From contig CAXHJY010000514.1 of assembly GCA_964016885.1 (NCBI GenBank), positions 1-64,000 on the forward strand: 64,000 nt of DNA. The letters run 5' to 3'. Positions within the stretch are counted from its first letter, which is position 1. Each line of letters opens with the position of its first letter. Both the position numbers and the translations under genes were made by a program. Below are positions 1 through 64,000 of this stretch, piece by piece. This stretch comes from Eledone cirrhosa (lineage: Eukaryota). Under the pieces are notes generated by a model, which was given only the letters and a program-made list of their open reading frames with translations, searched no databases and was not told where the DNA came from.

Positions 1-3150
<3,150 letters not shown>

Positions 3151-3151
<1 letters not shown>

Positions 3152-3873
3152 GCAATTAGTTAAAGATGTACATCCATATATGTATACTGAAATACTAGTA
3201 TGTATATATATATATATATGCAATTAAGTTAAAGATGTACATCCATATATGTATACTGAAATACTAGTATATATATGAATACACACACGTATACATATGT
3301 AGATGTACCAAGTCCCTTCACTGGTCACTCTACTGTGAGCGGCCAGTCACTCTGTACGTAAACACACAGACAAACCGGTTTTTTAGAGTCATACTGGTTT
3401 TTGAGGAAACACCTTTGCTCTATTCTCCAGAAAGCCAGACAAGGAATATTGAACTAGTTTCGTTGTTGTTACAACTCATCAGCAATATTTACCTATCTTC
3501 CGGCCTTTCTAGAGAATCGTAAAAGTACATATCGTTAAATGCTTTTTCTATGAAAATTAGTAGTGGGCAGACTAATTTGCATAGAGTGTGAGTAAGTACC
3601 GGTTCAACGGAGACGATAAAAACAAATAACGAAACGAAATTAAATTTCGTTTCGTTTGTAACTCACTTTTGTATGACTGACGCTTAAACAATAAGTTAAA
3701 GATGTACATCCATATATGTATACTGAAATACTAGTATGTATATGAATACACACACGTATACATATGTAGATGTACCAAGTCCCTTCACTGGTCACTCTAC
3801 TGTGAGCGGCCAGCCACTCTGTACGTAAACACACAGACAAACCGGTTTTTAGAGTCATACTGGTTTTTGAGGA

Positions 3874-3874
<1 letters not shown>
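3151..3874 (-). mobile_element. Non-autonomous PLE-like/retrozyme element A (about 467 bp unit, partial tandem)
   Basis: Direct repeats 3225-3408 and 3692-3874, plus a short third copy at 3151-3200. No ORF, flanked by (TA)n, contains a hammerhead motif. Confidence 0.75.
3445..3489 (-). ncRNA. Minimal type I hammerhead ribozyme
   Basis: Minus strand reads AATATTG-CTGATGA-GTTGT(AACA)ACAAC-GAA-ACTAGT-T-CAATATT: 7 bp stem I, intact core, 5 bp stem II, palindromic stem III, GUU site. Confidence 0.88.
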
Positions 3875-3908
<34 letters not shown>

Positions 3909-3941
3909 TATGTATATGTATATATATATGTATATATATAT

Positions 3942-3991
<50 letters not shown>

Positions 3992-4036
3992 GTATATATA
4001 TATATGTATATGTATATATATGTATATTGTAATAAT

Positions 4037-4067
<31 letters not shown>

Positions 4068-4123
4068 GTATATGTATATATATATATATGTATACTGTAT
4101 ATGTATATATATATATGTATATG

Positions 4124-4154
<31 letters not shown>

Positions 4155-4176
4155 GTATATATTATATATATATATG

Positions 4177-4207
<31 letters not shown>

Positions 4208-4430
4208 GTATATATTATATATATATATGTATATATATATATATGTATATATTTATATATATATATGTATATATATATGTATATATATATATATGTATAT
4301 ATATATGTATATATATATGTATATATATTGTATATATATATATATGTATATGTATATATATATGTATATATATATGTATATATATATATATATGTATATG
4401 TATATATATATATATGTATATGTATTATAT

Positions 4431-4482
<52 letters not shown>

Positions 4483-4603
4483 GTATATGTATAAATTATA
4501 TATATATATGTATATGTATATATATATATATGTATATATTATATATATATATGTATATATTATATATATATATGTATATATTATATATATATATGTTATA
4601 TAT

Positions 4604-4642
<39 letters not shown>

Positions 4643-4703
4643 TGTATATATATATATGTATATATATATATGTATATGTGTATATATATATATATGTATA
4701 TAC

Positions 4704-4748
<45 letters not shown>

Positions 4749-4830
4749 GTATATATATATGTATATGTGTATATATATATATATGTATATATGTATATAT
4801 ATATATATATGTATATATGTATATATATAT

Positions 4831-4865
<35 letters not shown>

Positions 4866-4944
4866 GTATATGTATATGTATATATATATATGTATATATA
4901 TATATATGTAAATATATGGTATATGTATATAATATATATATATG

Positions 4945-4975
<31 letters not shown>

Positions 4976-4986
4976 GTAATTATATA

Positions 4987-5851
4987 TAACTTTGAATAAC
5001 TTTGAATAACTTTGAAATGTTTTGGCCAGTATTGGTCCAGGCCATGTCTAACTTGATAGCACCACCTGGCGAAGTCTTTCAATTCAGGATTTTGGGCACC
5101 ATAGCCCATTCGAGAAGAGAATTACTGTTTGCGGAGACATATCCGGGTGGTGGGTGGTTTGTCGGGATTACTTGGAGGAATTTGTCCAAAGACTTCTTGA
5201 ATTTTGTGTGGTCAGGTTTCTGTTTTGACGTGTCCTGGTGTGATGTTGAAGAGAGCAGGCCGATTGAGGTGAAATAATTGTGCCGTATTGTTGTTATGAG
5301 TTGCGATTTAGATTTTTGAATGGGACGGATAGCACGGGGCCCAAGCCTTGGGTGTATCTTGAAGGCGATGCCAACATCATTTGGGCAGTGATGATGGAAC
5401 ATTTTCCAAATCATGCAGATAATATAACGCTCACGGCGACGTTGGAGTGAGTAAAGTTTCAGGTTTTCCAATCGACCCCAGTAGTCAAGGTCTGACATGC
5501 CATTTATCTTTTTCGTGATTGCCCTTTGAGGAGCTTCAAGTTTCATGATACTTTGTTTCGTGTGGGGAGACCACAGTGGACAACAGTATTCAATGTGTGG
5601 TCGGGCGAAAGTAGAGAGAGAGGATAATGGTGCGGGAATCTCTCGACTGGAAGGTTCTGAGGATCCAGGAACACATTCTGCGGGCCATGTCAACTTGCTG
5701 CTTATATGCGTGGTCCAGCTTATGTTGCTGTCCACGGTTACTCCCAAGTCTCTGATGTTGTTAGATGCCACGAGAGTTTCCCCGGAGGGAAGGGAGTACG
5801 GGAGTTTCAGAGCATCCTCTTTCCAAGTGGATCAGTTCGAATTTGTCTTCG
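4987..5851 (-). mobile_element. 5'-truncated CR1-group LINE (RT C-terminus, 3'UTR, tandem tail)
   Basis: ORF 5079-5771 has IRDLGVTVDS, RPHIEYCCPLWSP, LYSLQRRRER and FKKSLDKFL motifs and is frameshifted. The tail is (TTCAAAGTTA)x3 at 4987-5016. Confidence 0.85.
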
Positions 5852-5882
5852 TATATATGTATATATATAGATATATATGTAA

Positions 5883-5915
<33 letters not shown>

Positions 5916-6012
5916 TGTAAATATATATATATATGTAAATATATATATATATGTATATATATATATGTAAATATTTATATATATATGTATGTATATATAT
6001 ATATAATATATG

Positions 6013-6043
<31 letters not shown>

Positions 6044-6151
6044 TTATATATATATGTATATATATATATGTAAATATATATATATATATGTATGTATATA
6101 TATATATGTATATATATATATATGTATATATATATATTTATATATATATTG

Positions 6152-6187
<36 letters not shown>

Positions 6188-6279
6188 TGTATGTGTATAT
6201 ATATATATATAATATATGTATATATATATAATATTATGTATATATATATTTGTATATATATATGTATATTATATATATG

Positions 6280-6310
<31 letters not shown>

Positions 6311-6773
6311 GTATATATATGTATATGTATATATATATATATGTATATATTATATATGTATATATATATGTATATATATATATATGTATATATATATAAT
6401 GTATATATATATATGTATATATATTGTATATGTATATATATATGTATATATATATATATAGTTATATATATAGTATATTGTATATATATATATATGTATA
6501 TATTATATATATATGTATATATATATATATGTATATATGTATATATATATATATGTATATATGTATATATTATATATATATATGTATATATTATATATAT
6601 ATATGTATAATATTATATATATATATATTATATATATATATGTTATATATATATGTATATATATATGTATATATATGTATATATATAATGTATAATATAT
6701 ATGTATATGTATTATATTATGTATATATATATATATATATGTATATATATTATTATATATATAATGTATATAT

Positions 6774-6804
<31 letters not shown>

Positions 6805-6833
6805 GTATATATTATATATCTATATGTATATAT

Positions 6834-6898
<65 letters not shown>

Positions 6899-6920
6899 GT
6901 ATATATTATATATATATATG

Positions 6921-6953
<33 letters not shown>

Positions 6954-6989
6954 GTATATATTATATATATATATGTATATATATATATG

Positions 6990-7020
<31 letters not shown>

Positions 7021-7098
7021 GTATATATATATGTAATATATATATATATGTATATATATATATTATATGTATATGTATATATATGTATATGTATATAT

Positions 7099-7146
<48 letters not shown>

Positions 7147-7208
7147 GTATATGTATATATATATATGTATGTATATATATGTATATGTATATATTATATA
7201 TGTTTTTG

Positions 7209-7239
<31 letters not shown>

Positions 7240-7266
7240 GTATATGTATATATATATATGTATATG

Positions 7267-7297
<31 letters not shown>

Positions 7298-7472
7298 GTA
7301 TATATTATATATATATATGTATATATATATATATGTATATATATATATGTATATTATATATATATATGTATATATATATGTATATATATATATGTGTGTA
7401 TATATATATGTATATATATATATATGTATATATATATGTATATATATATATATGTATATGTATATATATATG

Positions 7473-7507
<35 letters not shown>

Positions 7508-7514
7508 GTATATG

Positions 7515-7545
<31 letters not shown>

Positions 7546-7659
7546 GTATATATTATATATATATATGTATATGTATATATATAATATGTATATATTATAT
7601 ATATATATGTATATATTATATATATATATGTATATATTATATAATATATATGTATATAT

Positions 7660-7708
<49 letters not shown>

Positions 7709-7755
7709 GTATATTATATATATGTATATGTGTATATATATATATATGTATATAT

Positions 7756-7836
<81 letters not shown>

Positions 7837-7921
7837 GTATATATGTATATATATATATATATGTATATATGTATATATATATATATGTATATGTTATATA
7901 TATATATATGTAATGTATATG

Positions 7922-7953
<32 letters not shown>

Positions 7954-8142
7954 TGTAAATATATGTATATGTATATATGTATATATATATATATATGTAT
8001 ATATATATGTATATATATGTAGGAGGTGAGTTTTATTGTAGTACAATAAAGCAATGCATATATCGGATAAGAAGCACTCTACAGTTTGTGGACTGGAGTA
8101 TGCATAATATAAGATCAAAAGATGGTTAAAGGAGTTCAATAT

Positions 8143-8211
8143 ATTTTATTATGCGCATTTCAAAAACAAACATCATCAAACAATAATATTTGTGTTTTCA
8201 TCAGATAAAAC
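8143..8211 (-). ncRNA. Type I hammerhead ribozyme in the PLE 3' pLTR
   Basis: GTTTTAT-CTGATGA-16 bp stem II (one mismatch, GU pairs)-GAA-ATGCGCAT-A-ATAAAAT. Palindromic stem III, AUA site. Confidence 0.88.
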
Positions 8212-8954
8212 AGGAGAACATGATATGAAGGCTAAAAAAACACTTGTTGATAGTGCAGTTTTAAATCAACATATGAAAAGTGGTTTTAGATTGATGTGTG
8301 ATATTGGGAAAAATATTTTATTTAGAGAGGGGGGAGAGAAAAGGATGAAAAGGGAAGGAGATGAGAGGGAGAGATGGGTGATAGAGAGAAGAGATAGTTT
8401 TTTATAACAGAGAGGAGATATATTTTATATAGAGGGGTTGAAAACCGTTGGAAGATACTGTATAAATTAAAAATTTTGAAAATTAACGAAGGGAGGATAT
8501 GTGCGAGGAAAAAATATATTATATTTAGGGAGGGGTGGGGGTGGAAAGGATGAAAAAAAGGGGAGGAGATGAGAGTGAAGGTGGAAAGGGAGAGATGGGT
8601 GATAGAGAGAAAGAGATAGTTTTTATAACTGAGAAAAGATATAATGTTTTAATATAGAGAGGTTGGGAACCGTTGGAAGATAATGTATAAATTAGAGGAA
8701 TTTGAAAATTAACGAAGGGAAATTATGTATGGAGATAGAGAGAAAAAAAATAACGAAGGGAGATTATGTATGGAGATAGAGAGAAAAAATAATAATTGTG
8801 GGTGAATATTCTAACGTCAAAAGGAGAAATGTAGGAATTTTAAAATTAGCAAAGAGAAAAAGTTTATGTGTAGGATTTGAGAAAAATAATGTGAAGTTAA
8901 AGTTTTTATATTGAATTCATATGTATTAATAATGAGTTCGTTGATGGGGAGAAA

Positions 8955-9400
8955 AAAATAATAATAAATTAAGGATGAAATTGAGATTAAAAAGATTTAT
9001 GATAGAGAGAAAAAATAATAATGATTGCGGATGAATACTCAAAATGTCAAAAACAAATGTTATTGTTTTACGAGGAGATATAATGAGGGTGATGAGTAAA
9101 CGGGTATTATAGAGTGTATAATGCCCTTTAAAGTAAGGTAGATGGTTATATTTTAAAGAATATATGAGTATATATTAAAAAAATATATAATAATAAATTA
9201 AGGATGAAATTGAGATTAAAAAGATTTATGATAGAGGGAAAAAAATAATAATGATTGCGTATGAATATTCAAAATGTCAAAAACAAATGTTATTGTTTTA
9301 CGAGAAGATAGGATGAGGGAAAAGAGTAAACGAGTATTATAGAGTGTATAATGCCCTTTAAAGTAAGGTAGATGGGTATATTTTAAAGAGGTGTATGTAT
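8955..9400. repeat. About 229 bp tandem duplication in the PLE 3'UTR (further GA-rich duplications at 8300-8790)
   Basis: ataataataaattaaggatgaaattgagatt occurs at about 8958 and about 9187 with collinear similarity. Confidence 0.85.
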
Positions 9401-9444
9401 ATGTGCCTTTGAGAAAAGATTCTAAATTGATAAAGAATTGAATA

Positions 9445-11847
9445 TTAACTGTATACTTTGTGAAAAGTTCTATGGAATTTATGCAGGCAGATGGAAAACA
9501 AATCCGAGCGTCTATTTATTATGGATTCTAGGTTAGAGATAATGGTAAATTTTTCATTTAGGCAGAGATTACAGATTTTAGATAGAGAACTGTTCAAGTA
9601 CGAGGATGCAGAAGAAATCTTTTTCCAAAAGATGTTATATTTAATGTTTTTGTCTTTTAAGGACCATATGAGTTCTGAGAGAGCAGTGTTAGTTCTTTTA
9701 AGTTTGTATTTGAAAGATGAATGATGATTATAGAGACGAGCTTTAAAAGAGGTGGAAGTGGAGCCAAAATAGGTGAAGGAATTGGTGCTAGTTATAATTT
9801 TACATTCATAAATTAAGTTTTTATCGAGGCAATGGTTGTTGAGAGGACATTTATTTTTAATGCGGCAGTTGCAATTAGAGAGATTATTAATGAGTGATCT
9901 AGTGTTTATCTATAGAAGGAATTGGATTGGAGAAGTTGTTTGCGATAGGAATAATAGGAATAATAGTTTCTTGATTTAGAGTTGGATTATGAACATTTAG
10001 CGAAGTTGTGTTTGCGTTGCATTTGGGTTTACAGAAGTTAGCCTAGGGTTTACAATGACGTCAGGAGTACTATTATTGTTATTATGAGATTCAATATTGG
10101 AAGGAAGAGATTTAGTATTTAATATTTTGTTGTTGTGTTTAGAAATGATGTTGGAAATATTGGAGGATGTAGAATACGAAAATTTGATGGTGTGTTTGTT
10201 AAATATTTTACTATAGATATGTGAGGGAGGGAAGCATTTATTTAAGGCACTAAAAAATAATTTAGGAATATTGTTATTAATAGAGATGGAGAAAGGAGCA
10301 TTATACCAGATTATGTTTTTGTATCTAGGTCTTTTATTAAAATTATTGGAATGGTTATGATTAAATATTCTACTGTAAGTTTTCCTAGAATTTGTTTCTT
10401 TATTATATTTGATTTTATCTGGATAGCCGGCTTTAGAAAGTGCGTTATTATAGTAATTGGCGTTAGCATCAAAGATGTTTTTATTAGAAGATATGTTAGA
10501 TATTCTATTTCCAATATTATTAACTATAGCATTCTTGATATTGGTAGGATGGTTAGATTTAAAGTTAACATAATTAAGATTCTCATTGTTTTTATGGTAA
10601 GGGTAATATAGGCCAGTGTCAAGATTAAGAGATACATCCAAGAAATTAGCTAGTTTGGTACTATTATCAAATTCAATTTTTAGGTTATGTTGGTTAAAGA
10701 GATTACGTATATTGTTCTTAATAATATTAAGTTTAACTATATTGCAATTTAGGATAGTAAAGAGTCCATCGTCACGATAAATTCCACCGCGAAGTTGAGG
10801 AATTTTCCGACTCAAAGAGTTCAAAATGAAGATACCAATTAAATCAGTCAATTGGGATGAATCGGATGCTCCCATTGTGATGTCGAAGTTGTTAGAGGTA
10901 TCGGCTCTGGTCCAATATTCGTTGTTGAACTCTAGGATGGTTTTACGTGCGGTGAGGATGATGTGAAGTTCATCTGTGGTGATGTCAGAATATTTAAGTG
11001 CGAAAGATAGAGCATTATTGAGAAGTGAAGGCGAAATGGAGGAATAGTAGCTGGCAATATCGAATTGAATAAATTTTAGTTTGTTTTTATTATCCAATTT
11101 GTTGAACCAGCCAATCACTTCAGAAGTACCAAACCATAAATTTAGGTTTAAAGAAGAGCAATTAGAACTAACCTGTGGGATAATCCTATCCAAGATGGCT
11201 TTACTAACAACCCCCAGATCAGATTTAGAGGGGGCGATTAATCTAACAGGTAGTTCAGTGCGAAAATTGTTTTTGTGATCCTTGAGATTTATCCTCGGAG
11301 TTCTTGGGAGGAATGGTTCGGTCTTTTTTTCAATGCCAAGTTTTGACATAATCTCATAGGCTTCAAGGTTTATGCATTCTAAATTTTCATGGTTGGTTTT
11401 ACGATACTTTTTCCTAAGTTCCTTTAGGATAAGGTTGTTATAATTATCCTTGGAAATACCATATAGGTTATTGGTTTTGTCAGAGTGGACTAAAACATTT
11501 TTTGAGGAATTTAGGTTAGAGATTGTGTTCTTGAGATTTACAAGGTGCTCTTGTCCTTTGTAAGGGTATCTCTTGAATTTAAGATTTTTTATAATTTTAG
11601 TTAATTCTTCCTCGAATTGTGCTAGATTTTTGTTGGAAGGAGGAATTCGTCTGGAATTAAAAAGATGATCGAGGAAGTTGTGTTCTTTGGTATGAAAGTT
11701 CCCTTTTAGGCGCTGGTCATAGAAATAGGCTGTCCATCTAAGTCTTCTTACGAAGGAGTCAGTTTTTTCAATAAGAAGTTTGGTGAATTCAGATTTACCA
11801 GGTATAGGAATGTCTTTAGTAGAATTGGTCATGTTGTAATAATCCAT
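9445..11847 (-). pseudogene. PLE polyprotein: reverse transcriptase + Cys-rich linker + GIY-YIG endonuclease (linker disrupted)
   Basis: N-terminal STKDIPIP..RRLRW, RT motifs FIQFDIASYYSSI, FDITMGASDS and GGIYRDDGL. Same-frame endonuclease at about 9900-9445 reads CNCRIKNKCPL..C, LIYEC..TYFGST..FKARLYNH, CNLCLNEK, INRRSD..CLH. Three in-frame stops in 9910-9999 are consistent with two compensating frameshifts. Confidence 0.92.
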
Positions 11848-12052
11848 GTTGTAGAAGAAGAGGTGAAGGACCATCAAAAGGTATCCAATATGAGAGTAAG
11901 CGCTCAACCGTTAAGGAGCAAGTAAATGTAGGAGGTGAGTTTTATTGTAGTACAATAAAGCAATGCAGATATCGGATAAGAAGCACTCTACAGTTTGTGG
12001 GACTGGAGTATGCATAATATAAGATCAAAAGATGGTTAAAGGAGTTCAATAT

Positions 12053-12120
12053 ATTTTATTATGCGCATTTCAAAAAAAACATCATCAAACAATAATATTT
12101 GTGTTTTCATCAGATAAAAC
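12053..12120 (-). ncRNA. Type I hammerhead ribozyme in the PLE 5' pLTR
   Basis: Copy of 8143-8211 with a 1 nt deletion in stem II. Core intact. Confidence 0.85.
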
Positions 12121-12756
12121 AGGAGAACATGATATGAAGGCTAAAAAAACACTTGTTGATAGTGCAGTTTTAAATCAACATATGAAAAGTGGTTTTAGAT
12201 TGATGTGTGATATTGGGAAAAATATTTTATTTAGAGAGGGCGGGAGAGAAAAGGATGAAAAGCGAAGGAGATGAGAGGGAGAGATGGGTGATAGAGAGAA
12301 AGAGATAGTTTTTATAACAGAGAGGAGATATATTTTATATAGAGGGGTTGAAAACCGTTGGAAGATACTGTATAAATTAAAAATTTTGAAAATTTCATCT
12401 CCTCCCCTTTTTTTCATCCTTTACACCCCCACCCCTCCCTAAATATAATATATTTTTTCCTCGCACATATCCTCCCTTCGTTAATTTTCAAAATTTTTAA
12501 TTTATACAGTATCTTCCAACGGTTTTCAACCCCTCTATATAAAATATATCTCCTCTCTGTTATAAAAACTATCTCTTTCTCTCTATCACCCATCTCTCCC
12601 TCTCATCTCCTTCCCTTTTCATCCTTTTCTCTCCCCCCCTCTCTAAATAAAATATTTTTCCCAATATCACACATCAATCTAAAACCACTTTTCATATGTT
12701 GATTTAAAACTGCACTATCAACAAGTGTTTTTTTAGCCTTCATATCATGTTCTCCT

Positions 12757-12825
12757 GTTTTATCTGATGAAAACACAAATATTATTGTTTGATGATGTTT
12801 GTTTTTGAAATGCGCATAATAAAAT
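12757..12825 (+). ncRNA. Type I hammerhead ribozyme in the inverted pLTR
   Basis: gttttatCTGATGAaaacacaaatattattgtttgatgatgtttgtttttGAAAtgcgcaTAataaaat read directly on the + strand. Confidence 0.88.
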
Positions 12826-12924
12826 ATATTGAACTCCTTTAACCATCTTTTGATCTTATATTATATGTATATATATATATATATGTAATTATATATATAT
12901 GTATATATATAGATATATATTTAA

Positions 12925-12957
<33 letters not shown>

Positions 12958-13033
12958 TGTAAATATATATATATATGTAAATATATATATATATGTATAT
13001 ATATATATGTAAATATATATATATATATGTATG

Positions 13034-13064
<31 letters not shown>

Positions 13065-13085
13065 GTATATATATATATTTATATA

Positions 13086-13156
<71 letters not shown>

Positions 13157-13210
13157 GTATATATATATGTATATATATATATGTATATATATGTATATAT
13201 ATATATATGT

Positions 13211-13242
<32 letters not shown>

Positions 13243-13342
13243 GTATATATTATATATATATATGTATATATATATATATGCATATATGTATATATATATA
13301 TATGTATATATGTATATATATATATATGTATATATATATGTG

Positions 13343-13403
<61 letters not shown>

Positions 13404-13448
13404 GTATATATTATATATATATATGTATATATATATGTATATATATAT

Positions 13449-13480
<32 letters not shown>

Positions 13481-13509
13481 GTATATATTATATATATATA
13501 TGTATATAT

Positions 13510-13596
<87 letters not shown>

Positions 13597-13634
13597 GTAT
13601 ATATATATGTATATGTATATATATATGTATATAT

Positions 13635-13666
<32 letters not shown>

Positions 13667-13827
13667 TGTATATATTATATATATATATGTATATATATAT
13701 ATGTATATATTATATATATATATGTATGTATATATGTATATATTATATATATATATGTATATATTATATATATATATGTATATATTATATATATATATGT
13801 ATATATTATATATATATATGTATATAT

Positions 13828-13898
<71 letters not shown>

Positions 13899-13920
13899 GT
13901 ATATATTATATATATATATG

Positions 13921-13951
<31 letters not shown>

Positions 13952-13987
13952 GTATATATTATATATATATATGTATATATATATATG

Positions 13988-14018
<31 letters not shown>

Positions 14019-14054
14019 GTATATATATATGTATGTATATATATATGTATATAT

Positions 14055-14106
<52 letters not shown>

Positions 14107-14127
14107 GTATATGTATATATATATATG

Positions 14128-14174
<47 letters not shown>

Positions 14175-14191
14175 GTATATGTATATATATG

Positions 14192-14270
<79 letters not shown>

Positions 14271-14278
14271 GTATATAT

Positions 14279-14325
<47 letters not shown>

Positions 14326-14461
14326 GTATATATTATATATATATATATGTATATATATATGTATATATATATATATGTATATATATATGTATATATATAT
14401 ATATATGTATATATATATGTATATATATATATATGTATATGTATATATATATAATATATAC

Positions 14462-14526
<65 letters not shown>

Positions 14527-14549
14527 CATATATATACATATATATACAT

Positions 14550-15158
14550 GTCAGGTCACCAGTTGGTGCTACTGGTAACATGTATTCCAGTACAACCTGT
14601 CTCATGGTCGGGTCGTTGGCGACTAAACTGGCAACCCCACCAAGGTTGCTTGGTGAGGAGGGTGACTTTGGACATCCTGCAGGACTAAAAACAAAACCTG
14701 TCAAAGGGCAAAGGAGCTCTTAAGAATCAATGGCCATCCAAAATCACCGGGAGAGATGACCCCTTAGCCTTTGTCAAGGCAGAATTCTAGGAGAAGGAAA
14801 ACTCTGATATAACACCTGCGACTCTGATGGTATCCAATGATGTTGACTTGTTCTTCTTTTTGGTAAATATCATCTTGGTTAAGAGAGTGGGACTGGCTTT
14901 GAGCAGTGCCTTTGCTCACTATAAAAGCTTCACGGCACAGGCATTGCTTTATATCTGGAGATCTCTCTGCACTTGTCGTCAGATGGTACCATGGGCCCTG
15001 CACTATGTGTCAGTAATTGTCACAAGTGTAGTGTTTGTTCCAGAGTTTTCAAGTCGCTGGCTGGACTAAAAAGTCACACTCGTTCAGCGCATCGGTAGGG
15101 GTTCTCCTACATGGATATAAAGTAGTGGCCGTACTCGAAAACGAGTTGGCAGCCACCA
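14550..15158 (+). mobile_element. Bipartite non-autonomous RTE-derived element (5'UTR joined to 3' end)
   Basis: RTE-like 5'UTR motif ctaggagaaggaaaactctga, similar to 62030-62250. Bases 15021-15098 encode the C2H2 finger [25 protein letters not shown], typical of RTE ORF C-termini. Terminal hairpin gtggc..ctcgaaaacgag..gccac. Confidence 0.65.
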
Positions 15159-15174
15159 TATGTATATATATATG

Positions 15175-15209
<35 letters not shown>

Positions 15210-15245
15210 GTATATGTATATATATATATATGTATATGTATATAT

Positions 15246-15299
<54 letters not shown>

Positions 15300-15390
15300 G
15301 TATATGTATATATATATACATGTATATATTATATATATATGTATATATTATATATATATATGTATATATTATATATATATATGTATATAT

Positions 15391-15439
<49 letters not shown>

Positions 15440-15485
15440 GTATATATATATATGTATATGTGTATATATATATATATGTATATAT

Positions 15486-15530
<45 letters not shown>

Positions 15531-15553
15531 GTATATATATATATGTATATGTG

Positions 15554-15586
<33 letters not shown>

Positions 15587-15617
15587 GTATATATTATATA
15601 TATGTATATGTATATAT

Positions 15618-15666
<49 letters not shown>

Positions 15667-15692
15667 GTATATGTATATATTATATATATATG

Positions 15693-15725
<33 letters not shown>

Positions 15726-15736
15726 GTATATATATG

Positions 15737-15769
<33 letters not shown>

Positions 15770-15805
15770 GTATATATATGTATGTATATATATATATGTA
15801 TATAT

Positions 15806-15839
<34 letters not shown>

Positions 15840-15874
15840 TGTATATATATGTATATGTATATATATGTATATAT

Positions 15875-15905
<31 letters not shown>

Positions 15906-15939
15906 GTATATATATGTATATGTATATATATGTATATAT

Positions 15940-15971
<32 letters not shown>

Positions 15972-16006
15972 TGTATATATATGTATATGTATATATATGT
16001 ATATAT

Positions 16007-16037
<31 letters not shown>

Positions 16038-16214
16038 GTAGATGTATATATATATATATATGTATATAGTATATATATATATATATGTAGATGTATATAT
16101 ATATATATGTATATATTATATATATATATATGTATATATATATATGTATATGTATATATATATATGTATATATATATATATGTATGTATATATATGTATA
16201 TGTATATATATATG

Positions 16215-16353
<139 letters not shown>

Positions 16354-16390
16354 GTATATATATATATGTATATATATATATATGTATATG

Positions 16391-16435
<45 letters not shown>

Positions 16436-16967
16436 GTGTATATATTATATATATGTATATATATGTGTGTATATATTATATATATGTATATATATGTGTG
16501 TATATATATATGTGTATATATATGTGTGTATATATATGTGTATATATATATATAAGTGTGTAAATATATATGTGTATATATATATGTGTGTAAATATATA
16601 TGTGTATATATATATGTATATATGTATATATATATATTTGTATATATATATGTATATATATATATATATGAATATGTATATATTTATATATAGTTATATG
16701 TATATGTATATATATTTATATATATATGTATATATATTTATATATATATGTATATATATATGTATATATATGTATATATATATGTATATGTATGTATATA
16801 TATATGTATATATATTTATATATATATGTGTATATATTTATATATATATATATGTATATATATTTATATATATATATGTATATATATATGTATATATATG
16901 TATATATATATGTATATATATGTATATGTATATGTATATATATTTATACATATATGTATATATATAT

Positions 16968-17865
16968 ATGTAAGTATGTATGTATACGTACTTACATATA
17001 TGTATACAGACGTACAGTAGCATGCATATATATATATATATATATATACATATATACATACAGGTACACATACATATATGTACGTATCAGTTTAGCGGAC
17101 GCTTATTATAGCGCCCACTTTGTTCGTTTGTAAACCAACTGAACAGCCTGAATTTATGCCGCACGGTGTTAAGGCAACCACGTCACCTTTTTGTTCAACA
17201 CTGACACAGGAAAGATGTACTAGTTTCAAGCTTGTTTGCTATCATCGGCACCGTATACCCATCTGCCAGATAGTTGAACGTTCGAAAGTATATACTTTCC
17301 TTATGAAAATTAACGGCTAAGCAGCCTAATTTGCATATCGAGTGAGTTAAATTGGTAAGCCGCACCGAAAACGATGAGTTGTAATAAAATGAAAACGAAA
17401 TTTCATTTCTCACTCTTAGTACGGCACTTACTTACTGTACGTCTGTATACATATATGTATGTACGTATACATACATACTTACATTTAAGTAAGTGCCGTA
17501 CTAAGAGTGAGAAATGAAATTTAGTTTTCATTTTATTACAACTCATCGTTTTCGGTGCGCCTGACCGATTTAACTCACTCGATATGCAAATTAGGCTGCT
17601 CAGCCGTTAATTTTCATAAGGAAAGTATATACTTTCGAACGTTCAACTATCTGGCAGATGGGTATACGGTGCTGATGATAGCTAACAAGTTTGAAACCAG
17701 TACATCGTTCCTGTGTCAGTGTTGAACAAAAAGGTGACGTGGTTGCCTTAACACCGTGCGGCATAAATTCAGGCTGTTCAGTTTGTTTACAAACGAACAA
17801 AGCGGGCGCTATAATAAGCGTCCGCTAAACTGATACGTACATATATATATGTGTACCTGTATGTA

Positions 17866-17907
<42 letters not shown>

Positions 17908-18021
17908 TGCTACTGTACGTCTGTATACATATATGTATGTACGTATACATACATACTTACATTTAAGTAAGTGCCGTACTAAGAGTGAGAAATGAAATTT
18001 CGTTTTCATTTTATTACAACT
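16968..18021 (+). mobile_element. Non-autonomous PLE-like/retrozyme element B (478 bp unit, 1.2 tandem copies + inverted copy)
   Basis: 17433-17543 is repeated at 17911-18021, and 16968-17434 is an inverted copy of 17486-17962. No ORF, hammerhead inside. Confidence 0.8.
17666..17708 (+). ncRNA. Minimal type I hammerhead ribozyme
   Basis: ACGGTG-CTGATGA-tagctaacaagttt-GAA-ACCAGT-A-CATCGT. The inverted copy at 17212-17254 has palindromic ACTAGT but a CCGATGA core. Confidence 0.75.
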
Positions 18022-18063
18022 TATATATATATATATGTGCATATATATATGTATATATATATG

Positions 18064-18095
<32 letters not shown>

Positions 18096-18260
18096 TATAT
18101 GTATACATATATATATGTGCATATATATATGTATATATATATATGTATATATATATGTATATATATGTATATATATATATGTGTATATATATATGTATAT
18201 ATATGTATATATATATGTATATATATGTGTATATATATGTATATATATATGTATATATAT

Positions 18261-19547
18261 ATATAATCAAAGTTTAGCAAATAAGAAAATGTTTCAAAAT
18301 AAATGTTAAAAGATTCACTGTACTCACTATGCTTACCTTTACCGAATCGGTTTCGAGTCTCAAAAATAAATGGAGAACAATCCTTGCGGCCTCCCATTGA
18401 AAAGATAAAATCTCGTCAGAACGGTCTTTTCACTCGGAGATGTGTGAAGATAGAAGCAGAGGCAAGGAGGTCAGTCTACTACCACTATAAATAGCAGCAG
18501 TCAGAACGACCAAATGTTATGCATATGGTTGGTCAATACATGTGTCCCTAAACGCTTTATGCGTGTACGGATATATACTTTATTATCATTATTCACCTCT
18601 TGATCGAGATAAAATGTTGTCGTCCTGACTGCTGCTATTTGTAGTAGTAGACTGACCTCCCTGCCTCTGCTATTATCTTTACACACCGCACAGGACAGAA
18701 TTGCTTCCACATCATTCATTCTCATCTCGGGAACTATTTTGAATAGCGCCAGTTCATAATTTGAACTCAGGAATTTTATATTCTCCGCGTGAAAAGGCCT
18801 TCTGACGAGAGTTTATCATTTCAATGGAAGGCCGCAAGGATTGTCCATTTATTTTTGAGACTCGAAACCGATTCGGTAAAGGTAACCATAGTGAGTAAAG
18901 TGAATCTTTTAAAATTTATTTTGAAACTTTTTCTTATTGGCTAAACCTTGATTATATATGTTCTGGCTCGATAATTTATTAACCTCCCATTGAATTACAT
19001 TGGCATATGTTTCGACCGTACATGTGTCCCTATACTCTTTTTGCGTGTAGGGATATATACTTTATTATTATTATACTCCTCTTGCTCGAGATAAAATCTG
19101 GTCGTTCTGACTGCTGCTATTTATAGTGGTAGTAGACTGACCTCCCTGCCTCTGCTTCTATCTTTACACACGGCACTGGGACAGAATTCCTTCCACATCA
19201 TTCATTCTCATCTCGCGAACAATTTTGAATAGCGCCAGTTCGTAATTTGAACTCGGGAATTTTCTATTCTCCGAGTAATAAGACCCGCCAGAGATGAGTT
19301 TATCTTTTCAATGGAAGGCCGCAAGGATTGTCCATTTATTTTTGAGACTCGAAACCGATTCGGTAAAGGTAACCATAGTGAGTAGAGTGAATATTTTAAA
19401 ATTTATTTTGAAAATTTTTCTTATTTGCTAAATCTTGATTATATATGTTCTAGCTCGTTAATCTATTAACCTGCCATTGAACCACATTGGCATATGGTTG
19501 GACAATACATGTGTCCCTAAATGCTTTTTGCGTGTAGGGATATATAC
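18261..19547 (+). mobile_element. Non-autonomous PLE-like/retrozyme element C (about 485 bp unit, 2.1 tandem copies + deleted inverted copy)
   Basis: Unit starts gcatatg at about 18521, 19004 and 19490. 18261-18512 is an inverted, internally deleted copy. Confidence 0.8.
18797..18883 (+). ncRNA. Type I hammerhead ribozyme with extended stem II
   Basis: GCCTT-CTGACGA-GAGTTT..43 nt..AGACTC-GAA-ACCGATTCGGT-A-AAGGT. The inverted copy at about 18335-18427 also has an intact core, while the second tandem copy (about 19282-19370) has a corrupted core. Confidence 0.82.
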
Positions 19548-19549
19548 TG

Positions 19550-19582
<33 letters not shown>

Positions 19583-19619
19583 GTATATGTATATATATAT
19601 ATGTATATATCTATATCTG

Positions 19620-19659
<40 letters not shown>

Positions 19660-19803
19660 TAGGTATATATATAAAGGTATATATATATGTATATATATAT
19701 ATGTAAATATATATATGTATATATATATGTAAATATATATATGTATATATATATGTAAATATATATATGTATATATATATATGTAGATATATATATGTAT
19801 ATA

Positions 19804-19860
<57 letters not shown>

Positions 19861-19941
19861 ATATATATATATATGTGTATGTATATATATATATATGTAT
19901 ATATATATATGTATATATATATATGTATATATATATATATT

Positions 19942-19988
<47 letters not shown>

Positions 19989-20019
19989 GTATATATATAT
20001 GTATATATATATATATTTA

Positions 20020-20095
<76 letters not shown>

Positions 20096-20492
20096 GTATA
20101 TATATTTATAATTATATATATATGTATGTATATATATTTATATATATATGTATTTATATATATATGTATATATATATATTTATATATATATGTATGTATA
20201 TATATTTATATATATATGTATGTATATATATTTATATATATATGTATGTATATATATGTATATATATATATATATGTATGTATATATATTTATATATATA
20301 TGTATGTATATATATGTATATATATATATATATGTATGTATATATATTTATATATATATGTATTTATATATTTATATATATATGTATTTATATATGTATA
20401 TATATATATTTATATATATATGTATGTATATATATTTATATATATATATGTATGTATATATATTTATATATATATATGTATGTATATATATG

Positions 20493-20523
<31 letters not shown>

Positions 20524-20757
20524 TTATATATATATGTATGTATATATATTTATATATATATGTATGTATATATATGTATATATATATATGTGTGTATATA
20601 TATATGTATATATATATATGTATATATATATGTATATATATATATATATGTATATATATATGTATATATATATATGTATATATATATTTGTATATATATA
20701 TATGTATATATATATATGTATATAAGTGTATATATATAATATATATGTATACATATG

Positions 20758-20790
<33 letters not shown>

Positions 20791-21432
20791 GTATACATAT
20801 ATATATGTATACATATGTATATATATATATATATATAAATATCTATACATATGTACATATATATATGTATTTTTATATGTCTATTTATATATATGTATAT
20901 ATGTATATAAATATTTATATATATGTATATATGTATATATATATGTATATATATGTATATATATGTATATATATATATATATGTATATGTATATGTATAT
21001 ATGTTTATATATGTATATGTATATATGTTTATATATGTATATATATATTTATATATGTTTATATATGTATATATATATTTATATATGTATATATGTATAT
21101 ATATATATATATTTATATATATGTATATATATATATATGTTTATATATGTATATTTATATATATGTATATATATATGTATATATATATATATGTTTATAT
21201 ATGTATATTTATATATATGTATATATATATGTTTATATATGTATATATGTATATTTGTATATATGTATATTTATATATATGTATATATATATGTTTATAT
21301 ATGTATATATATATATATTTATATATATGTATATATATATATGTTTATATATGTATATATATATGTATATGTATATATGTATATGTGTATATATATATAT
21401 ATATGTATATATATGTATATATATATATGTTT

Positions 21433-21476
<44 letters not shown>

Positions 21477-21511
21477 TTATATATATGTATATATATATAT
21501 GTTTATATATG

Positions 21512-21542
<31 letters not shown>

Positions 21543-21576
21543 GTATATGTATATATATATGTTAATATATGTATAT

Positions 21577-21608
<32 letters not shown>

Positions 21609-21922
21609 TTATATATATGTATATATATATATATGTTTATATATATATATGTATATATGTATATGTTTATACATATATATGTGTATATATATGTATATAT
21701 ATATTTATATATATGTATATATATATATGATTATACATATATATGTATATATATATATGTATATATATATATATGCTTATACATATATATGTATATATAT
21801 ATATATGTTTATACATATATATGTATATATATATATAGTAATAATGATAAAATTGAAGACTAAAATCCAAAGAGGGCTCGATGAGGAAAATATATATCAA
21901 ATATATAAGAACCGAAGAGCAA

Positions 21923-23817
21923 ATATTTATTAAAATAACAGATTAAAGTTTAAGCAAAGAATCGCTGCTTTCACCCTTAACGGGATCTTCTGAAACTAAC
22001 AAAGTCAATCTGTAAACGCAGAACTGGTTATTTCAAAAAACGTTGCAACCGGAGGAAGACAGAAAGACGATACTTTGGTTCGGGGAAACGTTCGCTGGTA
22101 AAGAACGGGAAAAAACGAATAATACGTCATTAATAGGAGCGGTGAAAATCAATTACGCGCAAAGACAGAACCACGTTTATGGTATAAAAGAGGTCGTAGA
22201 CTAATGTTCTCTTAGGTGGTGCATAGAGACGTTCTCTGTCAATGAACGAAAAAACGAAGATAATACGTCATATGTGCAGCGTGGAGAGCAATAGCACGCA
22301 AAGACAAAAACCACGTAAATGGTATAGCAGAAGTTGTAGACTAAAATTCTAACTAGGAGACCAAATGAATCTCCGCTACAGGGTTAAGAAGAAAGTAAAT
22401 AAATACAATGCAGAAGTAATAGAAACAAATAAATACATACACGCAAACAGATACGTACATATACAAGCATACGCAAAACCTTATCGTAGGTATACCAAAT
22501 AACGCACATATAAATATGTGTGTGTGTGTATGCTTGTGTACAAATAAATAAATAATTATATAAACGTATATAAGTAAATAAATACGTATATAACAAGCGC
22601 GCACACATACCTACAAATAAATACACGAATGTTCGGAGACGTAAGTCAACTAAAACAAGAAGTACACATATACACACACCCACCATACGTACGAACCTGC
22701 ATACTCTACGCCACAGACCACATCTTAAACAAAAAATCTGAGGCAATTTCGGCTTGTAAACATAAATTGCACAAAACTTTCCTGTATTACAGCCCCACGT
22801 TATACCCTAACGGATAGCACGATCTATACGTGGATATTTTACGTCTTGATGTGGGAGCTAAGTATATGTTTTGTTTATTCCTTTACTTATTTGCATAGGT
22901 AAGTATATATTACCCGTATGTTTTGTGAAGGTATATATACCTTCTTGTACGTATATTTGACTGTTATGGCGTATAATTTTTACATATTCTGGTATTTAGG
23001 GTTTGGCTATGTGTATACGGGAGTTTTGCGTCTGCGTGAGTATGCAGGTTCTTACGTATGGTGGGTGTGTGTATATGTGTACTTCTTGTTTTAGTGGACT
23101 TACGTCTCCGAACATTCGTGTATTTATTTGTAGGTATGTGTGTGCGCTTGTTATATACGTATTTATTTACTTATATACGTTTATATAATTATTTATTTAT
23201 GTGTACACAAGCATACACACACACACACATATTTATATGTGCGTGGTTTTGTATACCTATGGTAAGGTTTTGCGTATGCTTGTGTATATACGTATCTGTT
23301 TGTGTGTATATATGTATTTGTTTCTATTACTTCTGTATTGTATTTACTTTGTTCTTAACTCTGTAGCGGAGACTCATTTGGTCTCCTAGTTAGAATTTTA
23401 GTCTACAACTTCTGCTATACCATTTACGTGGTTTTGTCTTTGCGTGCTATTGCTCTCCACGCTCCACATATGACTTATTATCTTCGTGTTTTCGTTCATT
23501 GCCAGATAACGTCTCTATGCACCACCTAAGAGAATATTAGTCTACGACCTCTTTTATACCATAAACGTGGTTCTGTGTTTGCGCGTAATTGTTTTTCACC
23601 GCTCCTATTAATGACGTATTATTCGTTTTTTCCCGTTCTTTACCAGTGAACGTTTCCACGAACCAAAGTATCGTCTTCCTGTCTTCCTCCGGTTGCAACG
23701 TTTTTTGAAATATCCAGTTCTGCGTTCACAGATTGACTTTGTTAGTTTCAGAAGATCCCGTTAAGGGTGAAAGCAGCGATTCTTTGCTTAAACTTTAATC
23801 TGTTATTTTAATAAATA
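21923..23817. repeat. About 1.9 kb imperfect palindrome (fold-back element)
   Basis: 21923-22718 is the reverse complement of about 23030-23817 with scattered substitutions. Each arm has an internal duplication of about 140 bp. Confidence 0.92.
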
Positions 23818-23957
23818 TGTATATACATATATATTTTTATATATATATATGTTTATATATGTATATATGCTTATACATATATATGTATATATATATTTAT
23901 GTTTATACATATATATGTATATATATATATATGTATGTATATATATGTTTATACATA

Positions 23958-24002
<45 letters not shown>

Positions 24003-24032
24003 TACATATGTATATACATACATATACATTTT

Positions 24033-25041
24033 GAATCCAATGCTCGAGTTATATAATTATTACATAATTATTGGAAATCTCAAAATGCAGATGAAACCAT
24101 GGTAGAGGTTTTTAAATGTATTCTATTCTCTCCTAGTTTATTTTACACCTAATTCTATTTAGTTGACTGTATCTGGGCTATTACGCTGTCGAAATATTCG
24201 ATACATGTTCCGTTGCGTCCTACGCGAAGGCCTAGTTTCGCTTATTTGTTGGAGATTTCTTCATAGAAGCCTCATTCTTATAGCCTGGTCTATTCGTAGT
24301 TTTATATAGTTAATTATGTTAGTTGGGAGAGGAAATGGTATATATTTTATCTTGTGATTCTATAGACATGTTTTATGATATATAGCTCTGATTGTCTAAT
24401 TTATTAAATTTTCATTGAGCCACAAAGTGACCCGTTGCAAAACACGTATATGTATATGTATGTATATATATATGTAAACTGTTTTATATGTAATAATCTC
24501 CCATTAGGTTGAGATACCAATATGGCTGTATTGTGCTGTGCTTTCTAGCAAAAAAGCTACCAGTCGTAAGCAACTACCACACCCTTCCAACCTGACCGCG
24601 CCTACGTCACGATTCTTAGCCATTTTGAATGAATTCTTGGTGCGATCACTTTGGAAAATTTAGGGTCTAGATCAGAGAAAATCTCCAGATGAATCCGATG
24701 CTCGAGTTATATAATTATTACATAATTATTGGAAATCTCAAAATGCGGATGAAACAAACAATGGTAGAGGTATTTAAATGTATTCTATTTTCTCCTAGTT
24801 TATTTTACACTTAATTCTGTTTAGTTGACTGTATCTGGGCGATTAGGCTGTCGAAATATTCGATAAATATTCCGTTGCGGCCGACGCGAAGGGCTAGTTT
24901 CGGTTATGTGTCGGAGATTTCTTCATAGAAGCCTCATTCTTATAGCCTGGTCTATTCGTTTTTTTATATAGTTAATTATGCTAATTGGGAGAGGAAATGG
25001 TATATATTTTATGTTGTGATTCTATAGACATGTTTTATGAT
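24033..25041. mobile_element. Partial-tandem non-coding element (658 bp period) in (TA)n
   Basis: 24033-24380 is repeated at 24691-25041. Only a degenerate hammerhead-like remnant (GAAACTAG on the minus strand). Confidence 0.55.
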
Positions 25042-25051
25042 GTATATATAT

Positions 25052-25133
<82 letters not shown>

Positions 25134-25204
25134 GTATATATATATATGTATATATGTATATATATATATATGTGTATATATATATATATGTGTATATATA
25201 TATG

Positions 25205-25235
<31 letters not shown>

Positions 25236-25858
25236 GTATATATATATATGTATATGTATATATATATATATGTATATAAATGTATATATATATGTATATA
25301 TATATGTATATATATATATGTATATATATATGTATATATATATATGTATATATATATATGTATATATATATATGTATATATATATGTATATATATATATG
25401 TATATATATATATATGTATATATATATATGTATATATATATATATGTATATATATATATGTATATATATATGTATATATATGTATATGTATATATATATG
25501 TATATATGTATATATATGTATATATATGTATATATATATGTATATATATATGTGTATATATATATGTATATATATATGTATATATATATATGTATATATA
25601 TGTATATATATATGTGTATATATATATGTATATATATATGTATATATATATATGTATATATATGTATATATATATATGTATATATATGTATATATATATA
25701 TGTATATATATATATGTATATATATATATGTATATATATGCATATATATATGTATATATATGCATATATATATGTATATATATGTATATATATATATATG
25801 TATATATATGTATATATATATATGTATATATATGTATATATATATATGTATATATATG

Positions 25859-25903
<45 letters not shown>

Positions 25904-25980
25904 GTATATATATATATATGTATATATATGTATATATATATATGTATATATATGTATATATATATATATGTATATATATG

Positions 25981-26014
<34 letters not shown>

Positions 26015-26038
26015 TATACGTATATATATACGTATATT

Positions 26039-26084
<46 letters not shown>

Positions 26085-26138
26085 CGTATATATATATGTA
26101 TATATATATATACATATGTATATATATATATATATACG

Positions 26139-26180
<42 letters not shown>

Positions 26181-26321
26181 TGTATACGTATATATATACG
26201 TATATATATATATACGTATATATATATATATATATATATCGCGTGACTATCTCCCCCTCCGCCTTTTGGAATTCTTTCTCACGTCGTGTAGACGCGTTCT
26301 TGAGACTAGTAAAATGAGGTA

Positions 26322-26409
26322 TCCTCTTGATAAGTCGGCAGACCTCGCAAGGACTCTATATCTTTGATATATTGTTTTTGTTTATGCCACGAAACTACGT
26401 AGTCGAGGA
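26322..26409 (+). ncRNA. Type I hammerhead ribozyme, U3-A8 core variant
   Basis: TCCTC-TTGATAA-GTcGGCA..TGCCAC-GAA-ACTACGTAGT-C-GAGGA. 10 nt palindromic stem III, GUC site. Confidence 0.78.
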
Positions 26410-26912
26410 ATTTAGGAACAGTTTAGGTATGATACATTTTATTACTAATTATATCTAAATGTTTCTTCTCTCTTCATAATGTATTTTTAACTCTGATACT
26501 GGTTCAGTCTGGTTCAAACTGAATTGGTCTGTCCCAGTCATTCATTGAGCAACATCGGTGAAGTTGGCACCCTTAACTCACAGTTGGGTGCGGATGCATT
26601 CATGTATATATGTGTGTGTCCGCATGTATCTGTGTGTTTCTAAATGTATTAATAACTCCCTCTGGTCGAGCAATCTTTGAAGTGTGGGGACAACTGGAAA
26701 GCTTCCATTACTCATACTTCTCGCCTTCTTCACTACCTCTTCTACGGCCTCGATATGAATACCCCCTCCGCCTCCGTGGTATTTTTTTCGTGGTTATAAG
26801 AGGCTTAGCTCTGTTTCTCGACCGTTATATCGCGTGACTATCTCCCCCTCCGCCTTTTGGGATTCTTTCTCACGTCGTGTAGACGCGTTCTTGAGACTAG
26901 TAAAATGAGGTA

Positions 26913-27000
26913 TCCTCTTGATAAGTCGGCAGACCTCGCAAGGACTCTATATCTTTGATATATTGTTTTTGTTTATGCCACGAAACTACGTAGTCGAGGA
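26913..27000 (+). ncRNA. Second copy of the U3-A8 hammerhead
   Basis: Identical to 26322-26409, 591 nt downstream. Confidence 0.78.
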
Positions 27001-27304
27001 ATTTAGGAACAGTTTAGGTATGATACATTTTATTACTAATTATATCTAAATGTTTCTTCTCTCTTCATAATGTATTTTTAACTCTGATACTGGTTCAGTC
27101 TGGTTCAAACTGAATTGGTCTGTCCCAGTCATTCATTGAGCAACATCGGTGAAGTTGGCACCCTTAACTCACAGTTGGGTGCGGATGCATTCATGTATAT
27201 ATGTGTGTGTCCGCATGTATCTGTGTGTTTCTAAATGTATATATATATGTATATATATGTATACGTATATATATACGTATATATATATACGTATATATAT
27301 ATAC

Positions 27305-27335
<31 letters not shown>

Positions 27336-27561
27336 CGTATATATATAAATACATATATATATATATATATATGTGTATATATATATACGTATATATATAC
27401 GTATATATATATATATATATGCATATATATATATATATGTATATATATATACGTATATATATACGTATATATATATGTATATGTATATACATATATATAT
27501 ATACATATATATATATACATATATATATCTACATATACATATATATATATATATATATACA

Positions 27562-27606
<45 letters not shown>

Positions 27607-27722
27607 GTATATGTATATACATATATATATATACATATATATATATACATATATATATATACATATACATATATATATATATATATATACATATATATAC
27701 ATATATATACATATATATATAC

Positions 27723-28661
27723 AGAATCAAAGGACTTCCTATAGTCAATGAAAAGCATGACCGCAGGAATTCACTTTGCTCTAGCTCCCACTAATATCCT
27801 CCTCAGCATCAGGTTCTGACTGATGGCAGATCTTCCCTCTCTGAAGCCGTTCTGTTTGCCCCTGAGCAGCAGAGTTATGGCGAAAATGATATCAGATGCT
27901 GAATTTGCCGACGACATAGTTTTGGTGACAAATACAGTGAAGGAGGCAGAGGATTTGATGCAGGAGGTTGAGACTGTGTCGATGAGTGTGGTGCTGAGAA
28001 TGAATGAGACTAAAACAAAATATCTGGTAGAGAATGTTGAGAAGCCAGAGAGGATCACTAATGTAGGCGGTTAGCAGCTAGAATTGGTTGAGGATTTCCT
28101 GTATTTGGGAGCAAAGATTTGGAATACGGAAGATGATGTGGTTGAGAGGATGAGCAAAGCCTGGGCGGCGTGCCACACCTTGAGATCAATGTAGAAGTCG
28201 GACCTTCGTAAAGACCTGAAAATCCGCCTCTTCATTGTTGTAGTGGAGTCTGTGCTGCTGTACGGGTCTGAGACTTGGAGACTGACCAAGAAACTCACTC
28301 CGATGGTGGATGGGTGCTACACGAGAATGCTGAGGATGGCTCTGAACATTAATCAGTATACACTGAGGATGAAAATCTCAGAGCTGTATGGGAGCCTCCC
28401 AAAAGTCAGCTCCAAAGTGACACAGAGGCGACTGAGTTTAGGTGGACATGCTCACCGACATCCAGAATTGACATTGCACTCAGTGCTCCTGTGGGAGCTC
28501 TACATGGACACACTGGAAGAGGAAGACCAAGGTTAACATATGTTGATGCCCTAAGGGCAGACACTGGTCTGTTGGAGAAGCAGGACTTGGCAGTTATAAT
28601 GAGGGACAGAGACCGCAGGAGAGAACTCATCCATGGATCTCGGGAATTTTACTCGCCCTAG
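27723..28661 (+). mobile_element. 5'-truncated, 5'-inverted RTE/RTE-X LINE fragment
   Basis: The + strand gives EFADD, MNETKTKY, FLYLG, ESVLLYGSETW and GRGRPRLTY. 27723-27872 on the minus strand gives the upstream RT motifs [20 protein letters not shown]. Confidence 0.88.
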
Positions 28662-28739
28662 AATACATATATATACTTATATATATACATATATATCTAT
28701 ATATACATATATACATATATATACATAAATATGTATATA

Positions 28740-28782
<43 letters not shown>

Positions 28783-29656
28783 TAAATTAATAAAAATAAT
28801 GAATAAACAAAGAAACTTCCTTATATCAAAAAATCCATCATTTTACGATCGTTTCTAGGATATATATTTTAGTGTTGGTATGCATATCATATAGATCTAT
28901 GTAACATTTTTAGAAACTATCAGAAGGAATATACATACCTACACATATATATGCTGTCTTCAGAAATAATGATATTTGTTTATGGAAAGAATATTATGAA
29001 TGAAAGATTATTACCTATCTACTGGTCAATTCAAAACCTGTCCCCAAACAGACCTATTATATTAAATCTTTGTTGGTTTTATTCAATGAACAAATATAAT
29101 TATTTCTGAAGATAGCATATGACCTATTTTCATCCCTAAAATAATCTTTCATTCATAATATTCTTTCCATCCAAAACTGAAATCTACCTTCCTCTACTCC
29201 TAAATTAAGGCTCTATTACTACTATTTTACTATCTTGACCTTCACTATCTTTCTATTGGTCAATTCAAAACCTGTTCCAAAACAGACCTATTGTATTAAA
29301 TCTTTGTTGGTTTTTGTCAATAAACAAATATCATTATTTCTGAAGACAGCATATATATGTGTAGGTATGTATATTCCTTCTGATAGTTTGTAAACATTTT
29401 ACATAGATCTATATGATATGCATACCACAACTAACATATATATCCTAGAAACGATCGTAAAATGATGATTTTTTTATATAAGGAACTGTTTCTTTGTTTA
29501 TTCATTATTTTTATTAATTTATCTTGACTCTGTTTTCCTGTATTTTTCATCGAAAACAATTTTTTGAATACAACTTCTCCTTTCATGATATTCGGATTAC
29601 ATTGAGTTCTTTATACAGAGTGGACACTACCGTACATTTTGGTAGATTTATCTACG
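28783..29656 (+). mobile_element. Non-autonomous PLE-like/retrozyme element E (inverted + partial direct copies)
   Basis: 28783-28982 is inverted relative to 29321-29522, 29023-29120 is a direct repeat of 29258-29355, and 28982-29012 is inverted relative to 29140-29170. Confidence 0.7.
29330..29469 (+). ncRNA. Type I hammerhead ribozyme with a stem II domain of about 100 nt
   Basis: ATCATTATTT-CTGAAGA-cagcATATATATGT..ACATATATATccta-GAA-ACGATCGT-A-AAATGATGAT. 10 bp stem I, palindromic stem III. Inverted copy at about 28835-28973. Confidence 0.8.
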
Positions 29657-29681
29657 TATATATATATATATATGTATACTT

Positions 29682-29735
<54 letters not shown>

Positions 29736-29771
29736 TTACATGTAAACATATATATACATATATATATATAC

Positions 29772-29819
<48 letters not shown>

Positions 29820-30097
29820 ACTTATACATATATATATATATATATACACATTTACATGTAGACATATATATATATATATATATGTATACTTATACATATA
29901 TATATATATATATATACACATTTACATGTATACATATATATACATATATATATATACATATATATATATATACATATATATATATACATATACATATATA
30001 TACATATACATATTTACACATATGCATATACACATAAATATATATACATATACACATATACATATATACGTATACATATATACATATATATATATAT

Positions 30098-30385
30098 CAT
30101 CATCATCATCATCATCACCGTTTTACGCCCATTTTTCCACGCTAGCATGGGTTAGACGGGTTGTCCTGTTGTGGGCAGTGTCTGGCCTGCTGACCTTGTC
30201 TTGCTCATAGAGGAAGTGATTATGGCTTGATTTCTACAGATGGATGCCCTCCTAACACCAACCTCATTTACAGTGAATGCAGGGTGCTTTTCTGCCGTGG
30301 CACCTCCACGACCAATTTGCAGTGGTAGGGAGTGGTGGCATATTGTCTATATGCTTCAGCTTGTACCCATGGGAGGTCGGGTACT
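30098..30385 (-). mobile_element. RTE 3'UTR fragment with (GAT)n tail
   Basis: Matches the 3' end of the RTE at 56455-56730. (CAT)n on the + strand. Confidence 0.8.
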
Positions 30386-30413
30386 CTATATATACGGGTA
30401 CTCTATATATACA

Positions 30414-31025
30414 TGGGCCGAAATGCGAATCTCGATAATTTATGTTTGTATTATTCTCCAGACTCTAGCTATTGACCAGTTAATTTTCTTGATTTTTTAG
30501 TTGATTCTATTGACTGATGAATAGCTTATGTTCATTTTAACCCTTCTGTTGAGAACTCTATTCGATTTGTGATGTTTTTGCATTCTTGCAAAAATATACA
30601 CAACTGAATTCATTCGCCTGATATAGGGGTTGCCTTCCTTGCCGATCCCCACGTGGGATCAGCAATAGTCCTTGTATTAACATTGAACTAAAACCTGTTG
30701 AGAAAGTGGCTTCCTTGTTCAATCATCTTACCAGAAGCCTGACATTATTTATGTAAGCGGACGGTATTTGATTTAGGAGCCGCAGAAACCCAAATACTGG
30801 ATTTTACCAACCTTCCAGGGGTCCGGGTAAATTTTCAATACCCGAATTACTTGATCATTTTTTTTTTGGCTATGCGAATGATTGTTTAACCATCGTCTCA
30901 GTGTGTTTGGCCTTTAACGTTTGTTATAGCTCTGGTTCATCTGAATCATTGAGCACTTGCCGCACATCTCGGAGGTTGTTTTTCGTTATTTCGTGGGCCG
31001 AAATGCAAATCTCGATAATTTATGT

Positions 31026-31027
<2 letters not shown>
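30414..31027. repeat. About 580 bp unit bounded by short direct repeats
   Basis: tgggccgaaatgc(g/a)aatctcgataatttatgttt at 30414 and 30994. Confidence 0.6.
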
Positions 31028-31063
<36 letters not shown>

Positions 31064-31261
31064 ATATATATATTTGTATATGTATATTTGTATATGTATA
31101 TTTGTATATGTATATATGTATATGAGTATATGTATATATGTAAATGTGTATATTTATCATCATATGTATATATGTATATATGTATATATGTAAATGTGTA
31201 TATTTAACATCATATGTATATATGTATATGAGTATATGTATATATGTAAATGTATATATTT

Positions 31262-31610
31262 ATCATCATCATCATCATCTTCGTTTAACATCCATTTTCC
31301 AATCTAGCATGGGTTAGACAGGAGTTGTCCCACTTGAGGCAAGGTTGGTCGGGTGACCATGTCTCGCTCATATAGGACTATCTGGCGGGTATTTTACGGA
31401 TGGATGCCCTTCCTAACACCAACCACATTTACAGTGTGGAACCGGGAACTTTTTACCGTGTTACCTATACGGCCACATTACAGCGTGGACTGTGTGTTTT
31501 TTTCTCGTGATACCTACACGATGTCGATCTCCTTATCTCATTTATTTGGACTGGATGTTGTGGTACCAAGTTTATAGAGAGAGGGTGGTGTTGGTGGGAG
31601 TGGGAGGATA
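31262..31610 (-). mobile_element. RTE 3'UTR fragment with (GAT)n tail
   Basis: Reverse-complement similarity to 35700-36012. Confidence 0.8.
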
Positions 31611-31739
31611 AGGTATGGGTAGTGGATTGGGGTGTATATTTGATTGAGAAGTGCTTACTGATTATAGGTTATATATATGTGTATATATGTGTACACACAT
31701 ATATATATGTATATATATATATATGTATATGTCTATGTG

Positions 31740-31788
<49 letters not shown>

Positions 31789-31807
31789 ATATGTATATAT
31801 ATATCGA

Positions 31808-32258
31808 TAATTCTATCGTATCTTTCAAAACAATCTTCTTGTATTTTTTATGCTTGTTAAATTATGCCCAAAATTCGAGTATTTTATTTAAAACTTAACT
31901 TTCTCTGCTCCCTCCTATTCTTCATCCCCCTCCTATATATCATACTGGTTCTCCCTCAATGCCTTCCTCTCTCTCCAAATATAAATAAATCCTTTGCAAG
32001 TACGAAACTCAGAATTCGTCAACCCCTTTTCAGGCTAGGCTGCTCGCACGGTGAAATGTAACGTACTAATTGCTATTTCTTCACTCTTCTCTCCATTTTT
32101 TATTCCCTGGTCCTTTCATCTATCTGTATCATTTCGCCTAGAATCCAATCTTTGCTTTTTCAATGCTATTCAATAATTCTGTCGTATTTTTCAAAACAAT
32201 CTTCTTGTATTTTTTATGCTTGTTAAATTATGCCCAAAATTCGAGGATTTTATTTAAA
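31808..32258. repeat. 365 bp-period partial tandem (about 85 bp direct repeats)
   Basis: ataattct..caaaacaatcttcttg..ttttatttaaa at 31808-31892 and 32173-32258. Confidence 0.8.
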
Positions 32259-32367
32259 CCTCGCTAACTACCCCATATCCCTCCCTCTCACCCGCCCCCA
32301 CTCACCCATTATTACGTGGGCCAATCATAAGTCAGCGGCCTATGCTATCACTTAAGTTTAGACCTGG

Positions 32368-35300
32368 TTGCCTTTCGATATGATGGATGGACTACGGAAT
32401 TCTGGAGAGATTACAAAGAAAAAATCTGGACACTCAGTGACTATGCCAAATATAAAGACAAATTCACCTCATGCTGCCGGACGAGAATGCAAGGACTCCT
32501 TCTCTTTATTTCGGCCGCGGATGGCCAACATAACCCCATCTAACCTGCGCCCCCACCATTCCCACCCTCCAAACGCAATCCAAACCTTCAGAGTTGGTAC
32601 CATGAATGTAGGTATTTAAAAGGTCGCTCTAACGAGGTTGTAGAAATGCTTGCACGTAAGGAGGTCGATGTTTGCTGTATTCAAGAGACCAGGTGGAGTG
32701 GTGGGTCTGCTAGATTCATTGTGGGTAAAAAACGATGCTATAAGCTTTTCTGGGTGGGAAATGACAATGGGCTGGGTGGGGTAGGAATCATGGTAGCAGA
32801 AAAGTGGGCAGATAAGATAATAGACGTAAATAGAGTGAACTACAGAATAATTAAAATAAGACTTGTCCTAAATAGAACTACTGTGACAATAATATCTGCG
32901 TATGCACCCCAATCCGGACTGCCTGGCGTTATAAAATACAGATTCTATGAGACATTGATGCTCACTAGCCTCCCAAATAACCGACACTGACTACAAAGTT
33001 ATCGCTGGCGACCTAAATTGTCACGTTGGACAACATTGTGATGGATATGACGGATTCCATGAGGCTATGGGTTTGGTACTAGAAATGAGGAAGGCGCCAA
33101 AGTCCTGGAATTCTGTGTGACGCAAATAACCTAACTATCGGTAACACTAACTTCAAAAAACGAGACAATCACTTGATTACCTATAGATCAGGGGAATACA
33201 CCAGCCAGGTAGATTATATCCTTACCAGAAGACGTGACAGAGTGTCTGTTGTAAACACTAAATCCCTTCCCCGTGAAGAATGCACCTCTCAACATAGACT
33301 CATGACCTCATAGTCAGGATGAGACGTACTCGACAACAGAGGAGGACTATCCTCAGGAGAAAAATATGGAAGTTAAAGGAACCCACAGCCAGTAATAAAT
33401 TGAAAAGCATATTACTTGATGCTTTTGATAGTAAGGAAGAGCAATTAGAGTCGCACAATATAGAGGAACAGTGGGAATTCCTGAAAGCTAACCTGCTGAA
33501 GGCGACAGATGAAATCTGTGGCTGGACCAGGCCTATAGGCAGGAGGAGAGTAACTTGGTGGTGGAACAGTAAGGTGGAGGAGTCAATCAAGGCCAAAAAG
33601 CAGGCTTGGAAAGCATGGCGGGATGGGGGAAGTAGAGAAGACTATCAAGTGGCCAGGAGGGAAGCTAGGAGACAAGTGTACTTCGCAAGAAGGGAAGCAG
33701 AGGAAAGAAGGTTCAAGCATGTTCTACAACGCGAGGACCAAAAACGTGAGGTGTTCAGGATTGCTAGGCAATGTGTCAAGGAAAACCGTGATATTGTCGT
33801 GGAGAAATGTGTCCTTAATGATGATGGTGTACTTAATGATGATGGCGTGACCTTAATGATGATGGTGTACACTGACGCTGATAAGATGGTAGCTTGGAAG
33901 TGTCACTACGAAAGGCTACTAAATGGGGAGAATAATTGGGAGAAAGACAGTCTTCCCCACATCGATCCAATAGAGGGACCAGCAGTGCAAGTTGAAGGTA
34001 GTATAATAAGTAAGGCGATCAAAGACATGAAGACAGGCAAGGTGGCTGGGCCTTCGGAAATAGTTGCTGAAATGCTGAAAGCATCTGGAACGGTGGGACA
34101 CACTATGGTCACCCGGATAGTAAACCAAGTCATACAGAATGGGGGCGTTCCGAAGGACTGGCGTAGCAGCATCATCATTAACTGCTACAAGGGTAAAGGA
34201 GATGACCTAGATAGGGGAAACTATAGAGGCATTAAATTAATTGACCAGGTCATGAAGGTCACAGAAAAAGTAATAGCGCAACTAATCAGAGAGCGAATTG
34301 ATCTAGATGAAATGCAGTTCGGGTTTGTGTCAGGTAAAAGTACTACAGACGCTCTTTTCATTGTACGACAACTACAGAAGAAGTACCTAGCTAAAAGTTA
34401 ACCCCTCTACTTAGCTTTTGTTGACATGGAGAAAGCCTTTGACAGAGTCCCCCGCTCCATTATCTGGAGGGCTCTTAGAAAACTAGGTGTTGATGAATGG
34501 CTTGTGAGAGCTATACAAGCCATGTATAAAGAAACAGTAACAACGAATATAGTGAAGAGTTTAGCATAAAAGTTGGTGTTCATCAGAGCTCCGTCCTTAG
34601 CCCCCTACTATATATTATTGCCCTTCAGGCTATAACAGAGGAGTTCAAGTCCGGCTGCCCATCGGAACTTCAATAAGCAGAATATCTAACGCTCATAGCT
34701 GAATCAATGGCTGAACTAGAGAAGAAATTCCAAACATGGAAGCATGGCCTAGAATCAAAAGGCCTTAAAATTAACCTGTCTAAGACTAAAGTTCTAGTTT
34801 GTAGGAAGGAAAATTGAGCACTGCACCCATCTGGGAAATGGTCATGCTCAGTGTGTAGGAAAGGAGTAGGCAGAAACTCAATTGTATGACCCAAATGCAA
34901 AGTATGGGTGCATAAAAGATGTAGTGGGAACACAGGTAAGCTAACTGAGAATATAGATTTTATATGTGGCTGGTGCTCAGGTGCAATAAGTAGCAGCAAG
35001 TGCCCTGGAATACTAGCTCATGTCATTGCACAGATGGTTCTATAGAAATAGTGGACACCTTCCGTTCCCTGGGTGACAAAATAAGCAGTGGGGGAGGGTG
35101 CTCTGAAAGTACAGTAGCTAGAGTCAGAACTGGATGGAAAAGGTTCAGAGAGCTTATACCACTATTGGCCGCTAAAGGGTTCTCTCTAAAAATGAAAGGC
35201 AGGCGGTATGATGCCTGCATACGAACAGCAATGTTACATGGCAGTGAGACCTGGGCATTGTGTGCAGTGGATATACGCAGACTGGAGAGGAACGAAGCTT

Positions 35301-36010
35301 GCATACTCTGTTGGATGTGTAATAGTAATATACGGGAACGGTAAAGCATAAATGAACTAAGGGAGAAATTAGGAATAAGAGGAATCAGATGTTGTTTATT
35401 CGAGAAAAGACTACGTTGGTATGGCCACGTGATGCGCATGAAAGATGACAGCTGTATAAAAAAGTGCAAAGCGATAAAAATAGACGGTAGCTACGGAGCA
35501 GGCAGACCCAGAAAAACCTGGGTCGACTTGATAAATTCCGACCTTACACACTTACACCTCTCCAAGACAATGTCACTGGACCGAGATCTTTGGCGTTACA
35601 CAGTAATAGTGAAACCCGCCTTGCCTAAGTATAAAGCGAAACCTACAGTCGGTAGGCACCTCTAACAAAAATACAGCACCGTTCCACCACCCCACCCCAT
35701 CCACACCACGCCTTTCGATGTAAAGTTATGTTGGTACTACAACATCCAGTCCGAAATAAATGAGGTCGTGTAGGTGTCATGAAAAAAAACACACAGTCCA
35801 CGCTGTAATGTGGTTGTGTAGGTAACACGGTAAAAACCTCCCAGTCCACACTGTAAACGTGGTTGGTGTTAGGAAGTGCATCCAGCCGTATAAAACCTGC
35901 CAGACAGTCCTATGCGAGCAAGACAAACAATCTTGCCTCAAAGAGGAAAATTCCCGTCCAAACCCATGCAAGCGTGGAATATGGACGTTAAATGATGATG
36001 ATGATGATGA

Positions 36011-36012
<2 letters not shown>
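32368..36012 (+). mobile_element. Near full-length degenerate RTE LINE (APE endonuclease + RT + PHD-like finger)
   Basis: VGTMNVG, DVCCIQETRW, IISAYAPQ, QVDYIL, NYRGIKL, MQFGF, MLHGSETW, GRPRKTW. Several stops and frameshifts. 3'UTR with (GAT)n tail. Confidence 0.95.
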
Positions 36013-36054
<42 letters not shown>

Positions 36055-36237
36055 GTATATATGTGTATATATATACATGTATATATATGTATGTATATGT
36101 GTGTATATATATGTATGTATGTATATGTGTGTATATGTATATATATATGTGTATATTTATATATATATATATGTATATATGTGTATGTATGTATATGTGT
36201 GTATCTGTATATATATATATGTATATGTGTGTATATA

Positions 36238-36284
<47 letters not shown>

Positions 36285-36363
36285 GTATGTATGTATATGT
36301 ATGTATATGTATATATATATATGTATATATATGTATATATATATATATGTATATATATATATG

Positions 36364-36926
36364 TTGTTATACTTGGGGAGGGTCATATTTGTGTAATATT
36401 GCCAGAATTAATAACAGAACACACTCACTGTTTGGTTGGTTTTCGCTTTTCGCCTCTGTGTCTTTTATATCGGTAATCTAATTTATTCGGTCGTCAATGT
36501 TGCCATTGACTGACCAACGGTCAAAAATAATACTCATACAATATAGACACAAACACATATATATAGTTTATCAAAGTTTTTTCGTTGCACATCTTTGGCG
36601 TAGAAAATACAATGCAACGGGAGGAAACAATAGCACCACTGACGATGTTGCAGATGTGCAACGAAAGAACTTTGGTAAACTATATATATGTGTTTGTGTC
36701 TATATTGTATGAGTATTATTTTTTACCCTTGGTCAGTCAATGGCAACATTGACGACCGAATAAATTAGATTACCGATATAAAAGACACAGAGGCGAAAAG
36801 CGAAAACCAACCAAACAGTGAGTGTGTTCTGTTATTAATTCTGGCAATATTACACAAATATGACCCTCCCCAAGTATAACAATATTTGTTTCGACACACG
36901 ATTTCATATCAAAAACCTCGTAAAAC
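36364..36926 (+). mobile_element. Non-autonomous PLE-like/retrozyme element F (inverted duplication)
   Basis: 36364-36593 is the reverse complement of 36652-36882. The hammerhead spans the spacer and the right arm. Confidence 0.7.
36635..36676 (+). ncRNA. Minimal type I hammerhead ribozyme
   Basis: ACCA-CTGACGA-t-GTTGCA(GATG)TGCAAC-GAA-AGAACT-T-TGGT. Short stem I, one extra base before stem II. Confidence 0.65.
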
Positions 36927-37144
36927 TATATATATATGTATATATATGTACATATATGTATATATGTATATATATTTATATATGTATGTATATATATGTA
37001 TATATATATAGGTATATATATATGTGTATATGTATATATATAAGTGTATATGTATATGTGTATATCTATATATATATATATATATATGTATATGTATATA
37101 TATGTATATGTATATGTATATATGTATATGTGTATATGTATATG

Positions 37145-37181
<37 letters not shown>

Positions 37182-37530
37182 GTATATATATGTATATATA
37201 TATATAAGCATATATATATGTGTGTATATGTATATATATATGTATATGTATAAATATGTATATATATATAAGTATATATATATATATGTGTATATATATA
37301 TGTGTATATATATATGTATATGTATATATATGTATATATATATATAAGTATATATATATATATCTGTTTATGTATATATATATATGTATATGTATATGTG
37401 TATATGTATGTATATATATGTATGTGTATATGTATATATATATATGTATATGTATGTGTATATGTATATATATATGTATATGTATGTGTATATGTATATA
37501 TATATATATATATGTATATGTATATAGATA

Positions 37531-37596
<66 letters not shown>

Positions 37597-37944
37597 TATC
37601 CAACACAACCACCTTTTGTGCTTTCTTGTTTCACAGTTAGTTTTCTCAGAATATTCTGATAAGTCAACTTGAGGGAGATTTAAGGTAAACAGTACAAGGT
37701 ACTGATCTGTATATGTGTTTGATCTCTTAAATATGGTACTCCAATGTCTAGCATCTCTTATTGAAACACCTGTAACCTGTCTACGTGTATCTCGTATTAT
37801 TAATTTTTCTTTTCGTTTTTCTATGACACACTATTAAAATACCTTTTTTATTGGGTCGTCAAGTATGAAATTTGGAGAAATTTGTTTTTCTTCAAGAAAT
37901 GTTTACAAATTTCATACTTGATGACCCAATAGAAGCATTAGTGT

Positions 37945-38131
37945 CAGACGTCATGTTTTGGAGCTTAGTTAGGCCTTTTATGTTGTGAGTTCTAATCCCA
38001 CCGAGCTTAGCTTTGCCTTTCCTCATTACGGGGTCGTGAAAATAAAGCACTAGTAATGCACTGGGTTGGATTTAATCGACTTTTCCGTCCCCTTTAAATT
38101 GATGGCCTTGTGCCTAAAGTAGAACAATTAT
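37945..38131 (+). mobile_element. Meta-domain SINE (degenerate)
   Basis: gagttctaatccc box B-like motif, gcctttc..cggggtcg..aaaataaag domain, and a ggccttgtgcctaaagtagaa tail shared with 48874-49069. Confidence 0.75.
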
Positions 38132-38140
38132 TAAATGCAA

Positions 38141-38348
38141 TAAATGACTGTTAAGTTTCAGAAAGCCTGGTAGACAAATGACAAAGGGTGACAAAACAAA
38201 ACAAAATAATATTTCATCCACTATATTTCAATATGATATTTCAGGGCTAACACACCCTTTTCAAATGTGAAACGAAAATGGGAATTTGTTTTTGTCATCC
38301 TTTGCTCTTTGCATTGTACCAGCTTTCTGAAATTTATCAGTCATTTAT
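38141..38348. mobile_element. Old MITE-like element
   Basis: Imperfect terminal inverted repeats taaatgactg..tttcagaaagc / gctttctgaaa..cagtcattta. Confidence 0.6.
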
Positions 38349-38376
38349 TATATATCTCATAATGGTTCATATTAAC

Positions 38377-39270
38377 TACTAGCATTAAAGCCCGGCGTTG
38401 CTCGGGGTCATTAAGTTACCAAAGTTAGGTTGCACCACCCATTTATGGCAGCACTTTTTGTCTGCCAGGCACTGGGTGAATGAATTGCAGACCTGGAAGC
38501 ATGAGCTGCGCCAGCAGTGACAATTGTAGTTTCGCCTATGGATATTATCTCTGTGCAAAAAAGTGTTGAAATTTATTGTTTCACAGTACTTGCGCAACAC
38601 GCGCGTAGACGATGCCAGCCGAACAACAGAGCTGCGATGGAGTTGTTCTGCATGGTTGTCTGTGTGTTTTCTAAATTTAAGACAGTAGGGAGTGGTGTGA
38701 TATGGGGGAGAGTTAGCTGCTGTTTCTAGCAGGTTTAGTAACCTCATAGAGGATATGTGTTTTCTAAATTTAAGACAGTAGGGAGTGGTGTGATATGGGG
38801 GAGAGTTAGCTGCTGTTTCTAGCAGGTTTAGTGACCTCATAGAATATATGTTTTCTAAATTTAAGACAGTAGGGAGGGGTGGGATATGGGGGAGAGTTAG
38901 CTGCTGTTTCTAGCAGGTTTAGTAACCTCATAGAGGATATGTGTTTTCTAAATTTAAGACAGTAGGGAGTGGTGTGAACGGACAGTATCACCATCAAGCT
39001 TGGAAAGAGAAAGTAGCAGAAAGTATGAAGTTGTATAGATTTTGAATGGTAGTGGAAAGAGTTTAGCAGTTTAAATGACAGAGGAAAATCGTAAAATATT
39101 GAGTTTTATCTATTTTTTGCGTAATTGTGGGTGAAATTGAAAAAATTATCTGCGTCAAGACGCAATCGAAACTATTTCGAATACTGAATTGTAAATTTCA
39201 ATTGAAGAAATTCTATATCGTAGATTTCTATAACGAAGGAGCTTGACCACACACTGAGCTTTATAGATTA
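38377..39270 (+). mobile_element. Helentron-associated (HINE/DINE-like) non-autonomous element with internal minisatellite
   Basis: 5' ACTAG..GCCCGGCGTTGCTCGGG hairpin and 3' CACACTGAGCTTTATAGAT end. About 3.3 copies of a 91-93 bp unit at 38663-38977. Confidence 0.65.
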
Positions 39271-40419
39271 TGATATTACTTTATTATTAGTTGTATTATT
39301 TCCTGTTTGAAGGTTTTTTCTAATATTAAGACATTAATATATGTGGAATCCGAAACCAAGTCTATATTTACGTTCAGTTTTCCAGCATTTTCTATTGTTG
39401 TGCAATGAATTGATCTCAATATTGTAACATTTAAAGGGTTCACTATGTATTATGTAAAAAAATAATTCAGTTCTTTATATTCTGTAGCAAATATAAATAA
39501 AACTAATAATTGTAACTTTATTTTCATGTAAGGTATTCATGTCAGCTCTTTTTTATCCGTACTTCCTCTACTTAACAATTCATTTCAACTTTAGATTATA
39601 CATATCTAACTTTGTGACGCTATAATAGAATTCTTTAATATATTTGGCATGGTAGTGAAGTAGATAATGCTGTTGGACAACCTGGTTGTAGATCACAACT
39701 TAAAAGCTACCCAAGGTATTTATTGTTTCTTGGCAAAACATTCTATTTTACATTGTCTCAATTTACCTACATCTGAGAAATATAGATGATTTTATCTAGG
39801 AAAAGATTTAGCTTTTATCCTTTTTAGGTCATGAATCTAGAGCTGAGTATCAACTCTTTGAAACCATATCAGGCTTAAATGATATTTGCAATACATTGCA
39901 AAATCAAAGTCTAGATCAATTATTTCCATAATTTGAACTGTAATAGTTAGGCTTGTGGAAATTCCAGGGAAAACATGACTTATTCATCTTTACAATAAAA
40001 CCACTATAAAGAGAATGCGCAGTAAAAGCCACACAAAGGAATAATGTTGCTACTACCATGACTACTACAACCAACAACAAACAACTACCACAACAAATAT
40101 CATTACTACCACCACTACCATAACTACCAATAACAACCACCACAACAAACACTACTACTATTATACTACCATAACTAGTAACAAAATAATTTATCATTGA
40201 TCCCCATCATCACCAGCTTTTGCCATTAACATCTTTTATCTTTTTTCTCTGATTTTCTCTTTTTTTCTTTTTGCTGATGTTTCTTCTCTCTGTTCCTTTT
40301 TTGTGAATGTTAAATTCATCTCTGATTCAATTATTCCTTTCGCTATTACTATTTCTTTCTTACATACAGATGCTCTCTTTTATCTCTATTGCTATATTCT
40401 ACTCTCTCACCCATTTATC

Positions 40420-40549
40420 ATAATTGTTTCTACTTTTGGCACAAGGCCAGCAATTATCTAAGCGTCTTGCTGGTACTTTATTTCATCAACCCCGTAAGGA
40501 TGAAAGGCAAAGTTAACCACGGCGGGATTTGAACTCAGACCATAAAGGG
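40420..40549 (-). mobile_element. Meta-domain SINE fragment
   Basis: Reverse complement of the 48950-49069 type sequence. Confidence 0.8.
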
Positions 40550-42533
40550 ATGATCACCAACATCACTGCTACCAACAATGTATTTCTCACTCCAGTTACT
40601 TCCCTTAATATAAGCAATAGTTTATATATAAAGATACCACTTTATTAATATAAGTCTGTTACACAATTCAGATTTAAAAGTGTTACAGTACTTACAACTA
40701 ATGATATTTCTTTACCTCATCATCACTGTATTTGCTTTTTTCATGATCAATTTTCCTGTTTTAACATTTTTTTCTTTCATGCTAGTATGAATGTAATGAT
40801 TCTTTTACGAATCTCTGATATTGGTTTCAATAAATGTTTATGCAATTAAATTGATTTCCTATTGCCCAACCTTAGATGTTACAGTACATCTGTTGTCATT
40901 CATTCAAACTGAGGTAAGCAAAGTTATTTATCCTCTTAACAATTTTGTTTCTAATCTAGTCAGTGTTCAATCATGTACATTTACTTAGTGGTTCTTCTTA
41001 TCACTACTTAACCCTTTATCATTTACATTACTCTATATATACTACTGTATTTTTGTATAAAGGCTTTATCTTACATAATACCTCACATAATATCGAATCT
41101 ATGAGATTTTGATATTATTTATTTTGAGAACAATACCTTCATATAAGTATGAGCAGTTGGTTTGGGCCTGTTTGAACAGAAAGAGGTGAGAGAATTCTGA
41201 CCAGATATGACCAGTTTAAATGGTCAAGCTGTTATATTGAAATCTGTGCTTTACTGATGAGATCAAAGTATGTCAGAATGTGTTCCCCATCCATGCTAAA
41301 ATAAATAAAATAATATTAGTCATTGATTAATATCTTGTCAGTCTTTTCCTGATTTTTTATTATATGATTTTATTGGGATAACTAATATAAATAATCTAAA
41401 CAATGCAAAGTATGTTGAAACAAAGTGTATAGGAAAAAGGATAAAATGCAAGCTGCCCTATCAAAATGGGACTTCAACCCACTGTTGGGAAATATGTATT
41501 GATTTAGTAATTGTTTGTGTCATGTAATAGTTTTTTCTATTATCAAAACTAGATATTAGGTCACATTTTTGTTATTTGTTCCAATACACGATTTAATCTA
41601 ATGGTGTGAAACAATTATTGATGCAAATCAAATTTGCTAAGTATGATACATCTCATTGTTTTCCTCACAGTGTAATATCACTGAAAGCTATTTATTATAC
41701 TACCATATTAAAGTACATGTTTAATGCCTTGTTTAAATATAAACATTAGCCCAATCTGTAAATTGGTACTGGTGGTGCCACAAGAAAATTCACCCAATTA
41801 CTTCTGATAAAAATGCACCCCCTACATACTGTAAAATAGTTGGCTATCGAAAGGCCATCCAGCTATAGAAACAATACCAAAATTGAAACAGCTGAACAGG
41901 AGATGGTCACATGACCCATTTAATCTCAGAACTAAACAAACATTAGAATCCATACTAACATGGAATATAGTCATAAAGTGGTTATTGTTATCATTATTAT
42001 GTTAACTCTAAAGTACCAGTAATGTACTGAGGTAATTGCTGGCCTTGTGCCTAAAGTAGAAACAATTATTATGTTAACTCTTAACAACTTCAATTTATAA
42101 TACAAACAATTAAGAAAAAAAATCCCACACTTCACCTTTGATTACAGGAAAATACATTTTATTATTTGCTTTTCTTCTTCAATTTCTTGGTGTCATTCAT
42201 CAAAAGGAGTTTCTCTAACTAATAATTTCTGATTAATGGAAGCCTAATCTCACAGAACCCCTGAATTGTTTTTATAAAACAATAGGATTATGCAGGTTCC
42301 ACTTTTATAAAGACTGCTCCAAACGATTTGGTTTTTCTCTACCAGCCAGCATACAATCTATAACATTTACTTAATGATAGTCGTATTATGACATTGGAAA
42401 ATATAGTAGCATATATGCTTTGCTTATGAAATTGTAATAAGTCCAAAATATGTCTTGATTTGTCTTCTGTACTTTTCTAAAGTAAAGAAAACTAGTGAGA
42501 CCCATGGACATTTCATATTTTATAAATTTTCTT

Positions 42534-42780
42534 GAAGGTGTGTTGCTTAGTGGTTAGAGAATTGGATTCCTAATCATGAGGTTGGAGTTTGATTCCCAGA
42601 CTAGGTGATGCATTATGTCCTTGAGCAAGATACTTTATTTCATGTTGTTCCTTCTGCCAGGAGTTGCGACTGTAGATCGTATCAGAAATGGCAAGAGCAA
42701 TGGAATCATTGTTTCCTTGGTTCGATTTGATGAGCTCCACCCCACTTGGTAAGCAAATGAAGTCTGGCATATTGTCGATC
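42534..42780 (+). mobile_element. tRNA-derived CORE-type SINE
   Basis: Box A ttgcttagtgg, box B-like gagtttgattccc, and gtccttgagcaagatactt core. Confidence 0.7.
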
Positions 42781-45700
42781 AATTCCTTTATATATGTATT
42801 ATTTTGATTTTGATGCATAAACGTTACAAATAAAGCTCATAATGTATCTGCAAAACCTTTTGCTGCTACTACAACATTGCTGATAATCATAAATAATCAG
42901 ATCAAAGCAAAATCCATTTCTTTTGCTACTTCTTCATATTTCAGTAAAAGTAATCAACAGTTTCATAATGGATTCCTATATATCAATATAGTCTTAAATT
43001 AGCTTTGATATGACAACTGTTTTTCTGTTTATCTATATGTTCTCATATACAGCATTTAATGATTTCTCTTTTCTACATTTTACATTTTTTTTGCAGATGT
43101 GATCTACTTTTTCTCTACTGACTATTATAATGCATTCTTTTATTATTATTTTTTTTTTTTTTACATTATGTTTTAATTTTTAGTCTGAATGAATGTTATG
43201 AAGTAAATGTTTTTTCTTTATCTTAACTTCAATTATATTTTTCTCATCAAACATTTAAAAAAGAAATCTTATTTAAACTAATAAGGTGTGTTTTTATTCA
43301 TTACTCTTTATTTCATCTTTAATTTTGTAGTCCAAATGTCTCATACTCCGATTTAATATAATTTTGTTGAAAGAAATATGAAAAGTCTATTAAGTAAAAT
43401 TATTAATTTTAATTTCTATTAGATAAATTTACCTAATAAAAAAATATTTGGCATATGATTTTAATCATACTGAGAAAAAAAAAAAAAATCTTGTGAAATA
43501 ATTTAGTTATACCAAAATTGAAGGATTTTATATACATTTTCATTCTGGCTGTACATTTTATTAATTTTGTTTTGAAATATATAAAAAAAAATATGTTACT
43601 TATAAATATTATTTGTATTTTAATTTATCTAGTTATATTGAAAATATTACTCTTTTATAGTTCATTTTTGATATAGAACTGATACAGCAATTCTAATGAA
43701 CTTGTATTCACACCTAACAACCCTTTTCTTATTCTTTGCACTTATTGCACAACACAGATACTTAATGTTTTGCTTTCCTCTTCTAATTTTCAAGTATATT
43801 TCCAGAATAAAAGTTAATTATTATACTCAGGACTCTCTTTATCAAAAGTTGTAGCTTTAAATAACTGGTGCAGATTTTTAGAAACACACATATCACAATA
43901 TTTGTTAAAGATAGATATTAAAATTTATATTGTCATAATTTGTATATCAATTTGAATTCCCCGTCATCATCATCATCATATATATATTAAAAAAGTTGGC
44001 ATAAAAGTTTGTAATTTCTTTTATTTATTTGAATATAAAGCAAGTTATTAAAGTGTATTGGAGAATGTGTGACAAGAAAAGACATTTGATACTGAATATT
44101 ACTAACACTTTTCTATGATCTATCTAAATTCTCATCATCTTCCTATTCAATTCAGTCCAATTCAGACCTTTCTCCCTCCTGTTGAAGGAACCTCTTCCTG
44201 GTTGACCTCCACAACTTTCTGTTTGGTTTTGCCTATGTCAGGAGTGTAGCCATACTCACCATTATTGGCTGATTGCAGGTTGATGGCTGTTGACTGTGAG
44301 GAGTTAACCATCCATTTTAACAGCTCTAGTTTTTGTACTGTTCGGGTTCCATATACCCTCCTCACCATACTATTCACATGATTATAAAATGTGATAATTG
44401 ATAAAATGAAATCCTAATCATTGCAGCTTTATTTTTGTTAACACTTCATTGTTTCGCTGTAGACATAGTGTTATAATAGTTAAGTATATTTCAGAAAATG
44501 TGTATGTATATCCATTGATAAGGTAATACTACACATACCAATGAGACATCCTTCACAGTCCATTGATTTTATAGAAATGGCAGTAAGAATATTTGCATCA
44601 AACTTTGCCATCTTTAAATGGAGCAGCTGTTCCAACACATCTCCCATACCATTCTCTGGGGCAATGTCTTATCCATCCTGTTGGCCAGGACCATGAGGCA
44701 GACTGTCACTTAAGATATTCTGTTTGAACTTGAACAAATAGCACCAGTCTTTTTGTGTGTGGTGCCGACTACACCACACTACTACATAATGTTGTAAAAA
44801 ATGTTCATGATGATGATATCAATGGAAAGATATCATATGCCAAATGATGAAGGATACTTTGGATAATGTGTAGATTTGTGATATACAAAATGATGGGATG
44901 TTCACAGTTGAAATACATTTAGTTATTGGTCTACTTAAGCAAGGCTGTTCTGGAGATAAGCAACAGCATGGAATATCATTTATCCAAATGGGACACATTA
45001 AAATCTTATGAATATAATGAATGGTTGTTTGTCTGAGGCAGGTGATATCTTTCTTGAGTTTTCCTCATATTTTTTTATAAAATAAATGTTTAAAAGATGT
45101 TCCTTTTTACCTTCTAAGGAAGAGATTTGCTAACTGAGTTGTGAAATTCAGATCTTATAAATATTTATGAATATCTTCCTCTGAAATATATTTGTGGTCT
45201 GAAAACCTGGTGTAAAAAAATTAATACTTTACTAAGAATGTGTGATATAATGTTTAATTGTTTATATATCAATTTCTTTCTTTCTTGTTGCCAACAAATA
45301 TAATTGTATGATCTTATTTTCAAAATGTATCACCAATGTGAAAAGAAAGGAAAGGCCTCATTGTAGTTAACTAGTAGAAGTAGTAAGTGCTCTCCAGTAG
45401 TTGGTAACCTTGGATTTGATTTTATATGTTCCTTTACCTTTTAATTCTTTAAGAGATATAGATCCTGGTTCAATACAAGTAAAATGCAATGGTTTTGCTT
45501 CAGAAATTAAGCCTATATATAATCATCATACACTTAAATCTATTCTATGACTCTCACCATAAATATTACAATGAACCAGCATAATTATTACAATATGATT
45601 TAATTGAACTAAATAATTTTATTCAAAATACAAGTTTAAGGGTACTTCAAATGTTACAGAATTACTATTAAATCTTATATCCATCCTAAACACCAAATCA

Positions 45701-45837
45701 AATTTGGACTTTTTTTTTCAAAATCTTTTTCTTCAAAATATGAGTGCATCTTAAAGAACAGTTTGTTTTATAGTTTGAAAAATACTTTATGTCTCACTGT
45801 TTGTTTTATAGTTTGAAAAATACTTTATGTCTCACTG

Positions 45838-46130
45838 CATGGCAGTGAGACATGGGCCTTGAGCACAAGATTAGTGGGGGCTAAAAAAATAAGGCATGCA
45901 TGCTTTGCTGGATGTATAATGTCAGTGTGCAAGAATGACAGAACACAAGTGAACTGAGAGATAAGTTGAGTATAAAAGGAATCACTTTCATTAATATGGC
46001 TGTGTGTTGCATAAAGAGTGCAAGAGTTGTATTAAAACTTACTAAGTTCTTGAATTGGATGGAATCTGCTGAAGAAGGAGACTACAGAAGACATGGAATG
46101 TGATGAGAGACTGGAGGCTACAATGTTTTG
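45838..46130 (+). mobile_element. Old RTE RT C-terminal remnant
   Basis: catggcagtgagacatgggcc encodes HGSETWA, followed by ACMLCWM and ELRDKLSIKGI. Preceded by a 39 bp tandem duplication at 45760-45837. Confidence 0.7.
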
Positions 46131-46199
46131 CAAGTAAACAACGTAGGGTTTGAGAGGATTCTTTTGTCTGGCCTAGAATGTGACAACTCCATATTAAAA

Positions 46200-46480
46200 A
46201 GTAATCAGTACACCCTGTAAATTGTTTGCATTGGCATCACAATAAAATGCATTCATTCCACTCAGTATACTATGTAAAGTTTAGTTGGTGTCACAAAATG
46301 CACCCATTCCACTCAGTAAATCCTTTAAATTGTTAGTGTTGACACCATGATGAAATGTATCCATTCCACTCAGTATATCCTCTAAAGTGTTAGTGTTGGT
46401 GCCACAATAAAAAACACCCATTCCAGTCAGTAAAGTGGTTGTGTTGGTGTCACATAGAATGCACCCACTATATCTTCTAG
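46200..46480 (+). repeat. Degenerate tandem repeat of about 55-60 bp
   Basis: Recurrent gttggtg(t/c)caca..cacccattccactcagta units resembling RTE 3'UTR subrepeats. Confidence 0.65.
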
Positions 46481-48873
46481 GTGACCAACATTTGGAAGAC
46501 CTGGTGTTGTTGCACTAATGCCAAATATTGAATGTAATGTGTAAAATCTGTCACTCCAATCCATCTGGTCTCAAATCATAATCTTTTCAAACCCATTCCA
46601 GTGTAGATGGTAAATGTAAAATAATAATTCAATTACCCAAAAATTATTTCATTTACTGTTTATATTATTGGTTACCTATGGAAGCGGAAATTGAAATGAA
46701 AGTTGAACAGAGGGATTAGACTTTTAGAGATGTGTCTCTCTAGAAAACATGTATTAGAAAATTTCTTTATTCCACATATTAGCATATAGTTTATTTTGTC
46801 ACTTTTTAGATTCTGCAATAATAATATTATTTTATCTGATAGCATGACTAGAAATACTTTATTAATGTTAAATTACTACTTTTGATGTTTTACTACATAA
46901 AGGAAATATTTCTAAAAAATATAAATTCTTTATTAAAATGGGAGTGTAGAACATCAAATGTTTATTAATGATAGTTATAGATTTATGTTTCTCTTCTAAG
47001 CCATGTGCACTTTTCCTCAGATATTACATTCATGGTTAACTGCTTGGAGTATGGTTATAATTAGTATTAGAAAAATATTGTAACCTAAAATGTCAGGAAG
47101 GTTGAGTGTTCTAAGATGCCAGACACATGAAGGAACTTTCAATCACACTCCTGAGAATGCTTTCTTTTTGTGGTGGTGCCGAAACAAAGCAACAGCTCAA
47201 TATTGAAACTAGTAATAGAGTAATGGAGTAAGACATTAAATAATTATGCAGGATATTTTATGATCAATTCATGGTGAAAGCAGTTTATTGATATAAATGG
47301 AAATAAAAGCAAATTCAGAGTGATTAATCCTTATAATACAAACCTATCTGAGATTACCTATGATTCTATTCTAAACATTTTTATATTTAAATTAAAACCT
47401 TCCATCATAATTTTATGTAGGAAGTTTTTTATCTTCCAAATACTAGTTTAATAACAAAGTTAATTGTTTTATTAAATCCATCTCATCTTTTCGTTATTTT
47501 CAAAATTCTTTCAAACATTTAGGTAATGAAATATATAATAAAATGAGGACAGTTCATATAGGATTTTATTATATATACTGCATTCAAACAGAAATGATTT
47601 CTAGCATTATTTATTTATATTTATTTAATTAACCAATATAAACGTTTTCATAGAGCTAGTAAGCCATGACAAACTAGGGCTATTATATAATAATTTTACA
47701 ATTGATAAACAAAAACACAAAATATACAGAGTTAAATGAATATAAAATTAAAATAAAAGTAAAATAAAATAAATAAATAGATAAATCCAACGAAAGGCAA
47801 AATAAGCATAAAAATACTAGTGAAACATTGTTTAACTATACCTTATATATCTTTAAAGTGATCTCACTACTCACACATATTTAACTGCATGCTAATCCAA
47901 CTATCTCCATTGCCTTGTTCTAAAAAGTGACTAATCAATAGTTAAATTATATAATAGCTAGTAGCAATTGAAATATTACCCACCTTGAAACAATGTCTCC
48001 ACACACAAGCCACACCAATTTTTTCTCATTATCCCTAATTCATCACACTGTTTTCAGTTTGCTTTGTATTTTGTAAAAACTGAACGAACCTTCAAAATAA
48101 CATATCTCAATGGGTTCTTAATTGATGTCATCTCCGTGAGACCTAAGATCTAATCTGAGCTGATTGCTTTCTCCATAATTGTATTTTATATTTTAACATT
48201 CTACTTTTCTCAGTTCAGAATCCATTTTCACTTCACTTATGTGTAAAACTCTCTCTATTTGCTTTACTAGACGTCCATACAAGCTAAGTAAATGATCACT
48301 TCAGGAAATTGACTGCTGCTAAAGGCTATGTTGCTTTATGTATCCTGTCCAATTTTTCTCTTCTAGCTATTATTCATTGCTGCATTTCTAGTCGATTTAT
48401 TGGCAGAAATATCACTATTTATTTTTCTTCATTCTCTCAACTTGTTCCTTTTCTTTTATATCTTTAGAATTCTTTGGTCACAAAAAATATACTGACATGT
48501 GATCCAACTTCCTTCTCATTTTATTCTGTAACAGAAAGAGTCCTTAACAGATTCTCTATTCAGAATTTTCACTACAGCAACAATAATTATTCTGTCTCAT
48601 ATAATAATAAAAAAAATAATCATATTGAAATGTTTATTTTTTTTAACAAAAACCGTTTTGGGTTTTTATCTATCTCTATTGAAAAATAATACTTTATAAT
48701 TATTTTTTACTATATTTTCATTCGATATAATTATTTCTATAATATTACATTCACCATGAATTTCTTTATTGAAGAAATGTTATATGGCCAGATGCCCTTC
48801 CTGACATCAAACTATTTAGTCACTTTTTCTGACATGCAGTGTGTGTGTAATATATTATATTATATATGATGAT

Positions 48874-49069
48874 GAAGGGCGGTGGATTGGCAATATTGGT
48901 AGAGGGTCGGACGCCATGCTTTGACGCATAGAGTTATGGCCCTTACCATTCTGAGTTCAAATCCTGCCGAGGTTAACTTTGCCTTTCATCCTTATGGGGT
49001 CGATAAAATAAAGTACCAGTAATGCACTGGGTAATTGCTGGCCTTGTGCCAAAAAGTAGAAACAATTAT
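48874..49069 (+). mobile_element. Full-length tRNA-derived Meta-domain SINE
   Basis: Box A tggcaatattgg, box B gagttcaaatcc, and gcctttcatccttatggggtcgataaaataaagtaccag. Inverted partial copy at 49087-49167 and another copy at 56160-56289. Confidence 0.82.
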
Positions 49070-49199
49070 ATATGATGATGATGATAATAATTGTTTCTAC
49101 TTTAGGCACAAGGCCAGCAATTACACAGTACATTACTGGTACTTATTTTATTGACCCCGTAAGGATATGATAATAATAATAATGAACATTATTTTGTAC

Positions 49200-50700
49200 A
49201 GTGTTCAGCTGCACAACTCATTAAAGGTACACCTATAGCACATAGAATAAGTAGTGACACTGATAACTGATGCAGAAGTAGTAGTAAAGAGCAGATCCAA
49301 AATGCTGTTACCTCTTACTGGGGAAGTGACCCCTTGAGACCAGATCGAATCCAGCGCTAGCTCAAGGAAATCATTTAGACTTTGCATGCAAAGCAAGGTT
49401 TCCACATCAATCTCAGGGTAATTGAAGTCACCTGCAATGAAAACATTTCCTAGCAGCAGCTCTGTGGATATAACAAAATCTGTGTCTTGATGGTAATTTT
49501 GGGGGTTGAGAAACAACTTTAAGTAGAAGTGTTTACATGGTCATTCATATATCGCAGAAAAATATTTCTTGTTGTGGTTGGTTCAAATCATTGCAAGGAA
49601 TTGCTAAAAAGTTTGAACACCACTACCACCACGTTTACAAGCTATACTAAAAGCACCATCACAGAATAAAGTATGCACCTATATTTCTGTGACTGTAATG
49701 AAATCGGGGTTGATACTTTGGATGTAAGAATAAAAAAGATGGATCTTGTTTCATAAACTACAAGCATTCAAGGACAATAATTTGTATCTGGATTTCAGCT
49801 TGTGGTGATATATAGGGGATGTCAGGTTGTTCTTGTTTAGTTTCTGACAGCTTTTCCTTGCTGGCTATTGTGGGTTCACTATGCTCAGAGCAGCTGGTAT
49901 CTCTTTTTCATGTCTCACCAGACTCAGTAAATTTTCATATTTTCCCATGAATTTTGATGCGGTACTGAGTTGCAATTTAAGGAACCTACAGTACATAGCT
50001 TTGGGTTTATAGTAGGTGGTAAGCCAGGCCAAGTTAGAAAGGTAATTGAATTTCATGCTTAACCTTATCAGAGGTTAAATATTATGCAGGTGCCTCAGTA
50101 GAGCTTGTCAATGACAGCCTAATTAGTCTGGTTTTGGGACCTGCTCGACCAAGGCAGAGAGCATATTTTGGAGGAACACAGTCTAGGTCCTTGGACGAGT
50201 TGCCAGCAAATGCCTGAAGATCAGTTATGTATTCTGATACACCAATGGCAATTACTTCATGGGTGACAGATTCAGTAGGTTTCTCAATGCATCTAAACTT
50301 GTTATTGAACAGTAATGGGAGAGGAAGACACAGTTGGCTTTTGTTGTTGTTGATGTTCTTCAACAATAATGGTAGGGGAAGACACGGCTGTTGGTTTTTG
50401 TTGTTGTTCAACAGCAATGGTAGAATACACACAGGCCAGGCACTGAAAGGACAAATTTGGTAGCTGGATGATTTCCCAGAGTCCATCCATCATAGAAATA
50501 TGGTGTCCCTTTTTTTGACCTGGGATCTATGAAAAGTTTGTGGCACATTGAAGGCAGACAGAAACAGGGCATTTCACTCATCGATTTCAAAGAGTTCTTG
50601 GATTCTGTGCATAGATGACAGACGTGATTTTCGAGGCAATATTCTATTTTTGAACAGCGATCAGTTTTGTCACATATTTCACTTATGCATGTATCCATAG
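49200..50700 (-). mobile_element. Degenerate CR1-like LINE 5' half (ORF1 + APE endonuclease)
   Basis: IAGDFNYPEID, VRGNSILDLLFT, ORF1-like LGRAGPKTRLIRL and a Cys-rich N-terminus. Confidence 0.7.
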
Positions 50701-50968
50701 CAATGTTGTTCTGTCAGACCATCCATAAAATAGAACAATATGCATAAGTATAACGCACTTGTTAAGCAGATAAATAATAAAATGTTTTTGTTTGCATTTT
50801 CCTAAATATTCTATGTGTCTGTATACAAAAATATCTGCACATGTATATATATTTAGATGTATGTAAGCTGGAACTGAAGCCTGTATCTAGAGTGTTTTAC
50901 AATGTACGTATGATGGTCACTATAGTGTCTCAGACATGATACAGTATGATTTCTTTTCACTTTGTGTA

Positions 50969-51059
<91 letters not shown>

Positions 51060-51063
<4 letters not shown>

Positions 51064-53190
51064 TCATCATCATCATCATTTTACGTCCGCTTTTCCCTGG
51101 TTGCAAGGGTGGGATGGGTCTTATTCAGCACAGCATCTCTCCACTCGTCACGGTCCCTCGTCATCTCCACCGTGAGCTTCAATGATCTGAGGTCTGTTCT
51201 CACCACCTCCGCCCATGTTTTTCGCAGTCTACCTCTACCACGTCTTCCTTCAACTGGCATTTCCTTGCACTTCTTCACCCATCGGTCATCCTCCATGCGC
51301 ATCACATGTCCATACCACCTCAGTCTCCTCTCCCATACACTACATTCTATCCCTCTCAGACACAGTTTCTCTCTCAACACATTTATGCTGGGTCGTTCAC
51401 GCACATTTACACTGCACATCCAACGGAGCATGCTTGCCTCATTTCTCTCCAGCCATCGCATATCCTCTGCGGTTGCTGCCCATGTCTCACTACCATGCAG
51501 CATCGCGCTCCTCACACAGGCATCATACAACCGGCCTTTCGTACGCAGGGAGAAACCCTTCTTCGTCAACAGAGGAAGCAGCTCCCTAAACTTCTTCCAA
51601 CCCGTCCTTATTCTAGATACTATGGCCTCGGACCACCCTCCTCCCATGCTAATCTGATCTCCTAGGTACTGGAAGCTATCCACCACTTCTATAGTGGCCT
51701 CTCGCATTTGAAAAATGTGTCTATCAGTGCGACTTCTACTGTCTAATTTCCCTGTACATCTACTGCATACATATTTCTCCCTACCTGTTAGTTTGCCTGC
51801 TATCCCGCTACATCTCTTGTGTACCCAGGACCTACATTGTGTGCATTTTATAGAATTTATGCCAGTTCCTTTTCTGCATATCGAACATGGCCATTTCCCT
51901 GACGGAATCAGGGTTTTGTCCTCTTTTCTACTCATCAACACTTTTGTCTTAGCTAGATTTACTCTCAGTCCTCTTGCTTCCAACTGCTGTTTCCATAGCC
52001 GGAATTTATTCTCTAGCTCCTCTACTGATTCTGCTATAAGAGCCAGATCGTCAGCATAGAGAAGTTCCCATGGACAGCCAGTCTTAAACTCCTCTGTTAT
52101 GGCTTGGAGGACTATAATGAACAAGAGCGGGCTGAGGACCGAACCCTGATGTACTCCTACTTGTATCTGGAATTCCTCACTAAACTCCATTCCTACCCTG
52201 ACTTTACTGAGAGTACCTCTGTACAAAGTTTGCACTGTCCTCACAAGCCATTCCTCAACACCTAGCTTCCTTAGGGACCACCAGATGACAGATCGGGGTA
52301 CCCTATCAAAGGCCTTCTCTAGGTCAACAAAGGCTAAGTATAGTGGCTTATTCTTCTCTAAGAACCTCTCTTGCATTTGTCTCACCAAGAAGAGGGCATC
52401 TGTTGTACTCTTCCCAGGCACAAAACCAAACTGCATCTCATCTAGTTTGACCCTTTCTCTAATTAGTTGTGCTAAAATCCTTTCTGCCACTTTCATAACC
52501 TGATCTATCAGTTTTATACCCCTATAATTGCTCCTCTCCAAAGCATCCCCTTTACCTTTGTAGCAATTTATGAGAATACTGCTGCACCAGTCTTTGGGTA
52601 TGACACCACCATATATAGCCTGATTGATGATGTGTGCAACAAGTTTAGTGCCTACGTCCCCTGATGCCTTCAGCATCTCAGCAACTATTCCCGATGGCCC
52701 GGCCGCCGTACCATTTTTCATTTCCCTAATCGCCTCTTGGACCCTATATTCGTCAATCTCAATAGCTGGTCCCTCTGTCGGATCTACCAAGGGTAATTTC
52801 TCTCTCTCCCATTTGTTCTCCACATTCATCAGTCTCTCATAATGACATTTCCAGGCCTCCTTTTTCTGGTCATTCGTGACACTAAGTACACCGGCATCAT
52901 CCCGGACACATTTATCTCCAACAACATCCTGATTTGCATTGACACACTGCCTTGCAATGTGGAACAGCGCACGCCTCTGATCTTCCCGTCGCAGAACATT
53001 GGCAAACCTCCTACTCTCTGCCTCCCTGCGTGCTAAGTACACCTGACGTCTAGCTTCTCTCTTAGTGGCTGTATATTCTTCCCTACTCCCACCCTTTTTC
53101 CAAGCCTTCCATGCTAGTCTTTTGTCTCTAATAGCCTTATCTACTGTGCTGTTCCACCACCAGGTCACTCTCTGTCTGGTTGGAGCTCTG
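51060..53190 (-). mobile_element. 5'-truncated young RTE LINE with (GAT)n tail
   Basis: Uninterrupted 695 aa frame. The tail lies directly after the stop, between (TA)n and (TG)n flanks. Confidence 0.95.
51081..53168 (-). CDS. RTE reverse transcriptase with inserted PHD-like Cys/His finger (N-terminally truncated)
   Basis: NYRGIKL, MQFGF, FVDLEKAFD, GVHQGSVLSP, LLYADD, CSIC..CTQC..WVHKRC..CSRC, FQYLG, HGSETW. Confidence 0.9.
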   Translation of the reverse strand: MTWWWNSTVDKAIRDKRLAWKAWKKGGSREEYTATKREARRQVYLARREAESRRFANVLRREDQRRALFHIARQCVNANQDVVGDKCVRDDAGVLSVTNDQKKEAWKCHYERLMNVENKWEREKLPLVDPTEGPAIEIDEYRVQEAIREMKNGTAAGPSGIVAEMLKASGDVGTKLVAHIINQAIYGGVIPKDWCSSILINCYKGKGDALERSNYRGIKLIDQVMKVAERILAQLIRERVKLDEMQFGFVPGKSTTDALFLVRQMQERFLEKNKPLYLAFVDLEKAFDRVPRSVIWWSLRKLGVEEWLVRTVQTLYRGTLSKVRVGMEFSEEFQIQVGVHQGSVLSPLLFIIVLQAITEEFKTGCPWELLYADDLALIAESVEELENKFRLWKQQLEARGLRVNLAKTKVLMSRKEDKTLIPSGKWPCSICRKGTGINSIKCTQCRSWVHKRCSGIAGKLTGREKYVCSRCTGKLDSRSRTDRHIFQMREATIEVVDSFQYLGDQISMGGGWSEAIVSRIRTGWKKFRELLPLLTKKGFSLRTKGRLYDACVRSAMLHGSETWAATAEDMRWLERNEASMLRWMCSVNVRERPSINVLREKLCLRGIECSVWERRLRWYGHVMRMEDDRWVKKCKEMPVEGRRGRGRLRKTWAEVVRTDLRSLKLTVEMTRDRDEWRDAVLNKTHPTLATREKRT

Positions 53191-56100
53191 TGTGTGTGTG
53201 TGGTGTGTATCTACATATAAATCTGTGTGTATGGGATATACAATGATCCCTATAGTGTTTCACATGCGACGTAGTGATTTACTTTCATTCATTATGTCTA
53301 CACGTGTTTTGTTGCCGATCTCCAATTTACTTCATTAAAGCAAGGTTATATTAAAAATAGTTCTACTACTCAGGGAATAGTGAGGATAGTTGCAATAGTG
53401 AATCTTATAATCCATGTGAAATGTGTCAAAATGACAGTTTACAGTGGTAGAAATATGTTTAGATACGAGAGCAGAGATCATATGTCATTGATTGTATATG
53501 TGTTATTTTTTTGTTTTATATATAATCTTGCATAAAAGTTATCAAATATTAACTGAAAAATCTCAGTACATTTAAGAATGTAAAATTAATTTTTACAAGG
53601 AAATGATTGATAGTGACTTCGAATTTTGCCAGTGATTGTTTTGCTTGACTGTCTGATAAAGCCACCGCTGGCAAACTTTTACTTGTAAAATATACATACA
53701 AACATATACACACTATTAAGGTTGATACCAACCATCTCGTGACTTTTTAAAACAGTTTTGTAGACAAAACTATTTTGAAAAGCATTGATTTATGTATGTG
53801 GCAGCAGTGGTATTCTTGATTTTCAAATTCCACTGTTTATAAAGTTATCATTGGTTAGATTTAGCAACACTATTGGGGATTGATCAAATGATAAACCAGG
53901 GAGTTGAAATTTCAAGATGAAATTTATTGAAAGAACAAAGATTATTTATGAAATTAAATTTGTATTCACTTCTTAGTGAGGGAGCAATGAAAGAGAGAGA
54001 AAACAGATTATAAAATTCCAATTGAAATGTTTAAAATAGAATTTTGTTTCACTTACGGCAGGAGAAGCAATGCCTATAACCTTTTAATTTATTAGTCCCA
54101 CTAAGACTGGTGCAAAAACAAAGTGAGGAAGTTATCCTCAATTGGGACCCTTGGCACAAATGCTGGTGTCACAGTAAACTCCATTAAATTAATCTAAGGA
54201 TCATATGGTAATGTGAAGATGGGTGAGGGATTAAGTTTCTCATCTAAGACCCAGAAGAGAACAGATCTAGTACAGATACCAGAAGTTATCTCATTCGATC
54301 CTCTAACATTTCCATCATTCCACTGTAATAGACTTTGTTTTATTGACTGTGAAAAATTAAATGGCAGTTACCCTCATTGTTTTAAGTTAGTATAAGCTAT
54401 TTTATAGATAAAATTGAAAGTGTTAGTTTATAAAGGAAAAGAATAGACCTTTCTTTTTTCTTTTTGAATTAGAATAATACGTAGTATTCATCATTCTTAA
54501 TGGTGGGGAGGGCTGTGAAGTTCTTTGAGACAAATTAATTTGTAATTATATACTATATAATCAGTAGTGAGGTGGTTTGTAATAGCTTGTAAGATATTTA
54601 CAATAATCACTGGTGTTCTCCAAGAAGTGTTCAGTGAATTTGTTAAGCTAGGCTGGAGATTTACTAACTGATTATGCATAGAAAGAGTTTATATAGTTAA
54701 ATCCAAAATAATGAAGTATGTTACCTTACTAAGAGCAAACAAAATGTTATCTTCAAGGAAAACCAACATATCTAATAAGTTTGCTTTCACTATCATCTAC
54801 ATTCTCAGGAATTTGATAATCACCCAATATGATTTTGAAGAGTGACTTAGACTTGTTAGTCTCTGCATATATTCACTTAGTGAAGGTGGTCCTAAACGAT
54901 GTTCATTCTATTTTCATATAAGTAGATTGTTATTGCTTAACTCCAGGTGAACTTTAAGCAGGCTTATGGTCAAGGTGTTTTCACCCGCATCCATCCCATT
55001 TATTTTTTCAGGTAGTGTTCACATGGAACTTCGTTATCTAATATCTCTATCCCTTTTAAAACAGTGTGCTGTGATTTAAGGAAGATTTAGATTTAGGTGC
55101 TATGTTTATAGCATTAGGCTACTTTGTAACAACTATTTCATTGAGAAAGATATAACATTTAGGGCAGGAGAAAAATATTTGTCAAATATTTCCATTTTGC
55201 TCTAAATTCTTCACTATCCAAAATATTCTCAATTAAAGCATAAAAACTTCTTTATATTTGCAATGTTTATTTATTTATGGATATTTGCCATTGTTAACTA
55301 CCAATATTTCTCATCTTCATTTTAAATGAAATTGAGACATAATAAATCTCAGGTTTATTTGTCACATCCACTTCTCTGCTATTTTACCATCTGTTTAACT
55401 ATTAATTCCCACAAACACAATATATTCCATAGTTGGATAAATAATCAACAGAGGTACTTCAACATCACTAGAAGAGTTTGATGTGATCTTTATACATTAG
55501 AGATTCATATAAATCTCTAAAGAGTTCATATGTGTGTGTGTGTTTGTGTGTGTGAAATATCAATGCGGAAAAACAATAGAGTACAATGATGATATAGATT
55601 AGTTTAATGCTTGATATAATAGGAAATGTCTTAATGTTTCAGAGGGTAGTCCTTCATCAAAAGGTAGAATGAGGGATCGAAGAAATAGGATAGCCTAAAT
55701 AAAGACATAGGAAAAATAATTACATTAGAAAAATGCATGTTTGTATTGTCAGCCATTCTGGATATTGTGTGTGTGTGATTAATTTTACTATTTTCTTATG
55801 TCTCAGTGGTTTGAGAAAACAGGTTCAGTTATATGTACCAGACTTGGCAAAATAAGTACTGGAGTCAGTATTATCAACTAAATCTCTTTAAGGCAATACA
55901 CAAACGTGACTACAATCTGACAACTGTAGCAAGTAAAATTATATATGAATATATATATGAAAAAAAATTTACCTCAAAATACTTCTTGATTCCTTCTGCA
56001 GTTTGTCCTGCAAAGGCCAGCCACATATTCTGATAATTTAGTATATAGGCTAGGAGAATAAGACTCGTCAGGGAACTTTCTTGTAACCAGAAAATTTCAA

Positions 56101-56454
56101 GTGACTATGATGGATTATAGTCATATATATGTATGCATGTATCTTCTATTATTTGTTACGGCCCTTTATGGTCTGAGTTCAAATCTCGCCGAGGTTAACT
56201 TTGCCTTTTATCCTTACAGTTTTGATAAAATAAAGTACAGTAATGCACTGGGTAATTGCTGGCCTTGTGCCAAAAGTAGAAACAATTATTTGTTTATTTA
56301 TATATTCATTTTATTAAGGCAAAATAATGAGCCTTGTTAATCTGGATTTTTGCCTGTTTATCACAAGATTCATCAGAAAAGAACATTCGGCTATATGCCG
56401 CAACTAGTTCTAGCCGCTATAGCATTCGCAACATCATATATATATATATATCAA

Positions 56455-57906
56455 CATCATTATCACCGTTTTACATCCGTTCTTCCACACTAGCGTTGGG
56501 TTAGACGGGTTGTCCTGTTGTGGGCAGTGTCCGGTCGGCTGACCATGCCTTGCTCATACGGGAACTGATTCTGGCTTGATTTATACAGCTGGGTACCCTT
56601 CCTAACACCAACCTCATTTACGGTGAGAGCTAGGTCCTTTTTTCCATGGCGCCTACACGTCCACTTTGCAGTGGGAGGGTGTTGGGGCATATTGGCCATA
56701 TGCTTCAGCTTCGGCTTGTACCCATGATGGGTGTGGGTCTTCTGTATTACTGCGTGATGCCAGAGGTCACGGTTGAGTGTCATCGCCTTTGAGAGGTGTA
56801 ATTGGGTAAGGTCGGCTTTTATCACCTCATCCAAGGTCTTCTTGAGTCTCCCCACTCCGCGGTTTCCATCGACTTCTAGTGCTCTGCACCTTTTTATGCG
56901 ACTGTCACATGTCCATACGCATCACATGTCCATACCATGATACCAATGCAACCACCTCTCCTGCACACACCATTTGATACCTCTTATGCTCAGTCTCTCT
57001 CTTAATTCGTTTATGCTTTGCCGTTTGCGTATATTACTATTACACATCCATCGGAGCATGCAGGCTTCATTTCTTTCTAATCTACGCAAGTCTTCCACAG
57101 ACAGCGCCCAGGTCTCACTACCATGTAACATTGCTGTTGGTATACACGCATTATACAGTCTGCTTTTCATTTTGAGAGAAAAGCCTTTTGTAGCTAGCAG
57201 TGGCAGTAGCTCCCTGAACTTCTTCCATCCTGTTCTTGCCCTAGTTATTGTACTTTCCGAACACCCACCTCCACTGCTAATTCGGTCAACTTGGTAGCAG
57301 AAGCTGTCTACTGTTTCTACAGAGCCCTCCCAGAGTTTGGTGGTACTTGTTTCATGTGGCTGTTTGCTGCTTGCTGTCCCAGCACAGCTGCTACATGTGA
57401 AACCTACATTCTTAGTTAAAATTCCTGAGATCCCGCTACATCTCTTGTGTATCCATTGTTTGCATTTGGGGCAGAGAATGGAGTTCCTACCTACACCTTT
57501 CCTACATACTGAGCAAAGCAATTTCCCTGAGGGGATCTGGGTTCTATTTTCTTGTCTACTTACAAGGACCTTAGCCTTTGTCAGGTTGACTTTGAGACCC
57601 TTTCTTTCTAGTCCCTTCTTCCAAGTTTGGAATTTCTTCTCTAGTTCTACCATAGATTCAGCTATAAGTGTGGGGATATCTGTATACAGGAGTTCCCATG
57701 GACACCCGGTCTTAAAATCCTCCGTTATTGACTGCAGAACTATGATGAACGAGAGAGGGCTAAAAACAGAGCCCTGGTGGACACCGACCTGTATGCTAAA
57801 TTCCTCGCTATACTCATTGCTAATCCTAACTTTACTGACTGCTCCCCTATATATGGCTTCTACAGCTTTCACAAGCCATTCATCTACTTCTAGTTTTCTA
57901 AGAGCC
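56455..57906 (-). mobile_element. 5'-truncated RTE LINE (long 3'UTR subfamily)
   Basis: ORF 56922-57872 has GVHQGS, a mutated YTDI catalytic motif and a PHD-like finger. A 16 bp tandem duplication lies at the 5' junction (57908-57939). Confidence 0.92.
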
Positions 57907-57942
57907 CTCGATACTTGGGGTACTCGATACTTGGGGTAGTAG

Positions 57943-58057
57943 TATTAGAAAGAGGTTGGAGCATGACAGCTAAGCTCTTGCCATTTTGATAACTAATTTT
58001 GGAACTAGCCTACGAAACACCAAGAGCTCAGCTACCAGGACCCGACTCTTTCTAATA
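57943..58057. repeat. Small inverted-repeat (MITE-like) element
   Basis: tattagaaagag..agctaagctcttg / caagagctcagct..ctctttctaata. Confidence 0.6.
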
Positions 58058-59091
58058 TATATATCTATATATTTATACTTGGGTTATCTAAACATGGTCC
58101 GCAGAGGTAATTTTCTCCCTAAGAGTCAACCCATCCGACCCATGTTAGCTTGAAAGATGGATGTTAAATGATGATGAGATGCACACACATGCACACCCAC
58201 CTACACACATACAATTATATGTTTGGAATCTCGTGCTGTCAATAAAAGTACAAGCACCAGTTGAGTTTACCTTCAGTTTTATTGTAAGTCAAATAAGTAA
58301 ACCATTGTCCACTTACTTTAGTAATATAGATATACAGAAAACAGACATTAACTAATGATAATGATATGCATGTATATTGTTTCTAAACATAAACATGGTC
58401 TTTAAGTATTTAATTCTTTAGTTAGCAGCACCAGTTTTATTACTAAGAATGAAGCCTAACATATTGTCTTTACTATAGATATTCTCAGATGAATAAATGT
58501 AACTGATTATAATTAACAGCTCTATAGGAATCACTAGTATTAACACAATGAAACATTTTATGTGTGCAGAGGCATTAACTTCTATCTTAATTCCAACTGT
58601 CTTCATTTCATTGCATTATCTATTATATGAACATACATATACATACATATATACAAAGATACATACAAACACACACATATATATACACACATACATACAA
58701 AGAAACATACATACACCACACCTCACACATATATATATGCACACACATACATACATGTGTATGTAAGTATGTATGCAAGCGTGTGTGTGTGTGTGGATAT
58801 ATATATATTTATGTATATATCTATGTATATATGTATGTATCTATGTATGTAAATAGATTCAATTAAAACTCTTTTACTTTTACAAAATCATATTTAAGTA
58901 CCATCACATTTTCTCTCCATTTCTATATATCAATTATATTTGCTTTGACATACTGTAAATGGAAGCTAATTAATCTGAAATTGGCTCCTATCAGTTGATC
59001 AATTGCAGAAAAATCAGGGATTCTATTAACAAAACAATTCTTTTTAAAACGGAGATGTCATGTGTGTGTGTATGTATATATTCATTTATAC

Positions 59092-60372
<1,281 letters not shown>

Positions 60373-61064
60373 CTTTATATATATATATATAGGAACAAGT
60401 AAGACCCCGACGGCTGAGCTCAAGCCGTTTCGACGGCTAATTCTGGACTGGTTCCTTACCACATTTCCTTCGTTATATATATATATATACATTCCTTTCT
60501 CTCTCACTTTTCGCGTGGCTCAGACATGTCTGCCTCTGCTCATCATTTGATTCGTTCGGACTTAAGCCCACAAGATTCATTGACTTGTCTCTCTTTTCCT
60601 CTCTTTACGTTGCATTACTACCATGTTGTTTGTTCACTTTCCCCTTCCAATTCGCTCTGTCCCGATAACTTTTAGTTATGGCTCGCACTGATTTTAGGTA
60701 TCTAGGCTTTAATGCGAAGAAATACCAATGATAATTAGCAGACTACATATATACATATGTATACATACATGTGTGCGAATACATAATTCTATGTATGCGT
60801 AAATATATACGTGTGTATGCATGTATGTGTGCTTATATATATATAGAGAGAGAGAGCGGACGTAAAATGATGATGGGGATATATGTGTGTGTATGGGGTA
60901 CTTATATACATATGAATACATGCATGTGTACGAATATATATAAATATATATATATCAAAACGGAACCTGAACCGATAAGGTCTGGTTTATCGGGTATATA
61001 ACTATTTCTAAAACAAATTTTGTATTTTATCTTATGAGTGCGTACCAAAGTTTTTTAATATCAT

Positions 61065-61162
<98 letters not shown>

Positions 61163-61279
61163 ATGATATTAATAAATGGAAACTATATTTATAAAACCAT
61201 ATTTATTTTATTATATATATTTCAAGGGTACCAATTAGCCGTCGAAACGGCTTGAGCTCAGCTGTCGGGGTCTTACTGG

Positions 61280-61317
<38 letters not shown>

Positions 61318-61474
61318 TACTTATATACATGTGTATGCATGTATGTGTGCTTAAATATATATATATATATGCGTACTTATATACATATGTATATATGTGT
61401 GTATATATATATATATATAAAAGAAAAAAAAGAACGATCGACTTTCGTCAAATCGGGCCGTTTTTCCAGGTAGA

Positions 61475-61594
61475 AGGAGCAACGTGAAATAAAGTGTCTT
61501 GCTCAAGGACATAACGCATCACCCTGTCCAGAAATCGAACTCCCATCTTAAGATTGTGAATCCAATTCCCTAACCACTCAGCCATGCGCCTTCA
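61475..61594 (-). mobile_element. tRNA/CORE-type SINE head
   Basis: tggctgagtgg box A, gagttcgatt box B, gtccttgagcaagacac. Confidence 0.78.
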
Positions 61595-61634
61595 CACACA
61601 CACACACACAGATATATATATATATATATATATA

Positions 61635-61704
61635 TGTTCTGTCCCTGTTCAATTTTTCATTATATATATATATATATAATGAAAAATTGAACAGGGACAG
61701 AACA
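61635..61704. repeat. Perfect 70 bp palindrome centred on (TA)n
   Basis: tgttctgtccctgttcaatttttcat-(ta)9-atgaaaaattgaacagggacagaaca. Confidence 0.95.
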
Positions 61705-62029
61705 GAGAGGCAGTACAATAAATGTTTATTAAATTCACGCTCAGGAGAGTGGGGGTGGGGGACAATATATATATATATAAGTCAACAGTTGACATAATCT
61801 TGTAATCTTGTATCAGTAATGACGGTAATATATATATATATATGTGTGTGTAAGTGAGTAGCGTGTGGGTGTTTGTTTGTGTGTATGAGTGTTGCTGTGT
61901 GCGCGCGTATGTGTGTGTGCGCGTGTGTGTATGTCGTACGTATAAGTGTCAATAAGTGAGTTTTTATCTTTTTGTGCCTGGACATAGAAATAATCGGGCT
62001 GGATGCCCGATCGCGCAGTTAAACCACTG

Positions 62030-62255
62030 GGAGTGGAGAACCCCTAGCCCTTGTCAGGGCATTCTTCTAGGAAGGCATCTCAGGAAACTGGGTTAACTCC
62101 GACATAAAAGCTGCGGCTCAGTAGTTACCGATGATGTTGATCTTTTCTTCTTTTCGGGTTATAGCTACTGTCGCTCAGAGAGTGGGATTAGCTCAGTGCA
62201 CAGTCTTTCCTCACTTTAAAAATATTCGTCACGCACAGGCATTGCACGATTGCAT
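62030..62255 (+). mobile_element. RTE-like 5'UTR fragment
   Basis: Collinear similarity to 14750-14950 (tagccc/tttgtca, gatgttga, agagagtggga, gcacaggcattgc). Confidence 0.55.
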
Positions 62256-62522
62256 TAATAATTATTAATAGATTATTATTATTATTATTGTTATTATTAT
62301 TATTATTATTATTGGCGACCTACGTAGTAAATCGTATCATCGTGAGCTCCGCAAAGGTTTGTTATTTCCGTTTGTTAAAAATTGCCATTTATGGAAAAAT
62401 GTTATTGTTAACCATATATAAGCGCACATACATTGTTTTCCGAAAAAGACACCCAAAAAGGTTGGGGCCTTGTGCCCAAAATTTAAACTTTTATGATTAT
62501 CAAAAAATTTCTTTGAAAAAAA

Positions 62523-64000
62523 ATGGCTAATTCACCTCTGCACCAAGCAGCTGAAACTAAAATTAATAATAACAAAAATAACGATAGCAACAACAACAAC
62601 AATGACATTAAAAAAACCACCCTGAGTTTTGCCAGAGTAGCAAAACAGTTCGAAGCATTTACGGTAACTCGGGAGGATTTAGAAAATGCCAAACAAATGG
62701 TAAAGAAAGATGGGTACAGGGTCATCCCCCCCCCTAATAAAATGGAGCATCGGAGCCTATGCACCGTGTCGTATCGAACAATAAATGTAAAATCGCGCCG
62801 AGTGGAACGGGCATCCGAGTCCCAAATCCAAAAAGCTTTGGGACATGTGTGGGCAAAGAAAACCCACATCAGACGTGGGCAGAAGTATGGAACCGTGGAC
62901 GTGTTCTTTGAAACACCAGAGAAGGCTAGAGAACACTCCATGGCCCCATTAAGAAGTGACGACTTCACACTCGTCCCAAGCTATTGTGGCCAGAGACTCG
63001 TAAAGATCAGGGTGACCCACGTTTTACCGGCCATCGAAATTCCCTGGCTAATAGCAGCCGTCCTCGCCGGCATCGAAGCCAACACAAAAATAATAGCAAT
63101 AGCAAAAGAAAAGCAGGAGAACTGGTCCGGATCTGGGATGGAGCTCCTGATCCAAGCGGACCAAAAAAGCATTGAGGAGATCCCAGAGGTAATAGACCTC
63201 ACTGACGACAGCCACCTCACGGTAATTGTCGAGGGCAGAAGACCTAGGTGTGTCGTTTGTGGTGAAGGAAACCCCCTAAGGGCTTTCTGCCCTCAGGCTA
63301 AAAGGTTGAGGCCACCTCTCCTACCCACCCCAATGACACAACCAACAACACCACCAGTAGCAGAGATGGCAGCAACAAATGTAGCAGCAACAACAGAAGC
63401 AACTATAACAGCAACAACCCCAGCAACAGTAGCAAAACCAACACCACCACCACCAGCAAAACCAACACCACCACCACCCAACGCTTCAGAACTAGCACCA
63501 GCGCCTACCCCATCCACCACGCCACAACCAAAACTAACGCCTGTGGAGGATTTTCCACTCCCCGTCCTATCACAACTAGAGACAGATTATGACGACGAAG
63601 AGTGGGAAACGGTATCAGGAAAAAAAAAAAGAAACCAAAAAAGAAAAAATTCTCTTCCTTCCCCCTCCAAAAACAAAATACAGAGGGAAACAAATAAATA
63701 AACAAACAAAAAAGTTAGGACTGATATGCCACCATCCACACCAGCATCACCAACTCCATCAACCCAAACACCAACACCATCACCATCATTAACCCCAACA
63801 CCACCATCACCTACACCACAAAAGTCACCAAAATGCGAAACAGAAACAAACCCAAAACAAACGCAAACAAAACAAAACAACCAAAACGATACACACTACA
63901 CAGCATTACATTTGAACAACAACCAATTATTACACTACATCCAACACAACACCAGCATCACAGAAAAAGACTACACAACAACCCAAAAATTCACACCACC
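62523..64000 (+). pseudogene. Tx1/L1-like LINE ORF1 (gag-like, degenerate zinc knuckle, Pro/Thr-rich tail), running off the window
   Basis: SFARVA, an RRM-like region, VIVEGRRPRCVVCGEGNPLRAFCP (CCHC with H replaced by P), WETVSGKKKR. One in-frame TAA at 63699-63701, after which the frame stays open to 64000. Preceded by (TAT)n. Confidence 0.75.

What the first reader, a model, noticed from the sequence alone, without database searches (positions are those of the whole stretch)
26322..27000. Natural U3-A8 covariant hammerhead with branched stem II, in two identical tandem copies
The core reads UUGAUAA instead of CUGAUGA, so both partners of the established C3-G8 tertiary pair are changed compensatorily. 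That argues for selection on catalysis, and standard CUGANGA searches would miss it. Stem II carries two sub-hairpins (CCT/AGG, TATATC/GATATA) and stem III is a 10 nt palindrome. Cuts after 26404 and 26995 would give a 591 nt monomer. Near-identity of the copies implies a young insertion.
Basis: partly seen in the sequence, partly recalled or inferred. Interest (0 to 1): 0.75.

Follow-up and report, generated by a model that had tools for sequence, protein, structure and literature searches.

The report
U3-A8 hammerhead retrozyme with Penelope ends
This is one young copy of a roughly 7,000-copy non-coding jumping element whose RNA is predicted to cut itself with an uncommon but already known ribozyme core, and whose insertion ends suggest that a Penelope-type enzyme copies it, likely from an RNA circle.

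Summary
The motif is real: a type I hammerhead with core UUGAUAA, twice, 591 nt apart, in a 1.7-unit insertion between (TA)n tracts. It belongs to a dispersed family (7,132 motif matches in the genome); U3-A8 is fixed and no C3-G8 member was found. Natural U3-A8 cores are in print (Perreault 2011; about 1,300 in Schistosoma Penelope elements). The branched stem II is not supported: variants back one long unbranched stem and suggest a 6-bp pseudoknot instead. Invariance at 3/8 does not show selection, because free position 7 is equally invariant. The stronger signal is how copies insert: 86 of 90 arm ends fall at two fixed sites, 28 of 31 two-armed insertions use one of each, and an intact Penelope-like family here does the same. 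Variants private to one insertion and shared by all its units are A>G-rich, which fits an edited, unit-length, probably circular RNA template. Cleavage, expression and the mobilising partner were not shown. The scan noted the same two-armed footprint before in other retrozyme families of this genome. Verdict: a structural variant of metazoan non-LTR retrozymes.

The parts
26235..27240 (+). Whole insertion: one-armed, 5'-truncated, 1.7 units of the 591-nt repeat, ending at site B
26315..26320 (+). UGAGGU, 5' strand of predicted pseudoknot (second copy 26906-26911)
   Evidence: pairing inferred
26322..26409 (+). Type I hammerhead copy 1: stem I 26322-26326/26405-26409, core U3-A9 26327-26333, G12-A14 26391-26393, C17 26404
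26334..26390 (+). Unbranched, interrupted stem II: base 26334-26340/26385-26390, middle 26348-26354/26374-26380, tip 26357-26362/26366-26371
26342..26347 (+). ACCUCG bulge of stem II, predicted pseudoknot partner (second copy 26933-26938)
26394..26403 (+). 10-nt palindromic stem III; marginal as a hairpin (+0.8 kcal/mol), stable as a duplex between two units (-12.9)
26405..26995 (+). Predicted 591-nt monomer between the two cleavage sites; 41.6% GC; circular fold z = -6.4 against 40 shuffles
26470..26484 (+). Site A (unit position about 245): family-wide 3' end into (TA)n; read through here and at 27075
26637..26649 (+). Site B (unit position about 410), read through in the first unit
26913..27000 (+). 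Type I hammerhead copy 2, identical to copy 1; C17 at 26995
27228..27240 (+). Site B used as the 3' end of this insertion, joined to (TA)n through a short shared TAT
25043..26239 (.). Left (TA)n-type microsatellite, target tract
27238..27721 (.). Right (TA)n-type microsatellite, target tract

Best explanation
This is a young copy of an abundant non-coding 591-nt repeat family with a fixed U3-A8 hammerhead motif, whose RNA is predicted to self-cleave and likely to circularise, and which a Penelope-like reverse transcriptase/endonuclease likely copies into (TA)n tracts from two fixed start sites. Shown: the motif, the family, its conserved pairing pattern, two fixed 3' ends with one used by each arm of two-armed insertions, scattered 5' ends, and the same two-site pattern in an intact Penelope-like family of this genome. 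Inferred: tandem copies are transcribed; two neighbouring hammerheads pair through the palindromic stem III, helped by a stem I/stem II pseudoknot, and release a 591-nt monomer; the monomer is ligated and A-to-I edited; the Penelope protein nicks both strands of a (TA)n tract, one nick primes at site A and the other at site B, and each reverse transcriptase runs round the circle until it stops, giving head-to-tail units with random 5' ends. This window holds one arm of 1.7 turns started at site B.
For: Family size 5,980 and 7,132 matches, controls 0. In 57 loci taken in order along contig 1: 86 of 90 arm ends at A (45) or B (41); 28 of 31 two-armed insertions have one of each; older subfamilies at 73-89% identity keep both ends. 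A Penelope-like family with an intact 820-aa frame ends at two sites in (TA)n, one per arm in 15 of 16 arm pairs read by eye, matching the two internal start sites shown in vitro for an anole element (PMC11167929). No 5' stop at unit 160-172 among 118 arms with 144 crossings of the cut site, and 133 junctions intact. Private alleles: 14 shared by all units, 35 in one unit, 0 partly shared; A>G 7 of 14 against 2 of 35, Fisher p = 0.001; 7 span both arms, in 5 loci. Structure with unbranched stem II and pseudoknot: 97.5% of 1,545 cells paired, 0 of 500 shuffles as high.
Against: No cleavage, expression or circle was observed. No autonomous partner with a related terminal repeat was found; the window's Penelope-like family shares no sequence with the unit and one candidate proved to be a neighbour. 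The anole paper found hammerhead cleavage unnecessary for insertion in vitro (PMC11167929), so an uncut multimer could be the template. 'Private' is relative to 57 loci only; shared alleles may come from unsampled source arrays. One array of at least 16 units has mosaic, partly shared variants, so some arrays also grow at the DNA level. The A>G excess between subfamilies is weak (19 against 10 G>A, p = 0.14). The pseudoknot rests on one pair with changes on both sides (2 of 47 rows, probably one event), and 42-47 of 47 rows pair at its other positions.
Confidence: 0.72

Rival explanations
1. Same Penelope-driven element, but the template is an uncut linear multimer read from an existing array; the hammerhead is an inherited relic or only trims ends.
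For: Cleavage was dispensable in vitro for the anole element (PMC11167929, parts 1-2). Read-through of the cut site without stops fits this too. Positions 3, 7 and 8 are equally invariant.
Against: A>G enrichment lies in variants shared by all units, not in single-unit ones, and none were partly shared, which needs a unit-length bottleneck at some generation. Stems and core are kept across 73-99% identity.
Confidence: 0.2
2. An ordinary satellite that grows and spreads by DNA recombination, with a fossil hammerhead.
For: One long array has mosaic variants typical of unequal crossing-over.
Against: Fixed A/B ends, (TA)n targets, scattered 5' ends, inverted arms and strand-specific A>G variants; even the mosaic array ends at site A.
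Confidence: 0.04
3. One reading: a monomeric ribozyme with a branched stem II whose U3-A8 pair was selected as a compensatory change in this lineage.
For: CCT/AGG is complementary in the youngest subfamily; U3-A8 keeps the tertiary pair and is active in vitro according to PMC3088659 section 8.
Against: Two of the three CCT/AGG pairs fail in 25 and 30 of 47 variants; the branched fold is 7.4 kcal/mol worse; no C3-G8 relative found.
Confidence: 0.04

Closest known systems
Metazoan non-LTR retrozymes (Cervera and de la Pena 2020, PMC7229834, passages read; Li, Clavereau and Pollet 2026, 10.64898/2026.07.22.740005, part 1 of 5 and passages read)
   Same: Non-coding tandem units, one type I hammerhead per unit, GC under 45%, thousands of dispersed copies, palindromic stem III, proposed Penelope origin.
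   Different: 591-nt unit against about 170-400 nt; U3-A8 core; 57-nt stem II with a predicted pseudoknot; fixed two-site ends and inverted arms were not described in the passages read; circles not shown here.
U3-A8 hammerheads of Schistosoma mansoni Cercyon Penelope-like elements (Cervera and de la Pena 2014, PMC4209133, part 1 of 4 read) and natural U3-A8 cores of Perreault et al. 2011 (PMC3088659, section 8 and passages read)
   Same: Same core covariant; about 1,300 copies in Schistosoma; pseudoknots between stems I and II predicted in about 40% of hammerheads in Perreault et al.
   Different: The Schistosoma motifs are minimal, heterogeneous and mostly single; here a full motif with long stem II sits in a young tandem family.
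Penelope-like element of the green anole, PAc (Frangieh et al. 2024, PMC11167929, parts 1-2 of 4 read); tail and inverted-copy structure of Penelope-like elements (Craig et al. 2021, PMC8557442, passages read)
   Same: AT-rich targets, two internal start sites downstream of the hammerhead, inverted 5'-truncated arm, extension at one end only.
   Different: No protein encoded here; the two sites are 165 nt apart rather than 30-40; arms run through up to about five units.

Membership tests
Type I hammerhead ribozyme | Conserved core with a 3-8 pair, G12-A14, A15.1-U16.1, H17 | tested here: met
   U3-A8 form at both copies; 47 of 47 aligned variants (several core columns were part of the selecting pattern)
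Type I hammerhead ribozyme | Three helices, stem I open, supported by variation | tested here: met
   97.5% paired; one two-sided change each in stem I, stem II and the pseudoknot
Type I hammerhead ribozyme | Match to a curated Rfam model | tested here: not met
   0 hits at gathering score; a library limit for this core and stem length, not a defining biological feature
Type I hammerhead ribozyme | Self-cleavage after position 17 | not testable with these tools
   needs an assay
Metazoan non-LTR retrozyme | Tandem units each with a type I hammerhead, dispersed in many loci | tested here: met
Metazoan non-LTR retrozyme | Non-coding, low GC | tested here: met
   41.6% GC; only short frames or frames that run out of the microsatellite
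Metazoan non-LTR retrozyme | Monomer size about 170-400 nt | tested here: not met
   591 nt; a typical range in PMC7229834, not part of the 2026 working definition
Metazoan non-LTR retrozyme | Expressed as linear and circular monomer RNA | tested here: inconclusive
   no RNA holder listed; only indirect A>G signal
Non-autonomous Penelope-like derivative | Penelope insertion footprint: microsatellite target, 5' truncation, inverted arm, two 3' ends | tested here: met
   same pattern in a coding family
Non-autonomous Penelope-like derivative | Sequence shared with the terminal repeat of an autonomous element | tested here: inconclusive
   none found; only one of many Penelope-like families was compared in full

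The most novel reading that the evidence does not exclude
A hammerhead architecture not found in the papers searched (U3-A8 core, 57-nt stem II whose internal bulge forms a 6-bp pseudoknot with the stem I strand, dimer-forming stem III) drives a 591-nt circular RNA that is A-to-I edited and is copied by two Penelope reverse transcriptases running round one circle from two fixed sites, one from each side of a (TA)n break.
Probability: 0.45. Interest if true: 0.65.

Novelty: new variant of a known kind. Interest (0 to 1): 0.47.

Why it matters
How animal retrozymes get back into the genome is proposed but, in the papers read, not shown. This family names the exact RNA, two start sites 165 nt apart and the DNA target, so the step can be rebuilt in vitro with the published Penelope assay. 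It also offers a natural high-copy U3-A8 ribozyme with a testable pseudoknot, and shows that standard hammerhead searches miss thousands of copies in one genome. The U3-A8 core alone is not new.

Tried and rejected
Rfam scan: nothing. RNA evidence: no RNA holder listed; contigs of four runs of unknown kind laid on the stretch show the unit but say nothing on expression. C3-G8 sister family: 0 with the same stem III; 3 hits with the same stem I strand were unrelated to the unit. Relatives with another second pair in stem II: 0. Autonomous parent: 23 short-stem hits were family members in the 20 loci checked; L198 looked like a coding element flanked by this hammerhead but is a Penelope-like element with its own C3-G8 hammerhead, with retrozyme pieces in the (TA)n beside it, inside an inverted duplication. 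Selection at 3/8: not shown, position 7 equally invariant. Stops at the cut site: 0 of 118 arms; 2 of 39 truncated matches listed start at 166-167, no excess when pooled (hand count). Editing ratchet between subfamilies: weak and unpolarised. Literature: 'hammerhead ribozyme' + 'U3-A8' gave 1 paper; two searches gave none; one search gave no cephalopod retrozyme paper. Supplements were not opened and may hold similar motifs.

Full report
Observation. The window holds, between two (TA)n tracts, a 1,006-nt insertion at 26235-27240 made of one 591-nt unit plus 410 nt; the overlapping parts differ at one base. Each unit carries a type I hammerhead motif: stem I TCCTC/GAGGA, core TTGATAA, stem II, GAAA, palindrome ACTACGTAGT and C17 at 26404 or 26995. 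Rfam does not detect it.

Family. The window is contig 541 of a 3.0-Gb genome. A pattern with positions 3, 7 and 8 left free matches 5,980 places, and one needing U3-A8 plus the palindrome matches 7,132; reversed controls give 0. Of the first 100 listed, 99 are U3-A8 and 1 is U3-G8. Genome-wide, 11 copies differ at 3 (all still A8, slightly longer anchor), 14 differ at 8 and none is C3-G8. Position 7, which is free in hammerheads (own knowledge), differs in 9 copies (slightly looser pattern). So U3-A8 is fixed, but its invariance is at background level and is no proof of selection. An older branch has 610 matches at 73-89% identity. The window unit is 99.8% identical to the best dispersed copies, so it is young.

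Structure. I aligned 47 sequences: the window copy, 27 of the 29 distinct older sequences (one 5'-truncated row and one near-duplicate left out) and 19 younger ones chosen from the 50 distinct sequences. The CCT/AGG hairpin pairs in 59.6% of cells. An unbranched stem II pairs in 97.7%, with many A-U to G-U exchanges; folding agrees (-13.6 against -6.2 kcal/mol; pair probability 0.999 against 3e-6). The freed bulge ACCUC(A/G) is complementary to (U/C)GAGGU just 5' of stem I; its outer pair is U-A in 25, U-G in 18 and C-G in 2 rows. This is a predicted pseudoknot; such contacts are common in hammerheads (PMC3088659, passages). The rows are related, so the shuffle result (0 of 500) is not a probability. 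Stem III is marginal as a hairpin and stable as a duplex between units, as described for dimeric metazoan hammerheads (PMC4209133). The predicted monomer folds at z = -6.4, and in that fold the ribozyme is not formed; hairpins before sites A and B are kept across 22 variants.

Insertion footprint. I fetched all 57 loci behind the first 100 hits. Of 90 arms, 45 end at unit position 236-250 (site A), 41 at 400-420 (site B) and 4 elsewhere, some of these broken alignments; nearly all run into (TA)n. Of 31 two-armed inverted insertions, 28 have one A and one B end; one locus is a local duplicate counted twice. 5' ends are scattered, with none at 160-172 among 118 arms and 144 crossings of the cut site. 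A Penelope-like family with an intact 820-aa frame and many 98-99% identical copies (assigned from its reverse-transcriptase and GIY-YIG-like motifs by eye and from recall, Pfam gave no relevant hit) also ends at two sites in (TA)n, one per arm in 15 of 16 pairs among 20 loci plus the window. This fits the two internal start sites and the cutting of both strands shown in vitro for the anole element (PMC11167929) and the one-sided tail of Penelope-like elements (PMC8557442). That family shares no sequence with the unit, so it shows the kind of enzyme, not the partner. Searches for the partner failed.

Template. Among alleles private to one of the 57 loci and covered at least twice (loci under 93% identity, one duplicate locus, end regions and a microsatellite-like part left out), 14 are shared by all units, 35 are in one unit and none is partly shared; A>G makes up 7 of 14 against 2 of 35 (p = 0.001). 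Seven shared alleles span both arms. This fits one edited, unit-length RNA read repeatedly from both nicks, most simply a circle. The lead for this test came from scan note e1-8803865. Against: privacy is relative to a small sample; a 16-unit array shows mosaic sharing; the A>G excess between subfamilies is weak; cleavage was dispensable for the anole element; no RNA run was listed.

Mechanism. Shown: motif, family, pairing pattern, ends, variant spectrum. Inferred: transcription, dimer-assisted cleavage, ligation, editing, and two-site priming by a Penelope-like protein in trans. I put this at 0.72; an uncut linear multimer as template at 0.2.

Comparison and novelty. It works like, and meets the genomic definition of, a metazoan non-LTR retrozyme (PMC7229834; preprint 10.64898/2026.07.22.740005), with a longer unit. 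Natural U3-A8 is published (PMC3088659 section 8; PMC4209133). I did not find this combination, or the two-site footprint for retrozymes, or the passages read; supplements were not opened. The scan has notes on the same two-armed footprint in other families of this genome, found after my; it has none on this sequence or these words. The label 'cephalopod' comes from those notes and was not tested. Verdict: new variant of a known kind, interest 0.47.

Noticed in passing
window 8014-12864, minus strand: Penelope-like element with C3-G8 hammerheads in its terminal repeats (cores near 8204, 12113, 12764), inverted 5' arm, both ends in (TA)n; its frame (9997-11907, 636 aa) stops early against the 820-aa frame of many near-identical genomic copies.
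   Followed up: partly
window 18266-19550: Second retrozyme-like family: 487-nt period, C3-G8 hammerhead at 18802 with a long stem II, short inverted arm, ends in (TA)n.
   Followed up: no
window near 3482, minus strand: Compact hammerhead-like motif, C3-G8, 14-nt stem II.
   Followed up: no
window 27724-28660: Broken LINE-like reverse transcriptase fragment beside the right (TA)n tract; weak RVT_1 match, E 2.9e-5, below cut-off.
   Followed up: partly
L206 (G000:C1:193992000-194001326): Array of at least 16 units with mosaic variant sharing, ending at site A: secondary satellite-like growth of a retrozyme insertion.
   Followed up: partly
L198:2100-8500: Large inverted duplication holding another Penelope-like family, with old retrozyme pieces and the same flank mirrored on both sides; possible capture of a 3' flank or an assembly artefact.
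   Followed up: partly
window 26316-26326: GAGG/CCUC hairpin in the circular fold would block stem I and the pseudoknot; a possible off-switch in the monomer, speculative.
   Followed up: no
window 26253-26264 and 26762-26773: CCCCCTCCGCCT occurs twice per unit; resembles a GC-box promoter element (recalled, untested).
   Followed up: no
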